Shown piece after piece: positions 1-60,986 of a stretch of DNA of 60,986 bases. The position numbers and the translations under genes were made by a program. Origin of the DNA: a virus (Duplodnaviria > Caudoviricetes); IMG/VR virus record IMGVR_UViG_3300033182_001015, positions 1 to 60,986 of that record. The stretch is one strand, 5' to 3'. The notes beneath the pieces were generated by a model. The model saw only the letters and a list, made by a program, of their open reading frames with translations, ran no database searches and was not told the DNA's origin. How positions within the stretch are numbered: position 1 is the first letter of the stretch; the number at the start of each line of letters is the position of its first letter.

Positions 1-2
1 AA

Positions 3-773
3 GGTAATCCTGATGGTCCGCTTCCTAAGTGGGGTGAACCTGATGGTGTAGCTGATGCTATGAGCAAAACTCCAGGTCAAAAGAAAAAGAAAGTAGCAGA
101 AGAAGTCAAAACAATCAAAGTTGGCGAAGATGCTGTTGGTAGTGATAAGTGTCACTATGCTCTCGTCATGGATAGAAAAGTCACTGCAGTCGGTACGAAA
201 GACGAAATGTTGGCAAAGTGCAAAGAGGAGGGAGGCCGAGTTTGGGTGTCTACTAAAAAGGTTGGCGATATCGTAGAAGCAAAGTATGCGGTTGATATTG
301 AAGGCATGCCTCGTTTCTATATGGATTCAGATTCACCGGGCCGTGTCAAAGTTGCGCTGAGACAGATGTTAAAGAAAGCAAACGCTATTAAAAGTGTACA
401 ACGCACATATGATCCAGCAATCAAGGCAGATCTACGACAACGACTCAAAGATGCGAGTACGGATATGAAGACTAACTATGTCAATGAAGTACTGAAAAAA
501 TCAGATGATATGGGCAAATGGATAGACGACTTCAAAAAATCAGATGCACCACAATTTAAGGGCAAGTCTATGAAGAAGAGACGACAAATGGCTATCGCTG
601 CTAAACTTTCTGCGATGGAAGAAACAGGATCTTGGAAGAAAGATTCTGGTTGGAAAAAAGTTTCCGGTCCTCGCAAAGATGAGTTCGGTAACACAATTAA
701 GAAACAAAACATTGCTAAGCATCTTGCTAAAAAGGCAATGAATCAGACTAAAGCAATGAGAGATAAAAAATGA
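3..773 (+). CDS. Hypothetical Lys-rich phage protein, 5'-truncated by window edge (possible internal head protein)
   Basis: Frame is open from position 3 through the ATG at 60 to TGA 773; contains a DDFKKSDAPQFKGKS..KRRQMAIAAK segment of a type recurrent in T4-like phage proteins. Confidence 0.7.
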   Translation, partial: GNPDGPLPKWGEPDGVADAMSKTPGQKKKKVAEEVKTIKVGEDAVGSDKCHYALVMDRKVTAVGTKDEMLAKCKEEGGRVWVSTKKVGDIVEAKYAVDIEGMPRFYMDSDSPGRVKVALRQMLKKANAIKSVQRTYDPAIKADLRQRLKDASTDMKTNYVNEVLKKSDDMGKWIDDFKKSDAPQFKGKSMKKRRQMAIAAKLSAMEETGSWKKDSGWKKVSGPRKDEFGNTIKKQNIAKHLAKKAMNQTKAMRDKK

Positions 774-922
774 AAAAGTTTAAGGAATTTGTAACGGAGA
801 AAAAAGAATTGACTCCTGCACAAAAGAAACACATTGATGTAGACGATGATAATGATATCGACGCTGATGACTTCAAAAAGTTGCGAGCGAAGAAAGAGAA
901 AGCTGTCAAGGATGACGACTAA
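770..922 (+). CDS. Small 50-aa protein with T4 capsid-targeting-like N-terminus (MKKFKEFVTE) and an EF-hand-like loop
   Basis: Hand-translated, not in ORF track; ATGA overlap with upstream stop; MKKFKEFVTEKKELTPAQKKHIDVDDDNDIDADDFKKLRAKKEKAVKDDD. Confidence 0.75.
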   Translation: MKKFKEFVTEKKELTPAQKKHIDVDDDNDIDADDFKKLRAKKEKAVKDDD

Positions 923-958
923 TAAATAACTGTTTAACACTAAGACGGAGAATAAGAA

Positions 959-1306
959 ATGTCTTTATTCGGTAAAAGAGACCAGAAGTCAGACGCACCT
1001 AAGTTTGTTGCGAAAGCAGAAACTGGTGAAACTGGACAAGATTTGTTCGGTAATGCTACTGACGGTGTATTTGGTGTAAGCGATGCTGAATCACAGGCAG
1101 CTCGTGGCGATGGTAAGGGTAGTGTGCCTCCCGGTTGGGTCCGCAAATATCCTCGCACTCGTAACGGTGTGACTGTTGATGTACACGAAACTCTTGCTTG
1201 TGTCAGCTCAATGACTACTGATGCAACTGATTTCGCCAATACATCTACATCAGATGTTGCTAACACTACTGGTACCGCTGACGATTCAGAATTTGCTGAT
1301 TCTTAA
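959..1306 (+). CDS. Hypothetical protein, possibly virion structural
   Basis: GGAG RBS, preceded by a TAAATA late-promoter-like element; PGWV motif and acidic C-terminus typical of T4-like small structural proteins. Confidence 0.7.
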   Translation: MSLFGKRDQKSDAPKFVAKAETGETGQDLFGNATDGVFGVSDAESQAARGDGKGSVPPGWVRKYPRTRNGVTVDVHETLACVSSMTTDATDFANTSTSDVANTTGTADDSEFADS

Positions 1307-1322
1307 TCATAAGTAGTTTGTT

Positions 1323-1712
1323 ATGACACCATTGAATGAGTCTAACTTTTTGTTATACGCTGCGGCGAACTACACCAATACGGTGTATGATACTGAAGAA
1401 TTTTATGATGATTTGAAGAGGTTCAAGTATCTAAAGCGTCTCTTCTCAAGATACATCGAGAAGGGTGAATTGAAAGAAAGATTGATTCTCAACCATATTA
1501 TTACATTATATAATGTCTTTACACATGATGCTGCTACTCGCATGTTATTTTATAAGATAGGTGAGGAGCATTGGGAAATACTTAAGACATTTTTATTGTT
1601 TCTTCAGAATATGCCGCAAGTAATATACGACATACAGTTTGAAGGGTGTCACATCAAATCTGAAATGATTTCAGTAGATTTAAAGATCGCAGAAGTACTA
1701 AGGAACATATAG
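1323..1712 (+). CDS. Conserved T4-like hypothetical protein
   Basis: EEFYDDLKRFKYLKRL...LKERLILNHIITLYNVF motif is conserved in T4-like marine phages upstream of primase. Confidence 0.8.
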   Translation: MTPLNESNFLLYAAANYTNTVYDTEEFYDDLKRFKYLKRLFSRYIEKGELKERLILNHIITLYNVFTHDAATRMLFYKIGEEHWEILKTFLLFLQNMPQVIYDIQFEGCHIKSEMISVDLKIAEVLRNI

Positions 1713-1852
1713 TGGCTAAAGCAGCAATCGGCGGAAAAGCAATCATCGAGCCTAATAATAAAGGGACCAGTATCGGCCGCAAGAATATTAAGATGGCATC
1801 GATGAATAAGTCTAGTAAGCGTAGCTTTAAGAAGTATCGAGGTCAGGGATAA
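1712..1852 (+). CDS. Small basic 46-aa protein ending KKYRGQG
   Basis: Hand-translated; GTG start overlaps the upstream stop and TAA overlaps the downstream ATG; fills the gap exactly. Confidence 0.65.
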   Translation: MAKAAIGGKAIIEPNNKGTSIGRKNIKMASMNKSSKRSFKKYRGQG

Positions 1853-2358
1853 TGGCGAAAGGTGCAATAGATCTAGCGGCGATTTACATGTTTTTAAAGC
1901 GGTTAGTAACACCTTTCGATCAATGGGATGCCTACAAAACTGGTCTTATCGACAAAGATGGTAAGGTAATTGTTGATAAAGCAGACCGTACACCTGAGCA
2001 GAACAAATCGTTCGGTTACTTCGATAGACTTGTTGCTAATCTGAAAAAGCTATTAGGTAAAATACCTGGTGGCAAATCACGTATCGCTTCATTTGCAGCG
2101 GCGCTCTTACTTTTGCGTGAGAAAAATATCGATCCTGATGATATTGAGTATCTAGAAGAATGTTTGCAACACTATATGAAAGAAGCGGAAATGCTAGTTG
2201 AAGAGGGAGAAGGTGGCCCAACTAATTCTACATCGATGGGCCCTGGTATGGGTGATGATCCTCAAGCATTTCCAAAGAAAAAGAAAAGAAAAACACAATT
2301 CATCACGCGCAACTACATTGAAGTCAATGGTAAGCGCAAACGTATTTTTAAGGGCTAA
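1852..2358 (+). CDS. Conserved T4-like hypothetical protein
   Basis: FLKRLVTPFDQWDAYKTGLIDKDG motif; operonic overlap. Confidence 0.75.
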   Translation: MAKGAIDLAAIYMFLKRLVTPFDQWDAYKTGLIDKDGKVIVDKADRTPEQNKSFGYFDRLVANLKKLLGKIPGGKSRIASFAAALLLLREKNIDPDDIEYLEECLQHYMKEAEMLVEEGEGGPTNSTSMGPGMGDDPQAFPKKKKRKTQFITRNYIEVNGKRKRIFKG

Positions 2359-2360
2359 CC

Positions 2361-2645
2361 ATGGCTGAAACACATGCAAAACGTTTAGATCGTATCGAAG
2401 AGAAGATCGACAAGATGACTGATGCAATGATCTCTCTTGCGCGTGCTGAAGAGAAGCTTATTCAGATAGAGAAGAATAATCATGCAGCTTTTGAACGTCT
2501 CAATCGCTTCTCTGCTAAGCTAGACGATATCGAGAAGAAGGTTGATGACAATGCTCATACCGTCTCGATCATCAATCGTCTCTTTTGGATTGTGACTATT
2601 GCCGTCGCATCCGTAGTCGTATCACAGCACTTCCCCTTTATATAA
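2361..2645 (+). CDS. Coiled-coil protein with C-terminal transmembrane helix
   Basis: Heptad RLDRIEEKIDKM...; hydrophobic LFWIVTIAVASVVVS. Confidence 0.7.
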   Translation: MAETHAKRLDRIEEKIDKMTDAMISLARAEEKLIQIEKNNHAAFERLNRFSAKLDDIEKKVDDNAHTVSIINRLFWIVTIAVASVVVSQHFPFI

Positions 2646-2648
2646 GCA

Positions 2649-2676
2649 TGTACATTACTTGAAATAGCGGTATAAT
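2649..2676 (+). promoter_or_regulatory. Sigma70-like early/middle promoter (TGTACA-N16-TATAAT)
   Basis: Intergenic, upstream of primase; same -35 hexamer as several other promoters in the window. Confidence 0.55.
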
Positions 2677-2704
2677 AGCTCTATCGCTATTCAGGTATTT
2701 TATT

Positions 2705-3718
2705 ATGTGGTTAGAACAAAAATATATTGGTTTGATCTCCAACCGATTAGACCGATTTAAAAGAGTCAAGGCTCAACACTACAACTTTAGGTGCCCTGTT
2801 TGTGGAGACTCCAGAAAAAATAAGTACAAAGCACGTGGTTGGATATTTCCGAAAGACGATGGCGGATATTTGTACCATTGTCATAATTGTAGCATTACTT
2901 TGGGTATCGATAAACTCCTTGAGTTCGTCGATCCAATAGTATATCAGGAATTTATCCGCGAGAAGATCAGCGAAAATCTGATTCCTCAAGAAAGAAAGGT
3001 ATCAGAGGCTGAAGTACTCGCCGTTAAAATGAAACCTCCCAAGTTCGTTAAATCTAGCGAGCTAAAAAATCTCAAAAAAATCTCGCAATTATCTCACGAT
3101 CATCCCGCCAAGGCATATATAAACAAGAGACAAATTCCTACATCATATCATACTAAGCTGTTCTATGCTCCGCGGTTCAAGCAATTCGTTAACAGCGTGA
3201 TACCAGGAAAGTTTGATACATTAGATAACGATGAACCACGTCTCATTATACCGTTTCTCGATGAGGACAAGAACCTCTTCGGATTTCAGGGACGATCCTT
3301 CCGTAAGGACGGCATACGGTATATAACAATAATGATCGATTCTCAGAAGTCGAAAGTGTTCGGCTTAGATACCTGTGATCGCTCTAAAACTCACTACATT
3401 CTCGAAGGTCCAATTGATTCGATGTTTGTAGATAACTCAATCGCGATGGCAGGTGGTTCCATTGATTGGGATCTAGTGAATGAAAATAGCGTTTTTGTTT
3501 ACGATAATGAACCGCGATCACGTGAAACATGTGCTAAGATTGAGAAGACAATAGATAAAGGATATAAGGTGGTCATATTCCCAGAGACGATCAAATCGAA
3601 GGATGTCAATGATATGATTTTGTCGTCCGAGACTATGTACATCAACGAAGTTTTAAGAGATAATATATCTTCTGGACTTGAAGCAAAGATACATTACATG
3701 GCATGGAAAAGGATATGA
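2705..3718 (+). CDS. gp61: DNA primase (T4 gp61-like)
   Basis: N-terminal Zn finger YNFRCPVCGDS...CHNC; FGFQGR; TOPRIM EGPIDS and YDNEPR motifs. Confidence 0.95.
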   Translation: MWLEQKYIGLISNRLDRFKRVKAQHYNFRCPVCGDSRKNKYKARGWIFPKDDGGYLYHCHNCSITLGIDKLLEFVDPIVYQEFIREKISENLIPQERKVSEAEVLAVKMKPPKFVKSSELKNLKKISQLSHDHPAKAYINKRQIPTSYHTKLFYAPRFKQFVNSVIPGKFDTLDNDEPRLIIPFLDEDKNLFGFQGRSFRKDGIRYITIMIDSQKSKVFGLDTCDRSKTHYILEGPIDSMFVDNSIAMAGGSIDWDLVNENSVFVYDNEPRSRETCAKIEKTIDKGYKVVIFPETIKSKDVNDMILSSETMYINEVLRDNISSGLEAKIHYMAWKRI

Positions 3719-3942
3719 ATCATCTATTGATTTCGACATTTATTAATGAAGACAACGCTCGCAAAGCTGAAGTCTTTAAAGATAAGTATCATTATGGTGT
3801 ACATATGTACGAACGAGAAACAAGGGCTTGGGGATATGGCCGTTGGATTCTTCGACGTACTGAGTTGTTAGAAAAACATAATGTACACTATGCAGAAGAT
3901 TTAGCAGAAAATTACGTCGAACGATGGGGTGCATTCAAATGA
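3715..3942 (+). CDS. Hypothetical protein
   Basis: ATGA overlap with the primase stop; YAEDLAENYV C-terminal motif. Confidence 0.65.
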   Translation: MNHLLISTFINEDNARKAEVFKDKYHYGVHMYERETRAWGYGRWILRRTELLEKHNVHYAEDLAENYVERWGAFK

Positions 3943-4154
3943 GTGTAGAAATGACAGTCTTTATCACACTTTCATTAATGTTTATTTCTTATCATGTGGG
4001 CAATCTTATCGGTAAAGCAGAAGCATATCACGCAGGATTCTTAGTCGGTGCAAGTAATGGTATCGATAAGATTCTACAAGTTCTAAAGAAAGACTACGGT
4101 ATAATCATGGGTTATGATGATATCGTAGTCGAAGCAGATAATAAGGCAGAATAA
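3939..4154 (+). CDS. Hypothetical membrane protein
   Basis: N-terminal hydrophobic helix; operonic spacing. Confidence 0.55.
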   Translation: MSVEMTVFITLSLMFISYHVGNLIGKAEAYHAGFLVGASNGIDKILQVLKKDYGIIMGYDDIVVEADNKAE

Positions 4155-4592
4155 ATGTTTAGATACAATTGCGTAATTCGCAGGGTGGTCGATGGCGACA
4201 CTGTGGATGTAGATATCGATCTCGGTTTCGGGATCTGGCAACATAACGAGCGAGTACGTATTCACGGTATCGATACTCCTGAATCACGAACTCGAGATAA
4301 AATAGAAAAACAGTTTGGATTGCTTGCGAAGAAGTTTGTAGAAGGACGCTTGCCAGTAGGATCTAAACAAGTACTCGTTACCGAAAAACCTGGTGACGAT
4401 GCAAAGGGTAAATTCGGCCGAATTTTGGGGAAGTTCGAAGTATATGATGGCGAAACTGACAGTACCATGTTTTTAGGAGATATTATGATCCGCGAAGGTC
4501 ATGCAGTTCCTTATTTTGGTTTAAGTAAGGAAGCGATCAAGGAGGCACATCTTGCCAATCGTCAAAAACTGCATGAACGCGGAGTTATCTAA
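4155..4592 (+). CDS. Thermonuclease (SNase-like) family nuclease
   Basis: RVVDGDTVDVDIDLGF, RVRIHGIDTPESRT and GKFGRILG motifs. Confidence 0.9.
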   Translation: MFRYNCVIRRVVDGDTVDVDIDLGFGIWQHNERVRIHGIDTPESRTRDKIEKQFGLLAKKFVEGRLPVGSKQVLVTEKPGDDAKGKFGRILGKFEVYDGETDSTMFLGDIMIREGHAVPYFGLSKEAIKEAHLANRQKLHERGVI

Positions 4593-6895
4593 TGATTCAG
4601 AACATTCAAGTTACGAAGAGAGATGGTGAAAAAGAAGTACTAGATCTCGAAAAGTTCCATCGTGTAGCTGCGTACGCTTGTGATGGTCTTAACGGTGTAT
4701 CTGCCTCAGAACTCGAAATCAAAACACATATTCAGTTTTATAACAATATCAAAACTGTCGATGTACAGGAGATGTTGATCAAAGCTGCTGCTGATTTGAT
4801 TACCGAAGAAACACCGAACTATCAATATGTAGCAGGCCGTCTTATTAATTATGGGCTGCGTAAGGAAGTCTACGGTAAGTTCGAACCACCCTCATTAGTA
4901 GAACACATCATCGAGAATATTTCATTTGGTCGTTACGATGGTGTGCTCATGAACAAATATAGTCGAGAAGACATTGAGTTTCTCGATACAAAGATTGACC
5001 ATGATCGAGACTTTGCTTTAACTTATGCCGCAATGGAACAAATGCGTGGTAAGTATCTCGTCAAAGATCGAGTGACCGGTGAAATTTTTGAAACACCTCA
5101 GATGGCGATGATGTGTATCGCTATGACACTGTTTGCAGATTACGAAAAGAACAGAATGGACTGGGTTGTGAAGCTGTATAACGCACTCAGTAATTTTGAT
5201 ATTAGTTTGCCTACACCAATTATGGCGGGAGTACGAACGCCTCAACGACAGTTCTCGTCATGCGTACTTATCGAGACTGATGACTCACTGGATTCTATTA
5301 ATGCAACGGCTTCGTCAATTGTCAAATACGTTTCTCAAAAAGCTGGTATCGGCGTCGGTGCCGGTCGCATCCGTGCTTTGGGTTCTGCTGTGCGCAACGG
5401 TGATACTAGTCATACTGGTATTATCCCCTTTCTTAAGTATTTTCAAAGTGCTGTTAAATCTTGTTCTCAAGGCGGCGTCCGTGGTGGGGCGGCAACTATA
5501 TATTACCCCATTTGGCACCTCGAAGTAGAAGATCTGCTAGTACTGAAGAACAATAAAGGTACCGAAGAGAATCGTGTCCGCAATATGGATTATGGTGTGC
5601 AATTCAACCAAGTCATGTACGAGCGACTCGTCAAAGGCGAAGACATTACTCTGTTCTCACCTCATGAATGTAAAGATATGTACGAAGCATTCTTTACTGA
5701 CACCGATAAGTTCCGTGAATTGTATGAGAAGTATGAGCGCAAGACTTCTATTTTGAAACGTTCTATTCCTGCTCGTGATCTGTTTTCAGCATTCATGCAA
5801 GAGCGAAAGGACACTGGACGTATCTATTTGATGAATGTTGATAACTCTAATGACCACGGCGCATTTAAGAAAGAGCTTGCACCGATTCGTCAGTCGAATC
5901 TCTGCTGCGAAATCAACCTACCGACTACACCACTCAACGATCTACACGATGAGAATGGCGAGATCAGCCTATGTACTCTGGCAGCTATCAATTGGGGCAA
6001 CGTCAAGAAACCAGCTGACTTTGCGTTGCCTTGCGAATTGGCTGTACGTGCACTCGATGCATTGCTCGATTATCAAGACTATCCGGTCAAGGCCGCTTTT
6101 GTGGGCTCTATGAATCGTCGACCTCTTGGTGTTGGTATCATCAACTTTGCACATTGGTTAGCGAAGAACGATACTAACTATCAAGATCCTAATCTCAAGC
6201 TAGTACACGAATATGCTGAGGCATGGTCATACTACTTGATTCAAGCATCTGCTGTACTTGCCGCTGAGAAAGGAGCATGTCTCAAGTCTGAAGAAACGAA
6301 ATATCATGAGGGTGTATTGCCTATCGACACTTATAAGCGTACAGTCGATGAATTGATCGAACCAAATTATAAAATGAATTGGGACGAGTTGCGTGATCTA
6401 CTCAAAAAGGTTGGTATTCGTAATTCAACACTGATGGCGCTGATGCCTGCTGAGACGTCTGCGCAGATCAGTAATAGTACGAATGGTATTGAACCTCCTC
6501 GCTCTCTTATCTCCGTGAAGCAATCAAAAGACGGTGTGCTGAAACAGGTCGTACCTCAAATTGGCCGTCTCAAGAACAAGTACGATTTACTTTGGGATCA
6601 AAAGTCACCTGAAGGTTATCTCAAGATCATGGCTGTATTGCAGAAGTTTATCGATCAAGGTATCTCAGTTAATACTAGCTACAATCCTCTGCACTATGAT
6701 GAAGAGAAGATTCCACTGTCACTCATGATGCAACACATGTTGATGTTCTATAAGTATGGTGGCAAGCAACTTTACTACAATAACACTTATGACGGAGCTG
6801 GCGAAATCACAGACGAACGTGATCCACCACTTGAAAAAGAACCTGCAGTATGTGATCTGAGTAATCCCGAAGACTGTGACGCTTGTAAGATATGA
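4592..6895 (+). CDS. nrdA: Ribonucleotide reductase class Ia alpha subunit
   Basis: ATP cone (VTKRDG), QFSSCVLI, SNLCCEI active site, C-terminal CxxCKI; no intein. Confidence 0.98.
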   Translation: MIQNIQVTKRDGEKEVLDLEKFHRVAAYACDGLNGVSASELEIKTHIQFYNNIKTVDVQEMLIKAAADLITEETPNYQYVAGRLINYGLRKEVYGKFEPPSLVEHIIENISFGRYDGVLMNKYSREDIEFLDTKIDHDRDFALTYAAMEQMRGKYLVKDRVTGEIFETPQMAMMCIAMTLFADYEKNRMDWVVKLYNALSNFDISLPTPIMAGVRTPQRQFSSCVLIETDDSLDSINATASSIVKYVSQKAGIGVGAGRIRALGSAVRNGDTSHTGIIPFLKYFQSAVKSCSQGGVRGGAATIYYPIWHLEVEDLLVLKNNKGTEENRVRNMDYGVQFNQVMYERLVKGEDITLFSPHECKDMYEAFFTDTDKFRELYEKYERKTSILKRSIPARDLFSAFMQERKDTGRIYLMNVDNSNDHGAFKKELAPIRQSNLCCEINLPTTPLNDLHDENGEISLCTLAAINWGNVKKPADFALPCELAVRALDALLDYQDYPVKAAFVGSMNRRPLGVGIINFAHWLAKNDTNYQDPNLKLVHEYAEAWSYYLIQASAVLAAEKGACLKSEETKYHEGVLPIDTYKRTVDELIEPNYKMNWDELRDLLKKVGIRNSTLMALMPAETSAQISNSTNGIEPPRSLISVKQSKDGVLKQVVPQIGRLKNKYDLLWDQKSPEGYLKIMAVLQKFIDQGISVNTSYNPLHYDEEKIPLSLMMQHMLMFYKYGGKQLYYNNTYDGAGEITDERDPPLEKEPAVCDLSNPEDCDACKI

Positions 6896-7038
6896 AACAC
6901 TTAGAAGAAAATAACGTCACATATTTCCAGCATTTGCGTTTTGCTTGGACTGTAGCTTTTATTCTTCTTGTACATGGTCTTATACCTTTTGTATGGACAG
7001 ACCGCGGTTCTCAACTTCTTTGTAAAGACGATGATTAA
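6892..7038 (+). CDS. Small 48-aa membrane protein (DUF6356-like)
   Basis: Hand-translated MKHLEENNVTYFQHLRFAWTVAFILLVHGLIPFVWTDRGSQLLCKDDD; overlaps both neighbours. Confidence 0.65.
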   Translation: MKHLEENNVTYFQHLRFAWTVAFILLVHGLIPFVWTDRGSQLLCKDDD

Positions 7039-7247
7039 TGGAAGATAAAAAGTCAAAAGCATTAAAAGAAGTTATTGACAAATATCCAGAGACACTTGAT
7101 ATTTTGAAAGATGACTATGTTGAATTTCATGAAAATTATAAAGAAGCACTAGCAGATTATACAAGAGTAAGAGAAGATAATGAGCGATACAGACATCGAA
7201 AAAAAGTCGCTAAGCGAAGAAGAGATAAGCAATCTAACGGCGACTGA
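7038..7247 (+). CDS. Hypothetical protein
   Basis: TAATG coupling with the upstream ORF. Confidence 0.55.
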   Translation: MEDKKSKALKEVIDKYPETLDILKDDYVEFHENYKEALADYTRVREDNERYRHRKKVAKRRRDKQSNGD

Positions 7248-7539
7248 TCTACATGAGATTGCTGAATCACATGATCAAATATTTGAGTCAGTAACACCTA
7301 AGAATACTCTAGATTGGTATATTAAATGGGCTTCAAGTATTATTATTCTTGGCGCGATCTCTGTTCGAGCATCGGGTGTACCAGAATTACTTTGGATAGA
7401 TATGCTATTATCATGGATCGGTGGAGTAGGATGGTTCATCGTATCGTATATGTGGCGAGATAGAGCACTTATTCTTTTGAACGGTGTAATCAGTATTATG
7501 CTGTTCGGTGGATTAATTAATTATTTTTTTGGAAATTAA
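7180..7539 (+). CDS. Three-TM membrane protein (DUF6552-like)
   Basis: LDWYIKWASSIIIL...WRDRALILLN motif with three hydrophobic segments. Confidence 0.7.
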   Translation: MSDTDIEKKSLSEEEISNLTATDLHEIAESHDQIFESVTPKNTLDWYIKWASSIIILGAISVRASGVPELLWIDMLLSWIGGVGWFIVSYMWRDRALILLNGVISIMLFGGLINYFFGN

Positions 7540-7540
7540 A

Positions 7541-8584
7541 ATGTCCGTATTTCATACAGAAAAAATTGACTTTACAACACAACCAGCATTCTTCGGTCCT
7601 CGTGTAAATATTGCACGTTATGACAAACAACGATATCGTATCTTCGAGACGCTAACCGACAAACAACTCGGTTTCTTCTGGCGTCCTGAAGAAGTGGACA
7701 TTAGTCGCGACAGCAAAGATTTTAAAAGTTTGACAGACCACGAACAACATATTTTTACGAGCAATCTCAAACGTCAGATCTTGCTCGACTCAGTTCAGGG
7801 CCGTGGACCAGTCGAAACGTTTATGCCATTGTGTTCATTGCCTGAACTTGAAAACTGGCTTGTGACTTGGGCATTCAGCGAGACTATTCACTCTCGTTCG
7901 TATACTCATATTATCCGTAACGTCTACCCAGATCCGTCGAAGGTATTTGACGAGATGTTGGATATTCAGGAAATCGTTGATTGCGCCAAGTCCATTTCTA
8001 AATACTATGATAATCTTGCCGATAATCCAAACGAAAAAAATCTATGGTTAGCATTAAATGCTGTAAACGCACTCGAAGGTATTCGTTTCTATGTGTCATT
8101 CGCTTGTAGTTGGGCATTTGCTGAACTGAAGAAGATGGAAGGCAACGCAAAGATCATCAAGTTTATAGCACGAGATGAAAACGTGCATATGGCTTCTACT
8201 CAACAATTGATCAAGCTATTACCAAAAGAAGATCCAGTCTATGCCCAAATTGCTATAGATACACAGGACGAAGTAAAGCAAATCTTCCGTGATGTACTTG
8301 ATCAAGAAAAAGCGTGGGCTGAATATCTCTTTAAAGAAGGTTCAATGATCGGTCTGAACGCAGAACTCTTGGGTGAGTATGTGGAGTGGTTAGGCAATAA
8401 GCGTATGTATGCTATTGGTTTGTCTAATGAGCGAGGAGGATCAGATCCGTTGCCATGGACACAAAAATGGATTAGCGGTGCTGAAGTACAAGTCGCACCA
8501 CAAGAAACAGAAATCACATCGTATATCGTAGGTGGTATTAAGAAAGATATAGACGATGATACATTTAAGGACTTTTCGTTTTGA
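7541..8584 (+). CDS. nrdB: Ribonucleotide reductase class Ia beta subunit
   Basis: FFWRPEEVD, ETIHSRSYTH, EGIRFYVSF, DENVH di-iron ligands; C-terminal VAPQETE. Confidence 0.98.
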   Translation: MSVFHTEKIDFTTQPAFFGPRVNIARYDKQRYRIFETLTDKQLGFFWRPEEVDISRDSKDFKSLTDHEQHIFTSNLKRQILLDSVQGRGPVETFMPLCSLPELENWLVTWAFSETIHSRSYTHIIRNVYPDPSKVFDEMLDIQEIVDCAKSISKYYDNLADNPNEKNLWLALNAVNALEGIRFYVSFACSWAFAELKKMEGNAKIIKFIARDENVHMASTQQLIKLLPKEDPVYAQIAIDTQDEVKQIFRDVLDQEKAWAEYLFKEGSMIGLNAELLGEYVEWLGNKRMYAIGLSNERGGSDPLPWTQKWISGAEVQVAPQETEITSYIVGGIKKDIDDDTFKDFSF

Positions 8585-9237
8585 CAGTATTGAAAGATTT
8601 TTTTGCTGAATGTTTGTTTGAAGTAACTGATAATTTTATTGACGATGCAGCAAACACAAGTGTTTTACATATTGGTGATGATCGTATAGAAGATTGGAAA
8701 GTAGTAAAAAGACATTTAGACAAACATGACATCGCGACTCGGCCACAAAATATGACAGAATTGTATGAATGCTTGGGTTTTAAAGATATAGATATTGTTG
8801 ATATAAATGATATAGACAATTGGGGAATGAAAGGTAAAACTTATGATTTCATTTTTAATTGTCACTCAGCAGACAAGATGTTTGATGTCATAAGATTTTT
8901 TGAAGTAGTCGATAATATTGCAAATGATAATTCTCATATGACTCATATTCATCCATATCAAACATATGATGAGTTAGGATTTCATTGTTTAAATCCATCG
9001 TTTTATCATGAATTATCTCATAATATGCGATATGATTATGCTTTTACGTGGATTGGTTCTCTTGAAGCTGACCATCATGATAATATACAAATAGCTGAAC
9101 ATATTGCTAATGAGAGATATAAAAAGAGACATTACCTTGATCTCAGATATCAACCAAACGAAGGCTTTGATTTTCCATCATTTTTAGCAATTACTTATTA
9201 TAAGAGTAAAAAAGAAGATGTACAAGAAGACAATTAA
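8581..9237 (+). CDS. Divergent class I SAM-methyltransferase-like protein
   Basis: YDFIFN...FDVIRFFEVVDNI...H.HP...GFHCLNPSFYHEL pattern resembles phage methyltransferase-like proteins; glycine-rich motif I is degenerate. Confidence 0.45.
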   Translation: MTVLKDFFAECLFEVTDNFIDDAANTSVLHIGDDRIEDWKVVKRHLDKHDIATRPQNMTELYECLGFKDIDIVDINDIDNWGMKGKTYDFIFNCHSADKMFDVIRFFEVVDNIANDNSHMTHIHPYQTYDELGFHCLNPSFYHELSHNMRYDYAFTWIGSLEADHHDNIQIAEHIANERYKKRHYLDLRYQPNEGFDFPSFLAITYYKSKKEDVQEDN

Positions 9238-9391
9238 TTGCAGATCATGTGAAGTAAAGTGTGATGTAATTATTCGTCAAACTAATTTTGATGACGAAGA
9301 AATGCCTATTGAATACTGTCCGATATGTAGTGCGGCTATAGATGATCAACAATTCGAATACGACGATGATATGGAATTAACAGAATGGTAA
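9218..9391 (+). CDS. Small Zn-ribbon protein (57 aa)
   Basis: Hand-translated; CRSC...CPIC with an acidic tail. Confidence 0.75.
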   Translation: MYKKTINCRSCEVKCDVIIRQTNFDDEEMPIEYCPICSAAIDDQQFEYDDDMELTEW

Positions 9392-9861
9392 ATATGGGTC
9401 ACCACTGGGACAAAAGATTTCTTCAACTTGCATCTAACATAGCACAGTGGTCTAAAGATCCATCGAGACAAATTGGAGCTGTCGCGATTGGAGAAAATAG
9501 ACAAGTACTTGCTACGGGTTATAATGGATTTCCTCGAGGAATTTACGATACAGATGAGAGATTGACAGATCGCTCCGAAAAATATAAATTTATGGTACAT
9601 GCAGAAATGAATTGTATATACAATGCAACTCAAAACGGTGTATCACTAAATGATACACATCTGTATGTGTACGGATTGCCAGTGTGTCATGAGTGTGCAA
9701 AAGGAATAGTGCAAGTTGGTATATCTCGTGTTATTATGCCAGATGATGTATGGGTTCTCGATGAAAATATTGAGAACGATAAGAAGTGGATCGACAGTTG
9801 GCAATTAACCAAACAAATTTTTACTGAAGGAAATGTAGTTGTTAACACAATCAAGCTATGA
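9385..9861 (+). CDS. cd: dCMP deaminase
   Basis: GYNGFPRG, HAEMN and PVCHEC Zn-binding motifs. Confidence 0.95.
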   Translation: MVNMGHHWDKRFLQLASNIAQWSKDPSRQIGAVAIGENRQVLATGYNGFPRGIYDTDERLTDRSEKYKFMVHAEMNCIYNATQNGVSLNDTHLYVYGLPVCHECAKGIVQVGISRVIMPDDVWVLDENIENDKKWIDSWQLTKQIFTEGNVVVNTIKL

Positions 9862-10273
9862 CAATCCGTGGATACATCTACTTGAGGGTTGGGCATTAGA
9901 ATCAGAACATGTACAAAACTATTACGGTATGGTATATTTGTTAATTAATAAAGAAACGAAGCGCAAGTATATTGGTAAAAAGTTTTTTTGGTCGAAAGTA
10001 ACACGCAGTGTTAAAGGAAAGAAAAAGAAAGTCTTAGTCGAATCAGATTGGAAAAAATACTACGGATCAAATAAAGAACTCAAAGAAGAGCTCGCTAATG
10101 GTGCAGAGTTCGAACGTTATGTAGTTCATTTATGCAAATCAAAAACAGAGTGTGCATACTGGGAAATGGATTATCAGATAAGGTGCGAAGCTCTGTTAAC
10201 AGAAGAATACTATAACCAATTTATTGGTGGGAAGATAAACGGAAAATGGTTGAAGAGAAACCTCATTACGTAG
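9839..10273 (+). CDS. GIY-YIG endonuclease, conserved T4-like type
   Basis: GMVYLLINKETKRKYIGKK...ESDWKKYYGS; YYN at C-terminus. Confidence 0.8.
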   Translation: MLTQSSYDNPWIHLLEGWALESEHVQNYYGMVYLLINKETKRKYIGKKFFWSKVTRSVKGKKKKVLVESDWKKYYGSNKELKEELANGAEFERYVVHLCKSKTECAYWEMDYQIRCEALLTEEYYNQFIGGKINGKWLKRNLIT

Positions 10274-10488
10274 CAATTACACAGGCTGGTTGTCAACCTT
10301 GTGAAATGCTTAAATTATATGTTGAACAAAATGATATGCAATGTGAAATGCTAGAAATTGATGTAGATATTTCTCGTGATACACTACAAAGATTATATCC
10401 TTCAATCAAAGAAGAAGGATTTCCATTTTGTACAGTAGATGGTAAACCGGTAGGTAATTTAATTTATTATTGGGAGAGTGGTTTATAA
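10246..10488 (+). CDS. Glutaredoxin-like protein
   Basis: CQPC motif, FP cis-Pro motif and VDGKPVG; close to nrdAB. Confidence 0.8.
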   Translation: MVEEKPHYVAITQAGCQPCEMLKLYVEQNDMQCEMLEIDVDISRDTLQRLYPSIKEEGFPFCTVDGKPVGNLIYYWESGL

Positions 10489-10664
10489 TGTTAGATGTAT
10501 GGAGAGTTAAGAAGACTCGCGAGATTGTTTATCCAATTGGCAATCAAGATAATAATTATACCTTATGCTTGTTTCGACACAGGACAAAAACATATAAAGG
10601 TAATTACGGGGATGTACGATCAGTACGAACCGATAATCTGATCAAGGATCGTGAGAATGGCTGA
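10488..10664 (+). CDS. Hypothetical protein
   Basis: TAATG coupling; fills the gap. Confidence 0.55.
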   Translation: MLDVWRVKKTREIVYPIGNQDNNYTLCLFRHRTKTYKGNYGDVRSVRTDNLIKDRENG

Positions 10665-11652
10665 GATCATTAGTGGCGAGTTTGTTCGTAATGAAATAAA
10701 TCAAAAATCTTTTGGTGGTACTGAGCAACTAACAAGTAAAGTAGCTGAAAGACTGCCTAAAGATTTATTGCAAGATTTTCAAATTGTTTCGTCTCGTGTC
10801 AGAGAGCTAGATGAAGATAAGATTCGAATCTTTTGGGCTCATGATTTACCTGGTGATCCCGAATCAGAGTTTCTTGCGACTTATATTGGCCGTAATCAGT
10901 TTCATAAGTATGTGTTTGTTTCTAATTGGCAAATGCAGGGATATATCCAACGCTATGGTCTTAAACCATCTCAATGTGTAGTACTACGTAATTTTATTGA
11001 TCCTATCGAAGAGCACGAAAAACCAGATGATAAGATCAATATCATTTATCATACAACTCCACATCGTGGTTTGAATATTCTAGTACCAGTTTTTAATAAG
11101 CTATGCGAGAAATATGATAATATTCATCTCGATGTGTATTCATCATTTGCTCTTTATGGCTGGGAAGTGCGTGATAAAGAATATGAACAAACATATCAGA
11201 TGATTAAGGATAATCCTCAGTCTACATATCATGGTACTCAGCCGAATGATGTTGTACGTGAAGCATTAAAGAAATCACATATCTTTGCGTATCCAACTAT
11301 TTGGAATGAAACATCATGTCTTTGTTTAATGGAAGCGATGTCAGCTAAAAACCTCTGTGTACATTCTAATTTTGGTGGCATATATGAAACTGCATCACAT
11401 TGGACTAACATGTACCAATATCATGAACATCCGAATTCACATGCATCAGCTTGTTACAATATGTTAGATCTTACTATTGAGAATTATGCACAGATGCAAT
11501 TGAATACTGCACCAACAAAAGTGTACACTGATACCTTTTATAGTTGGGCAAATAGAGAAGCAGAATGGCTAGCACTATTGAATTCACTAAAAGCTGCGGT
11601 CGATGATAGATCAATTCCTAAAGAAACATTTTCGTACTCAACCGTCGCATGA
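10657..11652 (+). CDS. Glycosyltransferase, GT-B fold (GT4-like)
   Basis: GGTE, WAHD, FVSNWQ, TPHRGL, FAYPT.WNETSCLCLMEAM (ExxxxxxxE) motifs. Confidence 0.9.
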   Translation: MAEIISGEFVRNEINQKSFGGTEQLTSKVAERLPKDLLQDFQIVSSRVRELDEDKIRIFWAHDLPGDPESEFLATYIGRNQFHKYVFVSNWQMQGYIQRYGLKPSQCVVLRNFIDPIEEHEKPDDKINIIYHTTPHRGLNILVPVFNKLCEKYDNIHLDVYSSFALYGWEVRDKEYEQTYQMIKDNPQSTYHGTQPNDVVREALKKSHIFAYPTIWNETSCLCLMEAMSAKNLCVHSNFGGIYETASHWTNMYQYHEHPNSHASACYNMLDLTIENYAQMQLNTAPTKVYTDTFYSWANREAEWLALLNSLKAAVDDRSIPKETFSYSTVA

Positions 11653-11660
11653 TATAAATA
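11653..11660 (+). promoter_or_regulatory. T4-type late promoter TATAAATA
   Basis: Exact consensus, 5 nt before ATG 11666. Confidence 0.75.
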
Positions 11661-11665
11661 ACTCT

Positions 11666-11986
11666 ATGAGCAACGTCATAGAGTTTCCGATAGACCGCCG
11701 ACTCGAGCAAATGGCGATTGAGGAAGGATTTAATATCTACGATAAAGTAGAGACAGCAGAATTAGATACGGATCAATACCTATCTGAAATGCTGAGTAGT
11801 ATGTTTAATAATGATTATCGTGTTGATAATGAAGATTACGTTTACGATATTTCTTTCCTCTACGAAACACTTAAATCATTTATCTATAAGATGAATGACT
11901 GCCATCATCCTATTCAGCACTTCGCTAAAAACTTATACTGGGATGCCGTACATCCTGACACCGCGCAATTAGAATTTGATTTTTAG
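11666..11986 (+). CDS. Hypothetical protein (MSNVIEFP...)
   Basis: Start reassigned to the ATG after the late promoter; NVIEFP N-terminus is typical of T4-like genes before rnh. Confidence 0.7.
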   Translation: MSNVIEFPIDRRLEQMAIEEGFNIYDKVETAELDTDQYLSEMLSSMFNNDYRVDNEDYVYDISFLYETLKSFIYKMNDCHHPIQHFAKNLYWDAVHPDTAQLEFDF

Positions 11987-11987
11987 G

Positions 11988-12016
11988 TTTACAAGACCAC
12001 TTTTATTTGGTAGAAT
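11988..12016 (+). promoter_or_regulatory. Sigma70-like promoter TTTACA-N17-TAGAAT
   Basis: Intergenic, upstream of rnh. Confidence 0.6.
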
Positions 12017-12043
12017 ATATCAGTAAATAAGTGGAGTTTAACA

Positions 12044-12880
12044 GTGATTATTTTAGATTACAACCAAGTAGCCCTCGCCAATCTCATGGTTAGTGGCCCA
12101 AAGAATGTTCAAGTAAACGAGGATTTGCTACGACATATGATCCTCAACTCAATTCGCTCAAACAAAGTCAAGTTCGAACAAGAATTCGGCGAGCTAGTCA
12201 TTGCCTGCGATGCTACGTCTAACTGGCGCAAACAGTTTTTCCCGTACTATAAAGCAAATCGTAAGAAGAATCGTCAAGATTCTGGACTAGATTGGAATGA
12301 GATTTTTCGTGTGCTAAATATGGTCCGCGATGAACTCGCCGAGTTCTTCCCTTATCCCACTGTTCGAGTAGAAAATGCTGAAGCAGACGATGTTATTGCT
12401 ACACTCTGTCATGAGCATGGTCGTGAACTCGGCGGTGAACCTATCCTCATTCTTTCAGGTGACAAAGACTTCCAACAACTGCAGAAGTATGCGAACGTGC
12501 AACAGTTCGATCCAGTACGTAAGCGTTGGATCAAGTGTAATGATCCTGAACTCTTCCTCAAAGAACACATTATTAAAGGTGACACCGGTGATGGTATCCC
12601 TAATGTGTTAAGTTCTGATGATACATTTGTAGCCAATGCACGACAGAAGCCATTACGAGCAAAGCGTATGGATGAATTATTGAAAGAAGTTCCTGAAGAA
12701 TTACTACACAACTATCATCGTAATCGTATGATGATAGATCTTGATCGTGTACCTGCAGAAATCAAGCAAGAAACGTTACAGCAAATGTCAGAGCAAAGTA
12801 GTAAGACTCGGGCAAAGCTGTTCAACTATTTTATCAAATATAAATTAAAGAACCTTACTGAATGTATTTCGGAGTTTTAA
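12044..12880 (+). CDS. rnh: T4-type RNase H / 5'-3' flap exonuclease
   Basis: NWRK.FFPYYKANRK, EADDVIA, SGDKDFQQL, GDTGDGIPN motifs. Confidence 0.95.
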   Translation: MIILDYNQVALANLMVSGPKNVQVNEDLLRHMILNSIRSNKVKFEQEFGELVIACDATSNWRKQFFPYYKANRKKNRQDSGLDWNEIFRVLNMVRDELAEFFPYPTVRVENAEADDVIATLCHEHGRELGGEPILILSGDKDFQQLQKYANVQQFDPVRKRWIKCNDPELFLKEHIIKGDTGDGIPNVLSSDDTFVANARQKPLRAKRMDELLKEVPEELLHNYHRNRMMIDLDRVPAEIKQETLQQMSEQSSKTRAKLFNYFIKYKLKNLTECISEF

Positions 12881-13309
12881 ATGGCAAAGTTAATCAGCGA
12901 TATCTTTAAAGAGATTGAGAAAACAACTGGTCGAAAAAATAAGATCGCTAAACTAAAAGAATATGAATCTAATAATGCTTTTATGCAGATCTTAGAAGCA
13001 GTATGTGATGTACGTGTTATCTTTGAATTGCCTGAAGGAGCTCCTCCTTTTAATTCGCCAGAAGATATGATCGATAATACTGGCGGTCTGTATCAAGAGA
13101 TGCGTAAGATGTATATCTTTACAAAGAATCAACGTAGTGCTAACATTCATAAGATTAAGCGTGAACGTGTATTCATAGAGATGCTAGAGAGTATTCATCC
13201 AGAAGATGCGAAGCTAATGCTTAGTGTCAAGGATAAGAAACTGCCATATAAGGGTATCACAACAAAACTAGTACAGGAAGCATTCCCCGAAAGGTTCAAA
13301 TATGAGTAA
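12881..13309 (+). CDS. Conserved T4-like hypothetical protein (DUF6433-like)
   Basis: LPEGAPPF...KRERVFIEMLESIHPEDAKL motif; usual position after rnh. Confidence 0.75.
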   Translation: MAKLISDIFKEIEKTTGRKNKIAKLKEYESNNAFMQILEAVCDVRVIFELPEGAPPFNSPEDMIDNTGGLYQEMRKMYIFTKNQRSANIHKIKRERVFIEMLESIHPEDAKLMLSVKDKKLPYKGITTKLVQEAFPERFKYE

Positions 13310-13472
13310 ATCTAAACGAGAAAGTAACTATCGCAAAGAAGAACGCCGTTATCAAGACGGCGATTCACGAGAATTTATCCATGAGTATCGTGAACATAAG
13401 CACGAAAAAAGAGTACAAAACTTGCTGCGATCTAACGATATTGAGGCCTTGTTGGAAGAAGACGAGTTATAA
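13302..13472 (+). CDS. Small hypothetical protein (56 aa)
   Basis: Hand-translated MSKSKRESNYRKEERR...; fills the gap. Confidence 0.55.
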   Translation: MSKSKRESNYRKEERRYQDGDSREFIHEYREHKHEKRVQNLLRSNDIEALLEEDEL

Positions 13473-13475
13473 ATA
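13468..13475 (+). promoter_or_regulatory. T4-type late promoter TATAAATA
   Basis: Exact consensus, 5 nt before ATG 13481. Confidence 0.75.
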
Positions 13476-13480
13476 ACTCT

Positions 13481-13714
13481 ATGCCGACATACACATATCT
13501 AAATAATGAGACCGGTGAGTACGAAGACCATCTGCACAAGATCTCCGAAATGGATGACTTCACTTCCAGGCACCCGCATCTCACTCGTGTTATCACAACG
13601 AATAAGACAAGTATTGTTACTGGCGTCAATCAAAGACCTGACGCCGGATTTCGTGATGTTCTCAAATCAATCAAGAAAGCCTCAGGGAGGGGCAACACAA
13701 TCGAAACTTTTTAA
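13481..13714 (+). CDS. FmdB-like small regulatory protein lacking the Zn-ribbon cysteines
   Basis: MPTYTY N-terminus; PDAGFRDVLKSIK motif; usual position before phoH. Confidence 0.7.
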   Translation: MPTYTYLNNETGEYEDHLHKISEMDDFTSRHPHLTRVITTNKTSIVTGVNQRPDAGFRDVLKSIKKASGRGNTIETF

Positions 13715-13746
13715 CCCGTAAGTATAACAAAAAAAGAGTAGGTTAT

Positions 13747-14487
13747 ATGGCACTTTCGAAGAGACAGCGTCGTTCGCTGAGAAAAAACGGTATCTTAGAC
13801 TCGAACGAACACGTACCACAGAGAGGCATGAAACTTCAGCCAATCTTACCGAAAACTTTTGCTCAACAATTGACGTTTGATGCATTCGACTCAGGAGATC
13901 ACTTACTACTTCATGGAATGGCAGGTACAGGTAAAACGTTTATATCATTTTACTTGGCACTGTCCGAACTTTTCAATAACCCCGACTGCGAATTCTATGA
14001 CATCACTGTCGTAAGATCTGCGGTACCAACCAGAGATATCGGCTTCCTTCCGGGTAATGAAGACGAAAAGCTATCAGTATATGAAGAACCTTATCGAGCA
14101 ATTTGTAACGAGTTGTTTCGACGTGGTGACGCATACGATATCCTGAAAGAGAAAGACCTCGTAAAATTTATGTGTACATCTTTTGTCAGAGGCTGTACAA
14201 TGGATAATACTATTGTCATAGTAGACGAAGTGAATAACATGAATTTTCACGAATTAGATTCGCTTATTACACGAATTGGTGACAACGCACGACTCATCTT
14301 TTGCGGTGACTTCCGCCAAAGTGATTTGACCAAACAACAGGAGAGACAAGGTCTCTTAGATTTTATGAAGATTATTGACAGACTGAATGGATTCGAGCAT
14401 ATTGAATTCCGTGCTAACGATATCGTTAGATCAGTACTGGTGAAGGAGTATATCATTGCAAGAGAAGAGCTCGGACTTTGCGCTTAA
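13747..14487 (+). CDS. phoH: PhoH-family ATPase
   Basis: GMAGTGKT Walker A, RDIGFLPG, IVDE, GDFRQSDL, DIVRS motifs. Confidence 0.95.
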   Translation: MALSKRQRRSLRKNGILDSNEHVPQRGMKLQPILPKTFAQQLTFDAFDSGDHLLLHGMAGTGKTFISFYLALSELFNNPDCEFYDITVVRSAVPTRDIGFLPGNEDEKLSVYEEPYRAICNELFRRGDAYDILKEKDLVKFMCTSFVRGCTMDNTIVIVDEVNNMNFHELDSLITRIGDNARLIFCGDFRQSDLTKQQERQGLLDFMKIIDRLNGFEHIEFRANDIVRSVLVKEYIIAREELGLCA

Positions 14488-15139
14488 ATTATTTGAACCC
14501 AAAACCCTAAAACGCATCAACGAGGACGGCAAGCGGCTGTACGTTACTGAAAGCGGAGAAAAGTATCCATCAGTAACGTCAGCCCTTGGCGCATTATCGA
14601 GGAAGAAAATATGGGAATGGCGAAAACGTGTGGGCGCGGAGACTGCCAACAAGATCTCAACACAGGCATCGCGCGCAGGTACTGCAGTGCACCAAATTGC
14701 CGAGGACTATATTCTGAATCAGATGAAAGAAGACGCGAATCCGATCGCGCTAAACACTTTCAGAACCATCCAACCTTATCTCGATCAGAACGTGGACGAA
14801 ATCTACGGGGTCGAACTGCAAATGTATTCGGACGAATTAAAAACGGCAGGTACAGCTGATCTCATTTGCCGTTACGAAGGTAAGAATACAATTCTTGATT
14901 TTAAAACATCTAAACGTTACAAGTCTAAAGACGAGATTCACTCGTACTTTATGCAAGGTGCTGCATATGCCACGATGGTCAAAGAACACTATGATATGGA
15001 TATAGATAGAATTGTTATTCTCATGGCTGTCAATGCTGGCGAAAGTGCAATTGTATTTGACGAACCTCTTGAAAATTGGCAACCAATGACACGTAAATTC
15101 TTTGATCTATATCATAAAGGCAAACTAAAGGACTTCTAA
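14456..15139 (+). CDS. PD-(D/E)XK exonuclease (T4-like exonuclease A / Cas4-like)
   Basis: YPSVT, GTAVH, AGTADL, DFKTS, YFMQ motifs; start codon uncertain. Confidence 0.85.
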   Translation: MQEKSSDFALKLFEPKTLKRINEDGKRLYVTESGEKYPSVTSALGALSRKKIWEWRKRVGAETANKISTQASRAGTAVHQIAEDYILNQMKEDANPIALNTFRTIQPYLDQNVDEIYGVELQMYSDELKTAGTADLICRYEGKNTILDFKTSKRYKSKDEIHSYFMQGAAYATMVKEHYDMDIDRIVILMAVNAGESAIVFDEPLENWQPMTRKFFDLYHKGKLKDF

Positions 15140-15783
15140 TGAGAGCTGTACAATATATTGTAATACCCAATGCAATATCTGCTGAACTTTGTGAAAAAGC
15201 TATTGATTTGGGAGATAGTTTAGAACTACGATATGCTACGACTGACGGCGGAAAAGATTCTCCAACTGCGCATGTAAGAAACTCAAGTGTAGAATGGTTT
15301 ATCGAGGATAATTTTAATAGTAAAGAAGATAAAGAAACAATGGTTGAGGTGTATGACGCAGTCGATGGTTGTTTTAATAGAGCTCTTGCTGATTGGGCTA
15401 TGGATGATATTCAAATTGTAGATAGACAGCCATATCAATATACTAATTATCGAAAAGGACAATACTACGATTGGCATCGTGATTCACGTGAAGAGCCATA
15501 TGATACGACTGAATATACCGGTCTACAACGCAAATTTAGTTTAAGCGTATTATTAAATCCGACCGATGAATATGAAGGTGGTAATTTTCAAATAGAAACG
15601 AACTGGCACCACGGTCCACATGAAAATTGGAATAGAGTAGTAACGTTCGATCCAAATCAATATGATATAGGTCAGGGTACTGTCATTATTTTTTGGTCAC
15701 ACTTATATCATCGTGTAGCACCAGTAAGGAAGGGCATACGTAAGTCACTAGTTGCTTGGTATCTTGGTCCGCCCTTCGTTTAA
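15139..15783 (+). CDS. 2OG-Fe(II) oxygenase (prolyl-4-hydroxylase-like)
   Basis: YDWHRD (HxD), RKFSLSVLL, YEGG, HRVAPV.KG.RKSLVAW. Confidence 0.9.
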   Translation: MRAVQYIVIPNAISAELCEKAIDLGDSLELRYATTDGGKDSPTAHVRNSSVEWFIEDNFNSKEDKETMVEVYDAVDGCFNRALADWAMDDIQIVDRQPYQYTNYRKGQYYDWHRDSREEPYDTTEYTGLQRKFSLSVLLNPTDEYEGGNFQIETNWHHGPHENWNRVVTFDPNQYDIGQGTVIIFWSHLYHRVAPVRKGIRKSLVAWYLGPPFV

Positions 15784-15806
15784 TTGGATTAACTGATCTA
15801 TTCCAC

Positions 15807-16283
15807 TTAATTATTCAGCGGATTATCAAGTATAATCTGAATCTTCTCTTCGAGATCATTTCTCGTCTGACGTAAATCTTCATCGAGCGTTCGCATGCGC
15901 TCGTTTACTTTAGACTCAATACTATACACATCATCACGTAGTTCACGTTGAGTGCTATTAGTAGTATCATCAATACGTCTAGCAAGTGTTTCGACTTTAT
16001 CCATATCCTCAGTGAGTCTGTCATCGGTCAATTCGATCTGCTTCTCTAGCTGATCCATCATATCACTGAGTGTATTCATTGTTTCTAACTGTACTGCTAA
16101 CTCTTGTTCAATATGAGACAGGTCAGGAGCCACGTACTCCTCAATCTGTGCCTTCATATTGCGGTAATCATTATAAAATTCGAATGCTCCCCACGCACCA
16201 CCGCCGAGGGTTGATAATGCTGTCAACACGACAAACATCTTACCACCTTTAAACGTCATGCCAGCAAATTCAAATTCTGCCAT
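15807..16283 (-). CDS. Membrane-anchored coiled-coil protein
   Basis: N-terminal hydrophobic/Gly helix followed by a long heptad region. Confidence 0.75.
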   Translation of the reverse strand: MAEFEFAGMTFKGGKMFVVLTALSTLGGGAWGAFEFYNDYRNMKAQIEEYVAPDLSHIEQELAVQLETMNTLSDMMDQLEKQIELTDDRLTEDMDKVETLARRIDDTTNSTQRELRDDVYSIESKVNERMRTLDEDLRQTRNDLEEKIQIILDNPLNN

Positions 16284-16368
16284 CTTTCTTTGCCTTCTCT
16301 GCTAATTTTCTATCTGTAGTTCTGATGATAATAGCACCATCTTTATCGTAAATCGTATACCACTTCAT
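16270..16368 (-). CDS. Small 32-aa protein
   Basis: Hand-translated MKWYTIYDKDGAIIIRTTDRKLAEKAKKDGRI; ATGA overlap with the upstream gene. Confidence 0.5.
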   Translation of the reverse strand: MKWYTIYDKDGAIIIRTTDRKLAEKAKKDGRI

Positions 16369-16826
16369 AGTATACTCACAAAGCCGGCAATTAATACACC
16401 ACAAAATACAAAGAAGCCGGCGATAGCTGCTACATCAATATAAAATGCTTTTTTACGGGCAGCTGCTTGTGCTGCTTCGATTCTACGTTGACGAATGACT
16501 CGTCTTTCTTTCATCATATCTTCGTAGAATTGTTGTTGACCAGTATAAAGCAAAAATTCGTATAGTTCTTTTTCGAGTTGCTTTATCTTGTGTCGTGCTG
16601 CGGTGACCTGTAGTGCCTGTGCTTCTACACTACTTCCACCAAATAATGATCCCACCATGGATGGGTTTTTAGCGTGTTGATCTGCTTCTGCTAGTGTTTC
16701 CTTCGCATCAAAGAATTTTGCAAAAACATCGTACATATCTTGGACCTCTTGGCCCTTCTCAATCGCTCCTTTAATCATATTAAATGCAGAACCAGCCATC
16801 GACAACGCGGCGGCTATTTCTACCAT
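16365..16826 (-). CDS. Helical protein with C-terminal TM anchor
   Basis: Amphipathic helices followed by VAAIAGFFVFCGVLIAGFVSIL. Confidence 0.75.
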   Translation of the reverse strand: MVEIAAALSMAGSAFNMIKGAIEKGQEVQDMYDVFAKFFDAKETLAEADQHAKNPSMVGSLFGGSSVEAQALQVTAARHKIKQLEKELYEFLLYTGQQQFYEDMMKERRVIRQRRIEAAQAAARKKAFYIDVAAIAGFFVFCGVLIAGFVSIL

Positions 16827-16831
16827 TATGA

Positions 16832-17287
16832 CTAATCTCCGTTAGCTATTACGTTCCCTGCTTTTGGTGCCTCAAACTGTAAATTCTTTAACATCTGAAT
16901 CTCACGTTGCAGTTTGAGTACTTCTAACCGCTTCTTCTCAAGTTCTAATTCATACAGTCTATTACAGTTCAATCTCTTTTTAGGTGCGCCGATAGGAATT
17001 GTAATTCTACCGTATACACCGATATCTCTCAAAAACTCATCTTGATTGTAGTTCAGTGTAGGATCATTATTGAACTGATACATCGGATCGTTCTGATTCA
17101 GAATGCCTACTACACCAAACTCTACGTTCGTTGACGAACCAATTGCTGCTGAACATTCTACATCACCGGCTCGTACTCTGTCAGATTGAAAACTCTGAGG
17201 AGCATTCGGTATGGCAATGTTAACACCAGTATTTTGTGCATAAACAAAAGAAGGCAGCAACATCAAAATTGTCAATAGTTTTTTCAT
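16832..17287 (-). CDS. Exported protein (signal peptide, 2 Cys, C-terminal coiled coil)
   Basis: MKKLLTILMLLPSFVYA|Q signal peptide; ATGA overlap with the upstream gene. Confidence 0.75.
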   Translation of the reverse strand: MKKLLTILMLLPSFVYAQNTGVNIAIPNAPQSFQSDRVRAGDVECSAAIGSSTNVEFGVVGILNQNDPMYQFNNDPTLNYNQDEFLRDIGVYGRITIPIGAPKKRLNCNRLYELELEKKRLEVLKLQREIQMLKNLQFEAPKAGNVIANGD

Positions 17288-17658
17288 CGTTTTACTTTCG
17301 AACATATTCTAGACGAGACCAATGACGCCGTATCTTTACGCTTTACAATCTGTGTTCGTGAACAGACGTATACAACTCTGTCGAGGTCTTCCGCTTTTAT
17401 GTATATATTTATGACTTTCCTTTCTAAGTAGGCAACATGAGTAGTACGTTCATACGCAGCCCATGGTATATGCATAAACTCAACATCTAATACGTCGAAA
17501 GTAAAGTAGTTGATATCGGCACGAGAGTTCCAGAGAGTCATATCAAACTGATATATCCCTTCGGCCCACGATTGAATTGGTTTAGGATAGGTGGGAGTCC
17601 ACGAATGGGCCGCAACGGGCCCACTCAGGACTAACAGAAGTGCCATGATATAACGCAT
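17284..17658 (-). CDS. Exported Ig-fold-like protein, possibly pilus-chaperone-like
   Basis: Signal peptide MRYIMALLLVLSGPVAA|H; TPTY after cleavage, strand-rich, TLWN motif, two Cys. Confidence 0.6.
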   Translation of the reverse strand: MRYIMALLLVLSGPVAAHSWTPTYPKPIQSWAEGIYQFDMTLWNSRADINYFTFDVLDVEFMHIPWAAYERTTHVAYLERKVINIYIKAEDLDRVVYVCSRTQIVKRKDTASLVSSRICSKVKR

Positions 17659-17661
17659 GGT

Positions 17662-18159
17662 TTAGAGTGCTATACAGTTAGCTTCCACGATAGAGGTGTA
17701 AGTACCACCAGGAAGTGCTTTGCTATAACCATAATCAGCTTCTGAGCTGACCTTAAACCACGTGCTACCAGCGATTGACAGATCTACTTCTGTCGTATTA
17801 TCGTATTCGATCTTATCAGTATCATACGCAGACATACCAGCATCTGACACAGCCTCGACTGAAGTGGATCCAGTCCATGTTACCGTATCATTGAGTGCAG
17901 GACTCTGAGAGAAAGAGATAGGATGAGAGATAACAGCTTTGTATGCATCGGCCAATACGACGTCGAAGCGTACAACGGGTTCTACACCACCGTCAGCTGC
18001 ATCGGTTGAGAGGATGCTTGCTGAAGGGTTACCATACACACCTTGCTTGTCGATGGTCACTACACACTTTGACTCTACGTTACCAATGATAGGAACGTCG
18101 GCAGCTTGTGCGCCGATGGCCATCATAGGAATTGAAGCGGCCAAAATTTTCTTGAACAT
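17662..18159 (-). CDS. Exported fimbrial/pilin-subunit-like protein
   Basis: Signal peptide ...AQA|A; IIGNVESKC N-terminal motif; C-terminal LPGGTYTSIVEANC; 165 aa. Confidence 0.6.
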   Translation of the reverse strand: MFKKILAASIPMMAIGAQAADVPIIGNVESKCVVTIDKQGVYGNPSASILSTDAADGGVEPVVRFDVVLADAYKAVISHPISFSQSPALNDTVTWTGSTSVEAVSDAGMSAYDTDKIEYDNTTEVDLSIAGSTWFKVSSEADYGYSKALPGGTYTSIVEANCIAL

Positions 18160-19043
18160 TAACGTTCTCCTTTATATTGTGATTTGACTAATTTGTCATG
18201 AAGTAAATCTTGCGCATACTGTAATCTGCGTCCACGATTATTACGTGGCAATGTACTATCTTTCAATGTAACAGTCTCATTATAAACAGTATCGGGCAGT
18301 TGAGTATAATATACATTCGAGAAGTTATTCAGTGCCATCATTTGTTGTTGCTTGACTGTATCTACATCATTCTGTAAGGAACGACCAACTATACCTAATA
18401 CATTTTCAAGATCAACTTCTTCTTCATCCTCTTCTTCTTTTTCAGACATCCTTTGTCTTTCACGTTCATCTTCATCTTCGTCTCTCATAGTCATTTTCCG
18501 ATCGATCTCATTTTGAATAGCTTGATCATCAAGTGGATCAATGGGTTCAACTGATGGTATATCAGGCATTTCTACCTTATATCCCGGACATGATGGATCC
18601 GATTGTGGATCAAAACATGTGTCATACTGATAAGTGTAAACCACTACTGGATCAGTGACTTTACCTTCACCTTCCCATACTATTGAGCCATCTCCCCAAT
18701 AATCGATAGGAACTCTACCAACACCAACTACTTTGTTGATAGAATTACCTGGCAATCCAGTCCAGTCGTCGGTCTCTCGGAAAATGTAACCACCGTCGAC
18801 TGCATTTTCGTTCTGTACCGTTACAAATAATGGATCATCAATATCCTTGATCGTAGTGTAACGATACAAAACAGTATTGACTTGCAAACCTGCCTGCTGA
18901 GGTAAAAGATTGCTCATTACCCACGCATATCCATTCTGGGCCGCGTTGGTCGTTTGACCAAATACTTGCTCAGAGTAGGAGTAAGAGGGCGAGCAAGCCA
19001 GCGACGCCGCCGCCAGCCATTGCAGTATCTTTAGTCTGCTCAT
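18159..19043 (-). CDS. Exported protein with beta-rich domain, CFDPQSDPSCPGY motif and acidic coiled region
   Basis: Signal or possibly lipoprotein-like N-terminus; overlaps the upstream gene by 74 bp. Confidence 0.7.
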   Translation of the reverse strand: MSRLKILQWLAAASLACSPSYSYSEQVFGQTTNAAQNGYAWVMSNLLPQQAGLQVNTVLYRYTTIKDIDDPLFVTVQNENAVDGGYIFRETDDWTGLPGNSINKVVGVGRVPIDYWGDGSIVWEGEGKVTDPVVVYTYQYDTCFDPQSDPSCPGYKVEMPDIPSVEPIDPLDDQAIQNEIDRKMTMRDEDEDERERQRMSEKEEEDEEEVDLENVLGIVGRSLQNDVDTVKQQQMMALNNFSNVYYTQLPDTVYNETVTLKDSTLPRNNRGRRLQYAQDLLHDKLVKSQYKGER

Positions 19044-19575
19044 CCATACCTTCTTCTAATTCGACTTCGTCTGGACTTGAAGTTACACCTTGTGCTTGCC
19101 ATGCGGCTTTCGCTTCAGGTCCAATGAGTCCGTCGTAAGGACATGGTGTACCAGCATTCATCATTGCACTAAAGACTCTCTTGTCTTGGCACATCAATGA
19201 TACTGCCGCTACCTTCATACCCATGTCGTAAAGTGTTTTGGCATTCTTCAGTCGTTCACAGTTTTCATCGGTAAATTGTGTACCTGTAGAAATACCGAGA
19301 ATTTGTGTTTGTACTGCTCCAGCTACACCAAAAGTACAAAGATCAGAGTTCGATGTATTGATCGTTGGTGTAATCGCCGATGCAGGAGGCGACTTCAGTG
19401 TCGTGGTAGTATTACCGTTTGTTGTGATCGTACTTGTAGTTGTCGACTCAGTTCTTATCACGTTAGGATCTACAGCTTGTTCTTGTGCCAATGCAGCAGG
19501 CAGCCAAGATACTAACAAAATAACACCAATACCGACGCACAAGATTCTGATCAAGCTCGCGTCTAGTTTATGCAT
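18970..19575 (-). CDS. Exported Cys-containing protein with C-terminal TM
   Basis: Signal anchor, Thr-rich linker, PPASA..P...DLC...DENCERLK...AAVSLMCQD...GTPCP. Confidence 0.75.
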   Translation of the reverse strand: MHKLDASLIRILCVGIGVILLVSWLPAALAQEQAVDPNVIRTESTTTSTITTNGNTTTTLKSPPASAITPTINTSNSDLCTFGVAGAVQTQILGISTGTQFTDENCERLKNAKTLYDMGMKVAAVSLMCQDKRVFSAMMNAGTPCPYDGLIGPEAKAAWQAQGVTSSPDEVELEEGMDEQTKDTAMAGGGVAGLLALLLLL

Positions 19576-19646
19576 TGTTATTTTTACCTATAAAATTGGA
19601 AATCATCAATATAGGCATGCTGTAGAATGGGGCTCATCCACAAAAG

Positions 19647-19654
19647 TATTTATA
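19647..19654 (-). promoter_or_regulatory. T4-type late promoter TATAAATA driving the minus-strand cassette
   Basis: TATTTATA on the + strand, about 70 nt upstream of ATG 19575. Confidence 0.65.
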
Positions 19655-19726
19655 CAAATAGGATCCTAGCCCTGTCCATTTATTGACAGGCCCTTGCAAC
19701 TCACGGCTTATACGCTATGGTTATAA

Positions 19727-19749
19727 GCTTAGACGTAAAAAGTCTAAGC
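19727..19749. other. Inverted repeat GCTTAGAC-N7-GTCTAAGC
   Basis: Perfect 8-bp stem in the divergent intergenic region. Confidence 0.7.
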
Positions 19750-19755
19750 AAGGCA

Positions 19756-19794
19756 TGTAATGGGGCCTCCCCATGAGGTAGAATAACAGGCCCC
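19756..19794 (+). promoter_or_regulatory. Sigma70-like promoter TGTAAT-N17-TAGAAT overlapped by a GGGGCCT/AGGCCCC inverted repeat
   Basis: Correct spacing; directly upstream of RBS AGGAG and ATG 19809. Confidence 0.55.
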
Positions 19795-19808
19795 GAAAGG
19801 AGAATACT

Positions 19809-20021
19809 ATGCAATCTATAACTCATCTTGAAAACCACCTCCCTCATCAACTCGAAATCTACCCAAACAGCTATAAAACTTTACCCCAAAATCGCATCAT
19901 TCTCGAACTTCCAAACTACGAATCTTGCATCAATTATCTCAAAAAACACTATCCAAACTTACCTTTAGATGTGGAATATGCAATTGCAATTCCTATTCCA
20001 AAAAATTCTAAGAAAAAGTAA
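19809..20021 (+). CDS. Small early hypothetical protein
   Basis: Strong RBS AGGAGAATACT-ATG; G-poor coding strand. Confidence 0.65.
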   Translation: MQSITHLENHLPHQLEIYPNSYKTLPQNRIILELPNYESCINYLKKHYPNLPLDVEYAIAIPIPKNSKKK

Positions 20022-20050
20022 ATATTAACAATATTTTTTCGTGAAAATCT

Positions 20051-20109
20051 CTAATAAAATCAATAACTTACAAGTGCCCAAAAAGTCCAATAAAATCAGT
20101 AACTTAGAG
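20051..20109 (+). repeat. 59-bp direct repeat, copy 1, with two IHF-consensus sites (20058-20070, 20094-20106)
   Basis: ctaataaaatcaataacttacaagtgcccaaaaagtccaataaaatcagtaacttagag; matches WATCARNNNNTTR twice. Confidence 0.85.
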
Positions 20110-20118
20110 GAGAATACT

Positions 20119-20310
20119 ATGCATACTTACCAACTCGACTGCGCTTCTGACTGCACTCTCGGCTACCTCTCTGATCTTTGCACCAAATACAATGCACACT
20201 ATCGCTCTCTCATCCATTATGGACCTGCCGGCGGTAATCCTTATATCGAATTCATTTTTAATAACCAAAACGACTTAGATCATTTTATTACCGATTATGT
20301 AAATAATTAA
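20119..20310 (+). CDS. Small early hypothetical protein (GPAGGNP motif)
   Basis: RBS GAGGAGAATACT-ATG; start reassigned from 20041, where the extension only translates the repeat. Confidence 0.7.
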   Translation: MHTYQLDCASDCTLGYLSDLCTKYNAHYRSLIHYGPAGGNPYIEFIFNNQNDLDHFITDYVNN

Positions 20311-20342
20311 CAAAAATAATCTAAAAAATGTCAAAAAAATGG

Positions 20343-20401
20343 CTAATGAAATCAATAACTTGCATGCGCCCAAAAAGTCCAATGAAATCAATAACTTAGA
20401 G
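20343..20401 (+). repeat. 59-bp direct repeat, copy 2, with two IHF-consensus sites (20350-20362, 20386-20398)
   Basis: ctaatgaaatcaataacttgcatgcgcccaaaaagtccaatgaaatcaataacttagag. Confidence 0.85.
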
Positions 20402-20402
20402 A

Positions 20403-20431
20403 TGTACAACCCCATCTCAGCAGGGTATAAT
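20403..20431 (+). promoter_or_regulatory. Sigma70-like promoter TGTACA-N17-TATAAT
   Basis: Perfect -10, 17-bp spacer, immediately after repeat copy 2. Confidence 0.7.
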
Positions 20432-20457
20432 GACTCTTGTCAAATGGAGATATACTT

Positions 20458-20964
20458 ATGAAAGCGATCATTCAGACTCAACACATGGAAAACTACGGCG
20501 CCCACGATTGGGACGGTAAGGGCGAGTGCCCTCAGTACTGGAAGCCAAAAGGTGGCAACACCTATATTTTCCAGTGCTCGATCGAGGACAACATGAACCC
20601 CGAGTGGTGGGCCCGAGTCGAGGCTGCTTGCACCAGCAAGAGCGAGTACTTCGAGGAGTACTCAATGGGTGAGACTGTTGTCGATGATATCGACTTCCGT
20701 CTTTCTGATCACATCGCTGATTGGGATTCTCCCTACTATGGTACGATCAAAGAAGATCGTATCTCTTTCAATCGCACGGTTGAAAACAAGCCGATGTCTG
20801 GCATGCGAGCTGAAATCGCGAAGGAGTTCACTGCATATGACGTGTTGGACAATGGTGAGAAAGTACATCACGGTGTTGCCTTCGAAATGGTAAACGGTGA
20901 TGTAATTCCTTTCGCTGAGCTTCGCGCTTGGCTTGATAAATATGCACCCGCGGAGGCAGCGTAA
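20458..20964 (+). CDS. Conserved phage hypothetical protein (ENYGAHDWDGKGECPQYWKPKGG)
   Basis: RBS GGAG before ATG 20458; motif recurrent in marine phage early genes. Confidence 0.8.
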   Translation: MKAIIQTQHMENYGAHDWDGKGECPQYWKPKGGNTYIFQCSIEDNMNPEWWARVEAACTSKSEYFEEYSMGETVVDDIDFRLSDHIADWDSPYYGTIKEDRISFNRTVENKPMSGMRAEIAKEFTAYDVLDNGEKVHHGVAFEMVNGDVIPFAELRAWLDKYAPAEAA

Positions 20965-21044
20965 TGAAAGATACACTGACTGGAATTTTTGTCATGGCAC
21001 TACTTGGTGCCGCCCTTGGAATCATGTTAGGAGTTTCAATATAA
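20964..21044 (+). CDS. 26-aa single-TM peptide
   Basis: Hand-translated MKDTLTGIFVMALLGAALGIMLGVSI; TAATG coupling on both sides, GGAGG RBS. Confidence 0.6.
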   Translation: MKDTLTGIFVMALLGAALGIMLGVSI

Positions 21045-21409
21045 TGGGTAGAAAAAGAAAGAACGATCCGTTTGCAGTCGAAGAAGTCGAAGTGTTTGAC
21101 CCCGACTTTAAGCAACCACAAATGATCATTCAGCTTCGTAAGATCGTCGACTCTATCGGCAATCCGAAGCCACTTCATTGGGTTCGCACTGACGGTGGTC
21201 GTAATATTTGGGTTGCTCATAAGCACGCCAAAACTATCGTCAATATGTACGATCAGCTGACGAGTCAAGAGTCTACCTCTTTCTCTTCGGTAGACAATCG
21301 TCAAGATCCTGCTATTAATGCTAAACGAACGCGGCTTAAGCGCGAGTTTATGCAGCGTCTACAAACCACTATCGGTCTTCAATCCATTCTCAAGGAGCTG
21401 CGCGCATGA
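21044..21409 (+). CDS. Hypothetical early protein
   Basis: AGGAG RBS before ATG 21044; start reassigned. Confidence 0.7.
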   Translation: MGRKRKNDPFAVEEVEVFDPDFKQPQMIIQLRKIVDSIGNPKPLHWVRTDGGRNIWVAHKHAKTIVNMYDQLTSQESTSFSSVDNRQDPAINAKRTRLKREFMQRLQTTIGLQSILKELRA

Positions 21410-21618
21410 CTAAGAGAGAGTTAGCAGCTTGCGAGTTTGGTAATCTGATGGACCACTATTTCGCGTATGACGATTTTCATCTCGGTGTATTTCCTCTGAT
21501 GAAGAGAACAATTGGTCGTGAGGATGCAGTTGATGACCGCGAATGGAGAAAGTTCGAAGCGCAACTGCTTGAGCTTATACTGAAGCAAATACCACCGGAG
21601 TTACCGAACGAACTATGA
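21406..21618 (+). CDS. Hypothetical protein
   Basis: AGGAG RBS, ATGA overlap. Confidence 0.65.
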   Translation: MTKRELAACEFGNLMDHYFAYDDFHLGVFPLMKRTIGREDAVDDREWRKFEAQLLELILKQIPPELPNEL

Positions 21619-21845
21619 GAATCTTCAAAGAAATTACTGATTGGCCTGAGGTCGAGTATGACGTCAAAAACCACACTTATGCTGTCAACGATGCAGGCAA
21701 GTGTGTTGGCTACTGCAAGTCAGGTACCACAGAGTGGATCTTCTTCAGTAAGCCTCGCTTCTTTGATCGAGCTCGCCGTAAGTTTATCCAACTCAAGTCA
21801 GGAAATATTTTTAATTTATTTCACAAAAACTATGTACAACACTAG
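21615..21845 (+). CDS. Hypothetical protein
   Basis: EITDW...NHTY...FDRARRKF motif; ATGA overlap. Confidence 0.65.
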   Translation: MRIFKEITDWPEVEYDVKNHTYAVNDAGKCVGYCKSGTTEWIFFSKPRFFDRARRKFIQLKSGNIFNLFHKNYVQH

Positions 21846-21861
21846 TTTTTTTTGATAGAAT
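21833..21861 (+). promoter_or_regulatory. Sigma70-like promoter TGTACA-N17-TAGAAT
   Basis: Spacing and motif shared with other promoters in the window. Confidence 0.65.
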
Positions 21862-21878
21862 GGTATCTGTAAATTGAA

Positions 21879-21960
21879 TTGGCGGACGAATGCAGTGGAG
21901 GGGTTGCAACCCGATACCGCCCAAATAGCTAAAATGAATATGAACCCCACTGCATTCACC
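21879..21960 (+). ncRNA. Candidate structured RNA leader (pseudoknot-capable) of the DUF932 gene
   Basis: 11-bp complement 21888-21898/21947-21957, GGCGG/CCGCC pairing, GGGT-TGCA-ACCC hairpin. Confidence 0.4.
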
Positions 21961-21987
21961 TTAATTAGCCTGTAGGAGGGCATTATT

Positions 21988-22974
21988 ATGGCACATATGG
22001 TTGAAACAATGGCATATGCTGGTGAAGTTCCGTGGCATGGATTGGGGGTCAAGGTATCAGACGATCTGACGCCAAAAGAAATGATGAAGGTTGCTGGTCT
22101 CGATTGGTCAGTAGATCGTCATCCGATAACGACTGTCGTTGATGGTGAAGAGATCACTATCGAAGGCAAAAAAGCTTTGGTTCGTTCATCTGACAACAAA
22201 GTACTCGACGTTGTAGGAGATCAGTGGATCCCAGTCCAAAATGCTGATGCGTTCGAGTTCTTTGACGAGTATGTGAAGGCTGGCGGCATGACGATGCACA
22301 CTGCTGGATCGTTGAAAGATGGCCAGATTGTTTGGGGACTCGCTAAGATCAACGAATCTTTTTCTCTCTTTGGCGGTAAGGATCAGGTAGACTCCTACCT
22401 CTTGCTATCAAATCCACATAATTATGGTCGCGGTGTTGATGTTCGATTCACACCCATTCGGGTTGTTTGCAATAACACCCTGTCAATGTCTCTTGAAGGC
22501 AAAGCATCGCTCGGTATTTCTCTGAACCACAAGTCAGAGTTTGACGCAGAGCGTGTCCGCCTTGCCCTCGATGAGGCATCTAAGAAGATGGAAACTTACC
22601 ACCAAATGGCTGATTTTCTGTCGAAGAAGTACTACAAGCAAACTGAACTGTTCGAGTACTTCAACCAAGTCTTCCCTGTTACCACCAATCGTGCTGGTAC
22701 AATGGACTTTGACGAGCTAATGAAGTCATTCCAAGAAGGTAAGAAAGCTGGTTCGCGTAATGCTCGAACTGCGATGGAAGTTATCAACACTCAACCTGGT
22801 GCAGATCTCGCCGAAGGTACATGGTGGAATGCTTACAACGCAGTGACTTACATGACTAACCACACTCTCGGCAACAGTCAAGATACTCGATTGCAGTCAG
22901 CTTGGTTCGGTCATAACAAGAACACGAACATCAATGCTTTAGGTATGGCAATTGAATACGCTCAAGCAGCGTAA
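21988..22974 (+). CDS. DUF932 / TIGR03299 phage-plasmid-like protein
   Basis: VPWHGLG, AGLDW, VQNADAFEFF, TAGSL..G, FTPIRVVCNNTL, GTWWNAYNAVT. Confidence 0.9.
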   Translation: MAHMVETMAYAGEVPWHGLGVKVSDDLTPKEMMKVAGLDWSVDRHPITTVVDGEEITIEGKKALVRSSDNKVLDVVGDQWIPVQNADAFEFFDEYVKAGGMTMHTAGSLKDGQIVWGLAKINESFSLFGGKDQVDSYLLLSNPHNYGRGVDVRFTPIRVVCNNTLSMSLEGKASLGISLNHKSEFDAERVRLALDEASKKMETYHQMADFLSKKYYKQTELFEYFNQVFPVTTNRAGTMDFDELMKSFQEGKKAGSRNARTAMEVINTQPGADLAEGTWWNAYNAVTYMTNHTLGNSQDTRLQSAWFGHNKNTNINALGMAIEYAQAA

Positions 22975-22980
22975 AGGTTT

Positions 22981-23005
22981 GGCGCCCGAAAGGGCGTCTT
23001 TTTTT
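22981..23005 (+). terminator. Rho-independent terminator
   Basis: GGCGCCC-GAAA-GGGCGTC stem followed by T7. Confidence 0.9.
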
Positions 23006-23009
23006 GACA

Positions 23010-23017
23010 TATAAATA
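23010..23017 (+). promoter_or_regulatory. T4-type late promoter TATAAATA
   Basis: Exact consensus right after the terminator. Confidence 0.75.
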
Positions 23018-23043
23018 TTATTCCATACAGAGGAGGATTTGTT

Positions 23044-23373
23044 ATGGAATTTGTAATTGCAGGATTGGTAGCGGTAGCAATTGCCGCTTTTGTTTTTTGG
23101 CCTCGCGTTAGCGAAAAGATCGATGATGTACAAGAAGACATCACCGAAGTTCGCGAAGAAGTTGTAGAGGCATTTGAAGAAGTCATTGACGATGTTGAGG
23201 ATGCAGTGCAAGAAGCGTTGGAAAAACTTCCTACTAAAGCGCAACTAATGAAACTGACCAAAGCAAAGATTGATGAACTGGCCGCTGAGGTTGGTATTAA
23301 GCTTGATCGTCGTCAGACGAAAGAGAAGATGGTTGCTGAACTTCAAAAGCAAGCTAAAAAAGCGAAAAAGTAA
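23044..23373 (+). CDS. Membrane-anchored acidic protein with C-terminal HeH/Rho-N-like motif
   Basis: N-terminal TM; LMKLTKAKIDELAAEVGIKLDRRQTKEKMV. Confidence 0.7.
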   Translation: MEFVIAGLVAVAIAAFVFWPRVSEKIDDVQEDITEVREEVVEAFEEVIDDVEDAVQEALEKLPTKAQLMKLTKAKIDELAAEVGIKLDRRQTKEKMVAELQKQAKKAKK

Positions 23374-23374
23374 T

Positions 23375-23623
23375 ATGTCAAAAGTAATCGACGACGCACC
23401 GAAAGAGTTCGGTGCTCAGTCTTTTCTATTCGAAATAGAGAAGCTACGTGAGAAAGATTCGATCGATTATATGGATGCCATTTTACATTATTGCGAAAGA
23501 AACGACATTGAGATCGAGGCAGTGGCTCAGTACATTCGTAAGAATCTAGTACTCAAAGCAAAGATACAAGAAGAGGCCGAAGAGCTTAATTTTCTACAAA
23601 AGACGGTAAGACTACCTATATAA
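23375..23623 (+). CDS. gp33: Late promoter transcription coactivator (gp33)
   Basis: IDYMDAILHYCERNDIEIE...LKAKIQEEAEELNFL...LPI; synteny gp33-gp59-gp32. Confidence 0.9.
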   Translation: MSKVIDDAPKEFGAQSFLFEIEKLREKDSIDYMDAILHYCERNDIEIEAVAQYIRKNLVLKAKIQEEAEELNFLQKTVRLPI

Positions 23624-24192
23624 TGGAGCCGTTCGAAGCCTACCAAAAATATCTTGCTCTCAAATTACATTTCGATTCTGAATCCTATGACTACTTCAAG
23701 TATCGTGGTAAGACGAATGCCAAGAAAGACAAATTTGATTTGAGGCAAGATCGTTTCTTTTTCCATCGTCTATCAAAGAAGGACGATCTCGAGTTGTACC
23801 TAGCCAGCAATCTGTTTGAGAAATCAGATGCTTGGGTAGGACAACTCCTTGATCAAGAATGCGTTGATAGATTCAAAGAGACCAAAAAACGTCATCAATC
23901 CTTAAAATATTTGTTTCAGCAAGACATGTCACAGTTCGATAGCCTTGACGAGGCCCTTGTTGTAAAGAACGGTGACTACCCGAAAGTACTCAACATGTAT
24001 AATAGAAAGGAGATCATGCCTGAAACCATGGTCATCTTGAATGCTACGTGTAGAGTATTTTGGTATTGGAAAGAAAACATTTCTGATACTATTATATGGC
24101 CGAAGACAATGAACAAGCTGTTGAAGTATCAACCGTTTGTGAAGTTTGATGTAGAAGATTATGTTGAACTCGTCGGCAATTTATATAAATAA
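23623..24192 (+). CDS. gp59: Helicase loader (gp59)
   Basis: YLALKLHF....YDYFKYRGK...R.DRFFF..L; synteny. Confidence 0.9.
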   Translation: MEPFEAYQKYLALKLHFDSESYDYFKYRGKTNAKKDKFDLRQDRFFFHRLSKKDDLELYLASNLFEKSDAWVGQLLDQECVDRFKETKKRHQSLKYLFQQDMSQFDSLDEALVVKNGDYPKVLNMYNRKEIMPETMVILNATCRVFWYWKENISDTIIWPKTMNKLLKYQPFVKFDVEDYVELVGNLYK

Positions 24193-24233
24193 GGGGGAGG
24201 GGGGTGTACAAGCACTCTCTTTTATAGTAAGAT
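24184..24233 (+). promoter_or_regulatory. Tandem late (TATAAATA 24184-24191) and sigma70-like (TGTACA-N17-TAAGAT 24205-24233) promoters for gp32
   Basis: Motif matches upstream of gp32. Confidence 0.6.
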
Positions 24234-24299
24234 ATACTTGTTATATGATGAATACTGTGAATAAACTGTTAATACATTCGCACATACAAGGAAATACAT

Positions 24300-25211
24300 A
24301 TGGATTTTGCAACATTAAAATCAAACCGTAAGTCGTCGTTCGATAAGCTTACAGCAGCCGCAGAAAAAGTTAGCGGCAATCAATCACAAAACAATGGCCC
24401 TGACGAGCGCTTTTGGAAACCCACAGTCGACACAGCAGGTAATGGTTCTGCCATTATCCGATTCTTGCCTGCACCCTCAGGTGAAGATGTGCCTTTCGTT
24501 CGATATTGGGACCATGGCTTCCAAGGTCCTGGTGGTTGGTACATCGAGAAGTCACTGACTTCTATCGGTCTCGACGATCCTGTCGGTGAATACAACTCTA
24601 AGTTGTGGAACTCTGGTCTTGAATCAGACAAAGAAATTGCACGTAAGCAGAAGCGACGCCTTCACTACGTGTCTAATATCTTGGTCGTCTCTGATCCCGC
24701 CAATCCTCAAAACGAAGGCAAAGTCTTCCTCTATGAGTATGGCAAAAAGATCTTTGATAAGATCAATGACCTCATGCACCCCGCTTTTGAAGACGAGGAT
24801 GCAGTTAACCCATTTGATCTGTGGGAAGGTGCCAACTTCCGCCTGCGCATTCGCAAGGTAGAAGGTTATCGTAACTACGACAAGTCAGCATTCGACTCTC
24901 CGTCTACTCTGTCTAACGATGATAGCGAACTTGAAACCATTTGGAAACAGGAACATGGTCTTGCCGAGTTCCTTGATCAGAAGAACTTCAAGTCGTATGA
25001 AGAGCTTCAACAGAAGTTGATGCGTGTACTTGGCGGTCAGCAACCTGGAACGATGGCTGAAGATGTACCTGATGCATCGCCTGCTGCTCCTGAAGTTGCG
25101 TCCGCATGGACTCCACCTGCAGCTGAAGCAGAACCAGTAACAGAAACAACAACGTCTTTCGATGACGATGACGAGTCACTGGATTTCTTTAGGAAGCTTG
25201 CTAACGAATAA
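24300..25211 (+). CDS. gp32: Single-stranded DNA-binding protein (gp32)
   Basis: DERFWKP, IRFLPAP, HGFQGPGGWYIE, YGKKIFDKI, YRNYDKS, acidic tail. Confidence 0.97.
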   Translation: MDFATLKSNRKSSFDKLTAAAEKVSGNQSQNNGPDERFWKPTVDTAGNGSAIIRFLPAPSGEDVPFVRYWDHGFQGPGGWYIEKSLTSIGLDDPVGEYNSKLWNSGLESDKEIARKQKRRLHYVSNILVVSDPANPQNEGKVFLYEYGKKIFDKINDLMHPAFEDEDAVNPFDLWEGANFRLRIRKVEGYRNYDKSAFDSPSTLSNDDSELETIWKQEHGLAEFLDQKNFKSYEELQQKLMRVLGGQQPGTMAEDVPDASPAAPEVASAWTPPAAEAEPVTETTTSFDDDDESLDFFRKLANE

Positions 25212-25228
25212 TGCTTGGGAAGCTACAC

Positions 25229-25250
25229 GGCCACTTCGGTGGCCTTTTTT
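25229..25250 (+). terminator. Rho-independent terminator with C(UUCG)G loop
   Basis: GGCCAC-TTCG-GTGGCC followed by T6. Confidence 0.9.
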
Positions 25251-27933
25251 ATGTCTGATAGAAATTGGCTTCTGACATAAATGAATCGCTTGTATCAAAA
25301 TTAGGAGATGCGCTGTCAGGCAACGATCCAAAACCAGATGCACCTGTCACAACTGATCTATTATTCTGTGGGCCTCTCATTTGATTCATGACGATTGGAA
25401 TAATCTGCGTTGCTTTCTCTTTGATTTCAGAAGATACGTTGGGCATATATCTTTCTAGCATTTCTGTCATGGCAGCTTCAGACACAACTTCGGCTACTTG
25501 ATTTGTATCGCCTTTCATAATTGTGTCGATTACTTCGGCGTTCTCTTCGCCTACAATATTTTCTAAATCACGTTTTAAAGCTCGTCCAGTCGATTCTTCA
25601 TAAACCTTTTTGACTTGTTCATAGTTACCATCTTCTGCAACCTCAATTGCAGTTGACATAATACCTTCAAACTTTTCAACCGGATCAGAGTCAGAGAAAG
25701 CAGTTTGTAACTTAGCAACATTTTCATACGTTTCGGGATAAATCTCGGTTTCAGTAATATCAGAAACACTATTAATACCACCCGTCTCATATGATTCAGT
25801 AACACCGCTTGGTCTCTCACTTGCCAGTGATGGATCATATACTTTTCTTCTTGTAATTTTACCATTTCTTCCTGCAGCAGATCGAGCATTTTGGAAATTC
25901 GTATATACCTTCTCTTCACCGTCTACGACTACAACAAATTCTTCTTTCATTTCATTTCTAATGTCGATACCACTACCTCCATTACCTGCTAATGCTCTAT
26001 CTAAATACGCATCAAATTGATCACGCTCATCTTGAGTCCGAAGATTTTCATGAGCATATTCACGTAATGTCATACCGGTTTTTTCAACCATTTCTTTGTT
26101 TACTTGTTCTAAATGTTCTTGACTTGTAATAGAATCAGCAACATGGAAAATAGCATTCTCATCTTTATTTGCTCTGTCCATAGATTCAATAGCGATATCG
26201 GTTAATGTTGCATCTTCACCGTATTCTTCTGCTAATTCTTCAGTTGTGGCTACTCTATCAACCAATCCTAAAACTTCACCTGCGTTTATCATTGTATCTT
26301 TGAATACTTGACCAATCCTTTCGAATTCTGCTTTAGCAGCACTCATGATTCTACCGCCGATACCTGCAAATGCTTCTTTCCATGCCTCAATTCCTTCTTT
26401 ATCACTTGTAATGGCATCATACATCGCTGCTACGATTTCATCGGCTCCAATAATTTTCCATAAAGATTCACCAAATAATACGCCTATCGCAACACCTAAA
26501 AGACTGCCTGTAAGTGTACCAAAAAAAGGAATAACTAATGTACCTACACCAGTTCCTAATATAGAAAAAATAGTACATATGATCCATGTACCACCAATGA
26601 TTTGCATAAATTCTCTGAGGTTTGCTTTTGTCCTCTTATGGAATTCTTCTTCTGTAATCATTTGTAAAGCCCAAGATAGCGCAGCATCTTTAATAGCAAC
26701 TAACGCATAGAAAGCTGCCATCCATCTGACTGGTTTGGCCAAAAATCCTTTAAATAAAGAAGCAGCTACTGCACCCATTTTACCAATTACACTGGTGACA
26801 TTTGCGATAGCACCTGTAAATGGTTTAATAATTTTTCCAATGAGTTCTGTAAATCCTTTCATTAATTCATATGCGCGCATCGCTTTTGTATTGGGTTTTG
26901 GAGCCCATGCTCTGACTTGAGCGATGCTTTCTGCCATTCTTGCAATACGACTCGGCTGTTGCGGACCAATTGCCATGGCTTTTTCGATTCTAGCAAGTTT
27001 CCAATCACTAAATTTATCAATCATATTAACTGCTATTTGTGCCATACCCCTTTTAATATTTCCGCCCAATGCTCCCAAACCAATAGCAATTTGTGTATAC
27101 TTTTCTTCTATATTATCTAACCATCCGAGATTATCTTCTACAACCTCTCCGAGTGTTGCATCCGGATCATCTGGTTCAAAATCTTTTGCGAGTTGAGCAA
27201 AACCTAATGCAATAGCGGGGAATGCTAGCTTTGTTAATAGATCTTCGAGGAAATTACTTAAACCTGCACTACCTTTCGCTAAAGCTTGCATCGGTCCAAG
27301 CGCTTCTTCTTTTTTCTCAATTGCCTCTTCGTCTCGCCTTCTTTCATTTTGCCTTTTGGTTCTTCTGTTTTCGTCAACAGCATCATCTACAGAATCCGAA
27401 AGGGTATTCATCGCAGCAGTCTGTGCTGCTAATGCACCTATAGAATTAGAAATAGCATTGATTTCCGTGCCCTGTTTAATAGCAGATTCAATTTTTACTG
27501 GAGTATAGTTATCATCGAAATAATTTTCGACTATTTCTTGAGGAGGTATTTTAATATCAAGCGGGGCGTCTTCTATCAGAGTAAGATCAGTACGCTCAGC
27601 AATAGGTGTAAGTGCTTCGAGAGATGCCGGTAGTCCAGCTAGATTTATTTCTGGATCATCTAATTTTATTGATCCAATTCCAGCATTACCGCCTTGTTGA
27701 CCTACGTCTACATTATTAGAACCTGCAGCAGCATCATCACTACCACCACTACCTTTTAATAAACTGCCGACTATAAGAGCATTGCGCATACGCGCGAGCA
27801 TGCCGGCACTTTTACCAACTTTATCGGCAGTTTTACTTGCTGTACGGGCAACACGCGCATTCTTACCTTTGGCCACTCTACGTAAGCCAATGATTAATTT
27901 TCGTATTCCTTTAGCTGCTTTTAATTTAGACAT
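25249..27933 (-). CDS. Probable tape measure / baseplate hub protein (gp29-like)
   Basis: Long helical protein with Gly-rich hydrophobic segments, adjacent to gp2/gp54/gp26/gp51; start reassigned to MSKLKAAK. Confidence 0.6.
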   Translation of the reverse strand: MSKLKAAKGIRKLIIGLRRVAKGKNARVARTASKTADKVGKSAGMLARMRNALIVGSLLKGSGGSDDAAAGSNNVDVGQQGGNAGIGSIKLDDPEINLAGLPASLEALTPIAERTDLTLIEDAPLDIKIPPQEIVENYFDDNYTPVKIESAIKQGTEINAISNSIGALAAQTAAMNTLSDSVDDAVDENRRTKRQNERRRDEEAIEKKEEALGPMQALAKGSAGLSNFLEDLLTKLAFPAIALGFAQLAKDFEPDDPDATLGEVVEDNLGWLDNIEEKYTQIAIGLGALGGNIKRGMAQIAVNMIDKFSDWKLARIEKAMAIGPQQPSRIARMAESIAQVRAWAPKPNTKAMRAYELMKGFTELIGKIIKPFTGAIANVTSVIGKMGAVAASLFKGFLAKPVRWMAAFYALVAIKDAALSWALQMITEEEFHKRTKANLREFMQIIGGTWIICTIFSILGTGVGTLVIPFFGTLTGSLLGVAIGVLFGESLWKIIGADEIVAAMYDAITSDKEGIEAWKEAFAGIGGRIMSAAKAEFERIGQVFKDTMINAGEVLGLVDRVATTEELAEEYGEDATLTDIAIESMDRANKDENAIFHVADSITSQEHLEQVNKEMVEKTGMTLREYAHENLRTQDERDQFDAYLDRALAGNGGSGIDIRNEMKEEFVVVVDGEEKVYTNFQNARSAAGRNGKITRRKVYDPSLASERPSGVTESYETGGINSVSDITETEIYPETYENVAKLQTAFSDSDPVEKFEGIMSTAIEVAEDGNYEQVKKVYEESTGRALKRDLENIVGEENAEVIDTIMKGDTNQVAEVVSEAAMTEMLERYMPNVSSEIKEKATQIIPIVMNQMRGPQNNRSVVTGASGFGSLPDSASPNFDTSDSFMSEANFYQT

Positions 27934-27943
27934 GGGTATATCG

Positions 27944-27973
27944 CATAAATAAGAAAAACTATTTCTATTTATA
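27944..27973. promoter_or_regulatory. Face-to-face divergent late promoters (CATAAATA + 27944-27951; TATAAATA - 27966-27973)
   Basis: Motifs in the 48-bp gap between divergent genes. Confidence 0.6.
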
Positions 27974-27981
27974 AGGCAATC

Positions 27982-28581
27982 GTGGCTACATACATTTTCC
28001 AAAAGATAGCTCAAGAGGGACAAACACAAGATTTTTCTGATGCAGAAGAATCACGTGACTGGTATCGCGATAAAGCTCAATCAATAAAGTCCGTAAATAT
28101 GAAGCGTGAGCTTCGTAATCGCGATCGTACATATAACAAAATGGTAGCTACTGATATCGGTCGTATGTATATGTTTCAATACGACCCGAAAGGCAAAGAT
28201 ACCTTACCTTATTATGATGTGTTTCCTTTGATTTTCGTGTTAGAAAAATATAATGATGGATTTTTAGGCATGAACCTTCATTATTTACCTCCCGTTTTTA
28301 GAGCTCGATTGATGGATCGTTTATATAGCATCGAGAGACAAGATAATTTACGTGAGTCGAAAAAATTAAGATTGAATTATGGTCTACTCAATTCTGTGGC
28401 GAAGTATAAATACTTTAGGCCTACCGTTAAACGCTACTTGAATTCACAGGTAAGATCACGATTTCTTTGGGTACCATATGAAGAATGGGATATCGCATTA
28501 ATGTTACCTACACAGAGATTTAGAAAAGGTAAGGCCAACGTCGTATGGCGCGATTCAAAACAATTAATAACGAGATCATAA
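27982..28581 (+). CDS. gp2: DNA end protector protein (gp2)
   Basis: GRMYMFQYDPK.K..LPYYD.FPL, GMNLHYLP, KRYL...VRS. Confidence 0.92.
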   Translation: MATYIFQKIAQEGQTQDFSDAEESRDWYRDKAQSIKSVNMKRELRNRDRTYNKMVATDIGRMYMFQYDPKGKDTLPYYDVFPLIFVLEKYNDGFLGMNLHYLPPVFRARLMDRLYSIERQDNLRESKKLRLNYGLLNSVAKYKYFRPTVKRYLNSQVRSRFLWVPYEEWDIALMLPTQRFRKGKANVVWRDSKQLITRS

Positions 28582-28582
28582 T

Positions 28583-29104
28583 ATGCCATTTTCTATAGAC
28601 GGATGGAAAGGACAAATGAAGGAAAGTCTGCCTGCTAGCATGTATGAGCTAGCAGTCTCGCCTCCTTCTGGTGGATCTGAATTAATCAGAGTCAGAACAG
28701 AATCTGTGTCTGCTCCGGGTATTTCATTTCTTTCTGTAGATAATTATGCCTATGCTGGTACTGGTATTGCTTTAAATATACCTTATAGATTTAATCCTCA
28801 AGAAGTTAATATGATACATACAATTGATGATGATGGAGAATTATATAGAGTATTTAGAGAATGGGGAAATAAAATTGTAGATCTAGATGGTGGCGAAAAA
28901 TACGCTGCGTACTATTTAAAAGATTATGCTGTAGATATGACTCTGACTATGTTTAAAAGAAATGCACAAGATATGGCGAAAATGGTTATTTTTACAGAAG
29001 CGTTTCCTATGTCAATTGAACCAATTCAATTGAGTTGGGGACAACACGACGAAATAGCAAGATTAAGTGTGAGTTATCGATTCACAAAATTTGAAGTAAT
29101 TTAA
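28583..29104 (+). CDS. gp54: Tail tube-like protein (gp54/gp19 fold)
   Basis: ESVSAPG, F..W...I, AFP.SI.PIQLSW motifs; synteny. Confidence 0.7.
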   Translation: MPFSIDGWKGQMKESLPASMYELAVSPPSGGSELIRVRTESVSAPGISFLSVDNYAYAGTGIALNIPYRFNPQEVNMIHTIDDDGELYRVFREWGNKIVDLDGGEKYAAYYLKDYAVDMTLTMFKRNAQDMAKMVIFTEAFPMSIEPIQLSWGQHDEIARLSVSYRFTKFEVI

Positions 29105-29119
29105 TATTGGAGATATATT

Positions 29120-29830
29120 ATGGCCCTCCCTAAAATTTCAACCCCGACATTTGAGTGCGAATTGCCTTCTACGAAGGAATCAATTCGTTATCGGCCATTT
29201 CTTGTTAAAGAAGAAAAGGTTTTGCTGATTGCAAAAGAATCGGGTGAGAAGGTCGACATCTATAATGCGATTAAAACAATCGTAAATAACTGCGTTTTAA
29301 AAGAAGGCTTTGATGTTAACGATTGTCCGACATGGGACATGGAGTATTTGTTTATTCAAATCCGCTCTGTATCCGTTGGAAACATCGTAAAGTTTAAAGT
29401 CGTTGATAGTAACGATGGCATCGAATATGATTTGCAGTTAGATCTAAACGATGTTGTAGTTCAATTTCCTGAAGAACATGATAACAAAATTATGTTAACT
29501 GATGAGATTGGTCTAACATTGAAATATCCCACACCTGCTTTATCCGATAAAATTACTAATATCGAATCATTAGTAGAACTCAATGAAACAATGATTGGTG
29601 AGTGTATCGATACAATTTTTGACTCTGAAGATGTGTATTCATGGAAACAGGAGTCGAAGAAAGACAAAAAAGAATTTATTGAAAATATGCCGGTCGAGGC
29701 GTTTTCAAAAATTCAAGACTTTTTTAGTTCTTCACCGAAAATTGAGCACATAGTTAACTATACGAATAGCGAAGGCACAGAAAAGAAAGTTGTGTTTAGG
29801 GATCTTGAGGATTTTTTTCAATTGGGCTGA
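29120..29830 (+). CDS. gp26: Baseplate hub assembly protein (gp26)
   Basis: MALPKI..P..E..LPST, YRPFLVKEEK, EYLF.QIRS.SVG, C-terminal LEDFF. Confidence 0.92.
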   Translation: MALPKISTPTFECELPSTKESIRYRPFLVKEEKVLLIAKESGEKVDIYNAIKTIVNNCVLKEGFDVNDCPTWDMEYLFIQIRSVSVGNIVKFKVVDSNDGIEYDLQLDLNDVVVQFPEEHDNKIMLTDEIGLTLKYPTPALSDKITNIESLVELNETMIGECIDTIFDSEDVYSWKQESKKDKKEFIENMPVEAFSKIQDFFSSSPKIEHIVNYTNSEGTEKKVVFRDLEDFFQLG

Positions 29831-29835
29831 GTTAT

Positions 29836-30000
29836 ATGACGCTCTACAATCATTATAAGCTCAACTTTGACGTAACTCAGTCGCACAACTTCTCAATCAC
29901 AGAAATAAATGATATGATACCTTTCGAAAGAGAGGTATATGTAGATCTTATTATTGAGAAAAATAATAAAGAAAAAGAAGGACCTCAGTTAGAATTTTAA
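29836..30000 (+). CDS. gp51: Baseplate hub assembly catalyst (gp51-like), probably reached by -1 frameshift from gp26
   Basis: Hand-translated MTLYNHYKLNFDVTQSHNFSITEINDMIPFEREVYVDL; MIPFEREVY motif. Confidence 0.85.
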   Translation: MTLYNHYKLNFDVTQSHNFSITEINDMIPFEREVYVDLIIEKNNKEKEGPQLEF

Positions 30001-30435
30001 TCCTAACTCTTTTTCTGTGATAATCGTAAATTCCCATCCTCTATCAGCACAATAACTACGCGCTGCTTGCCATTTAGAAGAATTTACACCCCATGTCCTT
30101 ACTTCGTATAAATACCTCTTAGTAAGATTTTTTTGCGGAGTTGGTTCTACGGTTTCTTTAAATGGTTTAATTTCCACTACAACCGTATCCAGTTTCCCTT
30201 CGCTGTTAATCTTCTTAATCCAAAAATCTGGAAAGTATCGATGAACTCTGCCATCGATTGGTGAACGATACGGAATGATCAGCTCTTCACTTGCCCATTC
30301 CTTAATGCCACTATTGTTGTCGAGATATCTCATGAATAGTAACTCCCACCTACTTCGATAAATAATGTTGGTAGGATCGCCACGATACTTACTCGGATTT
30401 TTAGGTTTGAAGACACCTTTATAAGTTTTCGCCAT
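29989..30435 (-). CDS. gp4: Head completion nuclease (gp4)
   Basis: YKG.FKPKNP.KYRGD, YRSRWE, WASEE, HRYFPDF, EIKP, KW.AA. Confidence 0.95.
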   Translation of the reverse strand: MAKTYKGVFKPKNPSKYRGDPTNIIYRSRWELLFMRYLDNNSGIKEWASEELIIPYRSPIDGRVHRYFPDFWIKKINSEGKLDTVVVEIKPFKETVEPTPQKNLTKRYLYEVRTWGVNSSKWQAARSYCADRGWEFTIITEKELGLKF

Positions 30436-30440
30436 ACACA

Positions 30441-30448
30441 TATTTATA
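30441..30448 (-). promoter_or_regulatory. T4-type late promoter TATAAATA
   Basis: 5 nt before the gp4 ATG at 30435. Confidence 0.75.
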
Positions 30449-30457
30449 GGAATAGAC

Positions 30458-31660
30458 ATGGCAAATGACAATCAAATAAGACCGATAGAAACACAATTAA
30501 AACAAAAGTTTTCTTCGTCTGAAAGAACACAGATAAATTCACTCAAGAATTTAGGCGGTGGATTGCCTTCGAAGGCTGGAGGTATTACGTCGAGTGTTAG
30601 TCAACAAGTAAGTAATATCGACGCTCGACAAAAGTCAGCTATGGAGATAGGAGCAAACCTAGCGAAAAAACTTGAGAGCGCTGGAGCATATCCTAAAACA
30701 GCTGAAAGAGTTATTGCTCCTGCTGTTACATCAACTGTCTATGATAAAATTCCTTTGGCCGAAAAGAGAGGCGATCGAGTTTTAAATAAGCGGATTAATG
30801 TCAGACCTAAAAATCCTCGAAAACAAATTCAAAATACTAAAGATAGATTAGTAGGTGAACAAGATTTAAGATTCGCCGGTTTAGAGTTTCCTACTACTTT
30901 GACGTCAGAAGCGGCGTCATATGTTTATCTTCATTTTCAAATTTATAATCGTGGTACACCAGAATCTGGTGGATCATTTTCTCCAGGAGATAAAATATTT
31001 TTACCTATTCCGGAAAACTTGTCTACTGGTTTTAACATGAGATTTGAAGAAAGAGATACCGGCGCGTTAGGAGATCTTGCTAATGGAGATGCAGTAAGAA
31101 ATGCTATTAAAACTTACAAGAATGTAGGTAGTGTAGGAGAAGCTGTTTCAGGAATAACTGTGGGCGAAGCTCAAGATGCAATTAAAGCTATTGCTCAAAG
31201 ATCTATTTTTGCTGGTTTAAATTCAGTCAGTGAAACATTAGGCGGTATTGCTAGTCAAAACGCTGGCATAGTCAATAACCCGTTGCCTACAGTTTTCTTT
31301 AAAGGTATGGATTTGCGTTCATTTACATGGACATGGAAACTTGTGCCTAAATCATCAGAAGATGCAAGCGCAATCAAAAATATTTTAAAAACTTTACGAA
31401 AAAATGTTTTACCAGAAAAATTAGATGGTGAGACTACATATTTAAAATATCCTAATATGGTTTTGCCAAATGTTTTAGAAGCTGGTGGAGCGTCAAATCT
31501 AGATCTATATGGAAAATTTAAAAAGAGTTCGGTAAAAGAATTGCTTATTAATTATACAGCTGAAGGTACATCAGCATATTTTGTTGATGGTCACCCTGTA
31601 GCTATCAATTTGCAAATTACTTTCCAAGAAATTGAAGCGTATACGAAGGAAGATGCATAA
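30458..31660 (+). CDS. gp48: Baseplate tail-tube cap (gp48)
   Basis: IFLPIP, NP...FKG..LRSFT.TWKLVPKS..DA, NYT, L.ITFQE. Confidence 0.85.
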   Translation: MANDNQIRPIETQLKQKFSSSERTQINSLKNLGGGLPSKAGGITSSVSQQVSNIDARQKSAMEIGANLAKKLESAGAYPKTAERVIAPAVTSTVYDKIPLAEKRGDRVLNKRINVRPKNPRKQIQNTKDRLVGEQDLRFAGLEFPTTLTSEAASYVYLHFQIYNRGTPESGGSFSPGDKIFLPIPENLSTGFNMRFEERDTGALGDLANGDAVRNAIKTYKNVGSVGEAVSGITVGEAQDAIKAIAQRSIFAGLNSVSETLGGIASQNAGIVNNPLPTVFFKGMDLRSFTWTWKLVPKSSEDASAIKNILKTLRKNVLPEKLDGETTYLKYPNMVLPNVLEAGGASNLDLYGKFKKSSVKELLINYTAEGTSAYFVDGHPVAINLQITFQEIEAYTKEDA

Positions 31661-32532
31661 TGGATAGACATCAGTATTTTCGTAAGTTTCCTATCACTCC
31701 GTATCGTGGTGTACCATCATTAAATATTTTGAGGAGAGTTGACTTCAACAATAAAGTAAAGAATTTTTTTACTGCTTTCTATGCATTTGATGTAACCGCT
31801 GGTGAAAAGCCAGAAACTATTGCATTCGATTATTATGATGATGTAGATTACGATTGGTTGATATATCATACAAATGATATAATCGATCCGTATCATGGTG
31901 TGGCACTTGAATTAGAAGACTTCGAAAATATGGTAATAAAAAAATATGGTTCAATTGAAAGAGCTCGTAAAATTACCATTATATATAGAACCAACTACGA
32001 AAGTGATATGTCAATTTTACCACTCAATGGTACAGCAAGTTATAGTGCTTTGATCGGAGCCAGAAAAAAATATTGGGAACCAGTATTCACTGCTAATTCA
32101 CTTGCTGGTTATCAAAGAAAGAAAGAAGACATTTATATTTCTACTAATCGTATTATATCTTTTTCTCTTGCATCATCGACAACTACTCCACTAACAGTCG
32201 ATGAAACAGTTACGGCTACAAACGGGGCTACAGCAACAGTCGCTTCATGTACCAACGATTATGTTGTTCTTAAACATATTGACGGCGATTGGGATGGTCC
32301 AACCAGTAATTTTAATGTGACTGGCGATGATTCGAATATTACTGTGACATTTGATTACAATTCTTACAAATTAATACAGCATGTAATACCAGAACTCGAG
32401 CAAATATATTTTACAAAATATAGTGCATATGATTTTTTACTTGATCTGAATGAACAGAAGAGAGCTATATCGTTAGTAGAAAAAGACTATGCTCATGAGC
32501 TAAACAAACAACTTGAAGATTTGATGAAGTAA
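31660..32532 (+). CDS. gp53: Baseplate wedge subunit (gp53)
   Basis: YFRKFP, GEKPETIA..YY.....WLI...N.IIDP (LysM-like), NE.KR.I. Confidence 0.9.
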   Translation: MDRHQYFRKFPITPYRGVPSLNILRRVDFNNKVKNFFTAFYAFDVTAGEKPETIAFDYYDDVDYDWLIYHTNDIIDPYHGVALELEDFENMVIKKYGSIERARKITIIYRTNYESDMSILPLNGTASYSALIGARKKYWEPVFTANSLAGYQRKKEDIYISTNRIISFSLASSTTTPLTVDETVTATNGATATVASCTNDYVVLKHIDGDWDGPTSNFNVTGDDSNITVTFDYNSYKLIQHVIPELEQIYFTKYSAYDFLLDLNEQKRAISLVEKDYAHELNKQLEDLMK

Positions 32533-32538
32533 CGACTT

Positions 32539-33795
32539 ATGAGTCAACCAAAAGATCCAGCACACGTAGAAATATCAAAGATAGAAATGACTACCTTTTC
32601 AGGCGGGAATCCGCGTGACATTAAAAATATAGTACACAGTTTTGATATATTCGAGTCATTAGACAATTACACCGTGACTGCTGATTTTTACATGGCAGAA
32701 GGTGCTGACTTACAACATCTGATGCCCATGGGTGGTGAAGAAATGATTAATATAACATTGCAAACACCAGGAAAAGCATCGATTACATATAAATTCTTTG
32801 TTCATACAATTGAAGGTATGAAATCAAATGATCAAGCGACGTTGAAAACGTATAGAATTTCATGTTGTACAAAAGATTTTTTGTTAAATGCATCTCAAAA
32901 ATATACTAAAAGATATACAGAAATGAAATATGATGTCGCTCTGCAGGCAGTGTTGACAGATATGGGTGCAGAAGAATCGATACAAGAATTAGAACCAACT
33001 ATTGGAAAATTCGATTACGTTGTTAATAATGTCAGGCCGTTTCAAACAATCAGTCTTATTAAAGAGCGCGCCGTATCACCTGATAATAAATCATGTTCAT
33101 ATGTTTTTTATCAAGACAATAAAGGTTATAACTTTCAAACGATAGAAAAGATTATCAAAGATAGAAAAAGCGCCGCGGTTAAATTTACATATGATCCAGG
33201 TCAAAGATTAAACCCATATGAATCAGTAAACTATCGAAATATTTTGCATTACGAAACATTAGGTCAAGGTAATTCAGTTCGTAAAGTACAAGCAGGTGGC
33301 CAAAAAAATCAAGTAAGAGAATTTGACTTTCATCGTGGAACATATTACAAAAAAGAAGAATATGTGAATCAGTCCGATCAAGGAAGTTTTGCACATACTG
33401 ACGATAATAACGACTTTAATAGCGGTGATTTTAACGGATTTACACAAAAATTACCAGGTCGTACGTTGATGACCATAAAAGATGCAACTCGACCTGATAT
33501 GAAACATAACGAGAAGATACATTATCAAAGGGCATTTAGAGAAAAACTAGTACAGCATCAATTACGTGTTCGTGTTTACGGCGATACTAACTTTAGAGTA
33601 GGAGATGTTGTACGATTAGTTATTCCTGAAATTACTGGCGTAAGCAGACCAGTAAATCAACAAGAAATATTTTCTGAAAAATATATTATTACTAATTTAA
33701 AACATCGTTGTAATGCATCGAGAGCTGGTGGTTTTGAACACTTTATGATTATGGATGTTTCGAAGACTGGCAACTACGGCAGACCATTAGGATAA
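32539..33795 (+). CDS. Baseplate hub protein (gp27-like)
   Basis: IFESL, P.GGEE, PF..I, FYQD..GYNF, GD....GDVV, Y.IT...H; lies before gp5. Confidence 0.75.
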   Translation: MSQPKDPAHVEISKIEMTTFSGGNPRDIKNIVHSFDIFESLDNYTVTADFYMAEGADLQHLMPMGGEEMINITLQTPGKASITYKFFVHTIEGMKSNDQATLKTYRISCCTKDFLLNASQKYTKRYTEMKYDVALQAVLTDMGAEESIQELEPTIGKFDYVVNNVRPFQTISLIKERAVSPDNKSCSYVFYQDNKGYNFQTIEKIIKDRKSAAVKFTYDPGQRLNPYESVNYRNILHYETLGQGNSVRKVQAGGQKNQVREFDFHRGTYYKKEEYVNQSDQGSFAHTDDNNDFNSGDFNGFTQKLPGRTLMTIKDATRPDMKHNEKIHYQRAFREKLVQHQLRVRVYGDTNFRVGDVVRLVIPEITGVSRPVNQQEIFSEKYIITNLKHRCNASRAGGFEHFMIMDVSKTGNYGRPLG

Positions 33796-33798
33796 TTT

Positions 33799-36054
33799 AT
33801 GGCATTTTATAATATCGGTGAATCTTTTAAATGGTTTATGGGTCGAGTGGTTGAACTTGATCCTGTAGAAGATCCACCAGAAGAAAGATATATGGGCCGT
33901 GTAAAAGTACGAGTATTACACGACCAAACTGGTGAGTTAGGAAAAGATACATCGCCATACGGTATCGTTGATAGCGATTTGCTATGGGCGTGGCCGCTCT
34001 CGTCTATTCAATCTGCTTCACTGAGTTATCGTAAAATCGTAGAGCACGAAGAATATCAAACTCCATTTTGGATTGATGCGGTTGGTACATCTCCTACAGG
34101 TTTAGCAGTTGGTACATATGTGTTTGGTTTTTATCTCGACGGACATGAAGCCAATATCCCTGTTATTTTCCAAACATATCATAAGCTATCGATATATCCT
34201 GAACCGCCGACAGATGGAGATAATAAGTTCTTACAAATAAAAGAACCAGAACAAGATTTTAAATATTATGATATATCTGGTTTGGCAAAAGGTTTTCATA
34301 CTGATCCACAGCGTGAGCTCAATCATCCGATGGGTCAAGATATGCCAACTGACACTGCACCTGAAGAAGGTGGTCAGATATTGCCAAAGCACTTTAATAA
34401 ACAATATTCGCCGAAAGGTTATCAAAAAGGTGGAATGAATATTGTTTGGGAACCGCCATCAGATTATGACACAAAATATCCTTTTAATTTAACTCATACA
34501 ACTAAATCAGGTCATGCATTTGAAATAGACGATACGCCTGGTCATGAACGTATTCAATGGTGGCACAGATCAGGAAGTTATGAGGAAGTGTCAAACGGAC
34601 CACCTGAAAAAAATAGAGATGGTTTAAAAGGCGAATATCCTTTTGCTATGTTTAATGGCTGGAATGAACCAGGTGATCACCATGAACCAGGTTCTCCTAA
34701 ACAAAAATGGGAAGGTCGTCGAGTACGTAAGACAACCGAAAGCGAATATAACCTTGTATGGGGTAATAAAGAAACACTCGTAAACTCGAGCTTAAAGTTA
34801 GAAGTTGCTAATAATTCTACAACTGGTTTAGGTAATAATCAGATTCAGACAGTTGGTAATAACGTATTCCTCGCTGTCGGTTATTATCCACGTACTGCGA
34901 ATACAAAGGTACATAGCGGTGAGTCAGCACGATATCAGTTAAAAGATTCGTGGGACAAAGAAACAACAGTTGATAATGCATTAGCGAGTACAGATAAAAA
35001 GAAACAGATTATTCCTGATACACATAAGTTTGATTTTATTACAGATGTAGCAAACAACGTACAGTTGTCTATTGGTTGGACATGGAAAAAAGCGAGAGAG
35101 TTAGATACACATTCTGAGAAAAACAATTATGTTGAGATAGCAAATAATCAATATACATCTCTCGGTTGGATACCACAAAACAATTATGATAAGGACGGTG
35201 AGAGTAGACAACTGTCCGACTTTGAGAAAACCAATCAATACTTCGATATCAAAGGTAATAGCGTTACTAATATTGGTTGGAAACCGAAAGACGAGGCACG
35301 TCTATTAACTGATAAGGATATTAATAACGTAGTAGTTGATATTAAAAATAATAATTTGATTAATCTTGGTTGGCATCCTATTGATGAAGCACGTCAAATT
35401 AATTACGATACAACTACTAATTATAGTTTAGACATCAAGAACAATAGTTTTATTAATATCGGTTGGAATCCTCAAGAAGAAGGACGTCCAATCACTACAG
35501 ATGATATTGCTAATCATGTTGTAGATGTCAAAAATAATCATATGTTGAATATTGGTTATGAGCCTGCAGACACCGATACGCGTAAGCTATCAAGCGACGA
35601 TACTTATAATTATTATGTTGATGTAAAAAATTCGACATCGATGTCGACACAAAATAATTTCTATTTGAATGTAGGTAATTTACCAAAAGACGATATACCG
35701 AGAACAGACAAAGTTAGAAGTTTGTTTATTAGTACATCAAATGATAGAGTTGATCGTGTTGGTAAAGATTATGTAATAGATATTAGAGGTAATGCTAATT
35801 TCCAAACCATCGGAAATACTTTATGGGATTTCCACGGTTTAGCAACATTTGATGCACGTAATGAATTTGTTTTGAATTCTCCTGTTGGTATTACTTTAAA
35901 CGCACCATCTGTTGTTGTTTTAGGTCCGCTTTATGCGCAAAAAGGTGTAGGTCAACCAATCAAATTGGCAGCATCAGGAACGTTTACAGCTATGAATGGT
36001 AGGGTAATTACAGTTACAAATGGTATTATTACGGATATTGGCGATCCGCAGTAG
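33799..36054 (+). CDS. gp5: Baseplate central spike (gp5-like) without a lysozyme domain
   Basis: WFMGRV..GRVKVR OB fold, VFGFYLDG, YPFN...TKSGH..EIDDTPGHERI...HRSG. Confidence 0.9.
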   Translation: MAFYNIGESFKWFMGRVVELDPVEDPPEERYMGRVKVRVLHDQTGELGKDTSPYGIVDSDLLWAWPLSSIQSASLSYRKIVEHEEYQTPFWIDAVGTSPTGLAVGTYVFGFYLDGHEANIPVIFQTYHKLSIYPEPPTDGDNKFLQIKEPEQDFKYYDISGLAKGFHTDPQRELNHPMGQDMPTDTAPEEGGQILPKHFNKQYSPKGYQKGGMNIVWEPPSDYDTKYPFNLTHTTKSGHAFEIDDTPGHERIQWWHRSGSYEEVSNGPPEKNRDGLKGEYPFAMFNGWNEPGDHHEPGSPKQKWEGRRVRKTTESEYNLVWGNKETLVNSSLKLEVANNSTTGLGNNQIQTVGNNVFLAVGYYPRTANTKVHSGESARYQLKDSWDKETTVDNALASTDKKKQIIPDTHKFDFITDVANNVQLSIGWTWKKARELDTHSEKNNYVEIANNQYTSLGWIPQNNYDKDGESRQLSDFEKTNQYFDIKGNSVTNIGWKPKDEARLLTDKDINNVVVDIKNNNLINLGWHPIDEARQINYDTTTNYSLDIKNNSFINIGWNPQEEGRPITTDDIANHVVDVKNNHMLNIGYEPADTDTRKLSSDDTYNYYVDVKNSTSMSTQNNFYLNVGNLPKDDIPRTDKVRSLFISTSNDRVDRVGKDYVIDIRGNANFQTIGNTLWDFHGLATFDARNEFVLNSPVGITLNAPSVVVLGPLYAQKGVGQPIKLAASGTFTAMNGRVITVTNGIITDIGDPQ
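34855..35700 (+). repeat. About 7 imperfect ~33-40 aa repeats in gp5 (NN.x.IGW.P..E.R)
   Basis: e.g. NIGWKPKDEARLL, NLGWHPIDEARQI, NIGWNPQEEGRPI. Confidence 0.75.
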
Positions 36055-36063
36055 GTAAAAAAT

Positions 36064-36759
36064 ATGTCAGTAGAAGCTACAGTAGCAAGAATTAATGAGA
36101 TGAAGGCGGAATTAGAAGCCGCCACAGGAGTCACTGAAGTTGAAATTCCGGGTCCTCCCGAAGGGACAACCGCAATGGTTGCTGGCGAGTTTAGTTGTGA
36201 AAGACTCGAATTAATTGTAGAAGAGCATGTAAAAGGTGTGACAGATATTATTAAAGAGAAAGCTGCAGAGATTTCCGCTTTGATGTCAAACTATGCACCG
36301 ATACTATCTGTTCCATCTAATCCAATGAAAATCATATCATGGGCCAAAAAAGTTGTATCAGGTATTGCTGGACCTGCAGTCGCAGCTGCGATTGAATTAG
36401 CCATTGATATTGCTCAACTTGCTGGCGCAATCGCTGGTCTCGCAGCGGCGGCCGCGGCAGCTGCAAGTCGATTAGCTAATTGTATTACTAACTTAGTTTT
36501 TGATACTTTGCAAACTTTAAAAAATACTTTATTAGAAAATGCTGTCAAGCTATATGATCAAGCATTAGGCATTTATGAATCATTAAAAGATCAAGCTTTG
36601 GAAGATCTTGGTTATAATGAATTATTGGCATTGAAAGACGATGTTCGTGGACAAGTCGATGGTTTGATGGCTACTGTAGGTGATATTGAAGCATCGGTTG
36701 ATTCGTTGCAAGATAGCGCGGATACACTTTCTAATATCACAATTCCTGGAGATATTTAA
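36064..36759 (+). CDS. Ala-rich helical hypothetical protein (tail-associated)
   Basis: Between gp5 and gp25; operonic. Confidence 0.7.
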   Translation: MSVEATVARINEMKAELEAATGVTEVEIPGPPEGTTAMVAGEFSCERLELIVEEHVKGVTDIIKEKAAEISALMSNYAPILSVPSNPMKIISWAKKVVSGIAGPAVAAAIELAIDIAQLAGAIAGLAAAAAAAASRLANCITNLVFDTLQTLKNTLLENAVKLYDQALGIYESLKDQALEDLGYNELLALKDDVRGQVDGLMATVGDIEASVDSLQDSADTLSNITIPGDI

Positions 36760-37478
36760 TGCAAGACATGCATGGAAATGGAAATAGCGACGGTAAAACA
36801 GGAAGTTTATGGGGCTGTGAACGAATACATGGACCACCTGGCGGACCAGAAGAACAGTCTGGAAGTAATACTGTTACACATATTTTTACTGGTGTATTAG
36901 TACCATCATTTACTATACCAGTAAGAGTTCAACCGACAACTGATAACGCGGTTTTAGGTATTGGTCAAGTTTTACCAGCACGTCCATATTTGACAATTCC
37001 CATAGCAAATACAGAGACTTTTCCTGGCGGTTCCGTTGATTCAAATAATGAAGTCGATTTTATTACGTACTGCGAAGTACTGCAATCAAAAGCTGAAACT
37101 TTAGCAGAAGATTTACAAACACTATACAATGAAAAGATTGCAGTAGCGATTGGATCCGCGGGCGCGGGTGCAGGCGGAGGCGGTGTTAGTGAAGGTGTAG
37201 GTAATAGTTGCGAAGAAGACTTTGAAATCAAAGCAAATACATTTGTAATTAATTGTAATGCACTCATTGTTGATCAATGTGAAACTGCGCCTCCTGTCAC
37301 TTTTACGACAGGATCAGTTGATATTACAACTGATGGTTCTGACGTAACAATTACTAATGGTTCGGTCACACTCACAATCAGTGGTAGTACAGTCAATGTA
37401 ACAGGAGGCACGCTACAAATTGGAGGTGAAGATGTTGCAACTGAAGCATATGCAGACGCTGCCGCCGGCGGCAGCTAA
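36759..37478 (+). CDS. Hypothetical spike-associated protein; C-terminus possibly disrupted
   Basis: Beta-helix-like T/V/G C-terminus; coding-like sequence continues past the stop to 37597. Confidence 0.65.
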   Translation: MQDMHGNGNSDGKTGSLWGCERIHGPPGGPEEQSGSNTVTHIFTGVLVPSFTIPVRVQPTTDNAVLGIGQVLPARPYLTIPIANTETFPGGSVDSNNEVDFITYCEVLQSKAETLAEDLQTLYNEKIAVAIGSAGAGAGGGGVSEGVGNSCEEDFEIKANTFVINCNALIVDQCETAPPVTFTTGSVDITTDGSDVTITNGSVTLTISGSTVNVTGGTLQIGGEDVATEAYADAAAGGS

Positions 37479-37619
37479 TTGCAGTTAGCGGCGCCGGCTC
37501 AAAGCGCAGCAGAATCCTATGCTAATAGTATTGCTGGGTAGAAGTTGATGGAAACACCACGCCGACAGAATATACTGGTTGGGCAGGAACACCATAAATA
37601 AGAATTAAAAGAGAAAAAT

Positions 37620-38051
37620 ATGGGTGTAAAAACAGCTAAGAAAAACTCAGAGTTTCAAGAGGTTACTGATCAGGAAGTTTATAGTGACTTCAATCATACC
37701 TTTTTGCCTCATCCAAGTACAAAACAAATTGGCCGCAAAACAAATGTTGATGCGGTTAAATTAGCTGTACGTAATCTGATATTGACTAATAAATATGAAA
37801 GATTAAGAAATCCAGAATTTGGAGGCAATATTAGTCATTATCTTTTCGAACCGTATAGTCCCTTGTTATTGAGAGAAATTAGTGATGAAATCAAAACTAT
37901 GATACAGACGTATGAACCGAGGGTAGAAGTAGAAGACGTAGTAGTAACTGGATCCGAAGATAATTTAGAGCTCGACGTAAGAATTACTTTTTCAGTTATT
38001 ACATCACAAGTTTCACAAGATCTCGATCTCACACTTTATAGAGTAAGATAA
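37620..38051 (+). CDS. gp25: Baseplate wedge subunit (gp25)
   Basis: YSDF, AVK.AVRNLILT...ER...PEFG, YEPRV; CATAAATA promoter upstream. Confidence 0.95.
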   Translation: MGVKTAKKNSEFQEVTDQEVYSDFNHTFLPHPSTKQIGRKTNVDAVKLAVRNLILTNKYERLRNPEFGGNISHYLFEPYSPLLLREISDEIKTMIQTYEPRVEVEDVVVTGSEDNLELDVRITFSVITSQVSQDLDLTLYRVR

Positions 38052-38052
38052 A

Positions 38053-39828
38053 ATGGCCACTAGTAGTAACGATCTCACAACACTCGACTTTGAATCGGTT
38101 AAAGAGAATTTAAAAACATATTTAAAAGCTCAACCAATCTTTAACGATTATGATTTTGAAGCTTCGAATATTAATGTTTTGCTTGATATTCTAGCTTACA
38201 ATACTAATTTAAATGGTTTCTATTTAAATATGATTGCAAATGAAATGTTTATGGATTCTTCGTTGTTAAAAGATTCTATCATTTCACATGCAAAAGAACT
38301 AAACTACTTGCCGCGGTCATTTAGATCAGCTATTGCTACAGTCGATATAGAATTATCTGATTCATCGCCCGACGCTACTATTACTATTCCACGTGGTACA
38401 TCATTTACTGGTTCTTTGGGTAATAAATCATTTACATTTACGACAGATGAAAATATTCAGGCTATTGCTACTACAAGCGGTAAATTTGAAGCAAAAAATG
38501 TATTCTTATACGAAGGTGACTACGTACAAGATTCATATGTTACTTCTGTTGATAATCCGCAATATATTATTTCTAATAAAACAGTAGATACAAATAGTAT
38601 TCGCGTCACCGTTATCGAAGATAATGGCGCGGAAGTTTTATCATATACGGTTCGTGATTCACTTTTCGATATTAGTTCTATTGATCAAGTATTCTTTATT
38701 CAACCAGCTGTTAATGACACATATGAAATTATATTTGGTGATGGTGTCATTGGTCGGAAACCTAAATTAAATTCTATTGTTGTAATTGAATATCGTACAG
38801 GTAACGGAGAATTACCTAACGGTATTAGTATATTTACTGCAGATGACGATATCGGTTCAGCAACAGTTGAAAATATTACAACTATATCAGCAGCAACTGG
38901 TGGTTCAATTCCCGAATCACTAGAATCTATTAAGTTTAACGCGCCTCGAGCATTTACTACACAAGAACGAGTTGTAACTGCTCAAGATTATGCTACGCTA
39001 CTCAGAGCTAATTTTTCTGAGATTAATGATGTAGCCGCATATGGTGGAGAAGAATTTGACCCGCCTATGTTTGGACGTGTTATTGTGGCTGTAGATTTAA
39101 AAAATACTGATGATCTACCGCAGAGCTATACGAATAAGTATAGGCAATTTTTAAAGCCGCGTAGCCCTCTTTCTATTAATCCGATGTTTATGAAACCTGA
39201 ATACATGTATTTGTCTATTAATACAAATGTCAAATACGATATTTCGCAAACAAGTTTGGGCGTTGATGACATCAAAACTCTTGTTACTTCAGGTATTCAA
39301 AATTTTAATCAAGAAAATCTTGACGGTTTTAATAAGACATTGTTTTATAGTAAATTAGTAGCAGCTATCGACGACACACAGACAGCTATTATTAGTAATG
39401 ATACAACTGTTAATGTATCACGTTATATTCAATTATCACGCGTAGAACGAATGAATTACAGATTAGACTTTGGCATGCCACTTGTCAATGATATTAGATC
39501 AAAACAAGGCACACATAGTTCTGGTCAAAGATCTGTAGTCACATCATCTGTATTTGTATTTGATGGCACAACATGTTTTATTGAAGACAACGGATTAGGT
39601 ATATTGAATATTGTGAGAGATGAAACTCATACAGTTTTAGCAGAAATAGGCCGTGTAGCTTATAATACCGGTGTAATAGAACTTGATAACTTTTATGTTA
39701 ATCAAGATTATAATCAATTAAAAATTACTGTAACTCCGAGAGAAAAAGATATTGTTGCTGCGAAACGAAGTATTTTGCGTGTTCTCGAAGATGATATTAA
39801 TGTAGCTATTACACAGGTTAGAAATTAA
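38053..39828 (+). CDS. gp6: Baseplate wedge subunit (gp6)
   Basis: LDF..VK.NLK, FNDYDFE.SN, LAYNT, E.FMDS, FGDG, ESI...AP, R.VTA.DY, GGEE. Confidence 0.95.
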   Translation: MATSSNDLTTLDFESVKENLKTYLKAQPIFNDYDFEASNINVLLDILAYNTNLNGFYLNMIANEMFMDSSLLKDSIISHAKELNYLPRSFRSAIATVDIELSDSSPDATITIPRGTSFTGSLGNKSFTFTTDENIQAIATTSGKFEAKNVFLYEGDYVQDSYVTSVDNPQYIISNKTVDTNSIRVTVIEDNGAEVLSYTVRDSLFDISSIDQVFFIQPAVNDTYEIIFGDGVIGRKPKLNSIVVIEYRTGNGELPNGISIFTADDDIGSATVENITTISAATGGSIPESLESIKFNAPRAFTTQERVVTAQDYATLLRANFSEINDVAAYGGEEFDPPMFGRVIVAVDLKNTDDLPQSYTNKYRQFLKPRSPLSINPMFMKPEYMYLSINTNVKYDISQTSLGVDDIKTLVTSGIQNFNQENLDGFNKTLFYSKLVAAIDDTQTAIISNDTTVNVSRYIQLSRVERMNYRLDFGMPLVNDIRSKQGTHSSGQRSVVTSSVFVFDGTTCFIEDNGLGILNIVRDETHTVLAEIGRVAYNTGVIELDNFYVNQDYNQLKITVTPREKDIVAAKRSILRVLEDDINVAITQVRN

Positions 39829-42764
39829 TGGCAGTCGATGTCGAAAAATTAATTAGTCCGCTGGTACAAAATCAGTTTCCTGAGTTTTATAAAAAAGAAG
39901 GTGAGCTGTTTATTACTTTTGTCAAAGCGTATTACGAATGGTTAGAAACACAGACATTTATAGACGCTGATGGCAATACTGTAGAAAATCCTGCTGCTGC
40001 ACTATATCATTCTCGTCGATTAGCTGAATATAGAGATATCGATAAAACAATCGAAGATTTTATTGTTGACTTTAAAAACAAATATTTGCCTAACGTACAG
40101 TTTAATACTGCAACGAACAAGCGACTTTTTATTAAAAACGCACTTGATTTTTACAGAGCGAAAGGCACAGAGCGTGCCGTTGATTTATTCTTTAAACTCG
40201 TTTATGGTCTAGAAGCACAAGTCTATTATCCAGGTGATGATTTATTTAGATTGTCAGACAACTCATGGCAAAATGTTAGATATATCGAAATTATTCCTAA
40301 TCCCAATAATATAAATTTTGTAGGTGAACCAATCTTTGGTGTTGAAAGTAATGCCCGGGCATTTTGTGATAAGCTTGTTAAAGTTAAAAAGGGTTCTAAA
40401 CTCATTGATGTTCTCTATTTGTCGGGCCTCGTAGGAACATTTCAAGCAGGAGAAGATGTACAATGTTTTCCTGATCCTGAAAGCGAAGGAAATAAAATCG
40501 TTAATAAAAACACTATCATCGGTAGTTTAAACCGATTTGAAATTATCAGTTCAGATTCAGATTTTGGTATCGGCGAAAGAGTTTATGTAGCAGATGGTCT
40601 TGGCAAAAGAGCGACAGCACTTGTAAGCTCTACAGAATCTGCTATTGGAATTGTCGATTTTGAAATTATTGATGATTATAAGGGATGGGGATATAGTGCA
40701 GATGCAGAGGTAATCGGCACTGATAGAATAATCCAAGCAAATCAACTCGTATTTGAAAACACAGATTATTTTTATCATAAAGATCCGTTTCAACAATTTG
40801 ATCTCGCTAAACAAGATTTAATTACGCTACGCATAGAAACAGCTAATACGAATTTAGATGATATTGATTTGTTAGATGAATTGACAGTACACACTAATGA
40901 TGATTATAATCAAAATGTAGTGTTTACTTGCACAGTTGTTGAAAAAAATGTTATCGACGATTTATTAATTTGTAACTATACAAAAGAGAATTATACACTC
41001 AGTAGTAATAATATTCCCATGACCGATGATAATCGAGAAATTTGGGGACAAGAAATTACTACATTGTTTGCAAATAATAGTGGTAATACGGTTACAGTTG
41101 TTTTAGAATCAAGTAATAGTTCGTTAGATACCATCGTAGATTCGTCAATACAAGCGAATGTCATTGCTGTAGGTAATACACTTACTATTGAATATTCGAA
41201 CAATAATGATGTTGTATTGAAAATTGGAGATGTTCTTACTCAGCGTGAGCCAGTAGCTCAGCAACGTTTTGCATATGTAACAATTGACAATTTATTTGAA
41301 ATACCAAATGAGAATAGGTACTTCATTAATGGTACACGAACATCCGGCTATTTTAGATCTAACATGGATTTCTATCGTGAATCAGATAATGCTGAATTTA
41401 CAATTGAAGGTCTGTCAAATGTACAGATTGGTTTAATTCAATATGATGCGCAGATTAATAAGGGCACACCATTTAAAAGGTTGGCTAATACATATTCTGC
41501 TAATACTAGTTTGAATTCATTTATACCGGGATCATCTGAAAACCGTAGTTTTACATATGTTGATAGAGCGAAATTTAGAGGCCCGGATATTGCTTTAACA
41601 AATCAAGTTGATTTCTTTTATTACAATGCAATCGATTCTAATGGCAATCCATTGAAATTAAGTTCGCTTAATCTAGATACTATTATAGCAAATACCGAAT
41701 ATATTGACAGCGATGATCAAGCAAATTCAGATTTTTACTACTTGTCATCTGATGCGAACAATACGATTGAGTTTTCTAATACAATATTAGAAGATGCATT
41801 AAATTATACAAATACAGCAGTAACCGTTGGTGGTTTAGAATCAATTGTAATGACAGATCCTGGCGATGGATATAGCGCAGATCCAATGTTTTTAGTTTAT
41901 GATGCGAGAGCACATCATTTAGAACGATATGATTTTTATATTAAGTTTTTATCTGAAGGAGAAGCGAATGACTTGCAAAAGGCTTTTCAGGTTGGAGAAG
42001 AAATAAAAGTTGAAACATCGTATGCTCGCGGTATTATTACATCATTCAATGTAACTACTCGTGAAATGACTGTAACTAGAACTTATCTTTCTAATGAGAT
42101 GGATGATGCTAATACTGCTATAGAAGAAAACAATTTGTGGACAGAAAAAGATTTTAGAATTGGTGATACGATCGTAGGACAAACAACAGGTATTGCAGCT
42201 GTCATTGAAAATGTAAACGAAATGAGAATGATGCCGCGCACTGGTTTGAATGCTAGAATTTCATCTAAAGCCAAATCAGGTGATGGATTTGTGACTGGAT
42301 TATCGATTCTTGATTCAGGATTTGGTTATTCTGGTAAAAAATATGATTCAACGTTTGACTCATATGTGCCCGGAGAACCTTTAAAATTAAAATCATTTGA
42401 TGATGAAAATAAAAAAATTAATGTCGAAGGTTTTGTTGAAAAAAATGGTGTGGCTCCTGGTTTGCATCCATCAAGAAGGTCTTTTCTTAGTTCAGATAAA
42501 TACCTTCAGGATAATGATTTTTATCAAGAATATTCATATCAAGTTTTGACTGCACTACCATTTAGTCAATACAAATCAACATTAATTGAAGTGTTGCACT
42601 TGGCAGGAAGTAAGCCATTTGGAGGCTATAAAGGTACTGCTGAAAATGAAATTAACATTATTAGTACTAGTTCAGAATCAACATTCGATATTAAACAATT
42701 CGGATTATTCATAAACGAAAATACGTTTGCACTTGGTGGCAATACGGTAATACAGTCTACGTAG
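39828..42764 (+). CDS. gp7: Baseplate wedge initiator (gp7-like)
   Basis: QFPEFY, F.KAYYEWLE, FYRAKGT, LQDNDFYQEYSY, H.AG. Confidence 0.85.
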   Translation: MAVDVEKLISPLVQNQFPEFYKKEGELFITFVKAYYEWLETQTFIDADGNTVENPAAALYHSRRLAEYRDIDKTIEDFIVDFKNKYLPNVQFNTATNKRLFIKNALDFYRAKGTERAVDLFFKLVYGLEAQVYYPGDDLFRLSDNSWQNVRYIEIIPNPNNINFVGEPIFGVESNARAFCDKLVKVKKGSKLIDVLYLSGLVGTFQAGEDVQCFPDPESEGNKIVNKNTIIGSLNRFEIISSDSDFGIGERVYVADGLGKRATALVSSTESAIGIVDFEIIDDYKGWGYSADAEVIGTDRIIQANQLVFENTDYFYHKDPFQQFDLAKQDLITLRIETANTNLDDIDLLDELTVHTNDDYNQNVVFTCTVVEKNVIDDLLICNYTKENYTLSSNNIPMTDDNREIWGQEITTLFANNSGNTVTVVLESSNSSLDTIVDSSIQANVIAVGNTLTIEYSNNNDVVLKIGDVLTQREPVAQQRFAYVTIDNLFEIPNENRYFINGTRTSGYFRSNMDFYRESDNAEFTIEGLSNVQIGLIQYDAQINKGTPFKRLANTYSANTSLNSFIPGSSENRSFTYVDRAKFRGPDIALTNQVDFFYYNAIDSNGNPLKLSSLNLDTIIANTEYIDSDDQANSDFYYLSSDANNTIEFSNTILEDALNYTNTAVTVGGLESIVMTDPGDGYSADPMFLVYDARAHHLERYDFYIKFLSEGEANDLQKAFQVGEEIKVETSYARGIITSFNVTTREMTVTRTYLSNEMDDANTAIEENNLWTEKDFRIGDTIVGQTTGIAAVIENVNEMRMMPRTGLNARISSKAKSGDGFVTGLSILDSGFGYSGKKYDSTFDSYVPGEPLKLKSFDDENKKINVEGFVEKNGVAPGLHPSRRSFLSSDKYLQDNDFYQEYSYQVLTALPFSQYKSTLIEVLHLAGSKPFGGYKGTAENEINIISTSSESTFDIKQFGLFINENTFALGGNTVIQST

Positions 42765-42773
42765 AGATAAAAA

Positions 42774-44927
42774 ATGGCTAAGACACTCGTTCCAGCAGAG
42801 TTCAAGACACATATCATCGATCAGTTACTCGAGTCTATTACTGAAACGAGTAATACTACTTATTATGCATTTATCGGTGATCATGAAACTGTAGCCTCTA
42901 CAATCGAAGAAGTAAATCAGCCATTAGAAAACGTAAAGAAAACAAACCAATTTGTTTTCCGTAATATGATTTATGGTAAAAGATTGACAGCATCAGATAT
43001 TAGATTTGTAGTGAATCGTCATGATTGGGTTTCTGGTACAATATATGCGATGTATGATGATGAGGTTAGCGAACTACAAGATAAAAACTTCTATGTAGTT
43101 GTTGACGAAGATTCATTTAAACACGTTTATAAGTGTCTGTCTAATAATAATGGCTCGCCGAGTGTTTATCAACCTCTTTTTCAAGACGCAAAATATGATG
43201 CTGATCTTTATACCGAGGGAGATGATTACTATCAAACAGCTGATGGGTATCAATGGAAATATCTATATACTATTGATTCGACTACTTTTAGTAAGTTTGC
43301 ATCTCAAAAATATATTCCTATCGTTGCTAATACTACCGTACAAAATAACGCAGTCGAAGGAGCCATCGATGTAGTGAAGATTGAATCTGCAGGTAAAAAT
43401 TATAATAACTATGTTATCGGAAAATTTGCTCTTAATGACTTTAATAGAATTGGATCTAATTTTAGTGATTATGGATTTACTGCAGCCTCGACCGTATATA
43501 AATTACCTTTGGGATCGAATCAAACAACTAACTATTATCAAAATACTATCATTTACTTAACGAGCGGTACCGGAGCTGGTCAATTTAAAAGAGTTATTCG
43601 ATCTGTAGAAATCGAAGCATTAAATGGTGTTTTCATAGAGCTAGAATCAAACTTTGCTACACTGCCAGATTTTACAACTACATATGAAATTTATCCAGAA
43701 GTTGCGATTATTGGTGATGGTAATCAATCAAAAGATGCAGTGGCGCGGGCTATTGTAGATAGAACGAACGCAAATCATCCAATTTTAAGTGTTGATATTC
43801 TTGAAAGAGGCGCTAATTATTCTTATGCTACAGCTGTTGTTAGAAAAGGTACACCTACAACTGATAACTCCGGTACGTCGATTACTGTTACTGATGCAGT
43901 AGTTCGACCAATTTTACCTCCACAGGGCGGCCATGGCGCTAATACGGCTATTGAACTTGGTGCTAAGCGCGTTTCTTTTTATAGTAAGTTCAATAGAAAC
44001 GAATCAGGTATTGTAGAACCTACAAATACATTTGCGCAATTTGGTTTGATGCGTGATCCTCAATTCGCGAATGTAGAAATATACTACACAGATGAGCAAG
44101 GATTTTTCCTTGAAGGTGAAAAAGTACAACAGTTTACTCAGCTACAAATCTCTGGTACTTTTACATCAAGTACTTCATTGGGTGCTACGATTGAAGCTTC
44201 TGTAGAACAAGATTTCGCTAGAGATCTCAAAGTCGGAGATAAACTTTTACTTAAAACAGCTACGCAGCAACATATTGTCAATGTTGTTTTGGGTTCCAAT
44301 ACTTCTGTAATTACTATTGACGAAACGCCAGTTTTTGCTGATTCTGCAAACGTTTCATGTAATGCCTATTATATAGAAGTACAAGCAGAAGGAACTATTA
44401 CTAATATTAATCCACCTGCAGTGAATGGCGCGAAAGCATTTTTGATCGACAATGTTATTCCAAAATTTAGTAAAGATTCATTGATTTATGGTGTCAATTC
44501 TAAAACAATCGCGACGATAGCAGGAATTGATATAAATAACAGAATATCATCAGAGTTTGCTGATTTTACATTTGATACATTTAATCAAATGTTGCGTATC
44601 GAAGGTACAATTACTGGTGGAGATTTTGTTGAAGATGAAACAGTTACACAAGGTAGTAGCTCAGCTCAATTACATTCGGTGTCTGAAATAAGTGGATCAA
44701 AGAAAACCCTTTCACTGACAAATGTAGTAGGCAAATTTAGAGCGGACACTGAAATCGTTGGTTCTGTGAGCGGCGCATTGTGTAGTCCAACAGCTACTGA
44801 TACATTAGATATAATACCGGGTGATGTTGATCCAAATACTGGTTCGATCATCTACTTACAAAACGATATTCCAGTTGATAGATCAGAAAATCAATCAGAA
44901 GAAATACGCGTAATCTTGGAGTTTTAA
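42774..44927 (+). CDS. gp8: Baseplate wedge subunit (gp8)
   Basis: W.SGT.Y.MYDD, FYVV, VYKCLSNN, DGYQWKYLY, P.GGHG, Q.EEI.VILEF. Confidence 0.9.
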   Translation: MAKTLVPAEFKTHIIDQLLESITETSNTTYYAFIGDHETVASTIEEVNQPLENVKKTNQFVFRNMIYGKRLTASDIRFVVNRHDWVSGTIYAMYDDEVSELQDKNFYVVVDEDSFKHVYKCLSNNNGSPSVYQPLFQDAKYDADLYTEGDDYYQTADGYQWKYLYTIDSTTFSKFASQKYIPIVANTTVQNNAVEGAIDVVKIESAGKNYNNYVIGKFALNDFNRIGSNFSDYGFTAASTVYKLPLGSNQTTNYYQNTIIYLTSGTGAGQFKRVIRSVEIEALNGVFIELESNFATLPDFTTTYEIYPEVAIIGDGNQSKDAVARAIVDRTNANHPILSVDILERGANYSYATAVVRKGTPTTDNSGTSITVTDAVVRPILPPQGGHGANTAIELGAKRVSFYSKFNRNESGIVEPTNTFAQFGLMRDPQFANVEIYYTDEQGFFLEGEKVQQFTQLQISGTFTSSTSLGATIEASVEQDFARDLKVGDKLLLKTATQQHIVNVVLGSNTSVITIDETPVFADSANVSCNAYYIEVQAEGTITNINPPAVNGAKAFLIDNVIPKFSKDSLIYGVNSKTIATIAGIDINNRISSEFADFTFDTFNQMLRIEGTITGGDFVEDETVTQGSSSAQLHSVSEISGSKKTLSLTNVVGKFRADTEIVGSVSGALCSPTATDTLDIIPGDVDPNTGSIIYLQNDIPVDRSENQSEEIRVILEF

Positions 44928-44929
44928 GG

Positions 44930-47900
44930 ATGCCACTTAGTACAAACTTATCAGCTGCACCATATTTTGACGATTTCGATCAGTCGAAAGACTATTATCG
45001 AATTTTGTTCAAGCCCGCTACTGCGGTACAGGTGCGAGAAGTCAACCAGCTTCAAACGATTCTACAAGATCAAGTAGAACAGTTTGGCGATCATATTCTA
45101 AAAGCTGGTACTATTATCGATGGCTGTGATTTTAAATTCTTCAATTCAATGCCTTATGTTAAAATTCTTGATACAACCTTATCAGGTGCTGCTGTTGATC
45201 TGAACGAAATTAATGGTTATTTCCTTAAAGGTACCAACGGTAAAGAAGCTCGTATTCAACACATTGAACCAGGTTTTGAAAGTGACGGCATCAACCTTAA
45301 AACTTTGTATCTGAATTATACCGACGATGAAGAACTGACTCTTGAATTTGATACATTCCAAGCTGGAGAAATACTACAAGTCATCGCAAAAGATAATCGT
45401 GTTTGGTCATTTAATGTAGATGGCGGTGGTAATGTTCAAGGCTTTTCAAACTCAGATGCTATTGCGGTTGTATCAGCTATCGAAGTATCAACAGAGACAG
45501 ACAGTTTAGATTTTGCTAATACTTTCTTCGAAGGCGAACGCTTATCAAATGAAGCTGGTACTGTACAAGTACTATTGACCGATGATGCAGATTTTGCAAC
45601 TCAAACCGAAGATGGTACATATATTCTAAGAATCAAACCTGATCCTGCTTTCCAATATGGCAGCAATATCAATACTAATACGTGGCAAGATCTTGTCGCT
45701 GGCATGACTTTGACTTCTAATACTTCAGTCAATGCTATGAAAGTTGTTCGAAAAATTGGTATTGATGCGAGTGCGACGGTTGTTACAACAGCAACAGGTC
45801 AGATTGCAGAAATTGCTCTGTCAACTGCCGGCCAAGGTTATGAAGTACCTCCACATGTTTCAATTTATTCTGCTGGTGCTACAAGCCAATCAAAAGTTTC
45901 GAATCTGATTATTACACCGCAAATGTTTTATAATCGTGTAATAGTTGCAGATGCAACGAACTATGAAGATCCGGTTGGTGTCGGTTATGGTATGTCAATT
46001 GGCGCTGGTAAAATCTACCAGAAAGGATTGTTCTTAAACGTACAGTCGCAGTTTAAGATGATTTCTAAATATTCTAATACTCCTGATGCTTTGTCAGTTG
46101 GATTTGATAGTATTGAAACTGTAGTTAACGTATTTACGGATTCTACTCTCTATGATAATGCTGCTGGTTTCCTCAACCAATCTGCTCCTGGCGCTGATAG
46201 ATTAAAGTTAACTCCACAACTAATTGTAAAAGCAGAAAGTGAAGAAATCAATTCTTCTAACTTTTTCCCGATTGTCAGATTTGCAGACGGACGTCCTTAT
46301 CAACAAAATAAAGAAACGCAATATAGCAAGATTGGTGACATGCTTGCTCAGCGAACGTTCGAAGAATCTGGTAACTATGCTCTTGATCCGTTCGATGCAA
46401 CCACACGATCGATGGAAACATTTGCAGATACTGCGTCTGAATTCCAATATGTAGTTGATCCAGGTCATGCATATATTAGGGGTTATAGAATTACAACCGA
46501 AACCAATTTTGCAAAAGATGTCTCTAAAGGTTTAGAAACTTTTGCTGAAACAGAACAAGGTTTTGATGTACTTTATGGCAGCTTCTTTAGGGTCAATGAA
46601 GTTGGTGGTTTCCATAGCTTTAAGAATAATCAGCTAATTGAGTTGAGACCAAATGCTGTCAACTTCCTCTCTACATACGATGGAACTGACATTACTACTA
46701 GTACTGGTGGAACATGTATGGGTACAGCTCGTATCCGTATGATCTCACATGAAAGTGGTATTCAAGGTACACCAGATGCAGTATATAGAATTTATGTCTA
46801 TGATATTCAAATGGAACCAGGCAAACGTCTTGAAGATTCACAGTCAATATATTCACCGCAAGATAACGGCGCGCCTGACGGTATCGCCGATATTGTACTG
46901 ACGCCTGGTAATAAAGATCTATTAAGAAATGTTAGAGGCGCGGTATTTGATGAGCTATCGTTGACTCCAGTTCCATCAGCGTTTGCTGAACTGCATCAAC
47001 CAAATGATTTATCACTTGTATATGATTTAGGTGTACCAGCTAAAGAACTCACTAACTTTACCTATCGTTATCGTTCGTCAGTTAGTGGTGTATATGCAAA
47101 TACGAGTGGTGCGCTTTCTATCAGTGCTGAAGGCGGAGCAAATACTCAATTCCCATATTTCCAAGGTCTGAGCGATGTAGAAGAACACGATATTATTCTC
47201 ATTCCTGAAGATGATATCGATGCTACTTCAGCAACCTATACTGGAGTAACTTCTACTAGATTGGTTACTGGCAATGAAGTTACTGTTACTATTGTCGGTA
47301 GTGCTTCGACACCGACTACTGCCGCAACACCTTTTACAACAGCATTTAAAGTTGGTGATTGGGTAACCGACGGTACAAATAATGCATGTATCATTCGTAT
47401 CAATAGTGCATCTTCAATGACATTGACTGGTGACACTGGCTTTAATCCAAATGGTGGAACTATTAGTCGTGTGTTCCCGAAAGATGTACCGATTCAATTG
47501 GCGAGTCGTACTGATATGTCTGCTAATGTTTCTTCTGATCAACAAACAATGACAATCAATTTAGGTTTGGCAATTTCTAATACCAATTCATTCACTGTTA
47601 TTTACGATCAAGAAGTTGAAGATGAAAGATCAGCTCTTTCTGTTACTCGAAGTGCTTTTGTCAAATTGTCTACTAGCGGTACTTTCCCCAAGTGTTTGGG
47701 TATTCCAGGTATTTTCCGTCTAAAAGCTGTATACAATGGAATAGATACGAGCGCCGAAGATATTACAACTTCATTCTATGTTGATCATAACCAAAACGAA
47801 AGCTTTTATGGTTTGGGCTATTTGTATAAGCGAGAGTTTAGTACGGTATCTCTTGCATCTACTATTCTTATAGAAGTTGATGCAATCATAGAAACTACTC

Positions 47901-50266
47901 ATGGTCTAAAGATTGTTAACTCATATAGTATTCAAGATAATGTGAAGCTCGAAGAATTTGGCGGTGCAAATACTGGTATTAATACTCTTGAGATCCCAGA
48001 ATTCAATGCTACGAATGGTCGTTATTATGACCTTCGAGAATGTGTTGACTTTAGACCGATGGTAGCTAATACAGCAGATTATGCAACGTCTGCAGCAACT
48101 GCAACAACTGATCCATCTGATGTAGTCACATTCCCTACTGGTCAAATACGAGTACCAAAACCACAAAGCGACTTTACATATGATGTTACTTTCTATAAAG
48201 CGCGGCGCGATCAAATTAGTATTAAGCATGATGGATCTTTTGATATATCTATTGGTGGTTTTGAATTACAACCGAAAGAAAATGCAGATAAATTGCCTCT
48301 ATACGATTGTATCGTAGCACCCTATCCTTCATTGCCAGCAGTATTTTCGCCTGATATGAAAGTAATGGCTGAAACAGGCGTATATAATGTTACAGCTTTG
48401 GGTCAAAGAATACAAAAATATTCGAATCAAGTTCTTCGAATTAAAGAAATTACACAGGCGTATACAATGGACGAGATTGCAAATCTCGAACGTCGTATCG
48501 AAGCTCTTGAATATAATCAAAATCTATCGTCACTTGAAAATGCAGCTCTAAATAAAACTATTCAGAGTGGTGTTGATAGTACATTAGAAAGATTTAAATT
48601 TGGCTTCTTTGCAGATAATTTCGAAAATTATGATTTCTCAGATGTAGACAATGCAGCTTATGCAGCTACAATATATGAATATGTATTGCAACCAGCTTCT
48701 GGTCAAATTAATATTGAATTTGAGATTGCACAAAAATCTAAGAAATATAAAGATGGTGGTAAAGTTGTATTCCCATATGCTCGTAAGAGACTACTAGAAC
48801 AAAATATTGCAACCTATGGACCTAAACCTCCAGAACCTGTATTACCAAAAATTGAAATGGAATGCACTTTTGAAAGCAATAGAAATATGAGATCGGTTGG
48901 TGACCGGGTGGCTAAGTATATTATTCGCGACGAGGTTTGGGAAGAATTTACATTTATCGCTGCTGATGATACAGACGGTACATCAAGAAATGTAGAGATA
49001 CGCTTCTTTAATCCAAGCGGCAATATTTCATATGAAGTAATTCAAAGTCGAACTCCTCCGACCACACGAAGAGCAGAGGCTGGAAATATTGTTTGGGCGC
49101 CGACACAAGCACCAGTTCCGATTACACAGCCAACCGATGCTATCGAATTGTATAATCGATTATATCCTGTTAAGAGTAAATCAAATCAAATATACAACTA
49201 TGCTACGAATCCGTGGTTTACTCCCGGTGTGATTGGTAATGACCTCGATGTTTATCCTGATCCGACTGATGCGACTAAGACATCTTATAAAACTATGATT
49301 GGTTCAGGTAAAATAACGTTTGCTTATAATCATTTGAATGGCAAATATTTGACTGTAAGAGTACATAAAGGAGATCCAGTATTTAACTTCGAGATTTGCT
49401 ATCCTGCAACAAAAGTATATGATGAAATTTACGATCAAGGTTCTGGTAGTTATGATACTACTCCGCCTCCATGCCCGCGAGGTACTGTATTGTATAGACG
49501 TTGTCGCGGTGATGACTTATATACATACGTATGCAATGGCACAGGTGGACAAATGGTTGGTAGCGTTTCTCGTAATCATCCAAATTGTGTTACAATACCA
49601 GAACCTCCTGGTCCTCTGGACCCGCCAGACTTTAAATGTCCGCCGGCCGGTACATTCCAAGACGATAACTGTGATGGATACACTTATCGTGTGTACGAAT
49701 ATACTGGAAGATTTAAATATGGTACAATCGCGGGCGGAACACAGGTCGTCAATGAGAGTTACGCAAACTTAGGTAATTGTGCTGTAAGAGTTCGTTTGAC
49801 ACAAGTCAATTCAACAGAGTGCGGTTATGTACCAGAAGAAGATACACCTGATTGCGATACTCCAGGAGGTTATGGCGTTGTTCCAAGTCCTGGCGGCACC
49901 GATGATGACGGCTGTATTCCAAATGTAGATCCGCATTGCCCAATTGAAGGTAGTTCGGGCGATAATAATATCACACCTTCGTATACTCCTGGTGGATATG
50001 GCAACACGTCTAATCCGAGCAGAACGCCTCCTGTTACACCGACTAGTGGCGGTTACGGCGGCTCTTCTCCGAGTAGAACTTCACCACCATCACGCACTAC
50101 ACCGAATAATCCAGTCGTTGGCGGATATGGAATTAGATGGCCGTACTATACACCAAATACAACTGTACCGTCGCGTAGTTCACGTCCTACACGGCCGACT
50201 AGAAGAACACCACCGCCGCGCGGTGGTGGTAGAATTTATCCATACAAAAGATACAAGCATCGCTAA
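44930..50266 (+). CDS. Large virion structural protein, DUF4815/VrlC-like N-terminal part
   Basis: PYFDDFD..K.YYRILFKP..AVQ.RE..QLQ, APGADR, RT.EESGNY, YTM.EI..LE.RI..LEY, RFK.GFF.DNF. Confidence 0.85.
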   Translation: MPLSTNLSAAPYFDDFDQSKDYYRILFKPATAVQVREVNQLQTILQDQVEQFGDHILKAGTIIDGCDFKFFNSMPYVKILDTTLSGAAVDLNEINGYFLKGTNGKEARIQHIEPGFESDGINLKTLYLNYTDDEELTLEFDTFQAGEILQVIAKDNRVWSFNVDGGGNVQGFSNSDAIAVVSAIEVSTETDSLDFANTFFEGERLSNEAGTVQVLLTDDADFATQTEDGTYILRIKPDPAFQYGSNINTNTWQDLVAGMTLTSNTSVNAMKVVRKIGIDASATVVTTATGQIAEIALSTAGQGYEVPPHVSIYSAGATSQSKVSNLIITPQMFYNRVIVADATNYEDPVGVGYGMSIGAGKIYQKGLFLNVQSQFKMISKYSNTPDALSVGFDSIETVVNVFTDSTLYDNAAGFLNQSAPGADRLKLTPQLIVKAESEEINSSNFFPIVRFADGRPYQQNKETQYSKIGDMLAQRTFEESGNYALDPFDATTRSMETFADTASEFQYVVDPGHAYIRGYRITTETNFAKDVSKGLETFAETEQGFDVLYGSFFRVNEVGGFHSFKNNQLIELRPNAVNFLSTYDGTDITTSTGGTCMGTARIRMISHESGIQGTPDAVYRIYVYDIQMEPGKRLEDSQSIYSPQDNGAPDGIADIVLTPGNKDLLRNVRGAVFDELSLTPVPSAFAELHQPNDLSLVYDLGVPAKELTNFTYRYRSSVSGVYANTSGALSISAEGGANTQFPYFQGLSDVEEHDIILIPEDDIDATSATYTGVTSTRLVTGNEVTVTIVGSASTPTTAATPFTTAFKVGDWVTDGTNNACIIRINSASSMTLTGDTGFNPNGGTISRVFPKDVPIQLASRTDMSANVSSDQQTMTINLGLAISNTNSFTVIYDQEVEDERSALSVTRSAFVKLSTSGTFPKCLGIPGIFRLKAVYNGIDTSAEDITTSFYVDHNQNESFYGLGYLYKREFSTVSLASTILIEVDAIIETTHGLKIVNSYSIQDNVKLEEFGGANTGINTLEIPEFNATNGRYYDLRECVDFRPMVANTADYATSAATATTDPSDVVTFPTGQIRVPKPQSDFTYDVTFYKARRDQISIKHDGSFDISIGGFELQPKENADKLPLYDCIVAPYPSLPAVFSPDMKVMAETGVYNVTALGQRIQKYSNQVLRIKEITQAYTMDEIANLERRIEALEYNQNLSSLENAALNKTIQSGVDSTLERFKFGFFADNFENYDFSDVDNAAYAATIYEYVLQPASGQINIEFEIAQKSKKYKDGGKVVFPYARKRLLEQNIATYGPKPPEPVLPKIEMECTFESNRNMRSVGDRVAKYIIRDEVWEEFTFIAADDTDGTSRNVEIRFFNPSGNISYEVIQSRTPPTTRRAEAGNIVWAPTQAPVPITQPTDAIELYNRLYPVKSKSNQIYNYATNPWFTPGVIGNDLDVYPDPTDATKTSYKTMIGSGKITFAYNHLNGKYLTVRVHKGDPVFNFEICYPATKVYDEIYDQGSGSYDTTPPPCPRGTVLYRRCRGDDLYTYVCNGTGGQMVGSVSRNHPNCVTIPEPPGPLDPPDFKCPPAGTFQDDNCDGYTYRVYEYTGRFKYGTIAGGTQVVNESYANLGNCAVRVRLTQVNSTECGYVPEEDTPDCDTPGGYGVVPSPGGTDDDGCIPNVDPHCPIEGSSGDNNITPSYTPGGYGNTSNPSRTPPVTPTSGGYGGSSPSRTSPPSRTTPNNPVVGGYGIRWPYYTPNTTVPSRSSRPTRPTRRTPPPRGGGRIYPYKRYKHR

Positions 50267-50287
50267 TGCTAATAGGATTTAATCAAA

Positions 50288-53101
50288 ATGGCTAGAAAAT
50301 TTTTACCAAGAAATTTAAATACAATGAGACAGATGGGAGAAAGTATTTTCTCTATGCCGAACCGCATGAAAGGGGCGGCGATTACTCGTCCTGTTTATAT
50401 TAGAACAAACGGATTAAAGCCTAATACACGTTATAAAGTAATGTTGGATAATCATCCAGGAAATAAGTTTGAAGATATTACAGAATATAGTATTCCAGTC
50501 GGTGATTCTGTAAAAAATAATCCTAAAGTTGGTGGTAAAGCAAGAGCTACATATTTTAAGAGTGACGAAGAAGGAAGACTCGATCTAAGAGTTAGATCAT
50601 ACGGCACTGAGTCTGCATCTTATACAGTCTCTGGCGGAATGCGTTTTGATAATCTTTGGAAATATTATAGTTCTAGAACTCGTGATGATGACAGATTGCG
50701 CAATAAGGTAAAACTCATTGCATATAATCATGTTAAAAATCCGTCTAGTACACAAAAAATTAAAGAATTAAAAAATGATGTATCTGGTAGTGTTGTAACT
50801 GGAGGTACGTACGGCTATGGTACTTTGCCTCCAATCAGACCAGAAGATGCCGTACCTCCTGGTATTATATGTGACTGCACATTTGGTTTACCAGGTATTA
50901 TTAACTCTGAAATACCTATTCATACACGTGCTCGTTATTATCAAACCTTTTATGTTGATGCTGATTCTGTCGATGGTTCTGATTATTGCGATATTACTGA
51001 TATTGAACTTTTCTTTAGGCGTAAACCTGGATTTAAAAATAACAGATCAGGGCGCCGTGGGCCTGGTGTAAGGGTTCACATTCTTCCATGTAATGCTGAT
51101 GGTACTCCTCAGCTTTTTAATCGATATAGAAATGCCACGGCTCGAGCATCATGGCATCAATGTAAGGTGTCAGGTAATGCGACAGCGCCAACAGTATTTA
51201 AATTCCATAGTCCGGTTTCGGTTAAAACTAATCGCTTTTATGCAATTGCTGTACAAGAAGAAGATGACGATTATATTATTTGGGAAAATAAGAAAGGACA
51301 TCGCGAACTTATTAATGGTGTGAAGCGTGAGTCTATTTCACAGGGTTCGTCGAAAGGTCATCGAGGTCAATTGTATTTTTACAATAATCTTGTACGTCTA
51401 AGACCAGGAAAAATACCATGGAATGCGAGGCCCGAACTTGATATTAAATTTAATGTTAATATCGCTCAGTATCGTGTTAATGATATTGATGTAACTCTCG
51501 TAAATAAGCCATACGAATTTTTTAATGTATCAGCTAGTTCTAGCAATTGGGCTCCAGGCGAAAGAGTATACAAAAATGTACCCAATGCGGCCGGCACTGT
51601 TTCAATGGCACGTGGATCAAAGAAAATAGTCGGCGTTGGAACTGATTTTAGTACTCTTCGTGATGGCGAAGTCATTGCTATTACAAATTTTGCTGATGCA
51701 CAAGATACACAAATCTTTACTGTTAATCGTAGTATCGGTAGCTCGTCATCGCAAACTATTCTATATGTCAACGAATGGTCAGCGAGCACTATCGCATCAG
51801 GTAGTACATATAAAGTAACAGTTGTTGGTGAGTTAGAAATTTACGACTCTACATTCAATACGATTAGATTGGCGGATTCGAGTGTAAACTGGGATCAATA
51901 TAACTATCGAAGTGATATGATCTTTGAGCCCGGTGATACAATCGTGGGTGAAGAAACCGGTTCGACTGCAGTAATTGATGATTACAATGAATTACCAGTT
52001 TCAGTATTTAGATCTGATTGGAACGCTACATTGCCTGCTCAATTCAAACCGACAACATATTATAATCTATCAAAAGAAAATACTACTTACACTGGAAATA
52101 CAGATCAATTCTCTATTTCAAGTGATAACAAGATTTTCTATATGAATGCACCAAACCATGTAAAAAATTACGAAGGTTTGATTTTGTCGAGATCACAAGA
52201 GGTTATTCAGACAGATTCAGGTATTGTCAATACTGGTGGTTTGCGTGAACACAAATCTGCAGAAATTTTATTGAATTATCAATATCAAGGCGCTAATACA
52301 AAAGTTTATCAAGCACCTACATTGACAATTGATGAAGTTAATATGATTACGCATCGATGGTACATCAATAATGATGCTGAATATGAATATCTCAATGAAG
52401 GTAACGCAAATACTCGCCACATTTCTAAAACACTTGAATTGGGTAACGATGGTAAAGCCGAAGATATTCGAGTATATATGAATGCATACAGACCTAAGGG
52501 TACTAAGATCGAAGCGTATGCTAAGGTTATCAATTCAGCTGATCCGGATGCATTCGACGATAAACAATGGACAAAGCTTGTATTGATCAATGGTGGTTCT
52601 GAGTTCAGTAATAAAGAAGAGTTGTATGATTATCGCGAACTTGAATTTACTTGGCCTGATTTCCCAGATTATGAACTGAAGCTTGATGGTACATTTACAA
52701 CAAACGTGGGTGATACTACAGTTGTCGCTGAATCGGCAAACTCAACACAGATTGATGCTCTTTCAAGTGGTGATATCATTCGAATTTATAGTCCTCTCTT
52801 TGATGATTCATATCAATTGTTCTCAGTAAACAGTGCTAATTCATCTCTTAACCAAATTGTATTGAATGAGCCGGTAGCAAATGTGAGTCTCGAAGGTGAT
52901 GGTTTCCTTATCGAAACTGTTAAAGCTCAAGAAAGTGCATTCAGAAATCCGGATAATTACAATATTTGTCGTTATTTTAACTCGCGTGGCACTATATACG
53001 ACACATATAATAAGGTAGCAATTAAAATTGTATTGCTTGCTGAGTCTCGAAAGCTTGTGCCAAAAGTTGATGACTACAGAGTAATTGCGGTATCAGCATA
53101 A
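50288..53101 (+). CDS. Virion structural protein, DUF4815/VrlC-like C-terminal part
   Basis: GLKPNTRY, YQTFYV, I.LFF..K, HISK...L....AED..VY...P.GT.I..Y.K, P.V.D.RVIA. Confidence 0.75.
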   Translation: MARKFLPRNLNTMRQMGESIFSMPNRMKGAAITRPVYIRTNGLKPNTRYKVMLDNHPGNKFEDITEYSIPVGDSVKNNPKVGGKARATYFKSDEEGRLDLRVRSYGTESASYTVSGGMRFDNLWKYYSSRTRDDDRLRNKVKLIAYNHVKNPSSTQKIKELKNDVSGSVVTGGTYGYGTLPPIRPEDAVPPGIICDCTFGLPGIINSEIPIHTRARYYQTFYVDADSVDGSDYCDITDIELFFRRKPGFKNNRSGRRGPGVRVHILPCNADGTPQLFNRYRNATARASWHQCKVSGNATAPTVFKFHSPVSVKTNRFYAIAVQEEDDDYIIWENKKGHRELINGVKRESISQGSSKGHRGQLYFYNNLVRLRPGKIPWNARPELDIKFNVNIAQYRVNDIDVTLVNKPYEFFNVSASSSNWAPGERVYKNVPNAAGTVSMARGSKKIVGVGTDFSTLRDGEVIAITNFADAQDTQIFTVNRSIGSSSSQTILYVNEWSASTIASGSTYKVTVVGELEIYDSTFNTIRLADSSVNWDQYNYRSDMIFEPGDTIVGEETGSTAVIDDYNELPVSVFRSDWNATLPAQFKPTTYYNLSKENTTYTGNTDQFSISSDNKIFYMNAPNHVKNYEGLILSRSQEVIQTDSGIVNTGGLREHKSAEILLNYQYQGANTKVYQAPTLTIDEVNMITHRWYINNDAEYEYLNEGNANTRHISKTLELGNDGKAEDIRVYMNAYRPKGTKIEAYAKVINSADPDAFDDKQWTKLVLINGGSEFSNKEELYDYRELEFTWPDFPDYELKLDGTFTTNVGDTTVVAESANSTQIDALSSGDIIRIYSPLFDDSYQLFSVNSANSSLNQIVLNEPVANVSLEGDGFLIETVKAQESAFRNPDNYNICRYFNSRGTIYDTYNKVAIKIVLLAESRKLVPKVDDYRVIAVSA

Positions 53102-53292
53102 TGAAAGAAAGTTATGATTATGAAAAAACTAATGAAGGTATGTTTATAAATACCAATAACGATGAATATGCTCGATTTGTAATGAATAGAGAAAAAGCCC
53201 ATCGCGAGAAACATTTAGCCGAAAAAGTAAATAGACTAGAAGCTGAATTAAATAAAATCAAAAAAATACTTCAAAAACATTTAGTAGGATAG
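53101..53292 (+). CDS. Small coiled-coil protein
   Basis: INTN..EY...; conserved position after VrlC-like genes; contains TATAAATA 53145-53152. Confidence 0.7.
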   Translation: MKESYDYEKTNEGMFINTNNDEYARFVMNREKAHREKHLAEKVNRLEAELNKIKKILQKHLVG

Positions 53293-53296
53293 AATA

Positions 53297-56008
53297 ATGG
53301 CATTATTGTCAGGATTTGATCAGTTAAACGCGGCTAACAGTACATTTAGTGACTGGTTAAACAAAACAAATGAGTTGATTTTGCTAGTTCGTGGCGACAC
53401 GGTTTCTGGTCAAACATCTATTGTCACTGCAAACTCTCAGCCCGGTGGTTCTCTTACATATGGGAATGCAACTCTTTTTGGTCAAGTTTCTGCTAATGCC
53501 TTTGTAGTATTTAATGATGGAGGAGATTCTTCTAATACTCTCGTAGATCTTGAATACGGTGGCCTGAGGGGTGGTGCTTGGGATGGTATAACAAATACCG
53601 TCATCAACGATACTCTTTACGTAGTTACTAACACGAACTTTACAAGTGAAACTGGTCAAGTCAACATTCATTCTACTTATGGTCTATATGTAGAAAATAA
53701 TATTGATGTTGAAGGAGATGTGTTCTTTGTTGGTAATACTGGTTCGAACACCGATCCTCAAATGCATTGGGAATCAGATAATAATATTCTGAACTTCAAT
53801 GACAATGTTAAAGGTACATGGGGTAATGGTGATGACCTTGAGGTCTATTATACTGGAACTCGAGGAAATGTAAACACCGATATTCTCGATATACGCGGTT
53901 CGACTAATACAAACATTTTCACAGATGACTTTGAGATGCGTTCTCAAGCCAATAATGAGTTGATGTTGACAGCAAATGTCGCGAACGGTGTAGAACTTTA
54001 TTGGGACGGCATTAAGAAAGTATCTTCTAATACTTATGGTGTCGAAGTATACGGTCAAGTTCTAGCTGATAATGGATTTGTTACCTATAACAACCAACCT
54101 ATCGAGATGGGTGGCGCAAACTATGCAGCAGCCCATAATTTCACCATCGTTACTGATGGCACAGATACAACCATAACAGAAACCTCTAATGATTTGTCAG
54201 TTCGTGTTGAGGATAACTTCCGCGTCACTGACGATACTGGTGCTACTAGTCTTATCGTTGCTAATACATCTGGCGAAGTTACACTGTATCACAACAATAA
54301 CCAAAAGATGCAGACAAATGCTTACGGTGTAGAAATCACCGGTGAAGCAAATACTGGTACATTACGAGTGCGAGGAGATGCTGCATTTGATGGATCAGGT
54401 GGTTTAGATTCAGACACACTCAATTGGGAATCATCTAATAATACGCTGAATTGGAAAGACAGTGCGAAAGCAACGTTCGGTGACGGCGATGATTTGCAAG
54501 TATGGCACGATGGTACTGATTCTTGGATTACTGAGAATGGAACTGCCGGCAGCCTTTATATTCAAGCAAATAACTTTATATTAGAAGATACAGACGGCAG
54601 TAATTATATCTCAATGACAGCGGGTGGTAGTGTTGAAGTCACACATGCCGGCGCCGTCAAAATTACAACGACTGCTATTGGTGTTAATATCGAAGGCGAA
54701 GCCAACACTGATACATTACGTGTTCAGTCTACTACATTGCTCGAAGATGATGTATACTTCGATGGTACTGCCAACGATCAAATCCATTGGAATGCATCAC
54801 AAGATTATCTGCATATCAAAGATGATGTAGATATATATTTTGGTGACGGATATGACCTACGTATCTATCACGACTCTTCTAATAATGTCTCTTATATCAA
54901 AGAATCAGGCACTGGAGATTTTATTCTTCAAGCCAATAATATTCAATTAGAAAATACGGATGGTGAATCATATTTCTGCGGTATTGCTGGTCAAGGAGCA
55001 TCGCTACATTATAATAGTGTACAAAAACTTATTACAAGAAACGATGGTATAGAGGCCAACGGTATTGTAGACACTGATACACTACTCGTTACATCAACTG
55101 CAAACTTCGAAGCTGACGTCTACATCGATGGTTCTGCTTCGAACAACGAATTACATTGGCATGCATCATCTAATACGCTTCATATGAAGGATAATGTCAA
55201 GCTTGTACTTGGTGCACATGAAACATTCGAAATGTACCACGAAGGTGCAAACACCTATATGATCGAGAATGGATCAGGTGACTTTGTACTACAAGCTAAT
55301 AACATTCAAATCGAAGACACAAGCGGCCAAGCATATTTCTGCGGTATTGCAGGTGCTGGTAGTTCTATCTATTATAACGGTGATCAAAAGTTAATCACTA
55401 CCAATATCGGTGTAGACATTACTGGTCTTGTTCTTGGTGATAGTCTTCAGATCGATGGCAATGTAGATTTAGGTGCATCGAATGCACACTCAGTCAGTGT
55501 ACTTGGCGAGTTCGATACTAATCTTATCTCAAGTAATCAAGCAAATGTTGGTTCGAGCGTTGCTCCATGGGATTGGGGTTATTTCAACGATATCAATGTA
55601 GCTAATACTGCGACTATCCTCAATCTCGAGGTAACCTCGCTCGAAGCAAATGGTGTCGCATTGACTGGTACAGGTGGAGATGTGACAACTACATCTGCTA
55701 CAGAGATTGACGCTATTGATTTGCAGTCTTTGAATAAGACACAAGGATTTAAATACTTTGTGCATGGTAAAGATTTGGCCGATTCAGATTCAGGTTATGC
55801 TGTTGAGATTAACGTTATTATTACCGATAACGACGACATCTACTACACACGATATGGTGAAGTAGAAAGTAATATGTCAGACGTATCGCTTGTTCCAGCA
55901 CTCGCAGCAAATACTACTCACGTAGTATTGAATGCTACATGTGGCTCTGCATCAGGTACAAATATACATAGATTTAATGTGATGAAGATTGAGACGAGAG
56001 ACAACTAA
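53297..56008 (+). CDS. Tail fibre / receptor-binding protein with internal repeats
   Basis: TF.DW..KTNE N-terminal anchor; repeated GDGDDL.(I/V)YHDG..SYI.E.G.G...LQANN units. Confidence 0.8.
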   Translation: MALLSGFDQLNAANSTFSDWLNKTNELILLVRGDTVSGQTSIVTANSQPGGSLTYGNATLFGQVSANAFVVFNDGGDSSNTLVDLEYGGLRGGAWDGITNTVINDTLYVVTNTNFTSETGQVNIHSTYGLYVENNIDVEGDVFFVGNTGSNTDPQMHWESDNNILNFNDNVKGTWGNGDDLEVYYTGTRGNVNTDILDIRGSTNTNIFTDDFEMRSQANNELMLTANVANGVELYWDGIKKVSSNTYGVEVYGQVLADNGFVTYNNQPIEMGGANYAAAHNFTIVTDGTDTTITETSNDLSVRVEDNFRVTDDTGATSLIVANTSGEVTLYHNNNQKMQTNAYGVEITGEANTGTLRVRGDAAFDGSGGLDSDTLNWESSNNTLNWKDSAKATFGDGDDLQVWHDGTDSWITENGTAGSLYIQANNFILEDTDGSNYISMTAGGSVEVTHAGAVKITTTAIGVNIEGEANTDTLRVQSTTLLEDDVYFDGTANDQIHWNASQDYLHIKDDVDIYFGDGYDLRIYHDSSNNVSYIKESGTGDFILQANNIQLENTDGESYFCGIAGQGASLHYNSVQKLITRNDGIEANGIVDTDTLLVTSTANFEADVYIDGSASNNELHWHASSNTLHMKDNVKLVLGAHETFEMYHEGANTYMIENGSGDFVLQANNIQIEDTSGQAYFCGIAGAGSSIYYNGDQKLITTNIGVDITGLVLGDSLQIDGNVDLGASNAHSVSVLGEFDTNLISSNQANVGSSVAPWDWGYFNDINVANTATILNLEVTSLEANGVALTGTGGDVTTTSATEIDAIDLQSLNKTQGFKYFVHGKDLADSDSGYAVEINVIITDNDDIYYTRYGEVESNMSDVSLVPALAANTTHVVLNATCGSASGTNIHRFNVMKIETRDN

Positions 56009-56421
56009 TGGCTAACGCTATCTACAATAAATATAAAGAAGCCTTATTAAAGGGTGATGCTGATATTGCTCTCGATGATGGCAACTTGAAAGTTGTATTA
56101 CTAAATACTGATAATGAGCCATATATGTCAACAGATCAGTTTTATGGCGATGTGAGTTCATTAGCCAATACAGTGATAGCTACTGCAACTCTTGCAAATG
56201 TCAGTGTCACAGACGGTGTATTTCAATGTGATGATGTAGATTTTGGTCCAGTTACTGATAGCACAGAATGTGAAGCACTCTTATTTTACATTGATACTGG
56301 AAATACAGTTACAAGTAGATTAGTCGCATATATGGATACGAATATCGACGGATTACCCATTACTCCTGATGGTTCAAATGTAGAGATTACATGGAGCACG
56401 TCAGGAATATTCAAACTATAA
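56008..56421 (+). CDS. Small structural protein
   Basis: Y...KE.LL, LK.VL, LP.TP.G..V.ITW...GIF.L pattern of phage tail proteins. Confidence 0.65.
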   Translation: MANAIYNKYKEALLKGDADIALDDGNLKVVLLNTDNEPYMSTDQFYGDVSSLANTVIATATLANVSVTDGVFQCDDVDFGPVTDSTECEALLFYIDTGNTVTSRLVAYMDTNIDGLPITPDGSNVEITWSTSGIFKL

Positions 56422-56433
56422 GAAGAGATAGAA

Positions 56434-57462
56434 ATGGCAACTGCACAACAATTTGATACTCTCGACGGATTAGTAGTCACAGGCGAACTCAATACTGGTA
56501 CTTTGATAACGACTGGAAATGTTGTTGTCGATACAAACGTCCTCTACGTAGACACAGTAAACAATCGTATTGGTATCAATAAAGTTCCTACCGTTGCATT
56601 CGATGTTAATGGTAATGTCAACATCGACGGCGGTACAATCGATGGTCTGTCACAATTAAGTGTTGATAATCTCACACTCAACGGTTCTACTATAACTAGT
56701 ACACAAAATTTATTTTTAACCGCATCTGGTTCTAGTGCTATTGTTGCAAACTCGGGATCAAACGGATTAATTTTACGAGATGCCAATGTAGAATATGGTA
56801 GATTTGTAGAATCTACTGGTAATCTAGTCATTAAGGCTGGCAATCCAGCGACTACCGCATTAACACTTCAATCAGATGGCGACGCAGTTTTCGCAGCTGA
56901 CGTTGCTATGTCGAACGGTACTAAGATCGACTTCGGTTCGGCTATGGACATTACCGCCTCGGCAACTGGTGCAACATTTAGCGCAAATACATATCACAGC
57001 GGTCATATTGTTCACAGCGCGGCTGATCCGGATACACATATTAAATTTAACAATGATCAATTTGTATTAACAGTTGGTAATAGCCAAGTATTAACAGCAA
57101 ATAGCTCGGCTGTTGATATTGGTATCATTTCTGCTACTCAAGTTGTATCAGAAACAGTTGTATACGAGACAGTACAAACAGAAGCTACATTAGGTATTGA
57201 TCTCAATGATGGATCAGCTGTGATATGTACGGCTACTGGCGGTGGTACAGTATCATTTACTATGCCTTCAGGTACGACACCATCGGCTTTTTCATGGACT
57301 GTAAAATTCAATAATTCTGGTACACTTACATGGCCAGCGGCTGTAAAATGGGCTGAAGGACAAGTTCCGCCACCATCAAGCGGTACAGATATATACGCAT
57401 TTACAACATACGATAAAGGTGTAAATATTTATGGTTCACTAGCGATGCGTGATGCATCGTAA
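56434..57462 (+). CDS. Tail fibre protein
   Basis: LYVD..NNRIGIN..P, TWPAAVKW..G..P...GTD...F.T.D.G motifs. Confidence 0.8.
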   Translation: MATAQQFDTLDGLVVTGELNTGTLITTGNVVVDTNVLYVDTVNNRIGINKVPTVAFDVNGNVNIDGGTIDGLSQLSVDNLTLNGSTITSTQNLFLTASGSSAIVANSGSNGLILRDANVEYGRFVESTGNLVIKAGNPATTALTLQSDGDAVFAADVAMSNGTKIDFGSAMDITASATGATFSANTYHSGHIVHSAADPDTHIKFNNDQFVLTVGNSQVLTANSSAVDIGIISATQVVSETVVYETVQTEATLGIDLNDGSAVICTATGGGTVSFTMPSGTTPSAFSWTVKFNNSGTLTWPAAVKWAEGQVPPPSSGTDIYAFTTYDKGVNIYGSLAMRDAS

Positions 57463-57471
57463 GAGGTAGCA

Positions 57472-59142
57472 ATGGCCGGCGCGGGTACAAAAGGATTTTT
57501 AGATAGAACTTGGGCAGAACCGTTTAATGAAACGCGGGATGTAGCTACTCGTAATACACCTATTGATCTACCATACGGAAAACAAATACTCGAAACTACA
57601 TTACGCGGTGGTCGAGGATTTGCACCTGTTATTAAAAATGCATATATCGTTGCACAAAATTATCCGTCGAGAGTTTACATTCAATCTGCTTATCAGATTG
57701 CTGAACCTGCATATAGTGTAACGACGAATTATCCGTCCCGAAATTATTTTCAAAATGCGTACAGTGTAACGACAAACTATCCTACGAGGCAAGTATCTCC
57801 TCAACCTGCGTATCAGGTACAGACAAATTATCCATCTCGGGGTTATTATCAAGGTGCTTATAGTGTAACAACTAATTATCCAACACGACTTCTACATGAT
57901 CAACCAAGCTATCATAATTCTGATAGTTATCCTTCACGATTTCAACAATCTCAACCAAGCTATGCGAACATACAATATTATCCATCGAGACAGGCTGGTT
58001 ATCAACCAGCGTATTCTGTTTCGACATATTATCCAAATCGTGTAACTTATACTGCATATCCGTCACGTTGGCAAAATAATAAGGAGCCAGCGTACGAAAT
58101 AATAGTATATTATCCAGCGAGAAGTAGTGTACAGCCAGGTTATGTTATTATCAACTACACTTATAATTTTTATACTGGCGGATATCTACCTGATGAAGGA
58201 ACTTCATATCCTTCACGGTTTATTACGGAGCCATCATATAGCAATGTTACATATTATCCTGCTCGCGGTGGCTATGTGGGTTCGTATGTTGTCGCTGCAA
58301 ATGAACCTCAATATACGGTTACGACAAATTACCCTACGCGTTCATTGATAGAACCAGCATACAGCAATATTACATATTATCCAACGCGAGCTTTGTATCA
58401 ACCGGCGTATACAATTTATACTGCTTATCCTTCACGTACTCTATATCAGCCATCATATAGTGTAACGACCAATTACCCTGCTCGTAGTTATTTCCAAAAT
58501 GCATATAGTAATGTAGCTTATTATCCATCTCGTAGCTATTTCCAAGCTGCCTATGAGTCGTCAACTTCTTATCCGACGCGTTTCCAACAAAATCAACCTG
58601 CGTATAGTGTAACGACCAATTACCCTGCTCGTAGTTATTTCCAAGATGTATATAATATCACAACATATTATCCAAGCAGATTTGTATATCAACCTGCCTA
58701 TAACAATGTTACATATTATCCATCACGTAATATCACTCAGCCCGCTTATAGTGTAACGACTAATTATCCATCGCGATATACTTACTATCCAGCGAGAAAT
58801 TATAGTCAGCCATCATACGCAATTTATTATTCATATCCTACACGTAACTACACTGGTTTAAATGCTGAAAATACAACATTATCTTTGACGGCAGCTGATG
58901 GTACAACATATACACAAACTGCACCAGCAAGAAATCAAAGTACAACAATTTATACTAATACGGCTGGGACATTCCAAAAAGCTCCGGCCGCTACACCGGT
59001 ATATGCTACATTGTATGCACCTGTTGTTAAACATCCCGCGGCAGCGGTCGCTGTTGGTTCTTATGTTGGTACTTCTCCAGCAAGCAACGTGCTATCTACC
59101 GATAAAGGCTTTATAAATATTAAGTACGACGGTAATCCATAA
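57472..59142 (+). CDS. Tyr/Pro-rich repeat protein (24x YP[S/T/A/N]R), probable fibre-tip/adhesin
   Basis: 16-17 aa unit QPAYSVTTNYPSRxxx; directly follows the fibre genes. Confidence 0.8.
   Translation: MAGAGTKGFLDRTWAEPFNETRDVATRNTPIDLPYGKQILETTLRGGRGFAPVIKNAYIVAQNYPSRVYIQSAYQIAEPAYSVTTNYPSRNYFQNAYSVTTNYPTRQVSPQPAYQVQTNYPSRGYYQGAYSVTTNYPTRLLHDQPSYHNSDSYPSRFQQSQPSYANIQYYPSRQAGYQPAYSVSTYYPNRVTYTAYPSRWQNNKEPAYEIIVYYPARSSVQPGYVIINYTYNFYTGGYLPDEGTSYPSRFITEPSYSNVTYYPARGGYVGSYVVAANEPQYTVTTNYPTRSLIEPAYSNITYYPTRALYQPAYTIYTAYPSRTLYQPSYSVTTNYPARSYFQNAYSNVAYYPSRSYFQAAYESSTSYPTRFQQNQPAYSVTTNYPARSYFQDVYNITTYYPSRFVYQPAYNNVTYYPSRNITQPAYSVTTNYPSRYTYYPARNYSQPSYAIYYSYPTRNYTGLNAENTTLSLTAADGTTYTQTAPARNQSTTIYTNTAGTFQKAPAATPVYATLYAPVVKHPAAAVAVGSYVGTSPASNVLSTDKGFINIKYDGNP
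57658..58845 (+). repeat. Coding tandem repeat of ~48-51 nt (tatagtgtaacgac.aatta.cc)
   Basis: Near-identical DNA copies, e.g. tatagtgtaacgaccaattaccctgctcgtagttatttccaa at ~58456 and ~58603. Confidence 0.85.
59112..59119 (+). promoter_or_regulatory. T4-type late promoter TATAAATA upstream of the oxygenase
   Basis: Exact consensus, 43 nt before ATG 59163. Confidence 0.55.
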
Positions 59143-59162
59143 CATTTTTAGGTGATTATATT

Positions 59163-59768
59163 ATGACTTATCCTTTACGCAATATGCTTTTGCCTCCTCA
59201 TATTTTGCCTCATTTCGGTCAAATGAAGGCTGTCTTCAACGATGAAGAAATCGAAAGAATTCAATTCTTTAAAAAAATCTTAGACTTTTCTCCTGCTGAA
59301 ACTCACTCGTTAAGCGATGATGAAAAACCATTAGAAAACTATCGTGTCTGCGAAGCAGCTACAATGACGATTGATCAAAATACAGAATGGTTATGGAATA
59401 AAATTTCTGATCTATCTGCTCAAGCAAACTATGATTTATTTTTGTATGAAATAGAATATCTCGAAACTTTGCAATATCTAATATATGAAGGCAATGGCAA
59501 AAGTAAATATGATTGGCACTCTGATAGAACCATTGCTGGATATCGAAAGTATGATAGAAAAATTTCTGGTATTTTAATGTTATCTGATCCTTCAGAATAT
59601 GAAGGCGGTAAGTTTTTGATCAACAGATTTAATGAATCTGAAGCTGTTGAATTAGAAAAAGGTGACGTACTATTTTTTGATTCAACATTTAGTCATTGTG
59701 TTGAGCCAGTTCTAAAAGGTCAAAGAGAAGTCATTGTATTTTGGGTCCATGGTCAAACAAAATTATGA
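59163..59768 (+). CDS. 2OG-Fe(II) oxygenase (prolyl-4-hydroxylase-like)
   Basis: YDWHSD (HxD), RKIS...LSDP.EYEGG, HCVEPV.KG.R..IV.W. Confidence 0.9.
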   Translation: MTYPLRNMLLPPHILPHFGQMKAVFNDEEIERIQFFKKILDFSPAETHSLSDDEKPLENYRVCEAATMTIDQNTEWLWNKISDLSAQANYDLFLYEIEYLETLQYLIYEGNGKSKYDWHSDRTIAGYRKYDRKISGILMLSDPSEYEGGKFLINRFNESEAVELEKGDVLFFDSTFSHCVEPVLKGQREVIVFWVHGQTKL

Positions 59769-60469
59769 TTTTTAAAGATGTGATTGAATTCGCTTGTCAT
59801 GAAAATTTATATGGTGCAATTCCTGAGCCAAAACCAGCAAATAAGTTTTTGCCAGAATGGTATAAAAAAATTAAACCGTATTGTGGCCGCGACCAACAAA
59901 AATTTCCTATTCGTACAGTAAAAAAATGTATGCCTGTTCTCGATGCTATGAGTTTAGGATATATTATACCCTTACCTGTCGATATACATTTTATCACGAA
60001 TCATGATTTAAGTTATATTAAGGGTACTGTTCGAACAGGCGAAGGACAATTTGGCACACCAGAAAGGCATGAATTTCGTCAAATAGAAAGTCAGAAATGG
60101 CCTATAAATAATCAAGATCCGATTAAGCTAATAAATCCGTGGTACATTAAAACAAAACCCGGATGGTCATGTTATATCACATCACCTGTAAATCATTTTG
60201 GTTGTCCTTTTACTATTATGTCTGGTGTTGTAGATACAGATAAATATCAATCGTTGATCCAGTTTCCTGCGATTTGGAATATACCGAATTTTGACGACAC
60301 ACTTTTTGCTGGTATGCCAATGGCTCAAGTAATACCATTTAAGCGTAGTAGACAAGATATGGTTTGTCGAGCGTTGACTGAAAAAGAAAGTAGAAATATA
60401 GAAAAAACAAATACTATGTTGGGCTCAAGAGCTGATTGTTATAAAAACAGTATTAGAGCAGAGAGATAA
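59765..60469 (+). CDS. DUF6065-like protein (dUTPase-like beta fold)
   Basis: P.PA.K.LPEWYK, TVKKCMP..DAM..GY, NPW.IKT.PGWS, SGVVDTD, G.P.AQVIPFKR; ATGA overlap with the oxygenase. Confidence 0.7.
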   Translation: MIFKDVIEFACHENLYGAIPEPKPANKFLPEWYKKIKPYCGRDQQKFPIRTVKKCMPVLDAMSLGYIIPLPVDIHFITNHDLSYIKGTVRTGEGQFGTPERHEFRQIESQKWPINNQDPIKLINPWYIKTKPGWSCYITSPVNHFGCPFTIMSGVVDTDKYQSLIQFPAIWNIPNFDDTLFAGMPMAQVIPFKRSRQDMVCRALTEKESRNIEKTNTMLGSRADCYKNSIRAER

Positions 60470-60477
60470 ATAACCTT

Positions 60478-60732
60478 ATGAAGATATGGGATAAAATCAA
60501 ACATAAGATAGATGTATGGCTGCACGATGAGTGGGAAGTCACTATCTATTTTCAGCACCAAACTTTGCAAAAAGATGGTAATATAGTAACTACAAACAAA
60601 CCAAAAACTTATGTATGTAAGAAACTTGTCAAAGTGACTGAGACACATTTTAAGTTGAGAACAACAGATGGTAGATTAGTGGAGATCAAGACAGTTTCGC
60701 CTGTGGGATTTGATGTCGTGCAAACCAAATAG
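60478..60732 (+). CDS. Hypothetical protein
   Basis: GATAAATA late-promoter-like element 5 nt upstream of the ATG. Confidence 0.7.
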   Translation: MKIWDKIKHKIDVWLHDEWEVTIYFQHQTLQKDGNIVTTNKPKTYVCKKLVKVTETHFKLRTTDGRLVEIKTVSPVGFDVVQTK

Positions 60733-60741
60733 GAGAAACAA

Positions 60742-60986
60742 ATGGCTGACGAAGAAAAGAAATTTCATCCAGCAGACACTAATGGTGATGGTAAAGTCAG
60801 TGAAGAAGAGCATGCGATGTATATGGAGTTTAAGAGAAAGGAACTAGAAGATGCAGACGCAATGCGAGATGCACAAAGAAATATGGCGTGGTTCTCTCTT
60901 GCTGGTATGCTTCTGTATCCCGCCATGGTTGTTATTACTGATCTTGCTGGGTTAGAAAAAGCATCGAACATTTTAGGTGATATGGC
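60742..60986 (+). CDS. Membrane protein with EF-hand-like loop, 3'-truncated by window edge
   Basis: AGGAG RBS; MADEEKKFHPADTNGDGKVSEEE...AWFSLAGMLLYPAMVV. Confidence 0.7.
   Translation, partial: MADEEKKFHPADTNGDGKVSEEEHAMYMEFKRKELEDADAMRDAQRNMAWFSLAGMLLYPAMVVITDLAGLEKASNILGDM

Follow-up and report, generated by a model that had tools for sequence, protein, structure and literature searches.

The only prior art for a phage module of the kind described here comprises the viral prolyl 4-hydroxylase (P4H) of chlorovirus PBCV-1 and an in silico prediction of bacterial operons for collagen-like proteins. A 1999 study by Eriksson et al. reportedly dealt with the PBCV-1 enzyme and with the virus's proline-rich repeat proteins. 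To our knowledge, PBCV-1 has no fixed gene adjacency, no fiber context, and no dUTPase-fold partner, and its repeats are of another type. In plants, and in the Skp1 protein of Dictyostelium, hydroxyproline is O-glycosylated after P4H-type hydroxylation. Among phage proteins, the Gp38 tip adhesins are said to have been studied by Dunne et al. in 2018; we know of no Gp38 that is modified or that travels with an oxygenase. In phages of the T2/T6/S16 type, Gp38 binds the fiber tip through its N-terminal domain, according to the available portion of PMC12032242. For bacteria, the available portion of Iyer, Abhiman, de Souza, and Aravind (2010; PMC2938197) predicts hydroxylation-sulfation operons with collagen-like or tail-collar proteins. 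In that in silico scheme, co-encoded 2OG dioxygenases hydroxylate glycine-rich proteins that are collagen-like or phage-tail-collar-like, and then sulfotransferases act. Our literature search, which did not extend to subscription journals or bioRxiv supplements, found no description of a phage module of this kind and no paper on "DUF6065".

We analyzed a stretch of 60,986 nt of DNA from an uncultured marine phage (the window), in which a trio of genes lies immediately 3' of the tail-fiber genes. The trio belongs to a widespread, previously undescribed module of uncultured phages, in which a fiber gene with a tip domain is followed by a repeat protein, an oxygenase, and one or two DUF6065-like genes. 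The recurrence of this gene set suggests that phages may chemically modify their own fiber-tip proteins. The tail-fiber gene of the window (342 aa; 56434..57462, on the + strand, as are all of the module's features below) is similar to phrog_7760/9017, "tail fiber protein", across residues 229-338. Its last ~40 residues (nt ~57331-57456) form the tip domain (profile match to residues 300-341, E = 9e-20). In nearly all lineages, a fiber gene that ends in the same conserved tip domain lies directly upstream of the repeat gene.

The repeat gene (57472..59142) encodes a Tyr/Pro-rich protein of 556 aa. It opens with an N-module (residues ~4-57, nt 57481-57642; profile E = 3e-19), continues with a core of 24 YP[STAN]R units (residues ~58-458, nt 57643-58845), and closes with a C-module (residues 459-556, nt 58846-59139); both modules are conserved in relatives. 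The initial annotation had reported 24 YP[STAN]R motifs in a very Tyr-rich protein; the count is exact, the spacing is mostly 16-17 aa, and the protein is 15.6% Tyr and 9.5% Pro. In 2,000 composition-preserving shuffles, the motif occurred 0.19 times on average and at most 3 times, versus 24 in the real protein. At the DNA level, Tandem Repeats Finder identified a single 2-copy array (period 48). Because the DNA copies have diverged, the repeat is old and maintained at the protein level. Aromatic-Pro contexts occur 24 times in the window protein versus 9.8 expected, and within the window's family, the best-kept position of YPxR is the Pro (89%), with Tyr at 76% and Arg at 74%.

No Pfam, PHROG, or NCBIfam family matched the 556-aa protein, and a search of the ESM Atlas gave no usable match. 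Using tblastn against 50,697 phage records, neither this protein nor its relative from L053 had a match, although the low-complexity filter may hide matches. An AlphaFold2 model built with 13 sequences is poor (mean pLDDT 40.2), and the pLDDT reaches 55-79 only at residues ~14-92 and 421-556, which are modeled as pairs of short beta-strands. The window protein lacks any run of at least 5 Gly-X-Y triplets and has no match to PF01391 (collagen), for which the criterion is uninterrupted Gly-X-Y triplets.

As judged from sequence comparisons, the 556-aa protein is probably a tail-fiber-associated, low-complexity member of a previously unnamed superfamily. The superfamily's architecture is an N-module of ~50 aa, a Pro-rich repeat core that differs from lineage to lineage, and a common C-module. 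In the alignment, the N-module has the pattern L.K/R-T-W ... PYGK ... GRGG. A search of 1.84 billion proteins with the N-module profile gave 184 representative clusters, and among the matches listed, the N-module begins at most 10 residues from the start of the protein in 150/150 cases. The repeat cores vary completely between lineages yet remain Pro-rich (median 12.5%), with at least 8% Pro in 123 of 130 unbiased family representatives. Asn is about as common as Pro (median 11.2%). Tyr ranges from 2% to 19% across the superfamily (median 11.5%) and is about 0-2% in the collagen-like members; family proteins reach 1555 aa. The collagen-like members are found in loci with the DUF6065-like gene before the oxygenase, where the homologs of the window protein's N-module belong to proteins with uninterrupted Gly-X-Y runs of up to 113 triplets (Gly-X-Pro, up to 65). 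The four long collagen-like members that we tested match PF01391 (E down to 1e-42), and the collagen-like N-module is homologous to the N-module of the Tyr/Pro form (hhalign, 98.5%, E = 3.5e-15).

The oxygenase gene (201 aa; 59163..59768) belongs to PF13640 (2OG-FeII_Oxy_3; 53.4 bits versus a cut-off of 27, E = 5.4e-14, residues 104-196) and to phrog_61 (E = 1.2e-27). Its HxD...H triad had been described as intact, and this holds across 51 distinct oxygenases from these cassettes: H119 is conserved in 51/51, and D121, H178, and the basic 2OG-binding residue R188 are each conserved in 50/51. When we compared the oxygenase profile to the PDB, the top match was to PiuC/PKHD-type hydroxylases (E = 7e-16), followed by PHD2 (4e-7), the P4H of Bacillus anthracis (7.5e-6), the P4H of PBCV-1 (5c5t; 8e-6), an algal P4H (1e-5), the alpha subunit of human C-P4H (3e-5), and P3H1 (0.012). 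Apart from the PiuC type, all of the significant solved relatives, to E = 0.012, are prolyl hydroxylases, and there were no Asp/Asn hydroxylases (AspH or FIH type), lysyl hydroxylases, or AlkB among the matches with E up to 1. These matches agree with the earlier description of a P4H-type enzyme, and we predict that the oxygenase is prolyl-hydroxylase-like (PKHD/P4H clade), with intact catalytic residues. The window encodes a second 2OG oxygenase at 15139-15783, and marine myophages encode several of these enzymes.

The initial annotation also gave the oxygenase its own late promoter. A T4-type late-promoter-like motif, TATAAATA (59112-59119), lies within the last codons of the repeat gene and starts 51 nt before the ATG of the oxygenase. 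A single match is weak evidence, because the window has 13 matches versus 7.1 expected. Across genomes, the assignment is upheld: TATAAATA is found 38-55 nt upstream of the oxygenase in 8/8 collinear loci that we examined (it is intergenic in L005), and ahead of the oxygenase in 0/11 non-collinear loci.

The DUF6065-like gene (234 aa; 59765..60469) could also be read from a TTG start (59741-60469, 242 aa), but the ATG at 59765 is the likelier start: it overlaps the stop codon of the oxygenase as ATGA, and the same arrangement is found in relatives. The two genes had been called translationally coupled. The overlap is real, but the coupling is not specific to the DUF6065-like gene, because the oxygenase overlaps the next gene equally where that gene is something else. 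The family label is also only partly right: PF19541 (DUF6065) scores 22 bits, which is below the gathering threshold of 26.6 (E = 1.3e-4), and covers only residues 132-209, while phrog_7084 matches over nearly the full length (E = 2.9e-48).

The predicted structure of the DUF6065-like protein (pLDDT 75, pTM 0.66) has a dUTPase fold, of the jelly-roll, trimeric-dUTPase type. All 9 of the Foldseek matches with E ≤ 0.001 are dUTPases (best, 3e-4). In a VIA-align search of 48,161 chains, the top 22 matches were all dUTPases, dCTP deaminases, or herpesvirus proteins derived from dUTPase (Z from 10.4 to 6.5, with the next match at 4.8), and 131/134 residues aligned to 7pwx. The idea that this protein is a second oxygenase or a cupin is ruled out by the fold. 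A comparison of its sequence profile to PDB sequences gave no chain with E up to 10; the "GVVDTD.Y" and "AQVIPFKR" of this protein may correspond to dUTPase motifs III and IV, which they resemble. The role of the DUF6065-like protein is not tied to the repeat substrate, since the gene is also found alone, in 49 records of haloarchaeal viruses, 10 records of cyanophages, and about 30 cellular genomes. A predicted complex of the oxygenase and the DUF6065-like protein (score 0.05, mark 0.32) is evidence neither way.

We fetched 80 loci via the DUF6065-like gene alone. These represent 35 lineages at 70% identity, including 26 with the oxygenase before the DUF6065-like gene and 6 with the opposite order. 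In 21 of the 26, a repeat protein with the N-module ends 9-98 nt before the oxygenase. Four of the other five are cut by contig ends, and the fifth (L071) has a 916-aa Tyr/Pro-rich open reading frame before the oxygenase, which the N-module profile missed. In 5 of the 6 lineages with the opposite order, a collagen-like protein is found upstream in at least one member each. The repeat gene also precedes the oxygenase in 10/10 collinear loci from IMG/VR (7 distinct), whose proteins are 30-50% identical; within the window's clade, part of this adjacency is due to common ancestry. Thus, repeat genes do adjoin oxygenases in related phages, and the oxygenase/DUF6065-like pair is not equally frequent without a repeat gene beside it, which supports the proposal that the three genes act as a unit. 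The module is also present in a prophage of a cultured isolate of Undibacterium (L110). The idea that HTVC008M and Melnitz, two cultured relatives, also carry the module was rejected, as a search of both whole records, run without a positive control, turned up no member of the repeat family. There, the homolog of g81 sits between the baseplate-hub genes and the tape measure.

A protein glycosyltransferase (PF11397) directly follows the cassette in 13 of the 26 lineages with the oxygenase first, and sulfotransferases are present in some cassettes. Because these enzymes accompany the cassettes, a protein-modification pathway would fit. The suggestion that hydroxylation primes the repeats for glycosylation by a phage enzyme thus finds support elsewhere but not in the window's own clade: PF11397 is absent from the records of three relatives, two of which are estimated to be 89% and 91% complete. 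We validated this search on two loci that are known to have the gene.

The best reading of these results, which we hold with about even confidence, is that a fiber-tip protein undergoes late-expressed prolyl hydroxylation. The oxygenase is predicted to be active and would be transcribed from its own late promoter, and it would most likely hydroxylate prolines of the repeat core while virions assemble. In the window phage, the targets may be the Pro of YPxR and perhaps that of (Q/E)PAY. The repeat protein would be part of the virion as well as the substrate. Proline is the probable target because the cores vary yet stay Pro-rich, because Pro is found in enriched contexts, and because it is the best-kept residue of YPxR. 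The dUTPase-fold protein would be a co-evolving accessory. Hydroxylation could stabilize an extended conformation, or it could supply sites for further modification.

The target could instead lie in the N- or C-module or the fiber tip, because these co-vary with the enzymes as much as the repeats do. In that case the enzymes would modify a residue of the modules or the tip, or would aid the assembly or maturation that attaches the repeat protein, and would not act on the repeats. We consider this unlikely. In its favor, the two modules and the fiber tip are constant alongside the enzymes while the repeat cores change completely, and dUTPases are homotrimers, which would suit a trimeric fiber. 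On the other hand, strict conservation of the catalytic residues makes it unlikely that the oxygenase is purely a chaperone. Also, the classical substrates of P4H are Pro-rich repeats, among them true collagen in which Pro precedes Gly (according to the available portion of PMC3151215). If the repeats are modified, the oxygenase might hydroxylate another side chain instead of Pro, most plausibly Asn, though the chance of this is small. Asn and Pro are similarly abundant across the family, Asn stands next to Pro in motifs such as NYP, YNP, and PGN, and the available portions of the literature on PiuC/YbiX, the nearest solved relatives, name no substrate; but the solved relatives of the oxygenase profile include many prolyl hydroxylases and zero Asp/Asn hydroxylases, and Pro is the best-kept position of the window protein's motif.

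We give a similarly low probability to the idea that the oxygenase/DUF6065-like pair acts on the host or its metabolism (as an "auxiliary metabolic gene") and merely rides in a late fiber operon. Marine myophages do have several 2OG oxygenases (including the second copy in the window), relatives of the oxygenase at 42% identity or below have no repeat gene or DUF6065-like gene beside them, and DUF6065-like genes are found alone elsewhere. However, the adjacency spans 26 lineages, varied types of phages, both gene orders, and a prophage, and hitch-hiking is disfavored because the adjacency persists while the surrounding genes all change. The initial annotation had drawn an analogy to mussel adhesive proteins, in which Tyr-centered chemistry (DOPA or Tyr cross-links) would make the fiber adhesive. 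The high Tyr content of the window protein, and of the family, would fit this, but the Tyr content of some members is as low as 2%, and the collagen-like forms that have the same enzymes contain almost none, so it is Pro and not Tyr that is constant across the superfamily. Furthermore, the carbons that P4H-type 2OG oxygenases hydroxylate are aliphatic rather than those of aromatic rings, and there is no tyrosinase-like gene. This analogy is weak, and we consider Tyr-centered chemistry very improbable. We give almost no credence to the other earlier suggestion, in which the repeat protein would be modified and then cut at Arg, as a RiPP-like multi-core precursor. The protein does have 24 near-identical units, each ending in Arg, beside a modifying enzyme. 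But Arg is the least conserved position of the motif and is missing from the repeats of other lineages, and there is no protease, exporter, or transporter in the neighborhood. A precursor is also a poor fit for a protein with a conserved N-module, a conserved C-module of ~100 aa, a size of up to 1555 aa, and a constant position after the fiber gene.

It is possible, though we think somewhat doubtful, that hydroxyproline-rich proteins form the fiber tips of many uncultured phages, abundant marine myophages among them, and that these proteins are made by a dedicated late prolyl hydroxylase and a recruited dUTPase-fold protein. The dUTPase-fold protein, recruited to protein modification, would be a substrate-presenting subunit or an enzyme that depends on a nucleotide or nucleotide sugar, and the product would afterwards be glycosylated by a hydroxyproline/polypeptide GlcNAc-transferase in half of the lineages. 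If all of this is true, phages would have in these tips their own equivalent of collagen and plant extensins, and the large class of viral "P4H / 2OG-Fe(II) oxygenase auxiliary metabolic genes" would consist, at least partly, of enzymes that tailor the virion and shape how the host is recognized. 2OG-Fe(II) oxygenases and "prolyl 4-hydroxylases" are among the most often counted "auxiliary metabolic genes" of aquatic phages, and in the available portion of a 2022 survey, the viral use of P4H "remains cryptic" (PMC9301287). The module gives one clade of P4H a concrete and testable candidate substrate, the fiber-associated repeat protein that is encoded just upstream. If confirmed, hydroxylation of bacteriophage receptor-binding structures, with glycosylation or sulfation in some lineages, would be a new layer of host range, as well as the first functional context for the DUF6065-like dUTPase-fold proteins and for the unnamed family of low-complexity fiber proteins. 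The prophage in the cultured Undibacterium isolate is an experimental entry point.

As in PBCV-1, a virus-encoded P4H-type oxygenase is found together with virus-encoded Pro-rich repeat proteins that are its presumed substrates, and the window's oxygenase matches the PBCV-1 structure (E = 8e-6). Unlike the enzyme of that eukaryotic virus, it is nearer to the PiuC-type hydroxylases. The sulfotransferases in some cassettes recall the bacterial operons of PMC2938197, but the available portion of that paper does not describe phage fiber clusters in which a P4H-like PF13640 enzyme is paired with a dUTPase-fold protein, nor the N-module superfamily, the linkage to fiber tips, or the non-collagen Tyr/Pro forms. 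The same portion reads the tandem dioxygenase/halogenase cluster of Syn9-type cyanophages as secondary-metabolite biosynthesis. Gp43 of Syn9, a distant DUF6065-like homolog (24% identity), adjoins tryptophan halogenases and is upstream of 2OG oxygenases; the stretch of Syn9 that we examined has no N-module gene and no fiber-tip gene.

Animal collagen with its P4H, plant extensins, and AGPs share with this module the combination of repetitive Pro-rich structural proteins and P4H-type enzymes. The collagen-like members have X-Pro-Gly sites as in collagen, and the glycosyltransferase after half of the oxygenase-first cassettes is reminiscent of plant hydroxyproline-rich glycoproteins. In contrast, the window protein has no Gly-X-Y run and no collagen or extensin Pfam, and its near-complete relatives lack PF11397. 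There is no detectable sequence relation to Gp38, and for a comparison with the polyglycine-II sandwich of Gp38, the window protein offers a model with a mean pLDDT of 40 and no Pfam match. But as in the available description of Gp38 (PMC12032242), the gene lies directly after the distal fiber gene, conserved N- and C-termini surround low-complexity motifs and variable segments, and both groups have glycine-rich members. By position and architecture, the repeat protein appears to be closest in likeness to a Gp38-type tip adhesin.

At the 3' end of the window, three open reading frames lie where the initial annotation had placed them: a repeat protein gene (57472-59142), an oxygenase gene (59163-59768), and a DUF6065-like gene that runs to 60469. 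We call these the cassette. We also counted the 24 YP[STAN]R motifs that had been reported for the 556-amino-acid repeat protein; most are spaced 16-17 residues apart, and the protein is 15.6% tyrosine and 9.5% proline. In shuffled sequences of the same composition (n = 2000), we found a mean of 0.19 motifs and at most 3. Tandem Repeats Finder reported a single 2-copy array in the DNA. Since the repeat copies have diverged at the DNA level, the periodicity is upheld by selection at the protein level. The protein has no cysteines, and has an irregular stretch at residues ~218-249.

The second gene matches PF13640, as expected for the proposed 2OG-Fe(II) oxygenase. When we compared a profile of 12 oxygenase sequences to solved structures, the top matches were PiuC/PKHD-type hydroxylases. 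Below these, down to E = 0.012, all of the matches were prolyl hydroxylases: PHD2, the P4Hs of B. anthracis, PBCV-1, and Chlamydomonas, human collagen P4H, and P3H1. Of 51 distinct cassette oxygenases, 50-51 retain each residue of the catalytic triad and the 2OG-binding arginine. The window encodes another PF13640 oxygenase (15139-15783), which lies among replication and repair genes (PhoH and a PD-(D/E)XK nuclease) and has neither a repeat gene nor a DUF gene as a neighbour.

The description of the third gene as DUF6065-like holds in part: it has a strong match to phrog_7084, but its match to DUF6065 itself (PF19541) is below threshold. Its start is more likely to be the ATG at 59765, which overlaps the oxygenase's stop codon (ATGA), than the TTG at 59741. 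We compared a structural model of the protein (pLDDT 75) to known structures using Foldseek and an independent all-against-representatives aligner, and both ranked dUTPases and dCTP deaminases first (with the aligner, Z was 10.4-6.5 for the top 22 matches and 4.8 for the next). On this basis, the protein has a dUTPase fold with insertions and a C-terminal helix. These top ranks also rule out the idea that it is a second oxygenase.

The window is the entire IMG/VR record, with an estimated completeness of 36%, and derives from a T4-like myophage that is related to the pelagimyophages. It has weak DNA matches to HTVC008M and Melnitz, and it encodes RNR, gp32, gp59, the late coactivator, and the baseplate proteins gp5, gp25, gp6, and gp8. 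The cassette lies a short way 3' of a DUF4815 (VrlC-like) gene, in the region that Zaragoza-Solas et al. named the "hypervariable host recognition cluster" (PMC7029224). The gene order is a 937-aa protein, a 903-aa fibre-like protein, a phrog_644 protein, a 342-aa fibre, the repeat protein, the oxygenase, and the DUF-like gene. Two small genes 3' of the cassette (60478-60732 and 60742-60984, the latter incomplete at the window's end) are far more conserved than their neighbours, with 49-71% and 82-93% identity in relatives, respectively, versus 31-45% for the repeat protein. The last gene contains an EF-hand-like motif (DTNGDGKVS) whose Pfam score is under the cut-off, and its homologue in HTVC008M and Melnitz lies between the baseplate-hub genes and the tape measure. 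Elsewhere in the window, a TnsA-like endonuclease ORF within the baseplate module, on the opposite strand (29989-30471, minus strand), and a SegE-type GIY-YIG endonuclease after the dCMP deaminase (9839-10273, plus strand) are probably mobile homing-type genes.

We found only five relatives of the repeat protein among 5.8 billion clustered proteins. Searching IMG/VR with a profile of the family gave ten loci, of which seven are distinct. Every one of the ten loci is collinear with the window, with the oxygenase still next after the repeat gene. Six of them also have the DUF-like gene adjacent, and the other four have a DUF paralogue ~1.4 kb downstream. The repeat proteins from these loci range from 561 to 973 amino acids and carry 5 to 40 YPxR motifs; relatives from the protein databases are as short as 461 amino acids, and one incomplete relative (P0001) has 352. 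What the relatives have in common is the N-terminal ~55 residues and the C-terminal ~100 residues. In the family alignment, the motif's proline is retained in 89% of aligned cells, the tyrosine in 76%, and the arginine in 74%, but these figures are only indicative because the repeats align poorly.

The oxygenase had also been proposed to have its own late promoter, which is consistent with the conservation of a T4-type late promoter motif: TATAAATA begins 38-55 nt upstream of the oxygenase in all eight collinear sequences that we examined. In seven of the eight, the motif is formed by the codons of a conserved C-terminal F/Y-I-N-I/M peptide. In the remaining locus (L005), the peptide differs and the motif is in the intergenic spacer, which argues that the motif itself is under selection.

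Adjacency within a collinear clade could simply be inherited, so we fetched loci using the DUF-like gene alone. A profile of it matched at least 578 places in IMG/VR, and we examined the best 80 loci, whose DUF proteins form 35 lineages when clustered at 70% identity. In 26 of the 35 lineages, the oxygenase precedes the DUF-like gene, usually with a second DUF paralogue next. The initial annotation had suggested asking if oxygenase/DUF pairs have a repeat-protein neighbour, and they do: an ORF with the ~50-residue N-terminal module of the repeat proteins (the N-module) ends 9-98 nt upstream of the oxygenase in 21 of these 26 lineages. Four others (L034, L048, L049, and L051) are cut by the end of the contig. 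In the fifth, L071, a 916-aa Tyr/Pro-rich ORF precedes the oxygenase, and the module is visible by eye although the profile missed it. Distant oxygenase relatives (at most 42% identity), fetched with the oxygenase itself, had neither a repeat nor a DUF partner inside their flanks. An Undibacterium isolate in culture has a prophage (L110) that also carries the cassette.

The full-length profile of the window's family did not match the N-module proteins of the DUF-fetched loci. Their repeat cores are unlike the window's, and include NYPYTPASYNTV, YNPTVPGN, NYNVAYPIANQPE, and TGGNYAGESY. Despite these differing cores, the N-module is common to the proteins, as is a C-terminal module (...TVLGV.FPGG ... 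VP.GGY..). Many of them (among them L041, L052, L055, L053, L071, L032, and L056) have a non-repetitive insert of ~60-90 aa in mid-protein with at least two cysteines; L071 has two copies of a C-P-x-G-W ... K-V-C insert. The repeat protein at L042:3271-5364 is 14% Pro, 20% Asn, and 15% Gly, and its sub-threshold match to Extensin_1 from Pfam (42 bits, cut-off 105) is probably compositional. Six loci (L032, L056, L059, L061, L064, and L065) have a tandem pair of N-module repeat genes ahead of a single oxygenase, and L106:3126-7481 is a tandem double cassette, in the order DUF, oxygenase, N-module protein, oxygenase, DUF, DUF.

The DUF-like gene is also found without the other parts of the cassette, in 49 haloarchaeal-virus records (~33-39% identity), 10 cyanophage records (~24% identity), and ~30 cellular genomes, mostly of Alphaproteobacteria. 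Its closest homologues from cultured viruses are from haloarchaeal tailed viruses. In Halophage HF1 (L002; 48119-49003), it adjoins the end of the tail module and is convergent with the module's last genes; the HF1 stretch that we examined contained neither an oxygenase gene nor one with the N-module.

More broadly, the N-module profile matched 184 representative clusters among 1.84 billion proteins (E <= 0.001). All 150 of the matches listed begin no later than residue 10. For the 130 representatives of at least 150 amino acids, the median composition after the module is 12.5% Pro, 11.5% Tyr, 12.5% Gly, 11.2% Asn, 11.2% Thr, and 4.1% charged residues; 123 of the 130 are at least 8% Pro, and 104 end with a GG[YF][IV]x[IV]-like C-terminal module. 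Almost all lineages have a gene for a fibre of 124-1229 aa immediately upstream of the repeat gene. Apart from those of L031 and L054, whose C-termini differ, these fibres end in one conserved domain of ~40 aa (...AGG..PP.TT.AN..D[IV]W.F.TYDGG.T..G[ST]LA...), which we call the fibre tip domain. The window's 342-aa fibre has it as well (E = 9e-20). Among 75 ORFs that match the tip profile, 46 have a profile-detected N-module ORF within 500 nt downstream, and for most of the rest, the next ORF is collagen-like and was missed by the N-module profile.

Such collagen-like proteins accompany the reversed order (DUF, then oxygenase), which we found in six of the 35 lineages. A Gly-rich protein (31-41% Gly) lies upstream in one or more members of five of these lineages, and the sixth is truncated at a contig end. 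Several of these proteins are truly collagen-like, with unbroken runs of up to 113 Gly-X-Y triplets, of which as many as 65 have Pro at Y. Four long members that we tested match PF01391 (E = 8e-20 to 1e-42), while the shorter Gly-rich proteins of L068 and L100 had no match in the Pfam search. Aligning the N-terminal ~50 residues of the collagen-like proteins to the Tyr/Pro N-module with hhalign gave a probability of 98.5% (E = 3.5e-15 over 51 columns), a score that is perhaps somewhat inflated by the module's Gly-rich end. Also, the collagen-type profile directly matches 21 Tyr/Pro proteins (E < 0.001). Judging from these profile comparisons, the two N-terminal regions are homologous. A conserved ORF of ~102 aa (M.I.KI.DI.L.TGL...), without a Pfam match, accompanies the collagen-like gene in loci with the reversed order (L100:5434-5742, L066:4729-5037, L068:2946-3254, and L102:9286-9594 on the minus strand).

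Some cassettes contain further candidate tailoring genes. Among the 26 lineages with the oxygenase first, 13 have a gene from PF11397, "Glycosyltransferase (GlcNAc)", directly after the DUF pair; the three that we tested against Pfam had E = 2.5e-24 to 5e-33. PF11397 includes the Skp1 hydroxyproline GlcNAc-transferase as well as polypeptide GlcNAc-transferases. Some cassettes also have sulfotransferases (in L047, one separates the oxygenase from the DUF gene) and additional PF13640 or PF13759 oxygenases. Within the window's clade, PF11397 was absent from relatives estimated to be 89%, 91%, and 54% complete, in a search that recovers both positive controls. The window's GT1-type glycosyltransferase (10651-11652) has no apparent link to the cassette.

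The persistent unit is a fibre tip domain, an N-module repeat protein, a P4H-like oxygenase, and one or more dUTPase-fold proteins. Lineages with otherwise different genes keep this unit, whichever gene order they have, and so does the Undibacterium prophage. We read it most simply as a fibre-tip protein together with dedicated modifying enzymes. The oxygenase would hydroxylate prolines in the repeat core of the candidate fibre-tip protein. We give prolyl hydroxylation of the core an even chance of being correct. We favour it because proline is common to the collagen triplets and the PGN, NP, and YPxR cores, because the characterised relatives of the oxygenase are prolyl hydroxylases, and because X-Pro-Gly is the classical context of collagen P4H (PMC3151215). 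Less probable targets are a residue of the conserved modules instead of the repeats, or asparagine in place of proline.

Our literature searches turned up no account of the phage module, the N-module family, or DUF6065. In architecture, the repeat protein comes closest to the gp38 adhesins that T2/S16-type phages carry (PMC12032242); we detected no homology to them. Iyer et al. (2010) predicted hydroxylation followed by sulfation for bacterial collagen-like and tail-collar proteins, with co-encoded dioxygenases of other families as the hydroxylating enzymes; they read the dioxygenase array of Syn9 as secondary metabolism (PMC2938197). The P4H of PBCV-1 is a characterised viral precedent (cited in PMC9301287). 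A Pro-rich structural protein with a dedicated P4H is already a known kind of system, and the phage cassette would be a variant of it.
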